A program made the position numbers and the translations under genes. 64,000 nucleotides of DNA from Candidatus Woesearchaeota archaeon (lineage in GTDB: Archaea > Nanobdellota > Nanobdellia > Woesearchaeales > JABIAG01): the NCBI GenBank assembly GCA_018653365.1, contig JABIAG010000001.1:192001-256000 (forward strand). Direction: 5' to 3'. A model generated the notes under the pieces. The model was given only the letters and a program-made list of their open reading frames with translations. It did no database searches and had not been told where the DNA came from. This document shows positions 1 through 64,000 of this stretch, one piece after another; the first letter of the stretch is position 1, and every line of letters starts with the position of its first letter.

Positions 1-429
1 AGAAATAGTTTTAGTACTAGTTAAAAGTTCTTGTTGTTTCAAATTAACAATGTTTTTGATTTTTTTAAGATCTTCAAAAGCTAACTTAAATTCTTCTGCT
101 CTAGCTTTAAGTTCTTGATCTTTTTTCTCTAAATTTCTAGCAGCTTTAATTTCCCTGGAGAATTCAACACTTTTAGTTTGTAAACCATCTAATTGATTTT
201 TTAGTACGTCTTTTTTTGATTCTAATGCATTCAATTCTTTTTCTTTAGTTCTTATACTCTGTTCTTTTTCTAAAATTTCTGAAGAGACCTGCGTGGGGGT
301 TGCTTTTATGATTTTTTCTTTATTTAGAAGTGCTTTTTCTTTTTTTTCTAATTCTGCTTTCTTTTTAAGAAGTTGAGCTGAAAGTTTGTCAATTTCTTTA
401 AGCTTTTGATCAACAGATTGCGATGCCAT
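1..429 (-). CDS. Coiled-coil hypothetical protein (partial, runs off window start)
   Basis: ATG at 429, MASQSCDQKLKEIDKLSAQLLKKKAELEKKE..., K/E-rich; not in ORF track. Confidence 0.7.
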   Translation of the reverse strand, partial: MASQSVDQKLKEIDKLSAQLLKKKAELEKKEKALLNKEKIIKATPTQVSSEILEKEQSIRTKEKELNALESKKDVLKNQLDGLQTKSVEFSREIKAARNLEKKDQELKARAEEFKLAFEDLKKIKNIVNLKQQELLTSTKTIS

Positions 430-522
430 CAAATAATTAAGTGTTATTCTCCTTTATTAACTTTTGGTTTTTTAAAGGTTCTAAAGAAAAGTTTTTAAGT
501 GTAAGAATAACTTAGATAGTTA

Positions 523-1200
523 ATGGTAAAAATAGTTTCAGTAAAAGAAGCATACAAACAATGGGCACATAGGTATGATAAAGACCTGCAGTATTTATTT
601 GAAAGTGAAGAAGAAAAAATATTGCCTTTGATTGGAAATGTAAAAGGAAAACAAGTATTAGATCTTGGTTGTGGTACTGGAAGGTATAGTGTTCTCTTAG
701 CTAAAAGAGGGGCAATTGTAACTGCAATTGATTTTTCTGAAGAAATGATTGAAGTAGCAAAGACTAGAGCTAAAAAAGAAGGAGTTAGAATAAACTTCAT
801 AGTTTTAGATATTAGAAAAAAATTACCTGTCTTGGAAAAGTTTGATTTAATATTATCCATGTTGGTTTTGAACCATTTTAAACATCCTAACCTGATTTTG
901 AACAAAGTAAACAAAGCACTTAAGTTGGGGGGAGAATACATTATCTCAACACCCCATGTAAATAAAGGAAAAACATTTGCACTGGTTCAAAGTTTAGGAT
1001 TAGATGCTAAAAAATATCAACAAACAAAAGAGGAGTATTTAGACTGGTTTAAAAAATCGAATTTTATTATTAAAACATATCTGGAAGTGAAGTTTTCTAA
1101 AAAGGCAGTGTTACATGCTGAAAAAGATGGAATTGATTTAAAACCTTATGCAAACAAACCCTTTCTTATGGTTTTTAAAATTAAGAAATTAAGCGTTTAA
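523..1200 (+). CDS. Class I SAM-dependent methyltransferase
   Basis: VLDLGCGTG motif I, IDFSEEM, FDLILSMLVLNH. Confidence 0.9.
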   Translation: MVKIVSVKEAYKQWAHRYDKDLQYLFESEEEKILPLIGNVKGKQVLDLGCGTGRYSVLLAKRGAIVTAIDFSEEMIEVAKTRAKKEGVRINFIVLDIRKKLPVLEKFDLILSMLVLNHFKHPNLILNKVNKALKLGGEYIISTPHVNKGKTFALVQSLGLDAKKYQQTKEEYLDWFKKSNFIIKTYLEVKFSKKAVLHAEKDGIDLKPYANKPFLMVFKIKKLSV

Positions 1201-1467
1201 TTGGTTGTAAAGTGTTTGTTGTTCAGCTTCTGTTGGAGGAGTTAAGCTGCCTCTAACCATCATATAACCTATAGCTAATAATTCAGGATTTAAAGGGGGC
1301 ACTTCCATATTGTCAACAAGTAATTTGCTCGCTTTTAATCCCTGACTTGTTTCAACCATTGCAATTCGGATCAAAGGAATTTTAGTGGGAAGGGGCTCTT
1401 GACTCATAAACATATCTACTAAATGGTCTATTACTTTTTCTTCATTAGTTCTTTCTCTTTCAGCCAT
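1189..1467 (-). CDS. Hypothetical protein
   Basis: 92-aa ORF with TATA-like CTTTAAATA about 25 nt upstream. Confidence 0.6.
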   Translation of the reverse strand: MAERERTNEEKVIDHLVDMFMSQEPLPTKIPLIRIAMVETSQGLKASKLLVDNMEVPPLNPELLAIGYMMVRGSLTPPTEAEQQTLYNQLNA

Positions 1468-1556
1468 ATGTTTTGGGAAGGGAGAATTATATTTAAAGGT
1501 TTAGTATGAAGATGTGGTTCGAAACTTTTATAAAGACATGCTTAGTTTTAGATAAA

Positions 1557-1724
1557 ATGGAAAGGAAATGCACATCATGTGGAAAAAGCTTAACAAATGA
1601 TTCATCTAGTACAATCTTTAATTGTCCAGGATGTGGAAAACAAGAAATTAATAGATGTAGTCATTGTAGAGAATTATCAGCAAAGTATAAATGTCCTGAA
1701 TGTGGATTTGAGGGACCTAACTAA
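1557..1724 (+). CDS. Zn-ribbon protein (DUF1610/HVO_2753-like)
   Basis: Four CxxC pairs ending CPECGFEGPN; usual position upstream of EF-1beta; start moved to ATG 1557. Confidence 0.9.
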   Translation: MERKCTSCGKSLTNDSSSTIFNCPGCGKQEINRCSHCRELSAKYKCPECGFEGPN

Positions 1725-1726
1725 AA

Positions 1727-2008
1727 ATGGCAAGAGTTATTATAACTTTTAAAATAATGCCTACTAGTCCTGAAGTAGATCTAGATGCTGTTGAAGCAGA
1801 AGTTAAAAAACTAATCTATGCCTTTGCAGAAGAAGAAGTTGAAACTAAAACTGAAATAGAACCTGTGGCATTTGGATTAAAAGCAATAAATTTACTATTC
1901 GTTTCTGATGAAGAAAAAGGAACAACCGAAGCTTTAGAACAACAAGTTACTGACTTGGAAGGTGTTAATTCTGTTGAAGTAACTGATGTAAGAAGAGTTA
2001 TTGGATAA
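1727..2008 (+). CDS. ef1b: Archaeal elongation factor 1-beta
   Basis: KIMPTSPEVDL...EPVAFGLKA signature. Confidence 0.95.
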   Translation: MARVIITFKIMPTSPEVDLDAVEAEVKKLIYAFAEEEVETKTEIEPVAFGLKAINLLFVSDEEKGTTEALEQQVTDLEGVNSVEVTDVRRVIG

Positions 2009-2051
2009 AAATTCTTTTAATAAATTAAAAAATAAAAGTTTATGACTAAGT

Positions 2052-2168
2052 TTAGATAACTCGAGTCATAACTCTTTGCTTTATACGCATGAAAATTTTA
2101 CCATTTCTAGTCTCGATTTGTTTCCAACGCATAACACCATTTTTAGCTTTCATATAGTTTATTTGCAT
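2052..2168 (-). CDS. Small basic protein (38 aa) downstream of cdc6
   Basis: G-rich SD-like run just upstream of ATG, directly after cdc6 stop; MQINYMKAKNGVMRWKQIETRNGKIFMRIKQRVMTRVI. Confidence 0.5.
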   Translation of the reverse strand: MQINYMKAKNGVMRWKQIETRNGKIFMRIKQRVMTRVI

Positions 2169-2182
2169 TTTATCTCCCCCCT

Positions 2183-3349
2183 TTAAATTGAATCCCGTAC
2201 TTTTTTCCTAATTTTGATCTTAATTGCACTATCCAAATTTAATGAAATTTTTCTTGACTTTTTCTTTAAGTTAGTAACCCAACCCACCTCAGAATGAATA
2301 AGATCTAACTCATTAAAGAAAATAACGAAAGTTCTAATTCTTCTTTCAGATAATGGTGTTGCTTTAAATGATTTACAAGCTTTAACATAATTCAGATAAA
2401 CTTCTGGTCCGGTAGTTTGAGCTTTACTCTTTAGTAATGTTAGATAAAGTATTTTTTGATGTTTAGTTAATCCAGTAAGAGTCTTAATTAAAGAATCCCT
2501 TTCTAAGTTCTTATCTGCCTCTTCAACAACTTCAAGAGTTAAGCGTTTCTTTCCTCTAGCTAATGAGATTTTTCCACAAGCATCTAAAAGTTCCAGGGCT
2601 TTTCTAGCATCCCCACCACGTTCAGATTCGATATCAGCAATTTTGCCTAATACCGCGCTAGAAACAACCTTTGGAAGATAAGCTTTGGCAGCTCTGTTCG
2701 CAAGTATAGCTTTTAGTTCTTGAGTTGTATAAGGAGAAAAAATAATCTTAATTCTTCCAAAAGAAGATTGGGTCCTGGGAGACAGGTAGTCGTAAACCCT
2801 TAGGTCATTAGAGATTACAATCGAGGACAGTTTGGAGGTTAGGTTGTTGTTGATTCTACTAAGCCGATATAATATGTCGTCACCCGATTCTTTTAAGACG
2901 TAATCTATCTCGTCCAGGACCACTAACACATTTGTGTTATTTTTTAATGAACTTCTAATCTCTGTCAATACTTTCTTGGTTGACCAACCCAGTTTGGGAA
3001 CCTCGGTGTTCGAAAGACGGGTCAGTATCTCTAGTAAAATTGAGTATTCTGTTCTGTTTTCAGAACAGTTAATGTATACTACTTTAATTTCAATATGTTT
3101 CTTTTTTGACTCTCTCTTGAGTTCATTACATATTTCTAATGTTAAAGCAGTTTTTCCAGTACCCGGTGTTCCATAAACGAACATTGAAGCAACTGGTGAA
3201 TTGAGTAGTATTGGTGCAAGCTCCATAATTAAATCATTACGTTCACTCACTCGTCCAACCAAGCCTTCTTTAGGTAATAAATCGTATAAAGCATCACGAT
3301 CTTTGTAAATACTTTTTTTTAATACCTTATCGAAAGTTAGTTTTCTCAC
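2183..3349 (-). CDS. cdc6: Orc1/Cdc6 replication initiator
   Basis: Walker A GTPGTGKT, Walker B VLDEID, GDARKAL, C-terminal winged helix. Confidence 0.92.
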   Translation of the reverse strand: MRKLTFDKVLKKSIYKDRDALYDLLPKEGLVGRVSERNDLIMELAPILLNSPVASMFVYGTPGTGKTALTLEICNELKRESKKKHIEIKVVYINCSENRTEYSILLEILTRLSNTEVPKLGWSTKKVLTEIRSSLKNNTNVLVVLDEIDYVLKESGDDILYRLSRINNNLTSKLSSIVISNDLRVYDYLSPRTQSSFGRIKIIFSPYTTQELKAILANRAAKAYLPKVVSSAVLGKIADIESERGGDARKALELLDACGKISLARGKKRLTLEVVEEADKNLERDSLIKTLTGLTKHQKILYLTLLKSKAQTTGPEVYLNYVKACKSFKATPLSERRIRTFVIFFNELDLIHSEVGWVTNLKKKSRKISLNLDSAIKIKIRKKVRDSI

Positions 3350-3550
3350 TGATTAACACCCCTATTTTTGAAGAATAATATAAGTACACCCCCCGATGCT
3401 ATCCTTCTAATTCTATTGAAGTATAGGTACTATATAAAGGTTTCCTTTTGTTCCGTTGCTTCCGTTATTTCCGATGCTACCTTTTCGTATACTGGGAGGG
3501 GTCTTATGGTGTAAAGTCTACGAATACTTTTAAAGCAATATTAGTTACTT
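3350..3550. other. Candidate replication origin / cdc6 regulatory region
   Basis: Three tandem 9-mers at 3451-3477, a related copy at 3391-3399, C/G strings at 3386-3394 and 3494-3502. Confidence 0.45.
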
Positions 3551-4057
3551 TTGGGTATGTTATACGATGTTTTGATGAATCGAGAGGGAGTAAATGCCCT
3601 TAAATCATTATCTTCTCAGAAAGTAGTTGATTTAAGCGAATTGGGAGCATCAAGAGGGGCAATTTTAGTTCTAGAACGAAACGAATTGGTACAGGTAGAT
3701 GAGGACTCCATAAGCATATCTCTGAAAGGAAAACAGGTAATTAAATTATTAGATGAACTGAAAGCATTAGTAGACGGTAAACGAAAAGATCGTGTTGCGT
3801 TATCCTTTAACCTTAATGAGGAAGAAAAAGGATTGCTATTGTTATTAGCTAAGAATAAATTTAGTTTAGAGATGGATAAATTAGTTAAATTATTGAAAAA
3901 AGAGAAAAGAACCCGGGCTTTTAAGGTGAATAAACTGGTGGGTGCACTGAAACAAATTAATTTGATCAAGATTGAGAAAGATAATGTTGTAATGACTGAG
4001 TTGGGTAAGAATACTATTAAAGACGATTTATTACGAGAGTTTAATTTAGAAGGTTAA
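3551..4057 (+). CDS. Putative tandem winged-helix protein
   Basis: Two wing-end motifs, ISISLKGK and VVMTELGK. Confidence 0.55.
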   Translation: MGMLYDVLMNREGVNALKSLSSQKVVDLSELGASRGAILVLERNELVQVDEDSISISLKGKQVIKLLDELKALVDGKRKDRVALSFNLNEEEKGLLLLLAKNKFSLEMDKLVKLLKKEKRTRAFKVNKLVGALKQINLIKIEKDNVVMTELGKNTIKDDLLREFNLEG

Positions 4058-5087
4058 CTAATTCTTCATAACTAATATTGCTTCTAATGCCTTTATCAGA
4101 GAAATGAGTTCTAGCGACCTTGAAGCCGGCTTTTTTTATTTTTTCTATTAGGGTTGTGAAGTTTGGTATTGTTAGCTTTTCTTTCTTGCAGATTGAATGA
4201 AGTTGGTAGAACCCTACTTGTTCTATCTTTGATTCTGCTTCTAATATAGTTAAGAATTGTTTGGTTTCTTTATCTTCACATTCTTTTAACATTGCCTTTA
4301 CTAACTTATGATTCCACAATTGTCCTGTCCATAATGGACCTGCATCGTTGAATGTGTCGTGTTGTTTAATTATGTTGTCACATTCATCTTTGGATTTTAA
4401 GCAAGTGAAGAAAACTCTCATGTAATGATCTTTAGAATAAGAAAATATGGGAGTAAGGGCTTTCTGATGTGAAACACCTATTAATTGTACTCTTCTAATT
4501 AGAATTCTTAATCCTATTTCATGCATGATTGCATTTCTGTTTGGGGTTGCCCAATACTTTCTTTTACAAGCTTTAGGATATGTTCCAGAAAGTGCACTAG
4601 TATCAGTAGCAGTAACAGCCAATATTCCCTCTCTAGCTAAACGTTTAATTGAAGCATCAAGAAAGGGAGTTGGCGGACCAAAGGGGTCAATATCAATGTA
4701 ATCAAAACCAGTACTGTTTAATAGAAATAAGTTGGCATCTTGGTTCTCTATATATACTAACCTTTTTTTTCGTAGTGCTTTGTGTTTAAGATTATTAAGT
4801 TTGAAGTTATCTTTGATTAATTTGATAGCTTCCGGAGAGTTATCATTGAATGAAATATTTTGTATTTTGTCTGCTTTTAATTCACGCATAAATCTTAGTC
4901 CACGTATTCCAGTACCCGAAAGTGGAAGTGCGATTTGCATTAAGTGCTTGTTGATACTGTTTAATAATAGTATAGATAGGTCTCTGTTAAGTTTCATAAC
5001 TTCATTATAAAATACTGGAAGATCTTTAGATACTTTTTCACTTTCATAAGTATATATAGATGTATTACCTTCTTTAATTGTTTTCAT
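4041..5087 (-). CDS. trm1: tRNA (guanine26-N2)-dimethyltransferase
   Basis: VFYNEVMKLNRD, SGTGIRGLR, DIDPFG, VTATD, GPLWTG. Confidence 0.93.
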   Translation of the reverse strand: MKTIKEGNTSIYTYESEKVSKDLPVFYNEVMKLNRDLSILLLNSINKHLMQIALPLSGTGIRGLRFMRELKADKIQNISFNDNSPEAIKLIKDNFKLNNLKHKALRKKRLVYIENQDANLFLLNSTGFDYIDIDPFGPPTPFLDASIKRLAREGILAVTATDTSALSGTYPKACKRKYWATPNRNAIMHEIGLRILIRRVQLIGVSHQKALTPIFSYSKDHYMRVFFTCLKSKDECDNIIKQHDTFNDAGPLWTGQLWNHKLVKAMLKECEDKETKQFLTILEAESKIEQVGFYQLHSICKKEKLTIPNFTTLIEKIKKAGFKVARTHFSDKGIRSNISYEELVNLLN

Positions 5088-5120
5088 ACTATTAGTTATT
5101 AAGAAAGCTATATAAAAGTT

Positions 5121-5687
5121 ATGAAGTTTCTCAATCTTATGAGTATAAATTGTAATTGGACATTGAATGATGCACTTGAACGAATAGAGTTTATAGATGG
5201 AAATTATGGGATTTGGATAGTTTCAGAAACCGAATCAGTAATTTCTGGAAGAGAACTTAGAGCTCCTAGCCTAAAAAAAAATGTGCTTGCAAGAGATGAT
5301 ATAATCACAAGATTGAGTGTTCATTTCAAGAAAGAGTTTGATAACCTATGGGGAGTTGTTGGCGCGTATTACGGACGACCTGTTGAAGAGTATGTTGGAG
5401 CAGATATCACTGCTTTTTTTAGCGAAGCAAATCGAAATGCATTAATGCATTCATCAACAAAAATGGTTCATCGTATGCATCTTTGGATTGGGGCAAAAAG
5501 TTTTGTATTCGGAATCGAACAAAAAGGAGAGGGCTTTGATGCATTGATGATAGATCGGACTAGAACTTATAATCGTTTTGGACACGGTTTTGACGAATTT
5601 AGAAGAATAGAAAGTCAAGTATTCTTTGATGATGCAAGAAATGCAAGAACAATCTTTATGGAGCAGTATCCTCCAATTAGGGATTAG
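5121..5687 (+). CDS. Hypothetical protein with GHKL/HATPase_c-like motifs
   Basis: SEANRNALMH (N box), EQKGEGFD (G1-like), GHGF (G2-like). Confidence 0.5.
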   Translation: MKFLNLMSINCNWTLNDALERIEFIDGNYGIWIVSETESVISGRELRAPSLKKNVLARDDIITRLSVHFKKEFDNLWGVVGAYYGRPVEEYVGADITAFFSEANRNALMHSSTKMVHRMHLWIGAKSFVFGIEQKGEGFDALMIDRTRTYNRFGHGFDEFRRIESQVFFDDARNARTIFMEQYPPIRD

Positions 5688-5720
5688 CTTTTTAAACCAT
5701 TTTTGACTTCTTTTATACAT

Positions 5721-6293
5721 ATGATAAGACGAGTAACATTAGACAGAAAACCAGAATTACAAAGAGGATACCGACTTCCTTTTGAGGGTGATGTTCAAAT
5801 TAGTCAGGGCAATAACGGGCCGTGGAGTCATTTTTCATTTCAGAATAATGGACGAAGAACACCAACAACATATGATTTCAGATTCTCAGTAGACTTCAAG
5901 GTTCCGCCTGGAACTCAGGTAATCGCAGCAAAAGATGGGATACAATGTGGATTTTATAACGCTCCTGAAGAGTGTTATGAAGGGGAGGACATAGAGGGGG
6001 GATGGGGAGTTAAAACAAATTTTGTATTCTTAAGACATGAAAATAATATGATGACTTGTTATTCCCATTTAAGTAGAGAGGGGTTTAGGTTTAGAGACGG
6101 AGAGTTTGTTAAACAGGGAGAGGTAATAGCAGAAACTGGAATGTCTGGATGGATAGGACCCACACCTCATTTACATTTTGGCGTATTTTCTTTATTAGTG
6201 GATTCAGTATACATGGCAACATTTCCAGTAAGTTTTGATAATTATCATGGAACTCTAGACCATGCAGAAGTATTCAGTGCGGCGTCCAATTAA
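5721..6293 (+). CDS. M23 family metallopeptidase
   Basis: [36 protein letters not shown]; ATG 5721 fits TATA spacing. Confidence 0.9.
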
Positions 6294-6322
6294 TATCAGT
6301 TAGCTTTTTAAATCATGTTCTA

Positions 6323-8233
6323 TTGAGTATGGTTATGGCTAAAACAAGTGAACTAAAATTTAAATCTACTTCTGAAATCAAAGTACCTGATAAATTAATA
6401 GATCAAATTCTAGGCCAAGATGATGCTGTAAACATAATGAAAAAAGCAGCTAAACAAAGAAGACACGTACTATTAATTGGCGAGCCAGGAACAGGTAAAT
6501 CTTTGTTAGGAACAGCACTAGCCAATTTAATGCCTGAAGAAAATTTACAAGACGTATTAGCATTTGCAAACCCAAACGATGAAAATTCTCCACTAATAAG
6601 AGTGGTACCAAAAGGACAAGGAAGAGAACTAGTAAGCAAATCTAAAGTGGGAAACCAAAGTATGTTTAAATTCCAAAACGTACTATTAATAATACTATTA
6701 ATTTTTGTAATGGTTGGACCCTGGTGGGCATTTAATTATTATCTAAGTTTATCATCAACAGTATCCGCAATAATGTTTGTAGCATTTTTCGTTGGAGGAT
6801 TAATCTTCTTAGGAATGTTTATGATAATGATGAACCTTGGAAAGCGTGGTGGAATGTTTCAACAAAAAACAGGAACACCAAAAGTTATCGTAGACAATTT
6901 TGAAAAAAAGAACGCACCATTTTATGATGCAACCGGAGCACACGCGGGAGCATTACTAGGAGATGTATTACACGACCCACTACAATCAGGAGGGCTAGGA
7001 ACACCTGCAAACGAAAGAGTCATGGCAGGAATGATACACAAAGCACATCTTGGAGTATTATTTGTAGATGAAATAGCAACACTACAACCACACACACAAC
7101 AAGAACTACTAACTGCATTACAAGAGGGCAAATATGAAATAACCGGACAGTCAGAAAGGTCTGCAGGCGCAATGGTAAGAACCGAGGCAGTACCTTGTAA
7201 TTTCGTATTAGTTGCAGCAGGAAACGTAGAAACAGTAAAAAATCTACACCCTGCATTACGAAGTAGAATTAGAGGATACGGATATGAAATCTTCATGAAA
7301 GAAACCATGAAAGACACAACTGAAAATCAAAATAAACTCTACCAATTTATTGCACAAGAAGTAAAAAAAGACGGCAGAATTCCACACTTTTCAAAAGAAG
7401 CAGCAGATGAAATAATCAACGAAGCAAGGAAAAGAGCAAGTCGAAAAGGACATCTAACTCTACGATTAAGAGGATTGGGAGGGTTAATACGCGCTTCTGG
7501 AGACTTAGCAAAAGAAGAGGGTGCAAAACAAGTACAATTAGAACACATTCAAAAAGCAAGAAAAACAGCAAGATCACTAGAAACACAAATGGCAGATGTT
7601 TACATCGAAAGAAAAAAAGAGTATGAAGTAATAAAAACAACTGGCAAGGCAGTTGGACGAGTAAACGGACTTGCAGTAATGGGAAGTGGTGAAAGTTATT
7701 CTGGAATCATACTCCCAATTGAGGCCGAAGTAACTCCTGGTGGAAAAGAAAAAGAAATAATTGCAACAGGAAAACTTGGCGAAATAGCAAAAGAGGCAAT
7801 AAAAAATGTTTCAGCAATAGTCAAAAAATACTTCGGAGAAGACATACGAGAAAAATATGACGTATATGTCCAATTCTTACAAACTTACGAGGGCGTAGAG
7901 GGCGATTCAGCCTCAATTGCAGCAGCAACCGCAATGATCTCAGCACTCAAAAAGATACCTGTAAAACAAGATTTAGCAATGACTGGTTCATTATCAGTTC
8001 GAGGAGATGTTCTACCTATTGGGGGAGTTTCTTCTAAAATTGAGGCAATAATTGGAACAGGTATAAAAACAGTAATAGTACCAAAATCAAACCTTCAAGA
8101 CGTAGTTATAGACGAAACCAAGCTTAAAGGTATAAAGATAGTTGCAGTAGAGCGAATTGAAGAAGTTCTGAAAGAAGCACTAGTATGGAAAGGAAAAGAG
8201 AACATCTTAAAAAGGATTCTAGCCAAAAAGTAG
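6323..8233 (+). CDS. lonB: Archaeal membrane-anchored Lon protease (LonB)
   Basis: GEPGTGKS, two TM helices inside the AAA+ domain, LFVDEI, GDSAS catalytic Ser. Confidence 0.95.
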
Positions 8234-8371
8234 TCTTTCCTCTTTAATAAACGGAAGCTTTATAAATGCTTTGCGATTTCCCAAAAAGATGAGCATAATA
8301 TTCTCTCTAGACACAAATACGCAATTTACAGAAGAAAACTAAGGTCTAGTGAGAGGACTAAAAAAATTTAT

Positions 8372-8462
8372 GCCCTGGTAGTGTAGTGGTTTATCATGAA
8401 GCCCTGTCGCGATCAAAAATCATAGAAAGGCTTCGACTCGGGTTCAACTCCCGGCCAGGGCG
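8372..8462 (+). tRNA. tRNA-Asp(GTC), 18-nt intron at 8410-8427
   Basis: Cloverleaf GCCCTGG/CCAGGGC; canonical BHB (CTGT/ATAG helix, two 3-nt bulges) at 37/38. Confidence 0.93.
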
Positions 8463-8464
8463 TT

Positions 8465-8570
8465 GGGCCGGTAGCTCAGCCTGGTAGAGCACTTCACTTT
8501 TAAACGAAAAGAGGAAAATCATTTCGTGTCAGAAATGAAGTGGTCGCGAGTTCAAATCTCGTCCGGCCCG
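8465..8570 (+). tRNA. tRNA-Lys(TTT), 32-nt intron at 8503-8534
   Basis: GGGCCGG/CCGGCCC acceptor, CTTCA/TGAAG anticodon stem, intron hairpin ACGAAA/TTTCGT. Confidence 0.92.
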
Positions 8571-8603
8571 CTAATGTTTACAAATACAAAAAAGGTTCCA
8601 AAG

Positions 8604-8846
8604 ATGGCAAAGAAAAAAATAAAAATTAACAAACACGCTCTGATCCCGGAGCACAAAAAGCTCTCTGAACCAGATAAAAAACAAATTCTAGAAAAATTAG
8701 GCATCACAATTAAAGAACTACCCCTTATCTTAGTGAGCGATCCAGCACTAGAGGGATTGAACGTAGATGTAAATGACGTAATCAAAATCGAAAGAACAAG
8801 TCCAACAGCAGGAAAAACAATATTTTATAGGTGCGTTGTAGAATGA
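8604..8846 (+). CDS. rpoH: RNA polymerase subunit H (Rpo5)
   Basis: HALIPEH, LPLILVSDPA, IERTSPTAG; real start 8604 (ORF-track start lies inside the tRNA). Confidence 0.96.
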   Translation: MAKKKIKINKHALIPEHKKLSEPDKKQILEKLGITIKELPLILVSDPALEGLNVDVNDVIKIERTSPTAGKTIFYRCVVE

Positions 8847-10330
8847 ATAAAACAAAACTATTACTCGAAAGATTTTTTGAAGAAAACTCTTTAGTAGCTT
8901 CAGATATTAATTCATTTAATCACTTTGTAGACATAGGAATACAAAAAGTAATAGATGAAAATAAAGAATTAGAACCCCCAATTCTACCTGCCAACATTGA
9001 CGATTTAAAAATAAGATTAGACAAAGTTTGGTTAACCAAACCTGAAGTAATAGAAGCTGACGGAAGTAAAAGAGAAATCCTACCAATCGAAGCTAGACTA
9101 AGAAAACTAACATATGCAGCACCAATAATGCTAAGTATATCTGCTCATATAAATGGCGTTCAAAGAGAAAGTTTCACAACACAAATTGCAAGCATGCCAG
9201 TAATGCTAAAAAGTAAAAAATGCTTTTTACATGGATTAAATAGAGACGAATTAATCGACAAAGGGGAAGACCCAGATGATCCGGGAGGATACTTTATCAT
9301 AAACGGAACAGAAAAAGTACTAATTTCAGTAGAAGACCTAATGCCAAACAATTTCTTAGTAGAACAAGAAGCAGTAAGTGGAAACTTTATCGGGAAAATA
9401 TTCTCAGAACATGGCGCATTCAAAATACCTCACACAATCACAAAGAAAAAAGACGGAATATTCTACATCTCATTTACAAGAGTAAAAGAGGTACCTCTAG
9501 TTGTATTACTAAAAGCACTAGGATTAATTAAAGACGAAGATATAGTAAAAGCAATATCCACTGACGAACAATTCGATGAAGTACTAGTAAACCTATATGA
9601 ATTCGTAAACATAAAAACCAAAGAAGATGCAATCGATTACGTTTCTAAAAAAGTAAACATCACACAACCAAAAATAGTTCGAATGGAAAGAACACGAGAA
9701 ATGTTAGACAGATACTTACTTCCACATATTGGAATAACTGAAGACTTCCAAATAGAAAAAGCATACAACCTATGTAAAGTTCTAAAAAAATACATTTATG
9801 TAGCACAAGGAAAACTACCAAAAGACGATAAAGATCATTATAAAAATAAAAAATTAAAATTAAGCGGCGAATTATTAATGGATCTTTTCAGAGCAAACTT
9901 AAGAATCCTAATTGGCGACATGTTATACAATTTCCAAAGAATTGTAAAACGAGGAAAAATGCCCTCAATAAGAGTAATCATAAGAGAAAAACTACTAACA
10001 TCAAGAATTTATAGTAGTATGGCAACAGGATCCTGGGTAGGCGGACGAAAAGGAATTTCACAAAGACTATCCAGAATAAACTTTTTAGACATGTTATCAC
10101 ACTTACAAAGAGTAGTATCCCCTCTTTCATCTTCACAAGAAAACTTCCAAGCAAGAGAACTACACCCAACACACCTAGGAAGATTATGTCCTGCTGAAAC
10201 ACCAGAAGGAACAAACATAGGATTAAGAAAAAACCTATCTTTATTATCACAAATTTCACAAGATGGAAACGAAGAAGAACTAGTTACACAATTAACTGCA
10301 CTAGGACTTAAAGGGGTGAAAAATGAGTGA
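8843..10330 (+). CDS. rpoB2: RNA polymerase subunit B'' (Rpo2N)
   Basis: GGYFIINGTE, CPAETPEG. Confidence 0.97.
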   Translation: MNKTKLLLERFFEENSLVASDINSFNHFVDIGIQKVIDENKELEPPILPANIDDLKIRLDKVWLTKPEVIEADGSKREILPIEARLRKLTYAAPIMLSISAHINGVQRESFTTQIASMPVMLKSKKCFLHGLNRDELIDKGEDPDDPGGYFIINGTEKVLISVEDLMPNNFLVEQEAVSGNFIGKIFSEHGAFKIPHTITKKKDGIFYISFTRVKEVPLVVLLKALGLIKDEDIVKAISTDEQFDEVLVNLYEFVNIKTKEDAIDYVSKKVNITQPKIVRMERTREMLDRYLLPHIGITEDFQIEKAYNLCKVLKKYIYVAQGKLPKDDKDHYKNKKLKLSGELLMDLFRANLRILIGDMLYNFQRIVKRGKMPSIRVIIREKLLTSRIYSSMATGSWVGGRKGISQRLSRINFLDMLSHLQRVVSPLSSSQENFQARELHPTHLGRLCPAETPEGTNIGLRKNLSLLSQISQDGNEEELVTQLTALGLKGVKNE

Positions 10331-12125
10331 TGTATTCTTAAACGGAAAATACCTTGGAAAAGTAGATGATCCTAAAGCATTCGTAGCTAGTATAAAAGAT
10401 GAACGAAGAAAAAATAAACTAGCTGGAAGCGCTAACGTATTATACAATGATGAACAAAATGAGGTTTACGTATTTAGTGCAGGTGGAAGACTAAGAAAAC
10501 CACTAATCCTTGTAAAAGATGGAAAGTCATTAATGACTGAACAACACGAAAAACAATTAGAAAAAAAAGAAATAAGCTGGACAGACCTGGTAAAACAAGG
10601 AGTAATAGAATACTTAGATGCATCAGAAGAAGAATCAGCATATGTTGCTTTTACTGAAGAAGAAGTAACCGCCGATCACACTCACTTAGAAATTTCACCA
10701 CTAGTAATGTTTGGATTATGTACCTCACTATTTCCTTTTGCAAATTTTACACAAGGAACCAGAGTTTCTATCGGATCCAAAAACCAGAAACAAGCATTAG
10801 GATTTTACGCAGCAAATTATCAATTAAGAATAGACATGGATATAAGTTTATTACACACACCTCAAGTTCCAATAGTAAAATCAGTAATGCATGACGTAGC
10901 CGAATATGAAAAACACCCTTCAGGCCAAAACGTAATAGTTGCCATAATGGGTTATGACGGATACAACATGGATGACGCATTAGTTATCAATAAAGCAAGT
11001 GTTGATCGAGGATTAGCAAGAAGTACTTATTACAGACCTGTAGTTTCAGAAGAATTAAGATACTCTGGTGGACTAACTGATGAAATAAGCATACCTGATA
11101 AAGAAGTAAAAGGTTACAAAAGCGAAAAAGATTACGCATTCTTAGAAGAAGACGGAATTATTAGCGTTGAATCAAATGTAAAAGAGGGCGACGTGATTAT
11201 AGGGAAAACCTCTCCTCCAAGATTTTTATCTGGCTTAGACGAATATAACTTAGCAAGTTCTACTAGAAGAGAATCAAGTTCATCATTAAAACATGGCGAA
11301 AAAGGAATTGTTGATTTTGTACTAGTAAGTGAAAGTTCAAACGGAAACAGACTAATACAGGTAAGATTAAGAGAACAAAGAATACCCGAAGTGGGCGACA
11401 AGTTCACATCTCGACATGGACAAAAAGGAGTAATTGGATTAATCGTTAATCCAGGAGACATGCCATTTACAGCATCAGGATTAACACCTGACTTAATATT
11501 CTCACCTCACGGAATTCCAACCAGAATGACTGTATCCCACTTACTAGAATTATTGGGTGGAAAAATTGGAGCTCTAGCTGGACGATTTGTAGATGGAACA
11601 ACCTTCGAATCAGAAAAAGAAGCAGACCTAAGAAAAGAATTAGCCTCACTAGGATTTAGAGATAACGGAACTGAAACCATGTACAATGGAATTACAGGAA
11701 AAAAATACAAAGCACGAATTTTCGTTGGAAACATGTACTACTTAAAACTAAGACACATGGTATCAAACAAACTTCATGCAAGAGCACGAGGACCAATCCA
11801 ACTATTAACCAGACAACCAACCGAAGGAAGAGCAAAAGAGGGAGGATTACGGTTAGGAGAAATGGAGAAAGATACATTCGTAGCACACGGCGCATCACTA
11901 TTATTAAAAGAAAGATTCGACTCTGATAAAACAATAGTGCCAGTATGTGAAGAGTGCGGACTTATTGCAGTTTATGATAATTATAAAGACAAAACATTCT
12001 GCCCAACCTGTGGTGGAGACGTAAACATATCAAACATAGAACTAAGTTATGCTTTCAAATTATTATTAGATGAATTTAAAACACTAGGGGTTTACCCAAA
12101 ACTAAACCTATCCAACAAATATTGA
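10323..12125 (+). CDS. rpoB1: RNA polymerase subunit B' (Rpo2C)
   Basis: GDKFTSRHGQKG, GGLRLGEME, Zn finger. Confidence 0.97.
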   Translation: MSDVFLNGKYLGKVDDPKAFVASIKDERRKNKLAGSANVLYNDEQNEVYVFSAGGRLRKPLILVKDGKSLMTEQHEKQLEKKEISWTDLVKQGVIEYLDASEEESAYVAFTEEEVTADHTHLEISPLVMFGLCTSLFPFANFTQGTRVSIGSKNQKQALGFYAANYQLRIDMDISLLHTPQVPIVKSVMHDVAEYEKHPSGQNVIVAIMGYDGYNMDDALVINKASVDRGLARSTYYRPVVSEELRYSGGLTDEISIPDKEVKGYKSEKDYAFLEEDGIISVESNVKEGDVIIGKTSPPRFLSGLDEYNLASSTRRESSSSLKHGEKGIVDFVLVSESSNGNRLIQVRLREQRIPEVGDKFTSRHGQKGVIGLIVNPGDMPFTASGLTPDLIFSPHGIPTRMTVSHLLELLGGKIGALAGRFVDGTTFESEKEADLRKELASLGFRDNGTETMYNGITGKKYKARIFVGNMYYLKLRHMVSNKLHARARGPIQLLTRQPTEGRAKEGGLRLGEMEKDTFVAHGASLLLKERFDSDKTIVPVCEECGLIAVYDNYKDKTFCPTCGGDVNISNIELSYAFKLLLDEFKTLGVYPKLNLSNKY

Positions 12126-12132
12126 GGAAAAA

Positions 12133-14709
12133 ATGGAAGAATCAGAAAAATACGTATACAAACGAGTAAGATTCATAGACTTTGGAGTACTATCCCCTAA
12201 AAAAATTAAGGAGATGGCCTCAGCAAAAGTTGTAACTCCTGAATTATATGATAAAGAAGGTTACCCTGTAGATGGAGGCCTAATGGATGTAAGACTAGGA
12301 GTTATCGATCCAGGTCTAAACTGTAAAACTTGCGGATCAAAACTAAAAGAATGTCTAGGACACTTTGGATTCATAGAATTAGCAAGACCATTAATTCACA
12401 TCAAATTCGTATCACAAATACAAGCACTACTTGCAGGAACCTGCAGAGAGTGTGGAATACCTCTAATGACACAAGCTAAAATCGAAAAAGAATTAGCAAA
12501 CATAAAAAAATTAGAAAAAGAGGTTAACCAAACAATCGTTGCAAAATACATTAAAAAAATAATTGCAAGACTAAAAACACAAACTGCTTGTCCACACTGT
12601 AAAGCAAAACAACCAAAAATCAAAATCGAAAAACCAACAACCTTCTTTGAAGCAGAAAAAAGAGTAACACCAATTGAGATAAGAACCAGATTAGAAAAAG
12701 TATCTGATGAACATCTACCTTTGTTTGGAATGAATCCAGAAACTGTAAGACCTGAATGGCTAGTATTAACACTCTTACCCATTCCTCCAGTAACAATGAG
12801 ACCTTCTATCACTTTAGAATCAGGAGAACGATCTGAAGACGATTTAACTCACAAATTGGGAGACATTGTACGTATAAATCAAAGACTTTTTGAAAATATT
12901 AATGCAGGAGCACCAGAAATTATCATCGAAGACCTGTGGGATCTCTTACAATATCACGTAACAACATTTTTCGATAATGCAGTAGCACAATTACCTCCAG
13001 CAAGACACAGATCTGGACAACCACTAAAAACCATTACTGAAAGAATAAAAAGTAAAGAGGGTCGTATTCGTCATAACCTTGCAGGAAAAAGAACAAACTT
13101 TTCAGCAAGAACCGCAATCAGTCCAGACTCAAAATTAAAAATTAATGAAGTAGGAGTTCCCAAAATAATTGCAATGAAACTATCAGTTCCAGAAAAAGTA
13201 ACTGAATGGAACATGGAATACATGAAACAATTTGTAGAAAATGGACCAAAAAAATACCCTGGAGCAAATTACATAGAAAGACCTGATGGAAAAAAGAAAA
13301 AAGTAACCTCTGAAACTAAAGAAGCAGCACTTGAGGAACTACAACCCGGATATGTAATTGAAAGACATCTAATGGACGGAGATATTGCAATCTTTAACAG
13401 ACAACCCTCTCTACACAGAATGAGTATGATGTGTCACAAAGTACGAGTTTTACCCTACAAAACATTCAGAATGAACCCTGCAGTAAACCATCCCTACAAC
13501 GCAGATTATGATGGAGATGAGATGAACCTGCACATACCACAAACAGAAGAAGCAAGAGCAGAAGCAGAAATACTGATGCAAGTACAAACACAATTAATTT
13601 CACCAAGATACGGAAGTTCAGTAATCGGATGTATCCAAGATGCAGTAAGTGGAAATTATGTACTTACAAAATACATGAAAATAACAAAACAAGAAGCAAT
13701 AGATTTACTTTACGCAATTGGCGTAGATGAAATTAACATTACTAAAGAAATATTAGACGGAAAAGAATTAGTATCAGAATTATTCCCAAAAGACTTTGAT
13801 TTTAAAGGAGAATCCAAAACTGGAGAAGAAATCGAAATCAAAAAAGGGAAACTAGTACATGGAGTACTTGACAACGCTAACTTAGGAGGCGGCGGAGCAG
13901 GATTGCTACTAAGAAGAATACATCAAAAATACGGCGAAGAACTAGCAGTAGACCTATTATACAAATTATTCCGACTAGGAATTGAGGTTATAACAAGATA
14001 CGGCTTTACAGCATCACTATCTGATCTAGACCTTCCAGAAACTGCAGAAGAAAAAATTCAAAATGTTCTAAAAGAATCAGAAGGAAAAGTAAAAGAATTC
14101 ATCACACAATATGAAGAAAAAACACTAGAGTTAATTGCAGGTAAAACCCTAAAAGAAACACTAGAACTAAGAATTTTAGAAGCACTAAACAAATCAAGAA
14201 ATGAGGCAGGGGAGTTAGTAGCAGAATATTCCAAAAAAGATTCAAACCTAATGGTAATGGCAACATCAGGAGCAAAAGGAAAGATGATAAACTTTACTCA
14301 GATGTGCGGTTGTGTAGGACAACAGGCTTTAAGAGGACAAAGAATCAATAAAGGATTTAAAAACAGAACTCTATCAGTATTTAAAGTTGGAGAACTAAGT
14401 CCAAAAGCACACGGATTTGTAAGATCAGGATTCAAGGGCGGACTAGGACCTTCAGAATTCTTCTTCCAAGCAATGGTAGGAAGAGATTCACTAATGGATA
14501 CTGCTTTGCGTACACCAAAATCAGGATATCTTTACAGAAGATTAGCAAACGCAATGCAAGACTTGAAGGTAGAATATGATGGTACTGTAAGAGACGCATC
14601 AAACAAAATTATTCAATTCAGTTATGGTGAAGATAACATTGACGTATCAAAATCAGAAAAAGGAATAATCAACGTAAAAAGAATCATACACGAGGTTGAA
14701 CAATCATGA
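12133..14709 (+). CDS. rpoA1: RNA polymerase subunit A' (Rpo1N)
   Basis: Catalytic NADYDGDEMN, FNRQPSLH. Confidence 0.98.
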   Translation: MEESEKYVYKRVRFIDFGVLSPKKIKEMASAKVVTPELYDKEGYPVDGGLMDVRLGVIDPGLNCKTCGSKLKECLGHFGFIELARPLIHIKFVSQIQALLAGTCRECGIPLMTQAKIEKELANIKKLEKEVNQTIVAKYIKKIIARLKTQTACPHCKAKQPKIKIEKPTTFFEAEKRVTPIEIRTRLEKVSDEHLPLFGMNPETVRPEWLVLTLLPIPPVTMRPSITLESGERSEDDLTHKLGDIVRINQRLFENINAGAPEIIIEDLWDLLQYHVTTFFDNAVAQLPPARHRSGQPLKTITERIKSKEGRIRHNLAGKRTNFSARTAISPDSKLKINEVGVPKIIAMKLSVPEKVTEWNMEYMKQFVENGPKKYPGANYIERPDGKKKKVTSETKEAALEELQPGYVIERHLMDGDIAIFNRQPSLHRMSMMCHKVRVLPYKTFRMNPAVNHPYNADYDGDEMNLHIPQTEEARAEAEILMQVQTQLISPRYGSSVIGCIQDAVSGNYVLTKYMKITKQEAIDLLYAIGVDEINITKEILDGKELVSELFPKDFDFKGESKTGEEIEIKKGKLVHGVLDNANLGGGGAGLLLRRIHQKYGEELAVDLLYKLFRLGIEVITRYGFTASLSDLDLPETAEEKIQNVLKESEGKVKEFITQYEEKTLELIAGKTLKETLELRILEALNKSRNEAGELVAEYSKKDSNLMVMATSGAKGKMINFTQMCGCVGQQALRGQRINKGFKNRTLSVFKVGELSPKAHGFVRSGFKGGLGPSEFFFQAMVGRDSLMDTALRTPKSGYLYRRLANAMQDLKVEYDGTVRDASNKIIQFSYGEDNIDVSKSEKGIINVKRIIHEVEQS

Positions 14710-15830
14710 ATATTCCAAAAGAATACCTGAACGAATTTCCTGAAAAAATAATTGACGATTTAAAAGAATCAGGAAAAGGATTGACAGATTCAAAATTCAA
14801 AAAAGTGTTAGAAAAAACACTAGAAGAATACAAAAAAGCAAGAATAACCCCTGGAGAATGTGTTGGCCTAGTTGGAGCTGAAAGTATAGGAGAACCAGGA
14901 ACACAGATGACCTTAAACACATTCCACTTTGCAGGAGTCTCTGAAATGAACGTAACAATGGGACTGCCAAGAATTATTGAAATCCTAGATGGAAGAAAAA
15001 CCATCTCTACACCAATGATGGAAGTATACCTGAAAGGAAAGTTAAGTGGTGAAAAAGTAAAAGCTCACGCTCTAATGCTAAAAGAAACACTATTGGGTGT
15101 TGTAGTTGATGAATTCAATATCGACATAGCAGACCTAAAAATTGATGTACTATTAAAAGAAGATAAACTAACTGAAAGAAGTTTAACCTCTGCAACAGTA
15201 GCAAACGTAATCAAAAAAGCAATCAAAAAAGCAACAGTAACAAAAGAAGACAATACCGTTACTGTTAAACTAACTGGAAAAGATGCATCACTAAACGAAT
15301 TATACAGAACAAAAGAAAAATTAAAAGACGTATTCGTAAGTGGAATAAAAGGAATAAAAGAAGTACTTCCAGTAAAAAGAAAAGAAGAATTCATAATAAT
15401 TACTGCAGGCTCAAACCTGAACGAAGTAATGGCACTAGACTTTGTAGACACTACTAGAACCACTAGTAATGATTTATACGAAGTACACGCCGTGCTAGGA
15501 GTAGAAGCAGCAAGACAACTAATCATAGACGAAGTAATGAAAGTTATGGAGAATCAAGGTTTAAACGTTGATGTTAGACACATAATGCTAGTAGCAGATA
15601 CAATGTGTGTAAACGGAAACATAAAAGGAATTACACGATACGGTGTAGTAAGTGAAAAATCATCCGCTCTAGCAAGAGCATCATTCGAAACTCCAGTAAA
15701 ACATATACTGGCAGCTGCACTGACTGGTGAAAGAGACGAATTAACTTCAGTAGTAGAAAATGTAATGTTAAATCAACCAGTTCCATTAGGAACAGGACTT
15801 CCAGGATTGGTAACTGAGGTGAAAAAGTAA
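14706..15830 (+). CDS. rpoA2: RNA polymerase subunit A'' (Rpo1C)
   Basis: SIGEPGTQMTLNTFHFAG, RASFE. Confidence 0.97.
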   Translation: MNIPKEYLNEFPEKIIDDLKESGKGLTDSKFKKVLEKTLEEYKKARITPGECVGLVGAESIGEPGTQMTLNTFHFAGVSEMNVTMGLPRIIEILDGRKTISTPMMEVYLKGKLSGEKVKAHALMLKETLLGVVVDEFNIDIADLKIDVLLKEDKLTERSLTSATVANVIKKAIKKATVTKEDNTVTVKLTGKDASLNELYRTKEKLKDVFVSGIKGIKEVLPVKRKEEFIIITAGSNLNEVMALDFVDTTRTTSNDLYEVHAVLGVEAARQLIIDEVMKVMENQGLNVDVRHIMLVADTMCVNGNIKGITRYGVVSEKSSALARASFETPVKHILAAALTGERDELTSVVENVMLNQPVPLGTGLPGLVTEVKK

Positions 15831-15831
15831 A

Positions 15832-16122
15832 ATGGCTAAAAAGAAAAAAGCAATTGAAGAAAATGTTTTAAAAATAAAAAAAGCATTAGAAGAAGAAAAA
15901 GTTATTCTTGGAACCAAACAAGTACTGGAAGGACTACGTGAAGGAAAAGTAAAAGAAGTATACGTATCTACAAATTGCCCTCAAGATGTTCTTAAAGACA
16001 TTGAACAACTAGCATCAATTTCTGCAATAGGGGTAATTAATTTGACTCAAGCAAACGACGAACTAGGAGTTGTTTGTAAAAAGCCATTCTCTATTTCAGT
16101 AATGGCAATCAAAAATGAGTAA
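15832..16122 (+). CDS. rpl30e: Ribosomal protein L30e
   Basis: ELGVVCKKPFSISV; operon position. Confidence 0.9.
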   Translation: MAKKKKAIEENVLKIKKALEEEKVILGTKQVLEGLREGKVKEVYVSTNCPQDVLKDIEQLASISAIGVINLTQANDELGVVCKKPFSISVMAIKNE

Positions 16123-16522
16123 AATTCTATACGATATGGAAACAATGAAGTTTTCCACCCTATTTGAATCTATGACTCGATCACGTCTAAAAGATTGCTT
16201 TAAAGACGAAGGATCAATCGTTTTTGTAGTAATGCCAGGTTATATGGCAAAAGCAATAGGCAAAGGTGGAGTAAATGTTAAAAAAGTTAGTTTTAAAATT
16301 AAGAAAGAAATTAAAATAGTCGAATTCAAATCAAATGTTCTAGAATTCGTAAAAGGACTAGTTAGAGTTCCAGGAGTAGAAATTTTTGAAGAAAATGGAA
16401 TAGTAATTAAATGTCCAAATTCAAAAATAAAAGGCCAGGTATTTGGACGAGAACGAGAAAACCTGAAATGGATGAATACATTAGTAAGCAGATATTTTAA
16501 GACAGAAATTAGGGTTGAGTAA
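16115..16522 (+). CDS. nusA: Archaeal NusA (KH domain)
   Basis: AIGKGGVNVK KH motif; operon position. Confidence 0.9.
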   Translation: MSKILYDMETMKFSTLFESMTRSRLKDCFKDEGSIVFVVMPGYMAKAIGKGGVNVKKVSFKIKKEIKIVEFKSNVLEFVKGLVRVPGVEIFEENGIVIKCPNSKIKGQVFGRERENLKWMNTLVSRYFKTEIRVE

Positions 16523-16698
16523 TTCTTAGTGTTTTTTTAATGTAATTAAATAAGAAGGGGGGGTGATAACTTTTTATCCTCTTTAAACCACAACCTTTTT
16601 ACAAACATCATTTTGTCATAGACTGACTTCATTCTGGGTATAAAACTTTCGCATTAGCTACGAAAGCTTTATAAAGGGTTTGAGATTGCTTTTATTTA

Positions 16699-17136
16699 AT
16701 GGGAAAGAAAACTAATGGTATAAATGCAGCTCAAAAGCTGAAGAAACGAAGAAATAGTTCTAACTGGCTTAGCAGAAGTTATAAAAATAAAGTTTTAGGT
16801 CTAAAAGTTAAAGCAGATCCATTAGAAGGAAGTTCACAAGCAAAAGGCATAGTTCTAGAAAAAGTACAAATAGAGGCAAAACAGCCAAACTCAGCAATGA
16901 GAAAATGTGTAAGAGTCCAATTAGTAAAAAACGGAAAACAAATCACAGCATTCTGTCCAGGAGACGGAGCATCAAAAATGATCGATGAACACGACGAAGT
17001 AAACGTAGAGTGCATCGGTGGAAAGATGGGAAAAACCAAAGGAGACCTATCTGGAATAAGATGGCAAGTAATTAAAGTTAATGATCAAAGTCTAACTGCA
17101 CTACTACATGGTAAACTGGAGAAAGCAAGAAGATGA
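16699..17136 (+). CDS. rps12: Ribosomal protein uS12
   Basis: [17 protein letters not shown]. Confidence 0.98.
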
Positions 17137-17726
17137 TAAAGTTCTTTGGAAGATGGGATGGCGAAGGAGTAATCGTACAAGATCCTGGACTAAAAGACTA
17201 CATAATTTTAACTCCAAGACTAGTACCAAAAAGATATGGTAGATTCGCAAGTAACAGATTCCACAAATCAAAATGTTCAATCGTAGAAAGACTAGTAAAT
17301 AAAGTAATGGTACCCGGGCATAAAGCAAAAAAACACAAAGCAAGCTCAGGACACATTACTGGAATGAACATACAAGCACTAAGAATCGTAGAAAAAGCAT
17401 TCGAAATCATAGAACAAAGAACAAAACAAAATCCTCTTGCAGTATTTGCTAAAGCTGTTGAAAATGGGGCTCCTAGAGAAGAAATAGTAGCAATCGAATA
17501 CGGCGGAGCAAGATACCCAAAAGCAGTAGAATGCGCACCACAAAGAAGAATAGATCTAGTAATGAGATATGTAACACAAGGAGCATATCAAAAAGCATTC
17601 AAAAAGAAAAAATCAATCTCAGAAACACTAGCAGACGAAATTTTAGCAGCATCTGCAATGAAATCAGAAAGTAACGTACTAGCAAAAAAACACGATTTAG
17701 AAAGACAAGCAGACGCTAGTAGATAA
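17133..17726 (+). CDS. rps7: Ribosomal protein uS7
   Basis: [27 protein letters not shown]. Confidence 0.97.
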
Positions 17727-17792
17727 ACAAATTTCTTAGTAGTTAAGTGAGGAATAGAAATATTTATTAAGATTTTATTCTTAATTCCAATT

Positions 17793-18131
17793 ATGAATTG
17801 GGCAATGGTTCTAATAGGGGTGTTAATAGCTATACTCTTAGCAGTATTCTTATACACTCGCAAAGGTAAAAAACAAAAAACAGACTACTACTCCCTTTTT
17901 ACAATAGGTATAATCTGGGTTGCAATTGGAATTCCCTTAAAAAATGTTGGATTATGGGGATTGGGACTAGCATTCATGGTTGTTGGGCTGGTACATAAAA
18001 GTGAGTGGAAACAAAATATCAAGGATAGAAAAAAGCTAAACACAAAAGAAAGAAAAAAATTACTGTGGATTTTAACAATATTAGGAATTGTAGTATTGTT
18101 AGGGTTTGTAGCTTTCTCAATATTTAATTAG
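17793..18131 (+). CDS. Small membrane protein
   Basis: About four hydrophobic segments. Confidence 0.75.
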   Translation: MNWAMVLIGVLIAILLAVFLYTRKGKKQKTDYYSLFTIGIIWVAIGIPLKNVGLWGLGLAFMVVGLVHKSEWKQNIKDRKKLNTKERKKLLWILTILGIVVLLGFVAFSIFN

Positions 18132-18399
18132 AATATAAAGGATCTGGAGTTTCTTCATGAAGTTCATCCCAGTGTTTATCCTCATCCAATTGAGTTCTAA
18201 TTCGGTTATATGAATTAAGTAAAGATAGGTTTGGTGAGGGCGAATAAGTAAACCACATTTCTTTTTCATCTTCTTGAACTCTGTTAACCGAATATAATGC
18301 TTGGGAATTTTCTTCTGTTTTCACTACAGGAAGCTTTCTTTCTGTTTGTGGTAGAATTGCATGAGATTGTAGTTTTTTCATAGTTTTGAGAAGTTCCAC
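18124..18399 (-). CDS. Hypothetical protein
   Basis: 91-aa ORF downstream of the uppS-like gene. Confidence 0.5.
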   Translation of the reverse strand: MELLKTMKKLQSHAILPQTERKLPVVKTEENSQALYSVNRVQEDEKEMWFTYSPSPNLSLLNSYNRIRTQLDEDKHWDELHEETPDPLYSN

Positions 18400-18422
18400 T
18401 TGTTTTAAAAAGGTAACTGATA

Positions 18423-19118
18423 TTAATTATCTTGATAGAAATCCAGGGCTTTTTTTAGCTCTTTTTTGTCTAAATCATTAAATTCGACCTTAGAAAAGTG
18501 ATGTTTAGAATTATGTGAATCCCAGAGCAAAAACCCGTTTGTAGTATGATCATGAGTGTTCACGATCAAGTCAGGGGGGATGTAATATGATGAATACAGG
18601 TTATCTTTCACTAATTGCTTAGAGAGTTGATCTGGGGCGATCTTCTCATATTGAATACTTCGTAAAATAATTCGTAACGAATTTAAGATTTCTTCTTGAC
18701 CATCATAATTAAGACATAAATTTAGAAAATACTGATCATGATCTGCGGTCTTATCTACAACTGTTTTAATAGCGTCTACGACTTTAGAGGGGAGATCATA
18801 CCATTTACCCAAAACAGAAACTTTTATCCGCTTATCATGAACTAAAGGATTGTCAGCAAGATTATTTAACAAGTCAACAATTGAATCCATGTTCTGAGCA
18901 AAGTTTTCAATATGAAACTGAGATAAGTTAAATGTGAAGATTAGAATTTTATTCTTAATACAAAAATCTACTGACTCAATTAATCTCTTATTTCTTGATT
19001 CTAATGCTGATTCCACCGAAACTGAATTAATATCAGCCCAATATCCTGCATCTTTAACATTAAAAGCAATATGTTTTGGTCTAAGGGAGGTTTTAAACAT
19101 GATTAAAGGGAATGTCAA
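18423..19118 (-). CDS. cis-Prenyltransferase (UppS) homolog with degenerate active site
   Basis: PKHIAF, LNYDGQEEI, PPDLIV, GFLLWD present; DGNxR and RTSG absent. Confidence 0.85.
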   Translation of the reverse strand: MTFPLIMFKTSLRPKHIAFNVKDAGYWADINSVSVESALESRNKRLIESVDFCIKNKILIFTFNLSQFHIENFAQNMDSIVDLLNNLADNPLVHDKRIKVSVLGKWYDLPSKVVDAIKTVVDKTADHDQYFLNLCLNYDGQEEILNSLRIILRSIQYEKIAPDQLSKQLVKDNLYSSYYIPPDLIVNTHDHTTNGFLLWDSHNSKHHFSKVEFNDLDKKELKKALDFYQDN

Positions 19119-19172
19119 GGCAAATATAAAGATAATGGATATATTTAAATATCAAAAGAATAGAGACAAAAA

Positions 19173-19997
19173 ATGCTATTTGAGATAATTGCGGTAATTG
19201 TGTTAACAATTGCAACTTATACAGATATAAAAGAAAGAGAGGTATCAGACTGGTTAAGCTGGGGATTTGTAATCTTTGCATTAGTACTAAGAGGGGTGAT
19301 GTCTATAACACAAAATTCATACTTGCCTATCTTAAAAGGTTTAGTTGGATTTGGATTGTTCTTTGGAGTAGGATATTTGCTGTATAGATTAAACCAGTGG
19401 GGTGGAGCAGATGCAAAAATTCTGGGGGGATTGGGTGCATTGTTTGGAATTTGGATTGTTGGAGGCTTCATGATAAATTTTGTAGTTAATTTATTACTTG
19501 TTGGAGCAGCCTACGGATTAATTTATGGCCTAATTTTAGTATGGAAAAACCGAGCACAAGTAAAACTTGTGAAATTAAAATACACTAAGTTACTAACCTT
19601 TACGGTACTTATTTTGATAATTATCGGAATGTTCTTTTTACCTGATGTGCAACTTAAAATAATGTTCTTAATCTTAATTCTATTAGTATATGCTATGCCT
19701 TATGCAATGGTTGTTTTGACCGCACTACAAACACAAGTACTAAAAAAATGGGTTTCACCCTCAGTATTAACAGAGGGAGACTGGATATCAAAAGATGTAA
19801 TTGTAAAAGGGAAAGTAATCTGTGCAAGAAAAGATAATGGAGTTAGTTTAGCACAAATTAGAAAGTTAAAACGGTTAAAAGTAAAAAAAGTATTAGTAAT
19901 GGAAGGGATACCCTTCTTACCAAGTTTTTTGATTGCATTTATTCTAACTTGGTTAGGTGGAAACTTTATAGTTTTTGTAATAAACATATTAAGGTAA
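19173..19997 (+). CDS. A24 prepilin/prearchaellin peptidase
   Basis: YTDIKEREV, WGGADAK, LTEGDW, GIPFLPSF. Confidence 0.9.
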   Translation: MLFEIIAVIVLTIATYTDIKEREVSDWLSWGFVIFALVLRGVMSITQNSYLPILKGLVGFGLFFGVGYLLYRLNQWGGADAKILGGLGALFGIWIVGGFMINFVVNLLLVGAAYGLIYGLILVWKNRAQVKLVKLKYTKLLTFTVLILIIIGMFFLPDVQLKIMFLILILLVYAMPYAMVVLTALQTQVLKKWVSPSVLTEGDWISKDVIVKGKVICARKDNGVSLAQIRKLKRLKVKKVLVMEGIPFLPSFLIAFILTWLGGNFIVFVINILR

Positions 19998-20495
19998 TCG
20001 GGTAATAACGCTCTTAACCCAAGAAGAATCTTTTATTTCTTGTTTTTCCTCTTTAACTTCTTCTACTTCTTCAGCAGGAGCTTCTTTGCCTAAAACTATT
20101 TTGTTACAAGCATTTTTCAACTTAAGCTCAATCACTCCAAATTCTTCTTTGTCTAATTGTTTTGGTTGCCACTCAAAATTCAAAGAATCATTTTGTTTTC
20201 GCGGAATTATATTAACCGCAAGATGAGGAATCTTCTGGCCTGCGCCTGTTCCATTCTGAATTAAAGTATTTGTTCCTTCAGCACCAAATGCCTCAAATAA
20301 AGCAGATGAAAGAACATTAGCAGTATCAAAAAGTTTTCCTGCAAGTTCTTCAGGAACTTGCTCAAGAATAGTATAATGTTCTTTAGTTGTAAGAATTATG
20401 TGCCCAGGTACTGCAGGAGTATCACTAAGAAAAGCAACAAGGTTTTCATCTTCATAAACCTTTCTTTCAATGTTCTCACAATATTTGCATGTCAT
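19989..20495 (-). CDS. HIT-family protein with degenerate triad
   Basis: CKYC, PGHII, GQKIPHLAVNIIPR. Confidence 0.88.
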   Translation of the reverse strand: MTCKYCENIERKVYEDENLVAFLSDTPAVPGHIILTTKEHYTILEQVPEELAGKLFDTANVLSSALFEAFGAEGTNTLIQNGTGAGQKIPHLAVNIIPRKQNDSLNFEWQPKQLDKEEFGVIELKLKNACNKIVLGKEAPAEEVEEVKEEKQEIKDSSWVKSVITRLP

Positions 20496-21505
20496 TAAGT
20501 AAATAAGCTAGCAATATCATCTAAACTAGCAGCCTCTTTTGGTTTTTCTTTTTCTGGTTCGGGTTGTTTTCCCGGTTTTTCTTTTGGTTTGTCTTTGGTT
20601 TCTTTTGTCTTTTTTCCTTTTGACTTTCTTCCCCTATTCATTGGTGAAGACTGAATTTCTAAATTAGCATCAACATAGTATAAACGATTCTTTTCTCTTG
20701 TGATCCCAACAACTTTAACCTTTTCTTTAGGTTGTTTACCTTTCTTTCTACCCCTAACCATCTTAACTCTAGAAATATCCCCTTCCTTATCAACAAAGTA
20801 AAGAAAACCTTTTTCTTTTTTTGATTCTGATACTTCGGGTTCAGGAGGTACGGGTGTTGTCTCTTCAGGTGTTGGTGGAACCGGAGTTGTTTCCTCAGGA
20901 GTTGGGGGGAGAGGTTCTGGTTGTTGTTCTTCAGGTTCTTCTTTAACTTCTTCTGCGGGTTTGGGTTCATCATCCGCAATTTCAATTCCTAACTTCTTAG
21001 AAATGAATGCCTTTAAATCAGAAGCAAGAGATTCAAGTTGAGTAGTATCAATCTTATTTTCTTGAAGGTCAAAACAGGTTAAACCATCCTTATCTTTTCT
21101 TGGTACAATATGAATCATAAAGTGTTGAGCTCTTTGACCTGCAGGAAGACCATTAGCAATAAAAATACTAGTTCCTTCACATTTTAATGATTGTAAACAA
21201 CAATTAGAAAGTGCTTTAGTAATCTTGCCCATCCGTTCCATTACATCTTGAGGTACTTGAGGACCAACCTGGAGATGCTTCTTAGGCATAAGTAAAATAT
21301 GGCCAGGATTAGCAGGATTAATATCTAATATTGCTAAACAATCATCATCTTCGTAGATACGAGTGGATTCGATCTTTCCATCAATAATCTGACAAAAAAT
21401 ACACTGTTGTCTAAAGAATGCTTCACGCTCCTCAGGAGACATCTTAGCTAATTTTTCTTGAAATTCTTTTATTTGTTCTTCAGTAGGTTGTTCTTGTTCA
21501 GGCAT
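20495..21505 (-). CDS. HIT-family protein (degenerate triad) with Pro/Glu linker and Cc1-like module
   Basis: CIFCQII, LDINPANPGH, GQRAQHFMIHIVPR; GFLYFVDKEGDISRVKM and RLYYVDANLEIQSSPM repeat. Confidence 0.85.
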   Translation of the reverse strand: MPEQEQPTEEQIKEFQEKLAKMSPEEREAFFRQQCIFCQIIDGKIESTRIYEDDDCLAILDINPANPGHILLMPKKHLQVGPQVPQDVMERMGKITKALSNCCLQSLKCEGTSIFIANGLPAGQRAQHFMIHIVPRKDKDGLTCFDLQENKIDTTQLESLASDLKAFISKKLGIEIADDEPKPAEEVKEEPEEQQPEPLPPTPEETTPVPPTPEETTPVPPEPEVSESKKEKGFLYFVDKEGDISRVKMVRGRKKGKQPKEKVKVVGITREKNRLYYVDANLEIQSSPMNRGRKSKGKKTKETKDKPKEKPGKQPEPEKEKPKEAASLDDIASLFT

Positions 21506-21551
21506 AATAGAATGATTGGGTTGAGGTATTTAAATGTTATTTGTTTTGAGG

Positions 21552-22100
21552 TTAGGCCAACTCTTTTTTTAGAATTTTATGTGCAACATTTATTTGTTTA
21601 AACTTTTCTGTGTTTCCATTAGCCATATCTGGATGATGTTCTTTTGAAAGTTTCTTATAATTTTGATGCATTTCTTCGAAATCTGTTGAATCTTCATCTA
21701 CTCCCATAGTTTTTCTGGCTTCTTTTCTTTGTTTAATAATGTCATTATCTTCTTTAAACAAGTTTGAAAATTCTTCGGGAGTTAGTTCTTCATTAACTAA
21801 ACTTTGAAGAAAGTGTTCAATGACTTGTGCAACCATGGCCAGATTCTCAACAAATTTTGAGGCATGATTATAACTGAAAAATAAATGTTCATCCCACATA
21901 TACCAAGAAATTAAAGCTTGTGCTTTTTTCATCGCAACACGTTCTAACGGAACGTCAATATCATCTTCAGTTAACCCAAATTTTCTTAGATTGCTAATTA
22001 TCTTATTCTTGTATTGCAAAGCCTTTCTATCATATGAGTCCCGAATAAATACTTGTTTGAACTCATGTCCTTTAATTTCAGTCATAAGTCTGATATTCAC
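21552..22100 (-). CDS. Protein with C-terminal J-domain
   Basis: YKKLSKEHHPD...FKQINVAH. Confidence 0.88.
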   Translation of the reverse strand: MNIRLMTEIKGHEFKQVFIRDSYDRKALQYKNKIISNLRKFGLTEDDIDVPLERVAMKKAQALISWYMWDEHLFFSYNHASKFVENLAMVAQVIEHFLQSLVNEELTPEEFSNLFKEDNDIIKQRKEARKTMGVDEDSTDFEEMHQNYKKLSKEHHPDMANGNTEKFKQINVAHKILKKELA

Positions 22101-22142
22101 GGTTTGTTTATAATGTTAACTGTATATTGAAGAATATAAGAT

Positions 22143-23843
22143 TTATTTATGAGTAAACCAAAATTTGTATTTGTTGTTTTCTATGCTATCTAATCTACAA
22201 AAACCAAAACGTTCAAATTGACATACGGCATTAACTTTTAATTTAGTTAGGGCGTTTTCAGAAAGACCGTGAATTGTTGTGTTGTCTGGCATAAGAATTT
22301 CGGTTTCAATAAGTTTTTCTTTAGGAAGCCAATGAATAATCGCGTTGCCATCCTTTTTATAATCTTCAAGATTTGTGCTTACAAATTCAAGTTGGTTGTC
22401 TTGTTTTTTAAAATTAAGACAATCCATAAGTCTGATTAGGTTTCCATTTTCTATCTTATTGAAGTCTTCTGGTGCGAGGTAAAATTCTGTGTTGGTGTTG
22501 AACTTCCTTCCCCCTTTTTTATTATCTGGATGAAGATCTAACTCAACTGTTTGATTTGGTGCATTGTTGATTGTAATTGCTTTTGGATCTTGAATGAAAA
22601 AGAATCTTTCTGCTTGGTTATCTAAAATTTTTCTACTCTCAGCAGCGATAACATCAAAATCTAAATTCGAATTAGCCTTAGACATACCAATTATCTTGGC
22701 AAGCTCATAATATGCTTCTTTTGGAATTCCTCTTCTTTTTAGTGCTCTTAATGTAACTAATCTAATATCATCCCAACCATTATAGTTTCCAGATTCAATT
22801 AATTGCCTTATTTCTCTACCTTGAGTAACTGCGTTTTCTATCTTGAAACGAGCATACTGCTTGACTTCAGGATTGGGTAGTTGGAATAAATCTCTAATAT
22901 GGTCTTGTAGTTCTATTCTAGAATCAAACTCGTTACTTCTCAAAACATGAGTTATATTGAGTAAACCCTCTTCAATAGCATTTTCAAAATCATACATGGG
23001 CCAAACTTTGTACTTAATTCCTTGTTTGTAATGTTTAGCATAAGCGAGTCTAAAAATAACTGGATCTCGCATTACCGCATTCTTATGTTGCATGTCAATT
23101 TTTAACCGCAAAGTTATAGAACCCTCTTCAGGAGTGCCTTTTTTCATCTCTTCCCAATCCGCTTTGGTTTGAGCATTATCTTTACTTCTGCAAGCACAAT
23201 CTTCCATTGCACGTCTACCTTTAGAAATGCCTTCACTCTTACAAGAACAAGTATATGCTTGATCCTTATTTATTAATTGTTCAGCCATGTCATAATATTG
23301 ATTCATGTGATCAGAAACAAAAACAGTTTTAGAAGGTTTAATATCAAGATACTCTAAAACATCTTCTTTCATAGCATCAACAAATTCTTCTGTAGATTTT
23401 TCGGGATTGGTATCCTCAAATCTCAAAACACATTTACCTTTGTATTTTAGAGAGTACATATAGTTTAGTAAAAAACTAATTGCATGACCAAAATGATTAT
23501 ACTTAGAAGGTTCAGGACTGATTCTAGTTATTACTTTGCCCTCAACTGCATTTTTTAACTCAGGTAGTTCATGACGTGACTCTTTACGCTTATCTTTTTG
23601 TTCTTTTTGTTCCTCAAAATAGTTTGGATCAATCTTGAGAAGTTCTGCTTTTTGATCTTCAACAGAAAGTTGGTTAATCTCACCAACAATTTCATTAATT
23701 TTTGGCATGATCTCACCCATCTTAGCTTTTCTACTAGGGTCTTCACCTAAAAGCTTACCAACTAGGGCTCCAGGGTTACACTTACCCTTGAATTTTAGGG
23801 CGTTTTCTAATGCATATTTTCGAATTGAATCTTCTAAAGACAT
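22143..23843 (-). CDS. gltX: Glutamate--tRNA ligase (archaeal type)
   Basis: RISPEPS, HFGH, LRFEDTNP, QFERFGF; start moved to 23843. Confidence 0.95.
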   Translation of the reverse strand: MSLEDSIRKYALENALKFKGKCNPGALVGKLLGEDPSRKAKMGEIMPKINEIVGEINQLSVEDQKAELLKIDPNYFEEQKEQKDKRKESRHELPELKNAVEGKVITRISPEPSKYNHFGHAISFLLNYMYSLKYKGKCVLRFEDTNPEKSTEEFVDAMKEDVLEYLDIKPSKTVFVSDHMNQYYDMAEQLINKDQAYTCSCKSEGISKGRRAMEDCACRSKDNAQTKADWEEMKKGTPEEGSITLRLKIDMQHKNAVMRDPVIFRLAYAKHYKQGIKYKVWPMYDFENAIEEGLLNITHVLRSNEFDSRIELQDHIRDLFQLPNPEVKQYARFKIENAVTQGREIRQLIESGNYNGWDDIRLVTLRALKRRGIPKEAYYELAKIIGMSKANSNLDFDVIAAESRKILDNQAERFFFIQDPKAITINNAPNQTVELDLHPDNKKGGRKFNTNTEFYLAPEDFNKIENGNLIRLMDCLNFKKQDNQLEFVSTNLEDYKKDGNAIIHWLPKEKLIETEILMPDNTTIHGLSENALTKLKVNAVCQFERFGFCRLDSIENNKYKFWFTHK

Positions 23844-23883
23844 AGAAAGTTTTAAATTATAAACATATATAAAGTTTTGTAAA

Positions 23884-23955
23884 GGGCCCTTCATATAGTA
23901 GCTATTATTCCCGGCTGGCAGTCGGGCAACTCGGGTGCAAGTCCCGGAGGGTCCA
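23884..23955 (+). tRNA. tRNA-Ala(GGC)
   Basis: GGGCCCT/AGGGTCC acceptor with G3:U70, loop CT-GGC-AG, discriminator A. Confidence 0.85.
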
Positions 23956-24091
23956 CTTTAATGTTCTAATAACATATCACAAAATGTGAAATACATTTTG
24001 AATGTATGGTCAACAAGTTAACTCCAACATATCACAAGATTTAAATAGATTGATATCGAAAATATATAAAACTATTTTCGGGGGTGAAAAT

Positions 24092-24496
24092 ATGGCATTA
24101 GGAATATTATCTCCAGGAGTACAAATACTCTCAAATGTGATTGCACTATTAGTAACAATCTTCATTGGGGCATGGATACTACAACTGGCAGGAAAGATAT
24201 TTAAAGAAAAAATAAGTTATAAAAAAGGATTGGGCCCAGCAACCATTATTGGAATTGTGGGTTTCTTAATTGCATTGCCAGGAGTGTTTGTTTCAGGACT
24301 AGCAATAGCATTTGGAATAGTAAACTTTGTAGTAGTATTGTTACTATACTTGTTCCTACCAAAAATGATGCTTGGAATTAAGAAGGGCGTTGTACTAGGA
24401 CTAGTTTGGTGGGTATTCATGCTGATTGTTGGCTTGATTATCGCATTAATCGTGGGATTAATACTTGCTGCAATATTTATGGCTAGTGTGCTATAA
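24092..24496 (+). CDS. Membrane protein
   Basis: Four TM segments; SD GGGGTGA before ATG 24092. Confidence 0.8.
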   Translation: MALGILSPGVQILSNVIALLVTIFIGAWILQLAGKIFKEKISYKKGLGPATIIGIVGFLIALPGVFVSGLAIAFGIVNFVVVLLLYLFLPKMMLGIKKGVVLGLVWWVFMLIVGLIIALIVGLILAAIFMASVL

Positions 24497-24659
24497 TTTT
24501 TTTTATTTTTTTATATTCTTCTTCCGAACAATTAACAGAAATAATGTTTAACTTAGTTATGACAAACCAGGCAAACTTGTCTTTAAATATTTCTTCATTT
24601 AATGTGTTAATGTCACTAATTTGCCGCTTAGAAAGCGGTTTTTCAAGTTTAATAATCAC
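24483..24659 (-). CDS. Small hypothetical protein (58 aa)
   Basis: GTG overlapping previous TGA; MIIKLEKPLSKRQISDINTL... Confidence 0.45.
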   Translation of the reverse strand: MIIKLEKPLSKRQISDINTLNEEIFKDKFAWFVITKLNIISVNCSEEEYKKIKKIIAH

Positions 24660-24781
24660 TTAAATGCACCCCATTTAATTAAGTCAACTACAAATGCAGA
24701 AATAAGACAAAATCCAATTATAAAATAAATTAAAAGGAGTTGCATTTTTGAATACTTGGTGGTTTTAGCAAGACAAATCAT
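24656..24781 (-). CDS. Small single-TM protein (41 aa)
   Basis: MICLAKTTKYSKMQLLLIYFIIGFCLISAFVVDLIKWGAFK; overlaps both neighbours. Confidence 0.45.
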   Translation of the reverse strand: MICLAKTTKYSKMQLLLIYFIIGFCLISAFVVDLIKWGAFK

Positions 24782-25265
24782 TTTTGCCTCCGGTTGTACA
24801 AAATATTTTATTGTTGATTATATCATATGAATTTATTTCTGGTAAGTCAACTTTAGATTTGCAACAAATGTTGTGAGCAGAATTTACTATGATTGCTTCA
24901 GTTGAGCTGTCATGTTCCCTTAAGGTTAGTTCAAGTTCTTTCTTCATCTCTTTTAATATTTCTAATTCTTTCTGAAGGCTGGCCAATCTACTGGTTGAAT
25001 TTTTGAGATTTTGTTTAATCTTAGAAATTTCTGTTGACAGGTGTTCATTAGTATCGCTTGTTTCAACTGCGGTTTTTTGGGTGTGGTCTAGCTGTTTGTT
25101 GAGTTGATCTAAATTATAATTGTAATCTTCTAGTGTGGTGTCGGTATTTTTTATATTGTTATAAATTACAAATCCTGTGGCTGCGGGTTTGATAATGAAA
25201 AGGAAAAGCAATATGCTTAACGGGACCAGTGCAAGTGCATAATATCCTGTGTTGTTTTTTTTCAT
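24765..25265 (-). CDS. Membrane-anchored coiled-coil protein
   Basis: N-terminal TM followed by TGFVI, coiled coil, Cys-containing C-terminus. Confidence 0.75.
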   Translation of the reverse strand: MKKNNTGYYALALVPLSILLFLFIIKPAATGFVIYNNIKNTDTTLEDYNYNLDQLNKQLDHTQKTAVETSDTNEHLSTEISKIKQNLKNSTSRLASLQKELEILKEMKKELELTLREHDSSTEAIIVNSAHNICCKSKVDLPEINSYDIINNKIFCTTGGKNDLSC

Positions 25266-25387
25266 TAGGTTACCTCTAAAAGTTGAGAACTAAAACTACC
25301 TCTTTTCAGATTATTTAAAATACTTTCGGTTTTGGTATATGTAATATATATCGACTGTTTTTAAACTAAAAGCTATCATGAGAGGGT

Positions 25388-26725
25388 ATGATTGACATAT
25401 TCTTGGTTGTTGGTTATTTTATAATTGTATTATTTATTGGAATATATGCCTCTAGAAAAGAGAGTAAAGAGGGATTTCTTATTGGGGAACGGAAGATGGG
25501 AACCCTATCTTTGTCCTCATCAATTTCAGCAAGTCTACTAGGGGGAGGAATATTAGTAGCATATGCAGCCTATGTTTACCAGTATGGAATGTCAGCAATG
25601 TGGTTATTTCTTGGATTAGCAGTGGGACTTGTAATGTTGTTATTATACGGGAAGAAGATAAAACATTTCGCTGACAGAAAACAACTCTACACAATTTCTG
25701 ATTATTTTAAAGAATTATACGGGAAATCAACAGGGTTAGTAACAACTTTAGTGATTATCTTGGTTTTTATCTTCATGGTGGTTATAGAATTTATTGCAGG
25801 TGGAAAAATGCTAAGTAGCCTGTTCGGAACTTCATATGCATTTGCAGTTTTGATAATGGCAATAATAATTTTAGTCTATTTAATTCTGGGCGGATTTAAA
25901 TCTGTAGTTAAAACAGATGCATTTCAGTACTTAATTGCGTTATTGTTCGGAATTATTATAACTTTTGTACTCTTTGGAAAAACTACCTTGCCATTAAAAG
26001 AATTCAGTCTGGGGACAATGGGTTGGGGTAATTCAATAGCCTTTGTGATTATTGGGGCATTTGCAGTTTTTGCTGCAGCCGATATGTGGCAAAGGATATA
26101 TGCAGCTAAAAGTGTAAAAGTTGCTAAAAAGTCTATGGGTTGGGCAATACTTCTTGTTTTGATATTCGGGTTTATAATTGCAATAGTTGGAATTGCTGCC
26201 AAGGTTAACTTTTCAGGATTAAATCCCCAAGATGCGATGGTTTATGGACTTTCAAATTTATTACCTACTGGAATTTTAGGATTAGGTCTGGTGCTGTTGT
26301 TTGCAGCAATAATGTCATCAATAGATACGGGATTATTTATTTTGGGAATGGGAATCTCAAAAGATATCACTGGATCTTTTAAAACAATAACAAAAGAAAA
26401 ACTTGTAAGAATTACAAGATACTCCATATTCTGCTTTGTTGTACTTACGGTCTTGATCTCATTATTCTTTCAAAATGTGGTTTCAATAGCACTTGTTTTC
26501 GCAAGCATTAATCTAGCATTAATTCCCGCACTAATTGGAAGTTTTCACTTCAACTTGAAGGGAAAAGCAGTATTTTGGAGCATTCTTATTGGGTTGATAT
26601 CAGTTCCAATCGCATTGCCCTTTTTAGGTGTAACCCCTGAAAGTGCAGTAATTTCTTTGCCTGTGGCTTTGATTGTGTTGTTAGTTGGACAAGCAATATT
26701 TAAAAAGAATAAAACTCTAATTTAA
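25388..26725 (+). CDS. Sodium:solute symporter family transporter
   Basis: FLIGER, GGFKSVVKTDAFQ, WQRIYAAKS, AAIMSSIDT. Confidence 0.92.
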   Translation: MIDIFLVVGYFIIVLFIGIYASRKESKEGFLIGERKMGTLSLSSSISASLLGGGILVAYAAYVYQYGMSAMWLFLGLAVGLVMLLLYGKKIKHFADRKQLYTISDYFKELYGKSTGLVTTLVIILVFIFMVVIEFIAGGKMLSSLFGTSYAFAVLIMAIIILVYLILGGFKSVVKTDAFQYLIALLFGIIITFVLFGKTTLPLKEFSLGTMGWGNSIAFVIIGAFAVFAAADMWQRIYAAKSVKVAKKSMGWAILLVLIFGFIIAIVGIAAKVNFSGLNPQDAMVYGLSNLLPTGILGLGLVLLFAAIMSSIDTGLFILGMGISKDITGSFKTITKEKLVRITRYSIFCFVVLTVLISLFFQNVVSIALVFASINLALIPALIGSFHFNLKGKAVFWSILIGLISVPIALPFLGVTPESAVISLPVALIVLLVGQAIFKKNKTLI

Positions 26726-26728
26726 GAA

Positions 26729-27544
26729 ATGTTCAAAAATATACTGTTTTGGTGCGAGTTTCCTGAACGGATAAACTGGCAAAAATTAAATACGTTCTTT
26801 AAGAATCAGGATTTTGTTGCAGATATTGGTATTGTATGCACAAGTAAACAAGACTACTTAGGTAAAGCAAAAAATATTAGTAAACTAAGTAATGTTAAAC
26901 TAAAACGTGCCTGGCCGGTTTTGTCGAAGCTAGAGGGTTACTGGTTCTCATCACAAACATCACGAAAATCAATTGATAGTTTAGATCAGTACAAAGGAAT
27001 GAAAATTAAGCTTGATATTGAACCCCCTCTTCCTACAATAAACTCATATAAACGAAATAAATTTGTGATGGATGCTTGGTTAGCAAGTCAAATGTTTAAA
27101 AAAGGAAAAAATCAAAAATATTTGTGGAAAAAAGTTCACGAATTGATAAAATCTGGTGATGTGATGTTATCTACTTTTTCATTTCCAAGATTCATAGCTA
27201 AAAGAATGGGGGTGTTGTATGATAAAAAATTAAGTTACAATTATATTTACTATTCTTCTTTTATCCCTAAATTTTTAAGAGGGTTGTATAATGCGTACAT
27301 GTCACGATTCATTAAACAAAAATTGAAGTTTGATTCAGAAACTTATTTTGCTGTGGGGTTGTTGACCCCTGGAATATTTAATGACGAACCTTGTTATAAA
27401 CTTATTTCTGAACTTGATCATGATTTGAAATTTTTACTTAAACGAGGAGTTAAGAATTGTGTGGTGTTTAGGTTAGGAAGTTTCTTGGAGCTTAAGGATT
27501 CTGCGCGTTGGTTAAAAGTTATAAAAAAGTATTCTCAACATTGA
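26729..27544 (+). CDS. Hypothetical protein
   Basis: 271-aa ORF starting 3 nt after the symporter. Confidence 0.7.
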   Translation: MFKNILFWCEFPERINWQKLNTFFKNQDFVADIGIVCTSKQDYLGKAKNISKLSNVKLKRAWPVLSKLEGYWFSSQTSRKSIDSLDQYKGMKIKLDIEPPLPTINSYKRNKFVMDAWLASQMFKKGKNQKYLWKKVHELIKSGDVMLSTFSFPRFIAKRMGVLYDKKLSYNYIYYSSFIPKFLRGLYNAYMSRFIKQKLKFDSETYFAVGLLTPGIFNDEPCYKLISELDHDLKFLLKRGVKNCVVFRLGSFLELKDSARWLKVIKKYSQH

Positions 27545-27602
27545 AAAACTTTTTATATGATTAGTTGGCACATTTTATTATACTTATTGGAGGTAAGAAA
27601 AA

Positions 27603-27980
27603 ATGGAAGAAGAAATGAATAATCAAGAAACAACTGAAGAGGAACAAACAGAAGCTCCTGTAGAAGAAACAACTGAAGAAGCACCTGCTGAGGAAGCAAG
27701 TGAAGATGCAGCTGAAGAACCTGCTGAAGAGGCGAGTGAAGAAGCTGCTGAAGAGGAATCATCCGAAGCTGAAGAAGAACCTGCTGAAGAGGCTACAGAA
27801 GAAGCACCTGCTGAGGAAGCAAGTGAAGAAGCTGCTGAAGAACCTGCTGAAGAGGCTACAGAAGAAGCACCTGCTGAGGAAGCAAGTGAAGAAGCTGCTG
27901 AAGAACCATCAACAGAATCTGATGAGTTTGATGTTGGCGAAGAAAAATCAGAAGAATCTTCAGAAGATTCAGAACTATAA
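27603..27980 (+). CDS. Highly acidic low-complexity protein
   Basis: SD GGAGGT; E/A/P/S repeats. Confidence 0.8.
   Translation: MEEEMNNQETTEEEQTEAPVEETTEEAPAEEASEDAAEEPAEEASEEAAEEESSEAEEEPAEEATEEAPAEEASEEAAEEPAEEATEEAPAEEASEEAAEEPSTESDEFDVGEEKSEESSEDSEL
27774..27899 (+). repeat. Exact 63-bp tandem repeat, two copies (EEPAEEATEEAPAEEASEEAA)
   Basis: Copies start at 27774 and 27837; a degenerate copy lies upstream. Confidence 0.9.
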
Positions 27981-28005
27981 ATTCTGATTATTTTTTTTAT
28001 TTTTT

Positions 28006-28566
28006 TTAAAATTCTTGATCTTTTTTATCTAAAATTGCAATAGTTGTTGAAACATCCTGTTCTTTTATTTTATATTTAATTAGTTGACTTAGTTCAGATA
28101 ATGTTTGAATGTTATTTCGTATTTTCACATCATTATGTAAAATATAAATTAACCTTCCAGTAGGATTTAAATTAGCTAAACATTTTGTTAATAACCCTTC
28201 AATGTCAAATTCAGACACTTTCTTTTCATAAAAGTCATTACAAATTATTATGTCAAAGCTTTCTTTGAAGGTATAGTTAACAACATCTTCCGAAGAAAAA
28301 TTGTGAGTAAATTTTGAAAGATTTCGTTTTGCTTCATCAATAACTTCAGTTTTTTTATCAATTCCAAAAGGAATTAAGTCAAATTCGCTGAATTCACAAA
28401 TAAATTTGAGTAACATACCATTACCACAACCTAAATCCAAAATTTTGCCTGATTGGTTAATGAATTTAAGAAGAGCATGATATTCTACGTACGGCGGACT
28501 TAAATGCCCATTAAGTTTAGCTGAAAATGCGTTTTCATGAATTTTAAACCATTCAATATACTGCAT
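28006..28566 (-). CDS. Class I SAM-dependent methyltransferase
   Basis: ILDLGCGNG, FDIIIC, LNPTGRL. Confidence 0.85.
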   Translation of the reverse strand: MQYIEWFKIHENAFSAKLNGHLSPPYVEYHALLKFINQSGKILDLGCGNGMLLKFICEFSEFDLIPFGIDKKTEVIDEAKRNLSKFTHNFSSEDVVNYTFKESFDIIICNDFYEKKVSEFDIEGLLTKCLANLNPTGRLIYILHNDVKIRNNIQTLSELSQLIKYKIKEQDVSTTIAILDKKDQEF

Positions 28567-28630
28567 ATTTGTTATTAAACCGAATACTTTTTAAATGTAT
28601 TTCGACTCTTAATAACTGCTATGCAGGTAT

Positions 28631-28754
28631 GGCGGTGTAGCATAGTCTGGTCTATTGCGCTGGACTCATATCAATGAGTGATGAGCATTTATGCGATGAA
28701 ATAACTTTTGCGTAAGAAATCCAGAGGTCGGGCGTTCAAATCCCCTCACCGCCA
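28631..28754 (+). tRNA. tRNA with CAT anticodon (probably elongator Met), 48-nt intron at 28671-28718
   Basis: GGCGGTG/CACCGCC acceptor, CTGGA/TCCAG stem, CT-CAT-A loop. Confidence 0.88.
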
Positions 28755-28764
28755 TTTTTTTAAA

Positions 28765-29247
28765 ATGACCAAAATTTATTCTCAACAAGAACTGGCTGAA
28801 GTAATAGCTAAATTAAAACAAGAAGGGAAAAAAGTAGTAACGACAAACGGAACATTTGACATTCTTCATCTCGCACATGTAAAAATTTTAGAAAAAGCTA
28901 ACGAGTTAGGTGATGTTTTAGTTGTATTAGTGAATTCTGACAGCTCGGTTAGAGAGAATAAGGGACCAAATAGGCCAATCGTTCCACAAGAAGAAAGAAT
29001 GCAAATGTTGGCCTCCTTAGAATGTGTTGATTATGTAACCTGGTTCGATGAACAAGAAGTGGTTGAACCTCTAGCGAGATTAAAACCCTCTATCCATGCA
29101 AAGGGAGGGACATATATTCAGGAAAGAGTTGCGAAAGAACAAGAAGTAATGAAAGAAAATAAGGGTGAGTGGATAAACTTTGAGGTAGTTGAGGGGTATT
29201 CTACAACGAACGTTATTGAAAAAGTATTGGATGTTTATAAAAAATAA
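28765..29247 (+). CDS. Cytidylyl/adenylyltransferase (RfaE domain II-like)
   Basis: TNGTFDILHLAH, VNSDSSV, KGPNRPI, YSTT. Confidence 0.9.
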   Translation: MTKIYSQQELAEVIAKLKQEGKKVVTTNGTFDILHLAHVKILEKANELGDVLVVLVNSDSSVRENKGPNRPIVPQEERMQMLASLECVDYVTWFDEQEVVEPLARLKPSIHAKGGTYIQERVAKEQEVMKENKGEWINFEVVEGYSTTNVIEKVLDVYKK

Positions 29248-29285
29248 TAGAAAATTTTAAAAATCAATTCTGACTTGCGAGTTTA

Positions 29286-30176
29286 ATGAATGGGGTTCAA
29301 TATGTTTCACTTTTATCCTCGAGCCATTCCGGGTCTACTTTGTTAAGTATGTTAATGGCAGCTAATCCTAAAATTAGAAGTTTCGGAGATACATATCACA
29401 ATTCAAATAAAGTAGTGTGCAGTTGTAATACTACTGTTAATAGGTGCAAATTTAGAAATGAAATTAATGAAAAATTAAAAAAGAAAGGTTTCAAGTTTGA
29501 TTGGAAAAACCCCCTATATCCTCACTTACTTTTTGATAAATTTAAACCCGCTTTTGTTAGAAAAACAAAACTGTTTAGGCTATATGTTAACTTGCCAAAC
29601 TTTCTTAAAAAAATAATATATAATAAGAAAATAAAATTAGAATGCAACTTTGTAGATTCTTTAAAAGAAATAAACGATTTTTCATTATATTTTGATGGAA
29701 GCAAAAGCATAGTTCGTTTTGAAACACTAAAACAATTTGATAAAAACATTAAACTAATACATCTAATCAAGAGTCCGTATTCTTTCATTAATTCCTGTAT
29801 CAAACACAAAAAAACAAATCTTTCGAGATGTCTTGAGGGTTGGCTAACTTATAACAATACGGTTAGAGAGTACAAAAAAGAATTAAAACATAATTATTTA
29901 TTAATTAAATATGAAGAACTCGCATCTAATCCAACAAAAGTTCTTAAAAAAATCTATAAGTTTATTGACATACCTGCATTTATACCTGATAATATAGAAA
30001 AAGAAAAAATGCATGTTTTAGGGAGCGAAATCAGATTTAAGTTAAATGATATATCTGACATCCAAAATAAGAATAAAGACCCTAAAAAAGTTTTAACTCC
30101 TAATATGATACGTTATGTTAATAATAAGATTAAAGATATATTTTGGATTAAACAACTTTTCCCAAAAGTAGAATAA
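29286..30176 (+). CDS. Sulfotransferase family protein
   Basis: HSGSTLL PAPS loop, DGSK, IKYEELASNP. Confidence 0.85.
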   Translation: MNGVQYVSLLSSSHSGSTLLSMLMAANPKIRSFGDTYHNSNKVVCSCNTTVNRCKFRNEINEKLKKKGFKFDWKNPLYPHLLFDKFKPAFVRKTKLFRLYVNLPNFLKKIIYNKKIKLECNFVDSLKEINDFSLYFDGSKSIVRFETLKQFDKNIKLIHLIKSPYSFINSCIKHKKTNLSRCLEGWLTYNNTVREYKKELKHNYLLIKYEELASNPTKVLKKIYKFIDIPAFIPDNIEKEKMHVLGSEIRFKLNDISDIQNKNKDPKKVLTPNMIRYVNNKIKDIFWIKQLFPKVE

Positions 30177-30232
30177 GTTTTTCCTGAATTCTACTTGTTA
30201 AAATGATGTTGGTTGAGGTTATAAAAAATAAA

Positions 30233-30263
30233 ATGCTCAGAAAACAAGTATGTTTTCTGGCAC
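30233..30263. repeat. Short palindromic intergenic element
   Basis: ATGCTCAGAAAAC-AAGTAT-GTTTTCTGGCAC; related copies at 41849, 44701, 58808, 38068. Confidence 0.6.
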
Positions 30264-30289
30264 GACTAAAGTCAAATAAAAAAATTCCC

Positions 30290-31000
30290 TTAATAAGGGA
30301 ATGGAGGTATTACTGGAGTGCTGGTTTCTAGAGTGGGTTCAAACTCATCCCAATATTTGATTAATACAGGGTAAGCTGCGAAATCATCTTCAGTTTCTTC
30401 CCAATCAAGAAAATCTCCATAAATATTTTCCCATTCTTTAGAATATGAGTCCCACATATACATGCTTTCCATGTATGATGTGCCATCACGTTCATGAATG
30501 TTGAAATGAGCTCCAGGATAATTTTTTTGCATCTGAGGAAGAAGCACATAAAAGTTCCAACCATCAGCAAATTCAATACGGGTTTCTTGAATGGTTTCTA
30601 AGACCTCATCAGATTCAACTCTAAGAACCATGTTAGTATCTTCTTCCATGTAAACCCAAATTGAGGTAAATCCCATCACATCTACAACATACTCCAGTTC
30701 GTCATCATCTTCCATGATATCATAGAAAACTCGGTCATAAGGGTGGTAAATGTAGGCTGCCAGGAGATTTTCTTCAAAATCTCGGGAATAATCCATTTCA
30801 ACACCATCTCCGTATGGAAGTAGGTTCCAACCCTCAGAAAGATATATGTTGCGCGTATTGTAATCCTCATCATAACCTTGAACTGCATAGTCAACATCAG
30901 TTACTTGTTCAATGTTATTAACTTCTAAAATGCTATCTGCACTAACTAAAGCAGTACTGCAAAGCATAAGAAGCATTAACATAAAAAATAGTTTTTTCAT
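30290..31000 (-). CDS. Secreted acidic protein with two GWN repeats
   Basis: Signal peptide ending VSA; LSEGWNLL and FADGWNF. Confidence 0.8.
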   Translation of the reverse strand: MKKLFFMLMLLMLCSTALVSADSILEVNNIEQVTDVDYAVQGYDEDYNTRNIYLSEGWNLLPYGDGVEMDYSRDFEENLLAAYIYHPYDRVFYDIMEDDDELEYVVDVMGFTSIWVYMEEDTNMVLRVESDEVLETIQETRIEFADGWNFYVLLPQMQKNYPGAHFNIHERDGTSYMESMYMWDSYSKEWENIYGDFLDWEETEDDFAAYPVLIKYWDEFEPTLETSTPVIPPFPY

Positions 31001-31212
31001 TTTATTGCCTCCGGTATTGTTGGTGGTGGTACAAGACTTTCATTCTTGTCCGCTAGTATTTGAGAAAAACTTTTATTATTATCACTAACCTTCTCTGAAG
31101 TATTAACAGAATCAACTTCTTGCAGGCCGGATGTAGTGTAATAAAACATTCCAACTAACAATAAAATTAATGTAATCAATACGCCCATTGTTATTAATAA
31201 TGTTTTTCTCAT
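30997..31212 (-). CDS. Small membrane-anchored protein
   Basis: N-terminal TM, Pro-rich tail, overlaps next gene. Confidence 0.7.
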   Translation of the reverse strand: MRKTLLITMGVLITLILLLVGMFYYTTSGLQEVDSVNTSEKVSDNNKSFSQILADKNESLVPPPTIPEAIK

Positions 31213-31246
31213 AAGGTTGGTTAATTGGGGTGTATGTAAGAAGGCA

Positions 31247-31267
31247 TGTTGTCTAAAACCGACAACA
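31247..31267. promoter_or_regulatory. Putative TrmB operator TGTTGTC-N7-GACAACA
   Basis: Perfect 7-bp inverted repeat between divergent genes. Confidence 0.65.
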
Positions 31268-31308
31268 AAGCAAAAAGTATAAAAAGAGATTCATGTTATC
31301 TATAGAAA

Positions 31309-32040
31309 ATGGAATTAATCAAAGAATTAGAGGAATTGGGATTGGATGACAATGAGATAAAAGTCTATCAATCTTGCTTGAGACTGGGAGACTCAAAAGT
31401 ACACGACGTATCAAAAGAGAGCCAACTAATTAGAACAACTACTTATGGTGTGTTGAAATCACTTATCGAGAAAGGAATTGTTTCGTCAATAAATAAAGAG
31501 GGAGTTAACTTTTTTCAGGCAGTAAACCCCGAACAACTAATATATATCCTGGATCGTAAAAAAGAAAAAATTCAGGGAATCATACCAAAATTAAAAGAAA
31601 TAGCAAATACTTCTTCACCCTTCCCTAAAGTTCGTTTCTTTGAGGGAGAAAGTGGAGTAAAAGCAATATTTGACGATTTACTAAAACAAAAAAATGCAGA
31701 AGTTAAACACATTGGAATAGTAAAAGAATGGTTTGAGTTAGCAAGAGTGGCAGCAATAATATTTTACAGAAAGAAAAAAGAACAAGGAGTAAAAACTCGT
31801 TCTATCGTACCCGATTTAAAAAAACAACGAGAGGCATGTAAAAATAAACTAGTTAAAAATGCAGACTTTCGATTTTTCCCAGGATTAGAAATGAAAGGTT
31901 CTATGTTTATCTCACCAACAAACGTAGCTTTTGTAAGTAATCAGGGAGGTAACATAAGAGGATTTGAGATTGAAGACGCTGAATATGTCAAATTACAAAA
32001 CTTCTTATTTGAAGAATTATGGGAAAAAGGAAAAAAATGA
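31309..32040 (+). CDS. TrmB-family transcriptional regulator
   Basis: LGLDDNEIKVY, RTTTYGVLKSLIEKG, FFEGESG. Confidence 0.9.
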   Translation: MELIKELEELGLDDNEIKVYQSCLRLGDSKVHDVSKESQLIRTTTYGVLKSLIEKGIVSSINKEGVNFFQAVNPEQLIYILDRKKEKIQGIIPKLKEIANTSSPFPKVRFFEGESGVKAIFDDLLKQKNAEVKHIGIVKEWFELARVAAIIFYRKKKEQGVKTRSIVPDLKKQREACKNKLVKNADFRFFPGLEMKGSMFISPTNVAFVSNQGGNIRGFEIEDAEYVKLQNFLFEELWEKGKK

Positions 32041-32900
32041 AGCAAAAAAACAAAAAATGGTTAGTTATTGGAATAATAATTCTGTTGGGAATACTTTATC
32101 TAAACTATGATTATACGTCAACTAAAATAAAAAACAAAATAATTGCGAAAGAGGTAGATCAAGCACCAGGAGTCGCTCCTGCCGGAACAAGACCATTAAT
32201 ACTTCTACACGGATTTAATCCACTCTCAAGTTCAAGAATAGCAGAATTATCATTTAAAGAAATGCAAAAAGATATTGAAGAAGATCTAGGGTATGTAAAC
32301 AAAGGACTGCTAACAGATACAACTACCTGTGCAGAACTAAGATACTCACAAGAACCAATAGTAATAAGGGCATCATACTTCGAAAAAATGGAACTAGCAG
32401 AAGTAGAAGAGTATACACAGAATTTAAACGAAATTATTAACGTAGTATTGAATTGTACTGGAGCAGAACAGGTAGATGTTATAACCCATTCAATGGGGGG
32501 GATAGTTGTACGACAGTATCTAAAAACAATTAATAATAAAACAATCAATACCGTTGTGATGCTGGGAACGCCTAATAAAGGGGGATTGTACAATGTTGGA
32601 AAATCAACAAACTGGTTTATTAAAGAGGGAGAATCAAAAATAAATGTTGATGTATTACAATTATCTGAGAATCATGAATTTATGCAGGAACTGAATTCAG
32701 AAAATGAAACCTTTCCTCATATAAACTATTACACTATTGCTGGAAACTTTGACGGAAAAGGGGATGGAATAGTATTAGAAGAATCTGTGAAATTAAATGG
32801 CGTTCCACACTTGACAGTAAAGTGCGAACACATAAGTTTAAAACATCCTTCTTTGTGTCCTGAAGCGTATGAACTTGTGAAAATAGTGTTTAAAAAGTAA
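32019..32900 (+). CDS. Membrane-anchored alpha/beta hydrolase
   Basis: LLHGF, THSMGG nucleophile elbow, GTPNKG, GDGIV, His. Confidence 0.88.
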   Translation: MGKRKKMKQKNKKWLVIGIIILLGILYLNYDYTSTKIKNKIIAKEVDQAPGVAPAGTRPLILLHGFNPLSSSRIAELSFKEMQKDIEEDLGYVNKGLLTDTTTCAELRYSQEPIVIRASYFEKMELAEVEEYTQNLNEIINVVLNCTGAEQVDVITHSMGGIVVRQYLKTINNKTINTVVMLGTPNKGGLYNVGKSTNWFIKEGESKINVDVLQLSENHEFMQELNSENETFPHINYYTIAGNFDGKGDGIVLEESVKLNGVPHLTVKCEHISLKHPSLCPEAYELVKIVFKK

Positions 32901-32975
32901 AAATGATATGTTTTTAATTTTAGAAAAATTTAAATACTTATTAATAAGATTTTATAAAAATTAGGAGGGATATTT

Positions 32976-33242
32976 ATGGGAAAAGAAGAATGGTGGGTAA
33001 TTGATACCGAAGGAGATGAAGGTGCTCGTACGTTTGAGGTGACAATAAAACACTCCAGAGGCGCACTTGATGGCGAAACAGTAACTTTAGGTGTGATGCA
33101 AATTTTGGAATTTAATGCAAGGAAAGTGGAAGTTATATTTACAAGTAATCTGCACTTTTTACCGCTTGAAGATGAAATGACTGAAAGAGCATATACAAAA
33201 TTCGTAAAACGAATTTCATTAAGGACTGGTGAGCGACCTTAA
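32976..33242 (+). CDS. Hypothetical protein
   Basis: SD AGGAGG; 88 aa. Confidence 0.65.
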   Translation: MGKEEWWVIDTEGDEGARTFEVTIKHSRGALDGETVTLGVMQILEFNARKVEVIFTSNLHFLPLEDEMTERAYTKFVKRISLRTGERP

Positions 33243-33276
33243 TTTTTTCTTTTTTATATTTTTTTATAATTAAAAA

Positions 33277-33350
33277 CGCCCCTGCGGAGATTTGAACTCC
33301 GGTCTTTAGCTCCGCAAGCTAATATTCTATCCAAGCTATACTACAAGGGC
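33277..33350 (-). tRNA. tRNA-Arg(GCG)
   Basis: GCCCTTG/CAGGGGC acceptor, TTAGC-TTGCGGA-GCTAA anticodon arm, no intron. Confidence 0.92.
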
Positions 33351-33404
33351 AAAGTTTAAATAAGATTAGTCCTGATGTTTATATTGTTTTTGGAGGTAAT
33401 TAAG

Positions 33405-34277
33405 ATGAGCAAAAACTTTTATAAAAGTCATAAACAAATAATTTGGACTGTAGTAATCATGTTAATTCTATTTGCAGCAGTAAGTGGGTTTAATAAAACC
33501 ACATCCTTTGGACAAATGGATTCTAGTGTCCGGATGGAAGAATCTTATTATAAAGGGGCAGGATTCGCAGAAACAAGCTCACTTAGAATGGATGATTCCG
33601 CTAGCGCTCCAACAGAGGGAGAAAGAAAAATTCGTCATACTGCAAACGTAAACTTAGAAATTAAAAAAAGTAAATATGAAGAAACTAAATCTGCAGTACT
33701 TACTGTTCCTGAACAATTTAAGGGATTTTATACCAGTCAAAGTGAAAATAAAAGAACATACAAAGAAAATGATTACAAAACATATAGATTAACATTCAAA
33801 GTACCTGTAGAAAGCTTTGATATGGCTATAGCTGCAGTGAAAGAGCTTGCAGATGTAAAATCATTAAATGTGTATGCTGACGATTTAACAACTTCTTATG
33901 CAGACGCAAAAGCATATCTGGAAAGTTACAAAAAAGAAAAAGCAAGAATAGAACAATTGTTGAATAAAGCTAATAAGATACCTGAAATAATCCAGATAGA
34001 AGAGAAACTAATGCAATTACAACGAACAATAGACAGATACCAACAACAAATAACAAACATTGATAGACAAACTGATTACTCACAAATTAGTGTAGTACTA
34101 GAAGAAAAACAACCTTTATCAGAATCATTCTACCGATGGACAGGAATAAGAGAACACTTACGAAATATTGTTCGAGGATTTGATAGCGTGCTGGTTGTAA
34201 TAACTAATCTGATTGGATGGGTTATAGCAATAGGAATAATTTGGTGGATAGTAAAAATAATAAGAAAAAAAGTTTAA
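33405..34277 (+). CDS. DUF4349-like membrane-anchored protein
   Basis: ERKIRHTANVNLE, KVPVESF, DDLT, coiled coil, C-terminal TM. Confidence 0.8.
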   Translation: MSKNFYKSHKQIIWTVVIMLILFAAVSGFNKTTSFGQMDSSVRMEESYYKGAGFAETSSLRMDDSASAPTEGERKIRHTANVNLEIKKSKYEETKSAVLTVPEQFKGFYTSQSENKRTYKENDYKTYRLTFKVPVESFDMAIAAVKELADVKSLNVYADDLTTSYADAKAYLESYKKEKARIEQLLNKANKIPEIIQIEEKLMQLQRTIDRYQQQITNIDRQTDYSQISVVLEEKQPLSESFYRWTGIREHLRNIVRGFDSVLVVITNLIGWVIAIGIIWWIVKIIRKKV

Positions 34278-34711
34278 AACATTTTTTTAAAGTTTAAAAC
34301 ATTTTTCTCCTTTTTTTTAATTAAAAAGATGTCTTTTTTAATTTTTTTTAATTTTTTTTGAAAAAATTTAATTTTTATTTTTGCAATTTTTTTGTTTTGA
34401 GGTTTTTTGTAAGATTTACTTTTATATTTTTTTATTAATTTCAGTAAGACTTCTTTTTTTACTTGTTTTTTTTCGAGATGATGTTTTGAAAACTTCTGTG
34501 TTAATCGAGTATAAATTAACATTAAGAAATAAAGAATGATTAGTACAGTAGTAACAATTTCTAAATAATTAATTTGAGCTTTCTTTAGATCTCTCAAAAT
34601 TTTTAGAGTATTAATGAATGTTATTGAAATAATTAAACCAAAGGTTAATGTAATTAAAATGAGTTTAACCCTACTTAACAAAATTTGTTTTTTATTGGAT
34701 TTCATTTTCAA
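34274..34711 (-). CDS. Two-TM protein with very Lys-rich tail
   Basis: Overlaps end of the MinD-like gene. Confidence 0.6.
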   Translation of the reverse strand: MKMKSNKKQILLSRVKLILITLTFGLIISITFINTLKILRDLKKAQINYLEIVTTVLIILYFLMLIYTRLTQKFSKHHLEKKQVKKEVLLKLIKKYKSKSYKKPQNKKIAKIKIKFFQKKLKKIKKDIFLIKKKEKNVLNFKKMF

Positions 34712-35495
34712 TTAATAATTTTTTAACATCTTCTTGTGTTATCTTCTTTTTGAATAATTGTCTTATTCTATGTTTAAATGGATCTTTTTTAAGATTAGTT
34801 TCTGTAATTTTAGCAGCTAGGTTGGTGTAAAGCTTAGTAATACAAGACTTTGGATTGTGAAAGACAACTGAAGATGTATTCACTATAGCTTTGCTAAACT
34901 GGGGGCTTGTTGGAATTGTCGAAATAACCCTGATTTTAGTTGCGTTTTCAATATCTTCTTTAGTTAATTCCGAAGATTTTTTACTAATATTGTTTAATAC
35001 AATCCCTTTAATAGGAATTCTTTTTTGATTAATTAAACTAATTGCTTTCAATGTAGAACTTAATCCTAGGTAATCCGCATTACTAACAATTAAAACCTCG
35101 TCAGAGGCAGAAATTGCAGAAGTAGTAGAAGAATTTAATGAAGGTGAAGTATCTAAAATAACATAATCATAAAATTGTCTTAACTCATTAAGCTTATGTT
35201 TAAGTGTGAACATATTGACTTTTTTTGATAAGACCGCAGAAGGTAAGATATATAACCCTGTATTAATTTTATAAACCGCATTATTGGTAGAAGTTTTTCC
35301 TTTTAAAATATCTTGAAACGTGTTATCTGGATTAATAATGCCAAAATGTAGTCCCACACTTGGTGAAGAAAAATTTGAATCTACAATCAAAACTTTCTTA
35401 TTAAGATCTTTAGATAATGCACTACCCAGATTAAGTGCGGTAGTGGTTTTACCAACCCCTCCTTTGAATGAAACAACACTTATAATTTTAGACAT
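34692..35495 (-). CDS. MinD/ParA-family ATPase
   Basis: Deviant Walker A KGGVGKTT, LIVDSN, ILDTSP; SD GAGGT before ATG 35495. Confidence 0.92.
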   Translation of the reverse strand: MSKIISVVSFKGGVGKTTTALNLGSALSKDLNKKVLIVDSNFSSPSVGLHFGIINPDNTFQDILKGKTSTNNAVYKINTGLYILPSAVLSKKVNMFTLKHKLNELRQFYDYVILDTSPSLNSSTTSAISASDEVLIVSNADYLGLSSTLKAISLINQKRIPIKGIVLNNISKKSSELTKEDIENATKIRVISTIPTSPQFSKAIVNTSSVVFHNPKSCITKLYTNLAAKITETNLKKDPFKHRIRQLFKKKITQEDVKKLLIENEIQ

Positions 35496-36165
35496 TTTTA
35501 TATACCTCGCATAGACAATCAATAATTTTATTTTTTTTATTGATGGTAATGACTTTTTTTGTTTTAAATTCTTTTAATGTTTTTTTTGCATTTGCAACAG
35601 GTTTTTTGGTTTTAATGGGTTCTCTTAAATTAAAAATTTGAATTAATTTATTAATTATTTTTTTCTTTTGCGGATATTTTGTTGAGTTGTGACGTTCTTT
35701 TGCTTTTTTAATTGTTTCTTTAATTTTTATTTGTTGATTATTAATAGTAATTCTTGTTTTTATACCTAAGTTTTTTATGTTTGGGAGGTGATTGCCCTGT
35801 GCAGAACGAATTGCATTACGAATTTCTTGTTCTGCTGAAATTTTCCGCTTAAATTTATGCTTAGCTTTATTTAACGAATTTTTAGTTTTATACTTGAAAA
35901 TTTTACTGTGTTTTTTAATATTTAATCTACGTTTTTCTTTGGGCCAAAGGGCGTTGGAATTTAGAATTAAAAAGTGAAATTTTTTCGTTTTTAATAAGTT
36001 ACGTTTGTTCTTAAAGGTATTGCGTTTTGTTTCTTTAGGAAGACGGAGTTTATTTTTAAATTTGTGCCAGGCAAGTCTATTAGCGAGTCTGAATTCTTTC
36101 TTCGCTTTTTTTTCTTCAAGTCTTTCAAGTTTATTTTTCATTGTGAAATTTATTTGTTGCTCCAT
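35488..36165 (-). CDS. Extremely Lys/Arg-rich hypothetical protein
   Basis: 225-aa ORF overlapping both neighbours. Confidence 0.6.
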   Translation of the reverse strand: MEQQINFTMKNKLERLEEKKAKKEFRLANRLAWHKFKNKLRLPKETKRNTFKNKRNLLKTKKFHFLILNSNALWPKEKRRLNIKKHSKIFKYKTKNSLNKAKHKFKRKISAEQEIRNAIRSAQGNHLPNIKNLGIKTRITINNQQIKIKETIKKAKERHNSTKYPQKKKIINKLIQIFNLREPIKTKKPVANAKKTLKEFKTKKVITINKKNKIIDCLCEVYKNV

Positions 36166-36362
36166 ACATTGATATTTGAGACGTTAAACCCGTGAACCCT
36201 TCCACGAATCTGTAATTTAAGACAGTGAGTTTGAACAGCGTGCCAAGAACGGTTAATTGTGAGCGCAATATCTCGAGTAGATTTGGGATTTGGGGAATTT
36301 TTTAGAACTTTCAGTATATCTTTATCTATTCTTTCGCCTAATTTGGCTTTCCTGGTAACCAT
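36150..36362 (-). CDS. Small winged-helix protein
   Basis: DILKVLK..STRDIA..INRSWHAVQTHCLKL; TATA about 25 nt upstream of ATG 36362. Confidence 0.8.
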   Translation of the reverse strand: MVTRKAKLGERIDKDILKVLKNSPNPKSTRDIALTINRSWHAVQTHCLKLQIRGRVHGFNVSNINVWSNK

Positions 36363-36410
36363 TATTTGTTTAATTATTTGGTTAAGTATATAAACCTTTG
36401 TCACCACTAG

Positions 36411-36468
36411 TAAGTGTGAAGGTTAAGTTGAAGGTTTTATCAACTGTTGAACCGAAGGTTCGCACTTA
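36411..36468. repeat. GAAGGTT repeats on a 12-bp grid inside 10-bp inverted ends
   Basis: Copies at 36418, 36430, 36454; ends TAAGTGTGAA / TTCGCACTTA. Confidence 0.6.
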
Positions 36469-36561
36469 GAGAATGTATATTTTATCATATCATAAAATTT
36501 AAAAAAGAAAAACGACTAAACAACATAAAAAGAGGCGTATAATAGCATACGAGGTACGAAA

Positions 36562-37089
36562 ATGAATAAAGGACCTGCTGTAGCAGACTTCTGGAACAGC
36601 GCAGAACTAACTTCGGGATGTATCTCTTGTGGAAAACATTACTTCTACATAGATTGGGATGGAAACATAATGCCTTGCGTATTTATTCCATACTACCAAG
36701 ATAATCTTAAAGACCTGTACGCTAACGGCAAAAGCATAATGGATGCAATGTTCTCTGACCTATTTACCAAAGGAAGAGCCTGGCAAAAAGACAATTTTAC
36801 TAAAAAAGATGGTAAAGTAAGAAATTTAATGATGCCCTGTCTTGTTAGAGATAATCACAAAGACTTTGTATCAATTGTAAAATCTTGTGAGGGTGTGAAA
36901 GGAGAAGATCAAGCAGCAACAGATGCACTAAATTCTGACGAATACCACGCAGACCTAGAACAGTTTGATGAAGATCTCAAAAAAATAGAAGATCCATACT
37001 GGGAAGAGCACTACGAAATGAAAGATTCAGAAGAAAACTCTTCTGAAGCTGAAAAATCTGCGGAAAAAGGTACAATGGAAGAAGAATAA
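36562..37089 (+). CDS. Stand-alone SPASM/twitch domain (C-terminal part of a radical SAM protein)
   Basis: ADFWN..GCISCG..YIDWDGNIMPC..PCLVRD; no CxxxCxxC. Confidence 0.75.
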   Translation: MNKGPAVADFWNSAELTSGCISCGKHYFYIDWDGNIMPCVFIPYYQDNLKDLYANGKSIMDAMFSDLFTKGRAWQKDNFTKKDGKVRNLMMPCLVRDNHKDFVSIVKSCEGVKGEDQAATDALNSDEYHADLEQFDEDLKKIEDPYWEEHYEMKDSEENSSEAEKSAEKGTMEEE

Positions 37090-37103
37090 ACTTCTTTATT
37101 TTT

Positions 37104-37994
37104 TTATTTTTTATACCAACACTTTTCTTGAGTATCCCATGCTAAATTAATGTTTGAGGGGAGTGAGGGTTCAACTTGATCTAATTTAATATCTTCATTT
37201 AATAAAAACGCTAAATCTTCTGCAGTTGGTTCCGCATCTGGATCAAACTCATTAGTCCAACACTCAATAAAATCTCCTGTTCGAGTCGTTCGCCAAACAG
37301 GATCAAAAAATATTTTACCCTCTGATTCTAATTGATATATTTCCTGCCAGTCAATAACCCTGTTGTTTGCAGCCTCTTCTTCACTTTCAGGATGAGGAAC
37401 ATACCCTTCTGTTGATTGAGCTTCATTTGGATCACCAAAAGGATTTGTAGGATTGAGCCAGGGCATTGTCCCTTTATGATTTTCAGTTACATTAACTCCA
37501 TGCAACGCTCCATACTCTGCAATTCTCTTTCGAATATTTGAACGATCAGGATCTTCAACAGGTGGATGATCCTCGATTGCTTTTTCTAAGACTTCTGCAT
37601 CTGAAGTTTGTTCTTTAGTTCGTAATAATTCCGGATTGGCAATTATGTCTCGATATTTGAGTTCAAGATGGGATGAGTTAAGCCAATGGACTTTAGTAAC
37701 CCATTTATCCCATACCCGTCCATCTCTAAGCAAACTATATGTACGAATTTTAACACTTTTGTTAACTCCTCTTGCTTCAATACGTTTTGGACTGTCCTTA
37801 ACCACTTTATGTTCAAAATACTCATCAAAAATCCAAACACTAGAAAGTTGATACTCAATTGGTCCTGCACTAATTTGACCTGTTTTAACAACTAATTCAA
37901 CAAGCCCATCTCTCATAATTCGATCACCTGGCTTAAGACCTTTTAATAATTCAACATCCGGAGAAAACTCAACAGTTTGATACCAATCACTCAT
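37104..37994 (-). CDS. Hypothetical protein
   Basis: 296-aa ORF with TATA upstream. Confidence 0.75.
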   Translation of the reverse strand: MSDWYQTVEFSPDVELLKGLKPGDRIMRDGLVELVVKTGQISAGPIEYQLSSVWIFDEYFEHKVVKDSPKRIEARGVNKSVKIRTYSLLRDGRVWDKWVTKVHWLNSSHLELKYRDIIANPELLRTKEQTSDAEVLEKAIEDHPPVEDPDRSNIRKRIAEYGALHGVNVTENHKGTMPWLNPTNPFGDPNEAQSTEGYVPHPESEEEAANNRVIDWQEIYQLESEGKIFFDPVWRTTRTGDFIECWTNEFDPDAEPTAEDLAFLLNEDIKLDQVEPSLPSNINLAWDTQEKCWYKK

Positions 37995-38046
37995 GACTAT
38001 AAAGTAAGTTTAATGTGTTTAAAAAAACTATTGTGATAAAAGAAAA

Positions 38047-38066
38047 TACGCCGCAGCCCAGATTTG
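38047..38066 (-). repeat. Degenerate duplicate of the tRNA-Ser 3' end (att-like)
   Basis: CAAATCTGGGCTGCGGCGTA vs CGAATCCGAGCTGCGGCGTA, 17/20. Confidence 0.75.
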
Positions 38067-38125
38067 TGTCATCACTTCGCTAACGCTACGTTCTGGACGA
38101 ATCCATTCTTTGCGTAAAGAAATTA

Positions 38126-38238
38126 CGCCGCAGCTCGGATTCGAACCGAGATATCCTTGCGGAAAGACGCTATCTTCATTGCGTTTGTGTGAACGCAAGA
38201 TTCGAGGCGACCGGAGTACCAGATTGTCCCACTGCGGC
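38126..38238 (-). tRNA. tRNA-Ser(CGA), 29-nt intron at 38172-38200
   Basis: GCCGCAG/CTGCGGC acceptor, G73, long variable arm, intron hairpin TTGCGTT/AACGCAA. Confidence 0.9.
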
Positions 38239-38251
38239 AAATGTATGAGAA

Positions 38252-40045
38252 CTATTTCGAGGGTTCTTGAGTTTCTTTCTTTTTAAGAGCTTCTTTAGCA
38301 ACTGCATCTAATTCGATGTGTAAATCTTTTAATTGTTTATCCTCAATTGGGGAGGGACTCTCATCCATTGGACATTCAGCTGCTTTATTCTTAGGAAAGG
38401 CAATCACTTCACGAATATCATTAGTACCATTCATTAAAGCAATAAGTCTATCTGCACCCAAACCCATTCCACCATGAGAGGGCGCACCATAATTATATGC
38501 ATTAAGTAAAAACCCAAACTTAGTTTGAGCCTCTTCTTCACTTAAACCAATGAATTTCATAACTCTTTTTTGCACTTCAGGATTAGTAACTCTAATTGAA
38601 CCAGAACCTAATTCTGTTCCATTAAGAACAAGATCCCACAAGTCACCCTTGACTTTTTCTGGGCAGGTTTCAAAATTATCAACAAATTCAGGATTTGGCA
38701 TAGAGAACATATGATGTTCAGGTTCCCAACGTTTATCTTCTTCGTTCCAAGCAAATAAAGGGAAATCTTTAACCCAACAAAATTTGAAGTCATCTTTATT
38801 GTATAATTCAAGATCTTCAGCAAGTTTATTTCTAAGTCTAGATAAAATGTCATTACATTTTTTTTCTTTATCTGCTATAAACATTAAAATCGAACCTGGT
38901 TTAGCTCCAACTTTTGCAATAAGTTCTTTTTGAACATCTTCAGAAAAGTATTTAGCAATATTACTTTCTAATCCGTTTTCAGTAACACGCATCCAGGCCA
39001 TACCTTTAGCACCGCTTTTCTGACAGAAATCAATATATGCATCAATTTCTTTTCTTCCTAACTCTTTTTGAGGATTGATACATTTAACAATTCCACCTGC
39101 CGCTTTAATGTCCTTGAAAACACCAAAATCAGATTTAATAACAATGTCAGTAACTTCAGTTAAGAAAAGATCAAATCTAATGTCTGGCTTGTCATTACCA
39201 TATTTTTCCATGGATTCTTTATATGAAAAGACCTTAAACTCAGTTATTTCTTTATTTAGTACCTCTTTGAAAATGTGTTTGAAAAGTTTTTCAACCATAT
39301 TTCTAATATCATCACTTGTAACAAAACTCATTTCTAAATCAAGTTGCATGTGCTCAGGTTGACGATCTGCTCGTAAATCTTCATCCCGCAAACAGATTGC
39401 AGTTTGATAATATCTGTCACAACCAGAAATCATAAGAATCTGTTTGTATAATTGTGGTGATTGAGGTAGGGCGTAAAATCCGCCAGCATTAACTCTGGAA
39501 GGAACAACATAATCTCTAGCACCCTCAGGAGTAGACTTAACTAACATAGGGGTTGTAATTTCTAAAAAGTCATTTTTGTTAAAAAAATCTCTAGCAGCAG
39601 AAATGATTTTATGCCGACTTAACAATCTCTTTTGCATTAAAGGTCTACGTAAGTCTAAGTAACGATATTTTAGTCTAAGTTCTTCACCTGCTTCAACTCG
39701 ATCATCAACTTCAATAGGCGGAACAGCAGATTTATTAATAATATTAAGTGTATCAGCAAAAACTTCAACCTCTCCAGTAGGAAGCTTTTTGTTAGTCATA
39801 CCCTCTTTTCGAGCCCTAACTTCGCCCTTAATTTCAATACAAAACTCTCGTCGTAAAGATTCTGCAGCCTCCATAACTGTAGAATTAAATTCGGGATCAA
39901 AAACTACTTGAGTTAAACCATATCTATCTCTTAAATCAACAAAAATAATTCCACCATGATCTCTTCGAGTGTGAACCCAACCAACTAAATTAACCTTATC
40001 TCCAATATTTTCTTTCTTTAGTTCGTTGTTCTTATGAGTTCTCAT
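38252..40045 (-). CDS. aspS: Aspartate--tRNA ligase, bacterial type with GAD insertion
   Basis: MRTH, RDHGG, KSTPEGARDY, ALPQSPQLYKQ, IREVIAFPK; 597 aa. Confidence 0.96.
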   Translation of the reverse strand: MRTHKNNELKKENIGDKVNLVGWVHTRRDHGGIIFVDLRDRYGLTQVVFDPEFNSTVMEAAESLRREFCIEIKGEVRARKEGMTNKKLPTGEVEVFADTLNIINKSAVPPIEVDDRVEAGEELRLKYRYLDLRRPLMQKRLLSRHKIISAARDFFNKNDFLEITTPMLVKSTPEGARDYVVPSRVNAGGFYALPQSPQLYKQILMISGCDRYYQTAICLRDEDLRADRQPEHMQLDLEMSFVTSDDIRNMVEKLFKHIFKEVLNKEITEFKVFSYKESMEKYGNDKPDIRFDLFLTEVTDIVIKSDFGVFKDIKAAGGIVKCINPQKELGRKEIDAYIDFCQKSGAKGMAWMRVTENGLESNIAKYFSEDVQKELIAKVGAKPGSILMFIADKEKKCNDILSRLRNKLAEDLELYNKDDFKFCWVKDFPLFAWNEEDKRWEPEHHMFSMPNPEFVDNFETCPEKVKGDLWDLVLNGTELGSGSIRVTNPEVQKRVMKFIGLSEEEAQTKFGFLLNAYNYGAPSHGGMGLGADRLIALMNGTNDIREVIAFPKNKAAECPMDESPSPIEDKQLKDLHIELDAVAKEALKKKETQEPSK

Positions 40046-40155
40046 ACTTTCTGGAATGAACCGGCCTTATTTAAAGTTTTTGTGATTCAAACACAAAAAT
40101 TGCTAACCTTTATAAACCGATTCGGGTCTCAACAAAAATAAACAAATAAGAGGTA

Positions 40156-40626
40156 GTGATAATGACTGATAGATATGTGTGTGGACAAAGAAAAATACCT
40201 GAACAAATGCCGGTGAGACCTTTACGAAGTAAAAGAGCGCTGGTTGTAGATGATGATAGTTCTGTTGCAAGAGTAATAAAACAATTATTAGAAAGAGAGC
40301 ATTACAGTGTTACTTTACGAACTTCAGTAGGGAGTGGCATTGCTGCCATAAAAATGGGATTAATACCTGATTTGGCAGTAATTGATGTTTTGTTTCCTAA
40401 TGCTAGTGGAAGAGAATATCCCGGAGGAGTTGATGTTTATCGAGCATTAAGAGAACGAAGTCATAACACCCCTGTTGTATTTATGACTGGTGCTTATGAT
40501 GAAGAGCGCTTTGCTGATGTTGATGACGCGATAACTACAAATTGTGCAGTACTTGTACAAAAACCATTAATACAATTAGGTCTTCACAGAGCAATAAGAA
40601 ATGCTTATGCTAAAGCCGGAAAATAA
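40156..40626 (+). CDS. Single-domain response regulator (REC)
   Basis: LVVDDD, VID, FMTG, QKP. Confidence 0.88.
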   Translation: MIMTDRYVCGQRKIPEQMPVRPLRSKRALVVDDDSSVARVIKQLLEREHYSVTLRTSVGSGIAAIKMGLIPDLAVIDVLFPNASGREYPGGVDVYRALRERSHNTPVVFMTGAYDEERFADVDDAITTNCAVLVQKPLIQLGLHRAIRNAYAKAGK

Positions 40627-40678
40627 TTTCTTTTTTTTTCTTAAACTTTATATAGAGTTATGGATTAGTTTTGTTTAT

Positions 40679-40768
40679 GGGCCTGTAGCATAATCTGGAT
40701 AGTGCGGCTGGCTTCGGTTTTTTCCGAGATGAAACCAGTTGATCGGGGTTCAAATCCTCGCAGGCTCA
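40679..40768 (+). tRNA. tRNA-Arg(TCG), 16-nt intron at 40718-40733
   Basis: GGGCCTG/CAGGCTC acceptor, GCTGG/CCAGT stem, A20 in D loop. Confidence 0.87.
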
Positions 40769-40812
40769 TATTCTAATTATCTTTATAAATGAACTAATAT
40801 TATTAGTTAAAT

Positions 40813-41106
40813 ATGGCTGATAAACGAAGATTGTTAATGACTTTGGATAGAATGGCTGTTTTGTCTCATTCTTTAGCTAATGGTGGATTTGGAGAAGCAA
40901 TATCTGAATTAGAAGACGAAGTACTTCCTAAACTATGGGGGTTAGCAGCAAAACAAGGTGAAACTTTTGACTTTTTTGTTGACGGACCATCTGTGACTGC
41001 ATTCGCATTAGAATATAAAACAGCAGTGAATGCTGGAGATTTTGCTGGTGCACAAGCTTCTGTAATAGATTACAAAGAATTTGCAGAGCGCGCTGCTATC
41101 GAGTAA
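40813..41106 (+). CDS. Hypothetical protein
   Basis: 97-aa ORF with TATA upstream. Confidence 0.65.
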   Translation: MADKRRLLMTLDRMAVLSHSLANGGFGEAISELEDEVLPKLWGLAAKQGETFDFFVDGPSVTAFALEYKTAVNAGDFAGAQASVIDYKEFAERAAIE

Positions 41107-41185
41107 TAGAATAATGCATTTCCGAAAGCTTTATAAATATGTTACTACTTTTTAACTGTATAACCTGATTCTAAAGGTGGACTAA

Positions 41186-41824
41186 ATGGACGAAAATCAA
41201 TTAAAAACTGGAACTACCACAGTGGCTTTAGTTTGTTCGGATGGTATTGTAATGGGAGCAGACCGAAGAGCAACAACTGGTAATTATATTGCCATAAAGC
41301 ACGCAGATAAAGTATTTCAGGTATCAGATAATATGGCGCTAACCTTAGCAGGAAGCGTAGCAGACGCACAATTATTAGTAAAACTAATCAAGGCTGAAAT
41401 TCAGCTAAAAAAATTAAGAACACACCGAGACGTAACTGTAAAAGAGGGTGCAAATTTATTGGGAGGACTAGTTTATAGAAATATAAGACAACCCTCAATG
41501 TTACCTGGAGTAACACACTTCTTACTAGGTGGAAAAGATAAAGAAGGATTTCATTTATACGATTTATTCGCAGACGGTTCTGTAGACGAAATAAAAGATT
41601 TTGTTTGTTCAGGAAGCGGAAGCGTAATTACCTGGGGAGTACTAGAAACAATGTACAAACCAGACATTAATGTTGAAGACGCAAAAAAATTAGTAGCGAA
41701 ATCAATAAATGCAGCAATACAAAGAGATTCTGCATCCGGTGGAGGAATAACAATATTCTCAATAACCGAGAAAGGAGTAGAAAAAGTAGTTGACAAAAAT
41801 TCAAGTATTGATGTAAATCTTTAA
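41186..41824 (+). CDS. psmB: Proteasome beta subunit
   Basis: KTG|TTTVA, ADRRAT, AGSVADAQ, GSGS, RDSASG. Confidence 0.96.
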   Translation: MDENQLKTGTTTVALVCSDGIVMGADRRATTGNYIAIKHADKVFQVSDNMALTLAGSVADAQLLVKLIKAEIQLKKLRTHRDVTVKEGANLLGGLVYRNIRQPSMLPGVTHFLLGGKDKEGFHLYDLFADGSVDEIKDFVCSGSGSVITWGVLETMYKPDINVEDAKKLVAKSINAAIQRDSASGGGITIFSITEKGVEKVVDKNSSIDVNL

Positions 41825-41891
41825 AGTTTTATTTTCAAATCTAAAAAAGCTCAGAAGTAAAACTTCTAGCACAACTAACTCATCGTTAAAA

Positions 41892-43787
41892 ATGGATATA
41901 TTAAAGGAAATACTGAAATTAATACCAAATTCTGAAAGATTAATCTCAGACGCAGGATTCGAGGGAGCCAACATAGTGCTCTACACGAAAGATAAAGACT
42001 TTTTTCTAGATAATGGAGGAGTAATTAAGGACTTAGTTAACGAATTTAAAAAACGAATTGAGCTACGCTATGATCCTTCAATGGTTCTAGATATGGAAAA
42101 AGCAGAAATCGAAATAAATAAAATATTACCTGAAGAAGCAAAAGCAGATCAAGTAACATTCGATCCACAAAGATCACAAGTAATAATTGAAACAGAAAAA
42201 CCAGGAACAGCAATAGGAAAACAAGGAATGCTTTTAAAAGAAATTAAAAAAGCAACCGGTTGGACTCCACTAATAAAAAGAACACCCACTATTCGATGCG
42301 AATTAATCGAAAATGTACGAGGAGTATTATACCAAAATTCTGATTATCGTCGAAAATTTTTAGACAAAGTAGGTCATAGAGTATATGACGGCTGGGTTCG
42401 AGGTAAAAAAGAGGAATGGATTAGAATTAGTCAATTAGGAGCAGGAAGACAGGTAGGACGAAGCTGTTTATTCTTACAAACTCCTGAATCAAGAGTATTA
42501 TTAGATTGTGGGATAGACCCTGCAGATAAAGAACACCAATTTCCTTATTTAGAAGCACCTGAGTTTAACATACAAGAATTAGACGCAGTTATAGTAACAC
42601 ACGCACACCTAGATCATTCAGGCTTAGTACCCTGGTTATTTAGAATGGGATATAGAGGTCCAGTATATTGTACGGCACCAACCCGAGATGTAATGAGCTT
42701 ACTTGCAATAGACTTTCATAAAATAATGAAGGGAGATAGAAAAGACCCCTTATTTGAAATGGATGACATCCGAGAAATGGTAAAACACACAATCGTATTA
42801 GGTTTTGAAGAAGTAACAGACATAACTCCTGATGTAAGAATTACACTTTATAATTCAGGACATATTATTGGAGCCGCAATGGTTCATATGCATATTGGGA
42901 ATGGATTACACAACTTCCTTTACACTGGCGATCAAAAATATGGAAAAACACAATTACTAGATCCTGCAGTTACTAAATTTCCACGATTAGAAACTATGAT
43001 GATTGAATCAACATACGGTGGAAAAGACAATGTACTTCCTTCAAGAGAGGAATCAGAAGATTTCTTAGGAAAAACAGTAACAGAAACTATTAACGGAGGA
43101 GGAAAAGTTCTAATCCCTGTATTAGGAGTTGGAAGAGCACAAGAAGTAATGCTAATCGTAGAAAGTTTAATGCGAGCTGGAAAAATGCCAAAAGTTCCTG
43201 TATTTATAGACGGAATGGTATGGGCAATAACCGCAATTCACACAGCATACCCTGAATTTTTATCAAGAACAGTAAGAAAATCAGTATTTCAAAAAAATGA
43301 AAGTCCCTTCTTATCCGACATTTTTAAACGAGTAGGAAGCCATAAAGAACGAGTAGAAATAATCGAAGAAACAGGACCATGTATAATTTTAGCAACTTCA
43401 GGGATGTTAGTAGGCGGACCTTCAGTTGAATACCTAAAACAATTAATGGACAATCCTAAAAACACAATTTGCTTTGTATGTTACCAGGCAGCAGGTTCTC
43501 TTGGTAGAAGAATTCAAAACGGTGAAAAAGAAATTGCATTTGGAAATAGTATGAAACAAGAAGTAAACCCTCTAAAAATGAGAGTTGAAGTATTAGAAGG
43601 ATTTACCGGACACAGCGGAAGAGGACAATTAATGAATTTCGTAAAAAAATGTGATCCAAAACCAAGAAAGATAATGGTTAATCACGGCGAAGTATCCAGA
43701 TGTTTAGATTTAGCAAGTTCTGTACATAAAGTTCTAAGAGTAGAAACTGTTGCACCTAGAAATTTAGACGTAATAAGATTAAGATAA
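41892..43787 (+). CDS. fttA: aCPSF1/FttA beta-CASP ribonuclease with KH domains
   Basis: THAHLDH, MIESTYG, VGRAQE, FTGH; conserved position after psmB. Confidence 0.95.
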   Translation: MDILKEILKLIPNSERLISDAGFEGANIVLYTKDKDFFLDNGGVIKDLVNEFKKRIELRYDPSMVLDMEKAEIEINKILPEEAKADQVTFDPQRSQVIIETEKPGTAIGKQGMLLKEIKKATGWTPLIKRTPTIRCELIENVRGVLYQNSDYRRKFLDKVGHRVYDGWVRGKKEEWIRISQLGAGRQVGRSCLFLQTPESRVLLDCGIDPADKEHQFPYLEAPEFNIQELDAVIVTHAHLDHSGLVPWLFRMGYRGPVYCTAPTRDVMSLLAIDFHKIMKGDRKDPLFEMDDIREMVKHTIVLGFEEVTDITPDVRITLYNSGHIIGAAMVHMHIGNGLHNFLYTGDQKYGKTQLLDPAVTKFPRLETMMIESTYGGKDNVLPSREESEDFLGKTVTETINGGGKVLIPVLGVGRAQEVMLIVESLMRAGKMPKVPVFIDGMVWAITAIHTAYPEFLSRTVRKSVFQKNESPFLSDIFKRVGSHKERVEIIEETGPCIILATSGMLVGGPSVEYLKQLMDNPKNTICFVCYQAAGSLGRRIQNGEKEIAFGNSMKQEVNPLKMRVEVLEGFTGHSGRGQLMNFVKKCDPKPRKIMVNHGEVSRCLDLASSVHKVLRVETVAPRNLDVIRLR

Positions 43788-43798
43788 ATAAAAAAAAA

Positions 43799-44059
43799 TT
43801 AAGCAGCTTTTTCTTTAATGTTTAAAGCAGCCTCTAATTTAGGTTGATCAAAACCAACAATAATAGTAGCATGCTCATCTTCTCCAACAGAGATTACAGG
43901 AACACCCATCTGACCACTTTTTTCGATCATTTCATTTCGTGCCGTCTCATTTGTAGAAACATCTAAATCTTCGAACTCAATGCCCTTCTCTTTAAGAAAA
44001 TCTTTAGCAGTAACGCAATACGGACATGTTGGTGTTGAATAAACTTTAACTTTAGCCAT
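43799..44059 (-). CDS. Glutaredoxin/NrdH-like protein
   Basis: YSTPTCPYC, SGQMGVPVI. Confidence 0.92.
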   Translation of the reverse strand: MAKVKVYSTPTCPYCVTAKDFLKEKGIEFEDLDVSTNETARNEMIEKSGQMGVPVISVGEDEHATIIVGFDQPKLEAALNIKEKAA

Positions 44060-44137
44060 TTTAATTCCCTCCATTAATATGTTAACAGTGTTACTTTTGG
44101 CATTTAAAAGGTTTATGTTTTAAGCATAAAAAGTGTT

Positions 44138-44671
44138 TTAATCAATATATCCTTCAACCTTCATATACTCGATTAGGGTTAGAAAGATTTTCTTAAGTTC
44201 AGGAAACTCTTCAAAGTATTGAGCTTTCTTTTTTATAAGAAAATCAGCGTTAAAATCTTTCCAGTCTTCTTTATAATCTAATTCATGAATAACTGGGTCT
44301 AAAGAATCAATAGCTTTAGCAAATTTAGCCTCTTTAGTCTTTCTTTCTTCAAACTCAACAAAACAATCCCAAAACTTATCGGCAAGTTTTTTTGGAAATA
44401 AAGATTTCAACTTTTTTGCTGCCTTAATTTCATCTTCCTTAACCTCTTCAGAAAGCAAAGGAACATCTCCAGTTTCAATCTCCACTAAATCATGATACAT
44501 CAACAATTCATGAACCCTTAATCTGTTAAGATTATTAGGCATAAAAAAATCTGCAAGCAATAAACAACTCCAAGAATGTTCAGCTGAACTCTCTTTTCGA
44601 CCTTCTACAGATGTAGCTCTATAAACACTCTTTAACTGATTGATCAGTTTAATTTTATTAATCTCTTTCAT
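44138..44671 (-). CDS. HD-domain hydrolase
   Basis: ESSAEHSW, YHDLVEIETGD. Confidence 0.88.
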   Translation of the reverse strand: MKEINKIKLINQLKSVYRATSVEGRKESSAEHSWSCLLLADFFMPNNLNRLRVHELLMYHDLVEIETGDVPLLSEEVKEDEIKAAKKLKSLFPKKLADKFWDCFVEFEERKTKEAKFAKAIDSLDPVIHELDYKEDWKDFNADFLIKKKAQYFEEFPELKKIFLTLIEYMKVEGYID

Positions 44672-44756
44672 ACTACCTTGAATTGATCAAGGTATAAAAA
44701 GGTTTCAGAAATAACATATTTCTGATGACCAAAGGTTTCAGAAAGGGGAAATATTT

Positions 44757-45191
44757 ATGATTTTTAGAAATCCTTTTAAAATATATCAACATTCTTTAAA
44801 TTTCATGACCCCCACTGACATAAGATTAAATATTGCAAGAGCATTTATTAGTCGAGTACGAACTGGATTTGAAGATGTTTTTGTAGACGCCTATGTTTTT
44901 GGAAGTACTTCAAAAAGAATGGCGCATGAAAGTTCTGATTTAGATTTATTTTTTATAATTCATAGACCAACAGAAGAAGAAAGACAAAAATGGAATCCTC
45001 CACAAGAAATGAAACCAGGAAGAAATTTAATATTATTTAAACATCAAGAAGAAATTTATGCTATTAGAAATTCGTTTGAAGAAGAATATGAAATAATGAT
45101 CTCTTGTTATTTTTCATATGATACACAATCCTATGATTTTCTTAAAAGATTAACAGGAAAAACAAGAATGCGATGGAATGAATTATTTTAA
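44757..45191 (+). CDS. Minimal nucleotidyltransferase (MNT)
   Basis: YVFGSTS...SDLDL; true start possibly ATG 44806. Confidence 0.82.
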   Translation: MIFRNPFKIYQHSLNFMTPTDIRLNIARAFISRVRTGFEDVFVDAYVFGSTSKRMAHESSDLDLFFIIHRPTEEERQKWNPPQEMKPGRNLILFKHQEEIYAIRNSFEEEYEIMISCYFSYDTQSYDFLKRLTGKTRMRWNELF

Positions 45192-45232
45192 AAATAGTAA
45201 ATCCTTTTAAATCATAAAAAAATTAATTAAAC

Positions 45233-48200
45233 ATGCAAGAGAAGATAAGCCAACAATATGGCCCAGTAATAGATATAGCGTTAGATACTATTGCACGAGG
45301 GAAGCAAGCATTAGTATTTGTAAATAGTAAACCTAGTGCAGAAAAACAAGCAGAAGAAATAAGTAAGAAATGTAAAGGAAACTTTGACTCTTTGGCGGAA
45401 AAAATATTAAATGTTCTTTCCACCCCCACTAAACAATGTAAAAGACTAGCCGGTTGTGTAGTTAAAGGAATAGCATTTCATCACGCAGGACTAGATCAAG
45501 CACAAAAAGAGTTAGTTGAAGATGCATTTCGAAGTGGAGAAATAAGAATAATATGTTGTACACCAACACTTTGTTTGTCTGGAGATGCAAAAGTTTGGCA
45601 TGAAATGAATGAAACTGAAATAAAAAAGTTTAGCATTTCCAATCCTCTTTTTGTCCTTTCATCTAACCAAGTGAAGATGAAAGCTCAAAAAGTTCAAAAG
45701 ATTGAAAATTTTTCTAAACTTATACAAATTTCTTCAGTTGCGGGATATTCAATTAAAGTTACTTCTAAGCATAAAATGTTTGTCAAACGTGGAAGTAATA
45801 AAGTACTGATTGAAGCTTCTAAGGTAAAAAAAGGAGACAAAATCGCAACTTTAAGCAAGATTGCGATTAAAGAAAAAAAAGCTTTTTTATCCAATTTTGT
45901 TAAAGATAACATATTACCTGTTGAAAACAGAGAACTTACTGAAGATGAATTTTATCTGATTGGAGCAATGCTTGGAGATGGTTATTCGGGGATAGAAACG
46001 TTTGATGACAAAATTAAATATAAAGGAAGTCCTTGTATTGTTGGAATTGATGAAGAAATTTTTTTTAAGATAACTTGTGCATGTAAAAAACTAAATATCT
46101 CTGTTAGACAATCCAAAAACTTTGGGGGAACTTCCCAATTAGTGCTTGGCAAAAATAAATGGTTCAGAGAGTTTTTAGTACGATGTGGAGTAGAAAAAGG
46201 CATTAAAAAGCACATTGCAAATCAGTTATTGTATGGCAATCTAAATAAACTAAAATTTTTACTTCAAGGATTATTTGATACAGATGGTTATGTTGAAAAA
46301 AAAGGAGCGGTAGGATTTAGTAATATCTCAGAAAAACTAATAAAAAATATACAAAAATCCCTTTTGAGATTTGGCATAGTTTCAAGAATAAGAATAAGAC
46401 CTGCAGGTAAAATGTGTATTTATGAAAAAGAATATGATACTTTGCCTCATTTAGAACTAACCATTCTTAATAAAAAAAGTATTTTAGACTTCTATAAGTT
46501 TATAGGATTTCATATAAAAAGAAAGCAAGAATCTTTAATTAATGTTGTAGCAAGAATTTGTTCAAGTTATCTTTATGTGTCTTGCTCTTCTTGTCAATAC
46601 AAAATATATAAAGATTTGTTTGGTGGAAGAACAAAAGAACAAAAGAACTGGGGTAAAATAAAAGAACAAATAATACTTTTGTTGGGTAAAAATGAAGAAT
46701 TAGGTTCAAGAGAGTTGAAAAAGTTATTGAAACACGAACCAAGGAAGAACACTTGCCGATTGAATCATCATTATGAATTAATTCAAAAAAGAAGAATAGG
46801 TAGTAAAAGCAAGACTGAATGGATATGGTGCTTAAATGAAATTGGTACTTGGATTTATAAGAATATTTTAGTTAAGAATGAATCAACTCATGAATTTTTA
46901 CGATTAATGAAATGCCCAATTTGTTCAAAAGAGTTAGAAATTGTTTTGAGAGGAAACTGGCGAGATTCTGATTTTGAAGGAAATATTTTTTGGGATATTG
47001 TTCGCGAAGTCAAACTTGTTGATGTTGAAAAATATGTTTATGATATGGTTTTACCAAATAAACCAAAAAATGACCATTTATTTGTTGCCGAAGGGTTTTT
47101 TGTTCATAATTCTGCAGGAATTGATATGCCCGCATTTAGAACAATATTAACAAGTTTGAAAAGATACACTAATCATGGAATGGATTATATTCCTGTCTTA
47201 GAATACGAACAAATGGCAGGTCGAGCTGGAAGACCTCGTTATGACGATTACGGAGAAGCAATATGTATAGCTAGTACTGAAGCGCAAAAAGAGGAATTAA
47301 TGGAAAAGTATCTGCATGGCGAGGTAGAAAATATTTATTCTAAGCTGGCAGCAGAACCTGTATTACGAATGTATGTATTATCTTTAATCTCTTCAGGAAT
47401 GGTACGAAGCAAAGCAGATATGATGAAATTCTTTGAAAAAACATTTTTTGCACACCAATTTAAAGATCTAAAAAAAATAGAAGAGTTACTGATTCGAGTC
47501 CTAGAAATGTTAAAAGACTGGGGCTTTGTAAATGGAACAAGCGAAGGAGATTTTGTTTCTGCAGATGCACTTGATGAAAAATACACTATAACCTTGCTAG
47601 GAAAAAGAGTGGCAGAACTGTATTTAGATCCACTAACAGCAAATAAGTTAGTTGAGGGATTGAAACGAGAACAAAACAAAACCGAATTTTCATATTTACA
47701 GTTGATAAGTCACACCCTTGAAATGAGACCTTTATTGCGTGTTAAAAAAAGTGAGTACGATGAAGTTCAAGAAAGAATTGCATTAGCAGAGGAGAATTTG
47801 CTTGAAGATGGCTTCTTTGACGAATTTGAAGACTTTGAAAACTCTGTTAAAACCGCATGGTTCTTTGAAGAATGGGTAAATGAACTTAGCGAAGAACAAT
47901 TATTAGAAAAGTTTGGAGTACGACCAGGAGAAATAAAATATAAGTTAAACATTGCAGACTGGTTATTATTTTCTTGTATTGAATTAAGTAAAATTTCTCT
48001 ATTAAAAGAAGACGCATCTAAATTAACTAAGCTAAGAGTTAGGCTGAAATATGGAATTAAAGAGGAATTGATGCCTTTGGTACGGTTGAAAGGAATTGGA
48101 AAGGGTCGTGCAAGAAAACTCTACAATAATGGCGTTAAAGATCTTAACGGACTTAAGAATGTAGGCTTGGGCGAATTAAAATTATTAATTGGTGAAAAAA

Positions 48201-48238
48201 CTGCTGAAAAGATTAAAAAACAATTAGAAATGGGTTAA
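45233..48238 (+). CDS. hel308: Hel308/Ski2-like helicase lacking the N-terminal RecA1 domain, with intein
   Basis: QALVFVNS, AFHHAGL, TPTL/SAG, QMAGRAGRP, HhH tail; no Walker A or DEVH. Confidence 0.85.
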   Translation: MQEKISQQYGPVIDIALDTIARGKQALVFVNSKPSAEKQAEEISKKCKGNFDSLAEKILNVLSTPTKQCKRLAGCVVKGIAFHHAGLDQAQKELVEDAFRSGEIRIICCTPTLCLSGDAKVWHEMNETEIKKFSISNPLFVLSSNQVKMKAQKVQKIENFSKLIQISSVAGYSIKVTSKHKMFVKRGSNKVLIEASKVKKGDKIATLSKIAIKEKKAFLSNFVKDNILPVENRELTEDEFYLIGAMLGDGYSGIETFDDKIKYKGSPCIVGIDEEIFFKITCACKKLNISVRQSKNFGGTSQLVLGKNKWFREFLVRCGVEKGIKKHIANQLLYGNLNKLKFLLQGLFDTDGYVEKKGAVGFSNISEKLIKNIQKSLLRFGIVSRIRIRPAGKMCIYEKEYDTLPHLELTILNKKSILDFYKFIGFHIKRKQESLINVVARICSSYLYVSCSSCQYKIYKDLFGGRTKEQKNWGKIKEQIILLLGKNEELGSRELKKLLKHEPRKNTCRLNHHYELIQKRRIGSKSKTEWIWCLNEIGTWIYKNILVKNESTHEFLRLMKCPICSKELEIVLRGNWRDSDFEGNIFWDIVREVKLVDVEKYVYDMVLPNKPKNDHLFVAEGFFVHNSAGIDMPAFRTILTSLKRYTNHGMDYIPVLEYEQMAGRAGRPRYDDYGEAICIASTEAQKEELMEKYLHGEVENIYSKLAAEPVLRMYVLSLISSGMVRSKADMMKFFEKTFFAHQFKDLKKIEELLIRVLEMLKDWGFVNGTSEGDFVSADALDEKYTITLLGKRVAELYLDPLTANKLVEGLKREQNKTEFSYLQLISHTLEMRPLLRVKKSEYDEVQERIALAEENLLEDGFFDEFEDFENSVKTAWFFEEWVNELSEEQLLEKFGVRPGEIKYKLNIADWLLFSCIELSKISLLKEDASKLTKLRVRLKYGIKEELMPLVRLKGIGKGRARKLYNNGVKDLNGLKNVGLGELKLLIGEKTAEKIKKQLEMG
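45572..47110 (+). mobile_element. Intein (513 aa) with LAGLIDADG homing endonuclease
   Basis: Starts CLSGD, ends FFVHN|S; LIGAMLGDG and LQGLFDTDG. Confidence 0.95.
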
Positions 48239-48810
48239 TTCGAGCCGGATTCTCTTAATTCTATCCAGTTTTTCCAGGTACGATAATGTGGCGAAAATTG
48301 AATTGTTAAATCTTTTGGAAGAAAAGAACAAATATCTCTCCAATCTCTTTCTAATTTTTCTAGTGCAGATGATTTAACTCCAGTTTCTAAACCTATACGA
48401 ACCATATCTACATAGGGAGCAAAAATTAAATGAGTTAAAGAATCACAACCAGCAATAAGCTTCGCTTCAGGAGTGGTGGGTTTAACATCGTTATTTCTAT
48501 GAGCACGAACACAATGACAAACGTCCTCGGTTAAAATTGCATTATAACCTTGATTTTTTAAAAAACTTCTAGCACGGTCTTCACCCCTAATGGCATGATC
48601 TACCTCATTTTCTAAAGGATAATGTCCACAATCATGCAACCACATACCTGCCCGTACAAGTTCTTCATTAATTACGCTAGAATTTTCAAGACTAATTAAA
48701 ACATAACCTAAAGTTGATCCAAATCCCTCTAGGTGAGCCTTAAGAGTGATGGGAGCATCTTCGGGAATAGTACTATAAAAAAATTGTTTCGCTTCTTCAA
48801 TAATGTTCAT
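48235..48810 (-). CDS. HD-domain protein
   Basis: WLHDCG, DHA, AH, CDSL; start moved to ATG 48810. Confidence 0.82.
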   Translation of the reverse strand: MNIIEEAKQFFYSTIPEDAPITLKAHLEGFGSTLGYVLISLENSSVINEELVRAGMWLHDCGHYPLENEVDHAIRGEDRARSFLKNQGYNAILTEDVCHCVRAHRNNDVKPTTPEAKLIAGCDSLTHLIFAPYVDMVRIGLETGVKSSALEKLERDWRDICSFLPKDLTIQFSPHYRTWKNWIELRESGSN

Positions 48811-48841
48811 ACAGAAAAGTAATGCTTTGATTTTTAAAAAG

Positions 48842-49159
48842 CTAATCCTCTTCTTTAATTTCCCATTTAGAAACAATAAAGATACCAAAAATACAAACCA
48901 CTGTAACCAAGATTGCAGCAACTATCTTAATAATAAAGCCACCTCCAGTTAAATTTGTGGCAGCAATTATTTTTTGAACACCTTCGTTAATAATATCTCT
49001 CCAGTACAAAGCAATAACAAAACCAAAAGCTGCAACTAATGCAGTAACACTATGAGCACGCAAATTCTTCTTTAACTCTAACGTATGCTGATAAGCTTTA
49101 GTCTCTTTTAAAGACATACACTTCTTCTTAGATCTCTTCTTAACCTTTTTCTTAACCAT
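48842..49159 (-). CDS. Small membrane protein (DUF5654-like)
   Basis: AAFGFVIALYWRD. Confidence 0.75.
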   Translation of the reverse strand: MVKKKVKKRSKKKCMSLKETKAYQHTLELKKNLRAHSVTALVAAFGFVIALYWRDIINEGVQKIIAATNLTGGGFIIKIVAAILVTVVCIFGIFIVSKWEIKEED

Positions 49160-49706
49160 TTTTTAAAACCTTTCTAATCAATCTTTGAATTTTAACTTTT
49201 TGTTTATCATTAAACACAAAACAACTACCAATTGGGAAAACTTTTGTTTTAATACCACAAAATTGTAATATGTCCTTTTTTATATGTCTCTTAAATCGTC
49301 CCATAAAAATAGAAAGAAATTTCGGAGCACCAGTAGTAATGAAAACGCTTGCACGTTTACCTTTAAGTAATCCTTTAGGCATTTTGTTCTTGAATTCATA
49401 ACTAAACCCTGTTGTGAACGTTTTATCAAAAAATCCTTTCAAAATAGCAGGCATAGTACCCCACCACAAAGGATAAATAAAGATTAAGTTCGTAGCTTGT
49501 TTAATTTTAGTTTGAAACGACTTAGTGTCAGCATTAATTTTAAACGGTTTCTTACTATACAACTCCTCATCACTAAGAACCGGATTGTACTTCATGTTAT
49601 AAAGATCAATAACTTCATAATCTGTTAAACGTTGTTTTATTTGTTCTAATAAAAAACCATTATGTCCTTTCTTATTTGGGTGTGCATATATGATTAAGTT
49701 TTTCAT
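49152..49706 (-). CDS. Flavodoxin-fold NAD(P)H dehydrogenase (quinone)
   Basis: IYAHP, YPLWWGTMPAILKGFFD. Confidence 0.92.
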   Translation of the reverse strand: MKNLIIYAHPNKKGHNGFLLEQIKQRLTDYEVIDLYNMKYNPVLSDEELYSKKPFKINADTKSFQTKIKQATNLIFIYPLWWGTMPAILKGFFDKTFTTGFSYEFKNKMPKGLLKGKRASVFITTGAPKFLSIFMGRFKRHIKKDILQFCGIKTKVFPIGSCFVFNDKQKVKIQRLIRKVLKNG

Positions 49707-49794
49707 TCTTAATTAAGAGAAGGTTTCTTTATTAAATTTGTGTTTTCGATAAATTTAAATAAGCTATAAACTAAAAAAAGAAAGAGGTGAACAA

Positions 49795-50052
49795 ATGAGC
49801 CCAAAAAAAGAACGATTAGAAGCATTAATGAGAATTCTGGTTTGTATTGTTAGTGGAATAATATTTGGAGTGTGGATGATACTAGTAAGAGTTTTAGTAA
49901 TAGTGCAATGGATAGTAGTAATAATAACTGGTAAAAAAATAAATGATATTGCAAAGTTTTGTGATATATGGAACAGAAATTTTTTTGTAATGATTAGGTA
50001 CCTAACTTTTGTAAAAGACAAAAGACCATTTCCCTTTGGAAAACTTAAATGA
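49795..50052 (+). CDS. DUF4389-like membrane protein
   Basis: IITGK, YLTF..RPFPF. Confidence 0.75.
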   Translation: MSPKKERLEALMRILVCIVSGIIFGVWMILVRVLVIVQWIVVIITGKKINDIAKFCDIWNRNFFVMIRYLTFVKDKRPFPFGKLK

Positions 50053-50408
50053 ACAAAAAGATAAATTATTGGTTGCCGCGAATATTGGCAATTATTTTTA
50101 TAATTTTTATTAGTTTATTTGCTCTAGATGCATTTGATGGATCTGGATTCTGGAAAATGATTTTGGGATTTGTAATACATTTAATTCCCACTTTTATATT
50201 AATTGGAATTACGGTTTGGGCCTGGAAAAAACCAGAATATGGTGGCTGGGCGTTTGTATTGTTGGGATGTGTGTTTGTTGTCTTCTTTAACCTGTATAAA
50301 GATCCCATATCTTTACTTTTAATAGCTGGGCCAGTATTCTTAGTTGGTGTGTTGTTCTTGTTAGAAGGAAAAAAAGGTAAGGGTAAAAGAAAGAAAAAGA
50401 AGAGATAG
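50049..50408 (+). CDS. Membrane protein
   Basis: WLPRIL, FALDAF, HLIP; four TM segments. Confidence 0.8.
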   Translation: MNKKINYWLPRILAIIFIIFISLFALDAFDGSGFWKMILGFVIHLIPTFILIGITVWAWKKPEYGGWAFVLLGCVFVVFFNLYKDPISLLLIAGPVFLVGVLFLLEGKKGKGKRKKKKR

Positions 50409-50439
50409 CTTTAAAATATCAACTAATTTCTTAAAATTT

Positions 50440-50883
50440 ATGTCTTCAAGAGCAGAAAGAACAAGAAGAGTGAATGAATATCTTCCTAGGGCAAGTAGGC
50501 TTGTGGCGGTAGTTCAAAGCAAGGGTCCAGATGCACTAAACGATTTACCGTATGCAATGTTTGCTTTAGAATCACTTCAAGCTTGGGGAAAATATTTTGC
50601 TGGAGAAAACATAGACATGTTTGATGTTACTCAAAGATTAAGGTTAAAATATGAAGGACACGCAAGTTTGCCTGTTGAAGTTGATGCATGTTCCCAACCA
50701 AAAACAACGTTTGAAGTATTAAGAGGAAGAGATCAAGCAGAACTGATCCTAGAAAGACAATTTGTCGAACATACTGGAAGGGAATTAACCGAAGATGAAT
50801 ATGATCAAATGCGAGATGCGGTAAAAGAACCTGAACTTTTTACCTTGGCATTAGTTGAAAGATTTGAAAGAAAATATTCTTAG
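50440..50883 (+). CDS. Hypothetical protein
   Basis: 147-aa ORF with TATA upstream. Confidence 0.7.
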   Translation: MSSRAERTRRVNEYLPRASRLVAVVQSKGPDALNDLPYAMFALESLQAWGKYFAGENIDMFDVTQRLRLKYEGHASLPVEVDACSQPKTTFEVLRGRDQAELILERQFVEHTGRELTEDEYDQMRDAVKEPELFTLALVERFERKYS

Positions 50884-50923
50884 TTGAAATATTGTTCTTA
50901 TTGGAAAAGAAAAAGAAAAAACA

Positions 50924-51781
50924 TTAGCATCTCCAAACATGTAATGTGTGATATTCTGGAACTGTGGGTTGATCAATACCTAATGTTTTTGTTGTAATTT
51001 CTTCTAAGCTTTCTTTTTTTGCTAAATTATTCCATTCTTCAGGAGTGTTAAAGTTAAAAGGAACATTAACTTTGTTTGCTCTCCTGAAATGGATTATTCG
51101 ATTATAAAAATGGTCAAAAATAATGTTAGCTCTTCTTTGTTGTTCTGAACTAAGATGGGTGAATTCTGTTTCTGTTTGAGTTCCTTTTTTTGCTTCTATG
51201 CCATAAACAGATTCAATTACAATTAAGTGGCCATTTGGGTTTAGTAATCTTCTTGCATCTCTTAAAGTCTTAACTGGGTCATCACTATGGTGAAGAACAG
51301 TTAGTAATAAAATATTGTCGTAGGTTTGATCTAATGTAACTTGTTCGCCTTGTTTGAATATCTGGAAGGGTAAATTAGTATCTTTAATGTGATCATGTTC
51401 ATATATGTCTGTCAAAGTAACATTGTAACCTTCTTTTGAGAGAATATGTCCAACTTTACCATCTCCACAACCAAAATCAAGTACTGAGGTTCCTTTAAGA
51501 TATGGTTTAATTTGTCTTACAATTAAATCTGCTCTACCACTTAGTTTTTCAGCAATTCTTTGTTTAGTAACTCCTCTTTCAGTCAGTAAATCATGTGCTG
51601 ATTCTTCATATTCTAATTTTGGTTTTTTTGCAAGAGTTAGTAATTGGGTTACAATAGCTTTTGGATTTTCAATATCTAATGTTTTTAAAACAGTTATTAA
51701 CGTGTTGTTAATGTATGTACTAACTTCTGAATCTGTTAGTATTTCTTTTATTTCTGGTCTTGTTTTTCCGAATGCGTTCAT
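50924..51781 (-). CDS. Class I SAM-dependent methyltransferase
   Basis: VLDFGCGDG, VLHH, LNPNG. Confidence 0.88.
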   Translation of the reverse strand: MNAFGKTRPEIKEILTDSEVSTYINNTLITVLKTLDIENPKAIVTQLLTLAKKPKLEYEESAHDLLTERGVTKQRIAEKLSGRADLIVRQIKPYLKGTSVLDFGCGDGKVGHILSKEGYNVTLTDIYEHDHIKDTNLPFQIFKQGEQVTLDQTYDNILLLTVLHHSDDPVKTLRDARRLLNPNGHLIVIESVYGIEAKKGTQTETEFTHLSSEQQRRANIIFDHFYNRIIHFRRANKVNVPFNFNTPEEWNNLAKKESLEEITTKTLGIDQPTVPEYHTLHVWRC

Positions 51782-51832
51782 TTTGTTTACCTCGTTTATT
51801 ACTGTGTAGTGGTTGTAGTATTTAAATGCTAT

Positions 51833-51848
51833 TCTCCCCTTGGGGGGA
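51833..51848. promoter_or_regulatory. Putative TrmB operator TCTCCCC-TT-GGGGGGA
   Basis: Imperfect palindrome between divergent TATA boxes. Confidence 0.55.
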
Positions 51849-51884
51849 TAAAGAAGAAAGATTTAAATAGTTAAGACGATTAAT

Positions 51885-52634
51885 TTGATTATGGATGTTA
51901 AGCCATTAGAAGAATTAGGACTGACAAATGGAGAAATAAAGGTATATTTAGCTTTAGTAAAGTTAGGTGAGACAACTTCAGGGCCAATAGTAGATGAATC
52001 TGGTATATCAGTATCAAAAGTATATTATGTTTTAGATAGACTAGCAAAAAAAGGATTAGTAAGTCATGTAGTTAAGAATAATGTAAAGCATTTTTCAGCT
52101 GCAACTCCGGATAGGTTGTTAGATTATCTAAAAGAAAAAGAGGAAAAACTAAAAGAACAAGAAAATAGTTTAAGTGAATTAATACCTGAACTAGCATTAC
52201 TAAAAGGAAGTGCAATAACAAATGAAACCGCACAAGTCTTTGACGGATTAAAAGGAATACAAACCGCAAGAGAAAGAACTCTGAAAATAATGCAAAAAGG
52301 AGATGAGATGTGGATAATTGGGATAGCAACAACACCTTATGCGGGAATGATGTCAAGATACTTTAAAGAATATCACAAAAGAAGATATTCAAAAGGAATA
52401 AAATGCAAGTTCTTGTATAATGAAAATGCATTACAACATGGTAAAGTATCTGCTTCTTATCCTTTAAGTGAGGTACGTTATATGCCAAAAGGAATGACAA
52501 GTCATGCATGGATAGAAATTTATGCAGACACAGTAACAATTGGCATTAACCAAGAAAAATCATTTTCTGTAATAATACAAAATCAACAAGTAGCAGATTC
52601 ATTTAGAATATATGCAAAGTTGTTATGGGGATGA
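51885..52634 (+). CDS. TrmB-family transcriptional regulator
   Basis: LGLTNGEIKVY, SKVYYVLDRLAKKGLV. Confidence 0.9.
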   Translation: MIMDVKPLEELGLTNGEIKVYLALVKLGETTSGPIVDESGISVSKVYYVLDRLAKKGLVSHVVKNNVKHFSAATPDRLLDYLKEKEEKLKEQENSLSELIPELALLKGSAITNETAQVFDGLKGIQTARERTLKIMQKGDEMWIIGIATTPYAGMMSRYFKEYHKRRYSKGIKCKFLYNENALQHGKVSASYPLSEVRYMPKGMTSHAWIEIYADTVTIGINQEKSFSVIIQNQQVADSFRIYAKLLWG

Positions 52635-52687
52635 TTACTCATACCTTAATGCTTCTGTAGGTTTTAGTTTAGAAGCTTTATGCGCAG
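52635..52687 (-). repeat. Displaced duplicate of the ABC permease 3' end
   Basis: 48/53 identical to 53785-53837. Confidence 0.9.
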
Positions 52688-52717
52688 ATTCTTCAAAAGA
52701 AAAACAAGAAAGAAAAA

Positions 52718-53095
52718 CTAACGTCTAGGTCTAGGTTTGGTTACTTCAGAAAGATATGCAGTAAAAGCATCAAACTCCTCTTGAGTAATTGCTCTTTCTT
52801 TCATTAAATTAAACTGATTAGCTTCACGTCTTGGCTCTACAGCCCAAACCTTAAGAGAGGGATCTCTTCCTTGATCACCAATTCTACAATATGCACTTGC
52901 ACCTCCTGGTTGAATACCGCTAGGAACTTTATCGCTTTCAGTATGCATAGAATAAAACCAGGTTATTTCCTCCGTGGCATCAACTAACGTAACTTCGGGT
53001 TTAAACTCAAGAAAAACAGATTGCGAACCTTCTGTTGCTTCACCAATACTTCTTAACCTAAACCTTGGTCTGTACATTTTTGGAACATATGACAT
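52718..53095 (-). CDS. Hypothetical protein
   Basis: 125-aa ORF with TATA upstream. Confidence 0.65.
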   Translation of the reverse strand: MSYVPKMYRPRFRLRSIGEATEGSQSVFLEFKPEVTLVDATEEITWFYSMHTESDKVPSGIQPGGASAYCRIGDQGRDPSLKVWAVEPRREANQFNLMKERAITQEEFDAFTAYLSEVTKPRPRR

Positions 53096-53166
53096 ATCAG
53101 GTAAGAACTAAGTACTTGTTTTAAAGATTTCGATGTTTTTATTCACAAAAAGAAAGAAAAAAATAA

Positions 53167-53751
53167 TCAATCTAAATGTTTAATACAATTAAACAAATTA
53201 ATTTTGTGGTTTTTATTCTCATCAAGTTCAAATATTGAAAGAGAGGTATTGTGAAAATTATCAATTGTTTTTACCTCATTTGAAGTTTTATTTGTTATGG
53301 CTGCTGTTAAAGCTTTATTTATGCCTCCATGACCCACCAATAAAACCGTTTTGTTCTTATGTGTTTCTAAAAGTTTATCTAAAAAGTTTTTTGCACGATT
53401 AAACATTGCTTCAGTAGTTTCGGCATCTTTTGGACAAGGGATGACTTTATTATTTGAAAAGCCAAGTTCTTTTTGTGTTTTTCCTTGCCAACTTCCTAAA
53501 AACTTTTCTCGCAAGCTTTTTACTAATTCAATTTTAACTTTTGTGTGAAATTTAGCAATCTCTTTAGCAGTATCCTTTGCTCTATCTAAATCACTAGAAT
53601 AAATGTAATCAATCTTTTCATCTTTTAATTTAAATGCAAGTCTTTTGGCTTGTTCAATACCTAATTTAGAAAGTTTGCCTGGAATATGACCCTGCATAAT
53701 TCCCTTTTTATTTTCTTCTGTTTCACCATGTCTAACTAAAATTACTTTCAT
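53167..53751 (-). CDS. Histidine phosphatase (phosphoglycerate mutase family)
   Basis: LVRHGET, YSSDLDRA, VGHG. Confidence 0.92.
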   Translation of the reverse strand: MKVILVRHGETEENKKGIMQGHIPGKLSKLGIEQAKRLAFKLKDEKIDYIYSSDLDRAKDTAKEIAKFHTKVKIELVKSLREKFLGSWQGKTQKELGFSNNKVIPCPKDAETTEAMFNRAKNFLDKLLETHKNKTVLLVGHGGINKALTAAITNKTSNEVKTIDNFHNTSLSIFELDENKNHKINLFNCIKHLD

Positions 53752-53784
53752 TAATTAAATAAAACTTTGAGGTATTTATAAGAT

Positions 53785-54993
53785 TTACTCATACCTTAAT
53801 GCTTCTGTAGGTTTTAATTTAGACGCTCTATATGCAGGAGCAACACCCGAAACAGCACCAACTAAAAATGAGAACAATAATGCTCCAACAATTAACCACC
53901 AGGGCATTGCCGCTTTTATAATCGAATTTCCTGTTTGAGCAATGATAAACTCAGCAAGTTTGGCAACAACAACACCAATAATAACTCCAATTAATCCCCC
54001 TAAAAAGCCAAGAATTCCTGACTCAATCAAGAAAATAGCCCAAACATCACGATTCTTAGCACCAATAGCTTTCATAACACCTACTTCCTGAGTACGTTCT
54101 AAAACAGAGGTATACATTGTATTCATAATACCAATACCTCCTACAATTAAAGAAATTCCAGCAATTCCAACAAGGAAAACATTCAATATTCCTAAAACAT
54201 TAGTAACCGCATCTAAAAATTCTGCAGTAGTACTAACCTCAAAATCCTCTTTTCCTTCTTCTACATTACGATGTTTTCTTAATTTTTTTTCAATACGATC
54301 AGCAACAACATCAGGGTCTTGAGAAGCTTTAGCAATAATAATGTCCCACTTATCATCTTCATCTAATAATTCACGATATGCGTCTTCGCTGATAAATATG
54401 GATGAATCATCTTGACTACTACCAATCGCCTCATAAATTCCAACAACCTTAAATGATTCACCATTTAATTCAATTCTGTCACGAATTTTTAAGTTAGGTT
54501 TGAACAGATCTCCTTTAGCAATACGATTACCCAACACAACTTTATGTTTATCGCCATCTTTTAGTTCTCGACCCTCTTCCACCTTAAAGTACATAAATTC
54601 TTTAATTAAACTAAGAGACTTATCAGTAGGCATTCCAGCAAGATACGTATATCTAACTTTATCATTTGCCTCAACCTTTACGCTTCCAGATAACAACCCT
54701 GCGGCTTCATCTACACCTAAAACAGATTCGATAACCCTGAGATCGTCATCAGCTAAATAATTAGTAGACAGATCAGAACCAGGAGGACCAAACCCGCCTT
54801 TAGCCTGAATTAATAATTTGTCAGTACCAAGCTTTGCAAATTCTTCTTCAACAGAAATCTTCAAACCCTGCCCTAATGAAATTAAAGAAACAATAGCAGC
54901 AATACCAATAAAAATTCCTAACATGGTGAGCCAACTACGTAACTTACGCTTTCTTAACGTTCCAATACTTAATTTAATGAATTCATCAATCAT
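53785..54993 (-). CDS. ABC transporter permease (MacB/FtsX family)
   Basis: RSWLTMLGIFIG, VLERTQEVGVMKAIGA, EALRYE. Confidence 0.93.
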   Translation of the reverse strand: MIDEFIKLSIGTLRKRKLRSWLTMLGIFIGIAAIVSLISLGQGLKISVEEEFAKLGTDKLLIQAKGGFGPPGSDLSTNYLADDDLRVIESVLGVDEAAGLLSGSVKVEANDKVRYTYLAGMPTDKSLSLIKEFMYFKVEEGRELKDGDKHKVVLGNRIAKGDLFKPNLKIRDRIELNGESFKVVGIYEAIGSSQDDSSIFISEDAYRELLDEDDKWDIIIAKASQDPDVVADRIEKKLRKHRNVEEGKEDFEVSTTAEFLDAVTNVLGILNVFLVGIAGISLIVGGIGIMNTMYTSVLERTQEVGVMKAIGAKNRDVWAIFLIESGILGFLGGLIGVIIGVVVAKLAEFIIAQTGNSIIKAAMPWWLIVGALLFSFLVGAVSGVAPAYRASKLKPTEALRYE

Positions 54994-54996
54994 TTT

Positions 54997-56214
54997 CTAT
55001 TTCCTTAAGGCATCCACAGGAGGCAAACCCGCCGCCTGTCTGGCAGGAATAATTCCTGAAAGAGTACCAATTAAAAAACCAAATAATAATGCACCAATAA
55101 TAACTAAAGGATTGAAACGAGCAACAATTAATCCTTCAGCTAAAAAGTTATTTCCAATAATTTCAACAAGTTTAGCAAAAATAATTCCTAATACGACGCC
55201 TAAAACTCCTCCAACCAAACCTAGAGTTCCAGATTCAAGTAAGAATAAGGTCATAATTGAGTTATTACGCGCACCAATCGCTTTCATAATACCGATCTCT
55301 TTTCTTCTTTCTAAAACAGAGGTAAACATAGTATTAGCAATGCCAATTCCTCCAACTAGTAACGAAATTGCAGCAATGCCAACAATAACTGCCTGAACAA
55401 CATCTAAAATGGAATTAAATGTTTCAACAGCTTGTTGAGGTGTTTCAACACTAAAATCTTCTTCACCTTCATCCACATCTCTTCTTTTTCTTAATTCTTT
55501 TTTAACTCGCTCAGCAACATCGTCAATGTCATTAACATTAATGACCTGTCCAGTAATAATGTCCACACTATCATCTAATGCGAGCGCATCAACCATTGCA
55601 TCCTCATTAATTAAAACAATACCATTAAATTGTGGATTAGACATTTTATCTAAGAAACCTATGATTTCAAATTCCATTCCATTAGCTAAAATTTTATTTC
55701 CAATCTTAGGTTTTTTATCAAAGATATCATTTTTAAAAAAGTTATAACCCAAAACAAGTTTGTACTTATCCCCTGTTTTTAACATCCGCCCATCAATCGG
55801 TTCCAAACTCATGGCATCTTCAACAAGTTTTCGTTCCTCATTACCTTCAGGCATACTGATAAAGAAACTAAATGTTTTAGTATCAGAAAATTCTAAACTG
55901 CTAGACCTTAAGAGACGATAGGCAACAACCTTAAATCCCCTAATCTTCTTTATTGCCTCATAATCATCTACTGTAAGCTTATTAACCGCAGTACTTCCAG
56001 GGGGAGCAAAACCCACATTTTGAGCTTGAATAATTAATTTATCTGTTCCAGCATCAGAAAACTGTTCAGTAATTGCTGCTCTTAATCCATCACCTAAAGC
56101 AACTAAAGAAACAACCGCAGCAATACCAATAAAAATACCTAATAGGGTCAACCAACTCCTCATACTTCGGTTGGTTAAATTCTTGATTATTATGTTGAAA
56201 AAATCGCTAAGCAT
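54997..56214 (-). CDS. ABC transporter permease (MacB/FtsX family)
   Basis: RSWLTLLGIFIG, VLERRKEIGIMKAIGA. Confidence 0.93.
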   Translation of the reverse strand: MLSDFFNIIIKNLTNRSMRSWLTLLGIFIGIAAVVSLVALGDGLRAAITEQFSDAGTDKLIIQAQNVGFAPPGSTAVNKLTVDDYEAIKKIRGFKVVAYRLLRSSSLEFSDTKTFSFFISMPEGNEERKLVEDAMSLEPIDGRMLKTGDKYKLVLGYNFFKNDIFDKKPKIGNKILANGMEFEIIGFLDKMSNPQFNGIVLINEDAMVDALALDDSVDIITGQVINVNDIDDVAERVKKELRKRRDVDEGEEDFSVETPQQAVETFNSILDVVQAVIVGIAAISLLVGGIGIANTMFTSVLERRKEIGIMKAIGARNNSIMTLFLLESGTLGLVGGVLGVVLGIIFAKLVEIIGNNFLAEGLIVARFNPLVIIGALLFGFLIGTLSGIIPARQAAGLPPVDALRK

Positions 56215-57538
56215 TATGACGTTTCTTAATCATGAAATAATATGCTAGGGCTCCAAAGATTGTTGTAATGACCAGAACAATTATCCAAACAATCTTTCTG
56301 TATCGTACCATTTTCTTTTGTAACAAATCAAATAGCATTGAAAGCCAGAATATGATTAAGAAGATTAGGAAGACAAACCCAATATATCCTCCAATAGGAT
56401 TTCCTGCACTTTTAAGACCTAACATTTTAGCTTCACTGGAAGAATATAATGGAAGGTTTAATGTAACATTTTCTTGATGAGGATTGTTTAAACTATCTTT
56501 ATAATCTAATAAAAGTGAAAGAGGAACGGAATCTTTTTTACTCTTAACAATTACGTCAAAATCAGCGGATTCAAAATCATCACTATCAATATTTCCTAAA
56601 TAAACTTCTCTTGTTGAAATAACTCTATAATCTTCAGTGTCTTGTAACGTAGCTTTCATAAATTTAAGCTCATCAACACCTATGTTTGATAAAGAAATAG
56701 AAACAGTACCTTTATCTCCAGAAGAAATAATCTCAGTTTCCTCAATGTTCTTGATTAATTGAGGTGATTCTAACATGATAAGTCCAAAAGAGGTATTTTT
56801 AGAATAAGCAGTACCCTCATTATCTTCATAAGTAATTTTTAAAGGAATATCATATAATGCAGCATCTGCATCTCCTTGTGAGATCAAGTTAAATGTGATG
56901 TTTTCAGTTTCTTGGCCCTCAAGCACTTTAATATATTTTTCATCAGAAGAACCTAAAGTTAAAAAATCAGAGGTGTCTAACTTAAATTTAACCATTCTGA
57001 AGAAAGTGTCAGCATTGTTTTCTACTTCAATATTTAGTTCAAAAGGTTGTCCAGGAGAAACTTGTTTTGGAATTGTAGTTATATCTTTAATATTTAAGAT
57101 TGCATCATTAGTTCTTACATCAATGTAAAGAGTTTGATAAACCCATTCATCAGTACCGTGTTTATATCTCACATTTATTCTGCTTGAACCCTCAACAGCA
57201 TTTTCATTAACCCTAACCTTTTTCCATTTAGCAATTATAGCTTGATCACTATTAACGCCACTTGGCACGTTACCATATTCTTTTAAACTAGGTTCGGTAA
57301 TGTCTAATGAGAAGGGATATTCTGTTATTAACTCAATTTTAAAATCTTTAAGAATATCAACACCGGTATTTTCAACCTTAACTCTTAATTCAACATAATT
57401 GCCTGGCTGAACAGGTTCAGGACTTTGTGAGTAAAGTGAAAGTTCAATTCTATTCCCACTTAGTACTCTAGTTTCTGCAGCATAAACTGAGGTTATTATA
57501 AATAAACTGATTAAAACGAATAGTAATAATTTTTTCAT
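56207..57538 (-). CDS. COG1361-like Ig-fold surface protein with C-terminal TMs
   Basis: Signal peptide, PEPVQPG..ENTG repeats; position in ABC operon. Confidence 0.8.
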   Translation of the reverse strand: MKKLLLFVLISLFIITSVYAAETRVLSGNRIELSLYSQSPEPVQPGNYVELRVKVENTGVDILKDFKIELITEYPFSLDITEPSLKEYGNVPSGVNSDQAIIAKWKKVRVNENAVEGSSRINVRYKHGTDEWVYQTLYIDVRTNDAILNIKDITTIPKQVSPGQPFELNIEVENNADTFFRMVKFKLDTSDFLTLGSSDEKYIKVLEGQETENITFNLISQGDADAALYDIPLKITYEDNEGTAYSKNTSFGLIMLESPQLIKNIEETEIISSGDKGTVSISLSNIGVDELKFMKATLQDTEDYRVISTREVYLGNIDSDDFESADFDVIVKSKKDSVPLSLLLDYKDSLNNPHQENVTLNLPLYSSSEAKMLGLKSAGNPIGGYIGFVFLIFLIIFWLSMLFDLLQKKMVRYRKIVWIIVLVITTIFGALAYYFMIKKRHNA

Positions 57539-57578
57539 AGTTTTCTTTCCTCTTTATTCCTTTATATATTTTTTGATT

Positions 57579-58262
57579 TTATTTTTTAACTGTTTTAGTT
57601 ATTTCACCATCAACTAAATACTCAATTCTATCTGCGTTTTTAGCAGTGTATTCATCGTGAGTAACCATTATGATTGTTTTACCCTCTTTGTTTAACTTAT
57701 GAAGAAAATCCATAACACTAACTCCTGTCTTACTATCTAGGTTTCCTGTAGGTTCATCCGCTAAAATAACTTCAGGATCATTAGCTAATGCTCTAGCAAT
57801 AGCAACACGCTGTTGCTGACCACCGGACATTTCTGTTGGTCGATTGTCCATACGATCTTGTAGGTCAACAATCTTTAATAATTCTTCAGCTTTTTTTACT
57901 CTTTCTTCTTTTTCAACTCCCTGAAATATCATAGGCAGCATAACATTTTCTTTAGCAGTGAGAGTGTTTATGAGATTGAATTGCTGAAAGACAAATCCTA
58001 TTTTCTTTCCTCGTATGGTAGCTAAATTAGATTCGGTAAGTTTAGAAATGTCATGACCATCTAAGTATACTGTGCCTTTTGTTGGAATGTCTAAACTGCC
58101 AAGCATGTTTAGTGCGGTAGATTTGCCTGATCCACTTGGACCCTGAACTGAAACAAATTCACCTTTATTTACTTTAATGTTAATTCCCTGAAGAGCATTA
58201 ATTTTAACAGAACCAATCTCGTAAATTTTCCAAACATCTTTAAGTTCAATTATTGGTTGCAT
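57579..58262 (-). CDS. ABC transporter ATP-binding protein (LolD/MacB-like)
   Basis: [27 protein letters not shown]. Confidence 0.96.
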
Positions 58263-58355
58263 GATAATTTATTGATTATTTTGTTTATAAGGTTTTCTAT
58301 GATGTTCTAATCTACTTTGATAATCTTTTTAAAGAAAGTTAAATTTTGATTTGTT

Positions 58356-58781
58356 ATGTCTGATAAGCCAGGTAGTTCTGAAAGAAGAGGATTTAAAAAC
58401 GAACTTTTTTCTTCAAAAACTCTTTTAAGATTGTGTGGTGTTGGGGCTATTGTTGCTTGTGGCTTGGCTGTTAACGAGTTAAGAGTTCTTTTTAGCAAAG
58501 GCATTGCTTATGATCATATTACTCCACAAGTTCGACAAATTGCTTCAGCCTATCTTAATAAACGGGCAGATAAAAATGAAGATGGGATTGTTAGAGGTAC
58601 AGAAGCAAGAAGATTAGTTCAAGAATTAGGAATTAGACTCGAGGTTGCTAGCAATACTCCTCAATGTCAGTTTTGGGCATGTTCTAATGCTTCTCCCAGA
58701 GTGTTTTATGCAAATAATGGACAGGAAGCAATAATTGGACTTCCAGCATACAATCCCGATACATTAATTGATAGATTTTAA
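58356..58781 (+). CDS. Hypothetical protein with one EF-hand-like loop
   Basis: TM segment; DKNEDGIVRGTE. Confidence 0.6.
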   Translation: MSDKPGSSERRGFKNELFSSKTLLRLCGVGAIVACGLAVNELRVLFSKGIAYDHITPQVRQIASAYLNKRADKNEDGIVRGTEARRLVQELGIRLEVASNTPQCQFWACSNASPRVFYANNGQEAIIGLPAYNPDTLIDRF

Positions 58782-58909
58782 TTTCTAAACCAATAATCTT
58801 TTTACAACATCACTACACTTCGTTACGTTCTGAGCATAAAGATCTATTTTTCCAAGGCAAGAAATCTTTATAAAGCGCCATTTCTTATGTATATATAGGG
58901 GGGATAAAC

Positions 58910-60517
58910 ATGGCAGATAAAAATAATCAACCAATATTCGTACTATCAGAAGATATGGTAAGAGATTCAGGGAAAAAAGCACAAAAAAATAACATTGCTG
59001 CAGCTAAAATAGTTGCAGAAACAGTTCGAACTACATTAGGTCCAAAAGGAATGGACAAAATGTTAGTAGATTCTATGGGTGATGTAACTGTAACTAATGA
59101 TGGAGTAACAATTCTAGAAGAAATGCAAATAGAACATCCTGCAGCTAAAATGATTGTAGAAGTAGCTAAAACTCAAGAAGATGAAATTGGGGACGGCACA
59201 ACAACCGCAGTAGTATTCGCTGGAGAACTACTAAAACAAGCAGAAGGATTATTAGAAAAACGAATTCATCCAACAGTTATAGCTAAAGGATACAGGCAAG
59301 CAGCAGAAAAAGCACAAGCAGTACTCGGAAGTATAGCAGAAAAAATATCAATAAAAGACGAAGACATAATTCGAAAAATTGCAATAACTGCAATGACCGG
59401 AAAAGGTGCAGAAGCATCAAAACAAGTTCTATCTGGAATTGTAGTTAACGCAATAGTAAGTGTTTATGATCGGAAGTTTGAAAGATCAGACATAAGAATT
59501 GAGAAAAAAGTGGGTAGTTCAGTAGAAGACTCAGAATTAATAAGTGGAATAGTAATAGATAAAGAAAAAGTACACTCTGGAATGCCAGATCTAGTTGAGG
59601 AAGCCAGAATTGCATTATTAGATGTACCCTTAGAGGTTCGTAATACAGAAATAGACGCTAAAATCTCAATAACCGATCCGTCACAAATGCAGGATTTCAT
59701 AGACATGGAAGAAAAAATGTTACGAAAAATGGTGGATAAAGTAATAAAATCAAAAGCAAATGTAATAGTATGTCAAAAAGGAATAGACGACTTAGCACAA
59801 CACTACCTGGCTAAAGAAGGGATATATGCTGTAAGAAGAGTTAAAGCATCTGATATGAAAGCATTAGCAAAAGCAACAGGTGGAAAAATACTTAATAATC
59901 TAAACGATTTAAGTGAGACTGATTTAGGAAAAGCAGGAACAGTTGAAAATGTTGTGATTGGTGATGAGGAAATGACTCACATTAAAAATTGTAAAGATCC
60001 CAAAACAGTAACAATTCTGGTTAGGGGTGGAACAGAACATGTTATTGCAGAAATTAAAAGAGCGCTAGAAGATGCAATTGGAGACGTAACTGCAGCACTA
60101 AAAGAAGGGAAGGTAGTAGCAGGTGCAGGATCAACCGAATCAGAACTAGCAAAAGAAATAAGAGGATATGCAGCTAGTTTATCCGGTCGGGAACAGTTAG
60201 CAGTAAACGCATTTGCAGAAGCATTAGATGTAATACCAAATACTCTAGCAGAAAATGCAGGACTAGACCCAATAAATGTACTTGCTGAAATGAAAGCAGC
60301 ACATGATAAAGATAAAAAATGGGCAGGAATCAACGTATTTACTGGAAAAGTAATGGATGCCTGGGAAAACGGGGTAATAGAACCCTTGAAGATTAAAACT
60401 CAAGCAATTAGTTCAGCTACAGAAGTTGCAGTAATGATCTTGCGAATAGATGATGTAATCGCAGCAGGGAAACCCGAAACCCCACAAATGCCGCCCGGAA
60501 TGGACGGAATGATGTGA
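58910..60517 (+). CDS. ths: Thermosome (group II chaperonin) subunit
   Basis: [23 protein letters not shown]. Confidence 0.97.
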
Positions 60518-61231
60518 TTACCATGCAGACAAGAAAAAGTCTAAATATTCTTTAGCCAAATTTTTATTTTTTATTAGAATAGCAGTAAATGGTTCATCCC
60601 AATTAAGTAAAAGAATTTTATCCCCCTAAATGCCCCAATCTCCTGGAAGATTGGTTTCTGTGAACTTAACTTGCCAATATTGGTTATTGGTTATTTTATG
60701 TTGTTTTTTGAATGTAATTTCATTCTTCTTTGAAATTAGTAGTTGTGAAATTAACTTTTTCTCTTTTCTTAAAGCACCACTCCACTCATAAAAAAGTTTT
60801 ACGCGATCATCAGAACTGGATTCTCCTGTAGCAAATCCTTGAATTGTCTGATTTGGTTTAAGATCCATTAATGCTTCAATAAATGCACTACGCATACCTT
60901 TTAATCCTTCAAACATCTTAACATAATTGTTTTCTTTTGTCTCGAGCTTCTTTAAATTATCAATCTCTTCTTTAATTCTCTTTCTTTTTTCATCGAATAA
61001 TTCGAGAATTTTCTCTGGAGGGGAGGGTTGGAAGTGTTTGGCATTATTTTTTAAAACCCAACTAACCAGACCTTTTTCCTCTAACGAGTTGAGAACTTCA
61101 TAAATTTTTGAATTTGGGATTGAAGATTTTTTAGATAATGGTCCTGTGGTGGTTTGACCTAATTCAAGTAAAGCTAAGTAAACACTGGATTCTCTTTCAG
61201 AAAGTCCTAAATTAGATAATGCGTCTTTCAT
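60518..61231 (-). pseudogene. TrmB-family regulator with in-frame TAG at 60626-60628
   Basis: Frame continues for 35 codons past TAG and aligns with paralog C-termini. Confidence 0.8.
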
Positions 61232-61273
61232 TGAAGTTTGGGGTTGGTTGATGTATTTAAATGTTTTTACTAC

Positions 61274-61290
61274 TGCTCCCTTTTGGGGTA
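61274..61290. promoter_or_regulatory. Putative TrmB operator TGCTCCC-TTTT-GGGGTA
   Basis: Between divergent TATA boxes; resembles sites at 51833 and 63164. Confidence 0.55.
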
Positions 61291-61357
61291 AATACCTTTT
61301 ATATCTTGTTTTAGGTTAGTTAAACGTATAAGGGGGAAGTCGAGTGAAGAGGTACGA

Positions 61358-62395
61358 ATGAAATGGATAATGTTAATTATGTTAGTAATGTTGGTTGGAT
61401 GTAGTTCAACCAATGATTTTAAAGTGGGAGTAATTGCTCCACTTTCTGGAAACCAGGCATTTATTGGAACAGACTTTAAAGATGGATTTAATTTAGATTC
61501 TGGGTTGGATGTTGTGTATCAAGATAGCCAGGGAAACGTTGTGGGTGCAGTATCCGCATATCAACAACTAAGATTATTGGATGTGGATGCAATTGTTTTA
61601 GTTGGAGTTGGAGACGAAGCTGTGCTCGAATTGGCAGATAAAGATTCACTACCCTTATTATTAACTGTATCTTCAACTGGCGGATTACCGGCCAAAAGTG
61701 AATATGTATTCAGATATTTTACAAACGCAGATTCAGACGCACCATTAATTGCTTCATATGCCGTTAATGAATTAGAATTAGAAAGTTTTGGAGTATTACA
61801 TATTGTAGATAATTTTGGATACAGTTATGCAAATGTGTTTGAGAATGAGATTGTTGAATTGGGTGGTGAAGTATCTTTAGTGGAAAGCTTTCAATACACC
61901 GATTATGAATATAGAACACAATTGTTAAAGTTGGCTGAAACGGAAATGGATGCACTTTACATAATTGGGTTGGACTATCAATTAGCAGAAGTGTTGAAGG
62001 AAGTTGAAGAATTAAATGTTGGTGTGCAAATATTATCTTTAGGAACGATAGCAACAGACTACGCAATTGGATTGGCAGAAGGAACTGCAGAGGGAGTTTA
62101 TACAACTGCATTTTGTACAGATGGAACTCCTGAAGAGTATAAGAAAAGATTTGTTGCTGCTTATGAACGTGAACCAGGATTCTTCTCAGAACTAGGAAAT
62201 GATTTGGCAATGTTTATTGATATTTCTAATGATGGAGAATTTATTCAAAACATGTTGGCTCTGGAAAGTGTTGAGGCTAACACTGGAATTGTAAGTAGTG
62301 ATGAGAATGGTGAATTGATTATGCCTGTATGTGTAAAGAAAATCACTGAGGGGAAAATACTTAATTTAGAAAGTGGACAGTATTATAATAATTAA
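61358..62395 (+). CDS. LivJ/LivK-type substrate-binding lipoprotein
   Basis: Lipobox LVGC, KVGVIAPLSG, YRTQLLK. Confidence 0.88.
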   Translation: MKWIMLIMLVMLVGCSSTNDFKVGVIAPLSGNQAFIGTDFKDGFNLDSGLDVVYQDSQGNVVGAVSAYQQLRLLDVDAIVLVGVGDEAVLELADKDSLPLLLTVSSTGGLPAKSEYVFRYFTNADSDAPLIASYAVNELELESFGVLHIVDNFGYSYANVFENEIVELGGEVSLVESFQYTDYEYRTQLLKLAETEMDALYIIGLDYQLAEVLKEVEELNVGVQILSLGTIATDYAIGLAEGTAEGVYTTAFCTDGTPEEYKKRFVAAYEREPGFFSELGNDLAMFIDISNDGEFIQNMLALESVEANTGIVSSDENGELIMPVCVKKITEGKILNLESGQYYNN

Positions 62396-63141
62396 TTTTT
62401 TTTAGTATTCCATATGGCATTAAACATAAACCTAAACGTTGAGGCAATCTGTTTAGAGGTTATCATGACTGCAATTGGCGTGTCATCAAAAGAGGCAATT
62501 AGTACTGTATCGCCATAAACTCCGATCCCTCTGGGAGCAAAATCATTAACATATTTAATCTGCCAGTTTTTAACATTTTTAAAACGAGTATCAAATACGT
62601 TTTTATCAGACTTGTTAACGATTAACTTAACTTTGTACTTCATCTCAATTCTCTTTAAATGAAAATTTTTAAAAAATATCTTAACAGAATCGGGTTCATT
62701 CTTATTTGCACCTAAGGCAAAAGCAAGATACTCGCCATTCTTTGGTAAAATAGTAAAAATAGAATTAAACGCGGTCTGAACACCCTTCCATCCAACATAC
62801 ATCTTAGTTTCTTGTAGGCTAGAATTAGAATCAAGGGCTTCTAATTCAGGAATTAAAGAAGAAAGCTTGTTCTTCTTATCCTCCCAAAGACGCATGATGT
62901 TTTTAGGTTCTGTTGCAGAAAAGAACTTAGTTTTAGATTTAATTACAAAATTAACAAGGCCTTGTTGAATTAGCTCATCCAGAGCACGATAAACAACAGA
63001 CCCTGCAAGTCTGGTACTCTTAATAATACTTCCTGACTTGGTTGAACCCAGATTAAGTAAAGAAAGATATACTGCAATCTGCGAATCAGTTAATCCAATT
63101 TCTTTAAGGATTTGGATATTCATGATTGGTGTTTGGTTCAT
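62392..63141 (-). CDS. TrmB-family transcriptional regulator
   Basis: IGLTDSQIAVY, SVVYRALDELIQQGLV; start possibly 63123. Confidence 0.9.
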   Translation of the reverse strand: MNQTPIMNIQILKEIGLTDSQIAVYLSLLNLGSTKSGSIIKSTRLAGSVVYRALDELIQQGLVNFVIKSKTKFFSATEPKNIMRLWEDKKNKLSSLIPELEALDSNSSLQETKMYVGWKGVQTAFNSIFTILPKNGEYLAFALGANKNEPDSVKIFFKNFHLKRIEMKYKVKLIVNKSDKNVFDTRFKNVKNWQIKYVNDFAPRGIGVYGDTVLIASFDDTPIAVMITSKQIASTFRFMFNAIWNTKKN

Positions 63142-63163
63142 GCATATTTAAACCTTTCTAATC

Positions 63164-63183
63164 GTTCTCCCAAAAAGGGCAAC
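63164..63183. promoter_or_regulatory. Putative TrmB operator GTTCTCCC-AAAAA-GGGCAAC
   Basis: Imperfect palindrome between divergent promoters. Confidence 0.55.
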
Positions 63184-63220
63184 AAAGGTTAATATGGTGG
63201 GCTGTGTTCTCTAATTAGTA

Positions 63221-63352
63221 ATGAAACCAATAATAATCACAAAAAAGATTGCCAAACATGGCTCTCAAGCAATAATCGTAATTCCGCGGGCTATTGAACA
63301 CGAGTTGAAACCAGGCACTCTGGCTGAAATAAAAATTGAGGTATTAAAATGA
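63221..63352 (+). CDS. Small AbrB/MazE-like protein (43 aa)
   Basis: MKPIIITKKIAKHGSQAIIVIPRAIEHELKPGTLAEIKIEVLK; not in ORF track. Confidence 0.75.
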   Translation: MKPIIITKKIAKHGSQAIIVIPRAIEHELKPGTLAEIKIEVLK

Positions 63353-64000
63353 AATATGTCTTGCTAGGATTAATATTATTATGTTTAGTTGGTTGTACTA
63401 CTGGAAATGTTGTAAAAGATGAAACTCTAGATGTAGCGTTAGTTATTCCAATAACTGGAATTGGGGCAGCAGTAGGACAGGACTTTCTCTATGGAATTGA
63501 ATTAGCTAAAGAAGAACTTAACTTACAGGGAGTAGAATTCCACATAGAAGATACTCGAACCGATCCAAAAGAGGCAGTAACCGCCACAACATCTTTGTTG
63601 AATACAGAAGATATAGATGTTATTGTTACCTTACAAGCACAGGTATCACAACCCTTGCTAACTTTGGCAGATCAACATGACATTCCACTAATAGCTTCTC
63701 TAACCTCACTAGTTAAAGAAGACTATACAAGAAAGAGCGAGAATGCATTCTTACAATACCCTCTTCCCGAAGAAGAAATGGCATTAACATTAAAATTCAT
63801 GGAACAAGAAGAATACGAAACTGTTGCTTTGTTAACAGTATTAGATGAATTTGGAAATACCATGACGGAACTGCTTAATGGAGATTTTGAGGGCGAGGTA
63901 GTTTTGAAAGAAGAATTTCAAAAATCAGATCTAGACTATAGAACGCAATTAACTAAAATAAAAAAGATGAACCCAGATGCCATATATGTGATTGGGTACC
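63349..64000 (+). CDS. LivJ/LivK-type substrate-binding lipoprotein (partial)
   Basis: MKYVLLGLILLCLVGC, IPITGIGAAVG, IEDTRTDPKEAV, DYRTQLTK; ATGA overlap with upstream gene. Confidence 0.88.
   Translation, partial: MKYVLLGLILLCLVGCTTGNVVKDETLDVALVIPITGIGAAVGQDFLYGIELAKEELNLQGVEFHIEDTRTDPKEAVTATTSLLNTEDIDVIVTLQAQVSQPLLTLADQHDIPLIASLTSLVKEDYTRKSENAFLQYPLPEEEMALTLKFMEQEEYETVALLTVLDEFGNTMTELLNGDFEGEVVLKEEFQKSDLDYRTQLTKIKKMNPDAIYVIGY

Follow-up and report, generated by a model that had tools for sequence, protein, structure and literature searches.

The window analysed here is a stretch of 64,000 nucleotides, to which all coordinates refer. According to the open reading frame list and its translation, the minus strand of the window carries a gene that we designate HIT-A (20495..21505 (-), stop codon counted), which encodes a protein of 336 amino acids. 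From the N to the C terminus, this protein consists of an acidic helical extension, a HIT domain, an acidic linker, a basic two-repeat module, a Lys/Glu/Pro-rich tail and a short C-terminal motif. The HIT domain occupies about residues 34-140 (21086..21406 (-)), contains a CxxC (21392-21403 (-)) and is matched both by the Pfam model PF01230 (residues 44-138, E 1e-17) and by solved HIT proteins of the PDB (E 2e-20). The linker, delimited by sequence and charge calculation, is rich in Pro and Glu and spans residues 178-225 (20831..20974 (-)); the net charge over residues 176-227 is -15. Within it lie two copies of PPTPEETTPV (residues 200-219; 20849-20908 (-)), exactly where the original prediction had placed them, ahead of the basic module. 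The two copies are identical as protein, with DNA that has diverged enough to escape Tandem Repeats Finder. Beyond the module, which is described below, the tail (residues 300-325; 20531..20608 (-)) was delimited by its composition; it is presumably flexible, and both its sequence and its charge are poorly kept across HIT-A orthologues. The protein ends with the motif ASLDDIASLFT (20498..20530 (-)). Five database orthologues, with overall identities of 64-84%, keep this architecture in its entirety.

Directly downstream lies a second HIT gene, HIT-B (19989..20495 (-), 168 aa), which is matched by PF01230 at E 8e-18 and ends with a C-terminal motif of its own, SSWVKSVITRLP (19992-20027 (-)). 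The start codon of HIT-B overlaps the stop codon of HIT-A in the sequence TAATG, an arrangement that indicates translational coupling. On the other side, a gene for a 182-aa protein with a C-terminal J domain (21552-22100 (-); Pfam DnaJ, residues 131-179) lies between HIT-A and the gene for glutamyl-tRNA synthetase (GluRS); at the orthologous locus L089, an opposite-strand NUDIX gene takes the place of the J-domain gene. Downstream of an A24 peptidase gene in the window is a cis-prenyltransferase (UPPS)-like gene (18423-19118 (-)), the L089 orthologue of which matches the Pfam family Prenyltransf. GluRS adjoins HIT-A within the family to which the source genome belongs. A conserved GluRS operon was considered and rejected beyond the family level, as the neighbours of HIT-A differ in other families.

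A tandem HIT pair without the nucleophilic histidine

HIT proteins are dimers, and the middle histidine of their HxHxH triad is the nucleophile in all characterized HIT branches. In a gap-free alignment with solved HIT proteins, which read H-x-H-x-H, the triad of HIT-A reads HFMIH (H128-F-M130-I-H132; 21110..21124 (-)), such that the nucleophile is replaced by methionine. The corresponding stretch of HIT-B reads H-L-A-V-N (20211-20225 (-)), with alanine at the middle position. The missing nucleophile, as originally predicted, is borne out by the alignment, and the adjacent gene proves to share the defect (HLAVN). The Ser/Thr that stands just before the triad is also replaced, by Arg in HIT-A and by Lys in HIT-B. 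By alignment to solved HIT proteins, the nucleotide-binding motif at the N terminus is otherwise intact (CxFCxI...LDI.P...GH). As a control, we inspected separate HIT proteins of about 135 aa from relatives. These read HxHxH in the same alignment columns, indicating that the loss of the nucleophile is not an alignment artefact. HIT-A and HIT-B thus resemble the Hint-branch hydrolases (PDB 3l7x, 3imi and 1y23; human HINT1) in the HIT fold, the CxxC and the motifs of the nucleotide pocket, but differ from them in the replaced nucleophile, in the N-terminal helical extension of HIT-A, in the long charged tails with short motifs and in the tandem arrangement of the genes.

The distribution of the pair was then assessed across the order. 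HIT matches were present in all of the 201 genomes of the order that were sampled. Approximately 53 loci from different families, a sample deliberately biased to long open frames, were read individually; they contained the nucleophile-less genes as a tandem pair, with HIT-B lying directly downstream of HIT-A in nearly all of them. The degenerate HIT-A triad, which is invariant in 6 orthologues of the source protein, takes the form H-x-[MVIL]-x-H in nearly all of the inspected loci (a few end in F), and its middle residue is never His. The same is true of the middle residue of HIT-B in all 53 loci, and the third His of HIT-B has been lost in many lineages as well. Across the order, the C terminus of HIT-A follows the consensus [SND]-L-D-x-I-[AST]-x-[LVI]-[FLI], which was seen in 41 HIT-A proteins, and 16 tails taken from different families show no variation at its L, D and I; HIT-B ends in a YLxKQLxRIP-like sequence in nearly all copies from the 53 loci. 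A genome-wide scan of the source genome for other proteins bearing the HIT-A or the HIT-B C-terminal motif returned none, which argues that the two motifs are not a docking signal shared with other proteins of that genome.

In the sister orders of the class, a single gene of about 200 aa combines a HIT-A-like N-terminus and a non-His middle residue with the RIP end, and therefore the pair probably arose by duplication. Within the order, one locus (L129; G007:C13:46000-48300) contains an ORF (653-1714 (+)) for a 354-aa protein with an A-type triad, HFMVH, and a B-type RIP C-terminus; this protein may be a fusion of A and B or an unduplicated form. A canonical HIT protein of about 135 aa with an intact HxHxH was not found in the 95%-complete source genome, which may lack any active Hint-type enzyme. 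Judged by these sequence comparisons, the HIT pair is ancient and conserved in this DPANN order.

The basic two-repeat module and its relatives

The original prediction had located a duplicated basic motif at 20628-20822. The peptide it named is correct and is encoded on the minus strand; the coordinates are shifted by one base from the reading frame, and their translation runs into stops. In frame, the basic stretch is 20627-20821 (-), corresponding to residues 229-293, and reads KKEKGFLYFVDKEGDISRVKMVRG...NRLYYVDANLEIQSSPMNRGR. Its two halves align with 50% identity over 30 residues (E 1e-6), and hence the duplication exceeds chance; it is also kept in orthologues. Repeat unit 1 covers residues 226-260 (20726..20830 (-)), with the core GFLYFVDKEGDISRVKMVRGRKKGK, and repeat unit 2 covers residues 261-299 (20609..20725 (-)), reading KVKVVGITREKNRLYYVDANLEIQSSPMNRGRK. 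By charge calculation, the module has a net charge of +13 and a pI of 10.36. A confident AlphaFold2 (AF2) model of the module (pLDDT 83) is all-beta with five strands, of which two fall in unit 1 (model residues 11-15 and 21-25) and three in unit 2 (38-41, 51-55 and 61-65).

By sequence similarity, the module is a member of a very large and unnamed family of small basic two-repeat proteins. A search among shorter proteins recovered about two dozen free-standing relatives of 74-85 aa, each containing two copies of the unit; those of 75-78 aa matched with phmmer E values of 1e-19 to 1e-12. In these free-standing proteins the unit KVAKVGVKKEKGFLYFVDKxGDVSRAKMARGRK occurs twice, and the core of the family can be written as G[FYW]LY[FY][VI]DKxG[DN][VI]SR..M.RG followed by a K/R/G linker, each tandem unit being about 37 aa long. 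Residues 227-295 of HIT-A are matched by an HMM built on the free-standing family (E 2.7e-30). The source genome itself (1.09 Mb, 95% complete) encodes a free-standing 78-aa paralogue on another contig (contig 3, 104727-104960; E 8e-37). An exhaustive phmmer search yielded 332 clusters at E<=1e-3, and a scan of one genome per species located relatives in at least 569 genomes. The family ranges over DPANN archaea and many uncultivated bacteria, including Woesearchaeota, Nanoarchaeota, Omnitrophota, Marinimicrobia, Planctomycetota, Elusimicrobiota and others. Its members are usually free-standing proteins of 75-80 aa that are annotated as 'hypothetical protein', and their median pI is 10.37. Neither Pfam nor NCBIfam matched the module of HIT-A, Pfam matches to the full set of 51 family members were sporadic and below threshold, and a sequence search of the PDB with the module returned nothing. 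Likewise, the AF2 model of the module had no significant structural neighbour in the PDB; unnamed Atlas clusters share its predicted fold with TM scores of 0.77-0.79.

The HIT-A module resembles the free-standing family in unit type, in the presence of two units, in a pI of about 10.4 and in its predicted all-beta fold. It differs in being a domain within a 336-aa protein, flanked by an acidic linker and a C-terminal motif. Alignment further revealed that unit 1 of HIT-A is without the leading strand of the free-standing family, and that in unit 2 the hairpin turn has diverged (DANLE vs DKxGD), with loss of the near-invariant Gly of that turn. The unit is also found in other fusions, with nitroreductase, DoxX, OmpA, an S26 peptidase fragment and a combination of zinc ribbon, GAF and prokaryotic RING, as well as in the tails of membrane proteins and in acidic multi-repeat proteins. 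Some of these fusions may be gene-calling artefacts. Multi-copy or fused forms were noted in seven proteins (P0032, P0068, P0076, P0130, P0156, P0165 and P0045), among which P0032 is an 886-aa membrane protein with at least seven units and P0076 an acidic protein with six. A variant of unit 2, DK/AN-L-x-I, is common to the fused HIT-A modules, to that of a zinc-ribbon protein and to that of a membrane protein, which suggests domain shuffling of one subtype.

The presence of the module was traced with a module HMM over the 53 HIT-A loci. Two units are carried by the source gene, by its same-genus relatives and by the NCBI orthologue L089. In a second genus of the same family, HIT-A has one intact unit and a decayed second, and in one genome of another family it has one complete unit. 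Most HIT-A orthologues are devoid of the module; their tails vary in charge from strongly basic to strongly acidic, and the other long HIT-A tails are low-complexity linkers. Because most orthologues do without the module and vary so widely in tail charge, it is an accessory and not the functional core. Because the fusion is confined to one family and occurs once elsewhere, it is best described as a lineage-specific accessory on an old scaffold. HIT-A is a new domain combination, in which a known fold is joined to a widespread unnamed module.

The original prediction had likened the basic module to the internal repeat of Cc1 of Thermoproteales, a protein reportedly described as crenarchaeal chromatin protein 1 by Luo and colleagues in 2007. 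A Cc1 sequence set was assembled with a 51-residue bait; the bait was used only for retrieval, and all comparisons were conducted on the retrieved sequences. This yielded 109 proteins, many of which NCBI names 'DNA-binding protein CC1', from sources that include Pyrobaculum neutrophilum, P. aerophilum, P. calidifontis and Thermoproteus. Their alignment consists of one 54-60-aa unit, KLKFYDIKAKQxFETDQYEVVEKQTARGPMLFAVATSPYTGIKVYRLLGKKK, with no internal duplication, so that the repeat which had suggested the likeness does not exist in real Cc1. Profile comparison by hhalign of the 51-member module family with the Cc1 family gave a probability of 0.13% and one aligned column, BLASTP of the module against Cc1 gave no match (E 64), and cross-HMM searches in both directions with filters off reached at most 1.8 bits, compared with about 128 bits within each family. 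Pfam has no model of Cc1 (PMC7613761), for which the UniProt entry is G4RKF6 (PMC7613761). For structure, the neighbours of AF2 models were compared. The best neighbours of the Cc1 model (pLDDT 92) were Cren7 and Sac7d-derived proteins, with TM scores of 0.47-0.57 and non-significant E values, and neither Cren7 nor Sac7d was among the structural neighbours of the module's model; the two neighbour lists, compiled from predicted models only, thus differ and lean against a match. The Pfam Cren7 model had no match anywhere in the source genome. Cren7 and the SH3-like Sul7d proteins (Sso7d, Sac7d) are, like the module, small basic archaeal beta proteins. Cc1 is similarly small, basic and beta-rich, and it binds nucleic acid nonspecifically, which, to go by charge, is what the module most probably does as well; Cc1 is however a single domain of about 6 kDa, unlike the module with its two homologous units over about 74 aa. 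Since the alignment, hhalign, BLASTP, HMM and model-neighbour comparisons all point the same way, the Cc1 resemblance is unsupported. Homology to Cc1, a non-repetitive protein of different taxonomic range with no detectable sequence or profile relation to the module, was rejected, and we regard the module as not homologous to Cc1. Had the link held, it would have brought a rare crenarchaeal chromatin protein into the DPANN archaea.

Possible roles of the module-bearing HIT pair

The explanation that we favour, with a probability of roughly 0.5, joins these observations as a two-repeat module inserted in the tail of HIT-A, lending polyanion affinity to a HIT dimer able to bind nucleotides but not to hydrolyse them. 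The module was acquired in this lineage as an insertion into the C-terminal tail of HIT-A, which is disordered. HIT-A and HIT-B would pair as a dimer of the HIT type; a nucleotide ligand would bind to it, but hydrolysis by way of the usual nucleotidyl-histidine intermediate would be impossible. The two terminal motifs (LDDIxxLF and YLxKQLxRIP) would dock partner proteins, and the polycationic module would give the complex its affinity for a polyanion, for which nucleic acid, either DNA or RNA, is the most plausible candidate. The adjacent linker, with its charge of -15, may mask the basic module. It is only the charge of the module that points to nucleic-acid binding. Because the module is also found in contexts that are not basic or not obviously related to nucleic acids, it may instead have a protein-binding or other role.

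Such a role forms the core of a competing explanation, which we consider unlikely but worth weighing, namely that the module is an element of protein-protein interaction or self-assembly, for example through blade-like association of hairpins or docking of a partner, and that its positive charge is secondary. The best structural neighbours of the module's model, weak as they are, are propeller blades (the two-blade fragments of 2yms; BamB and YWTD; fragments of Pizza and tachylectin), and the scattered sub-threshold Pfam matches include DUF5050, PQQ_2 and SSL_N. The occurrence of units on membrane-protein tails and in acidic multi-repeat proteins is in keeping with this explanation, as is the retention of a single unit in the HIT-A proteins of two genomes (G108 and G052).

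The nucleic-acid reading can be carried further. Histone-fold genes are absent from the source genome, and it has a single Alba gene; its free-standing two-repeat protein could therefore be a nucleoid protein. On a bolder and doubtful proposal, the free-standing protein would be a new nucleic-acid-binding fold and a main nucleoid protein of histone-less DPANN archaea, and HIT-A would be a nucleotide-responsive adaptor, linking a non-hydrolytic HIT sensor dimer to chromatin or RNA by means of a captured copy. A candidate nucleoid-associated protein has been put forward in Methanomassiliicoccales (WP_019177984.1 / AGI86273.1; Hocher et al. 2022, PMC7613761). [quoted passage not shown] This candidate is the only possibly related protein with laboratory data, and is likened to the two-repeat family by description only.

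Returning to the favoured explanation, its premise of a non-hydrolytic dimer would fail if the pair had retained catalysis through a non-canonical mechanism, relying for example on its first or third His or on a bound metal, with the module serving only to localise an active enzyme. Nearly all copies do retain the first His, HIT-A also retains the third, and both subunits preserve the remainder of the pocket; a source genome without a canonical small HIT might need some HIT activity. However, none of the roughly 90 copies examined has the middle His, established as the nucleophile in every characterized HIT branch; Met, Val, Ile, Leu, Ala, Ser, Thr, Cys or Gly stands in its place, and HIT-B is without the third His in many lineages. 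We therefore hold residual catalysis of this kind to be improbable.

It is very improbable that the HIT-A tail acts in translation, with its LDDIxxLF helix mimicking the tail of the ribosomal stalk protein aP1 (LxxLxxLFG) and docking translational GTPases while the module binds rRNA. Both proteins have a flexible charged linker and, after it, a short amphipathic motif with LF(G/T) at its end. Compared with Pyrococcus aP1 at the stalk residues, the HIT-A motif has hydrophobic L, I, L and F at positions -9, -6, -3 and -2, as in stalk proteins; several HIT-A orthologues end in ...LFG, as does the P1 of the source genome (GLGALFG), and the GluRS gene is a neighbour within the family. Nevertheless, the HIT-A motif frequently stops short of the very C terminus (LFGAKK, LLGGGV, IIDLK), its invariant Asp is without a counterpart in stalk tails, from which the LDDI core is absent, and the GluRS linkage is not kept outside the family. 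A single complex prediction, run without controls, of the HIT-A tail (45 aa, alignment of 16) with the aEF1A of the source genome (alignment of 21) gave no answer (score 0.00) and weighs on neither side. On contig 1 of the source genome (G000), at about 400-402 kb, P1 and a long P0-like ORF of 397 aa lie next to each other (L090:213-1406 (+) and L090:1339-1764 (+)); P1 ends in GLGALFG, and the P0-like ORF ends in ...AEDIIKDAKE, without the stalk tail usual in archaeal P0.

We give next to no credence to a Cc1-type chromatin tether, in which the module would be a homologue of Thermoproteales Cc1: the two are alike in being small, basic (pI about 10) and all-beta, and Cc1 binds ssDNA and dsDNA (PMC4200833), but the conserved Cc1 pattern (KLKFYDIK...FETDQYE...SPYTGIKVYRLLG) is a different one without internal repeat, and the taxonomic ranges of Cc1 and of the module family differ.

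The repeat unit behaves as a transferable building block that other proteins can acquire on their flexible tails, and the HIT-A fusion provides evidence of domain context for a very widespread family that has no name. The order-wide pair of HIT pseudoenzymes nevertheless seems more notable than the fusion of the module. DPANN organisms of this kind depend on their hosts for nucleotides, and a HIT dimer that would bind nucleotides without hydrolysing them, conserved in genomes of about 1 Mb, likely does something important.
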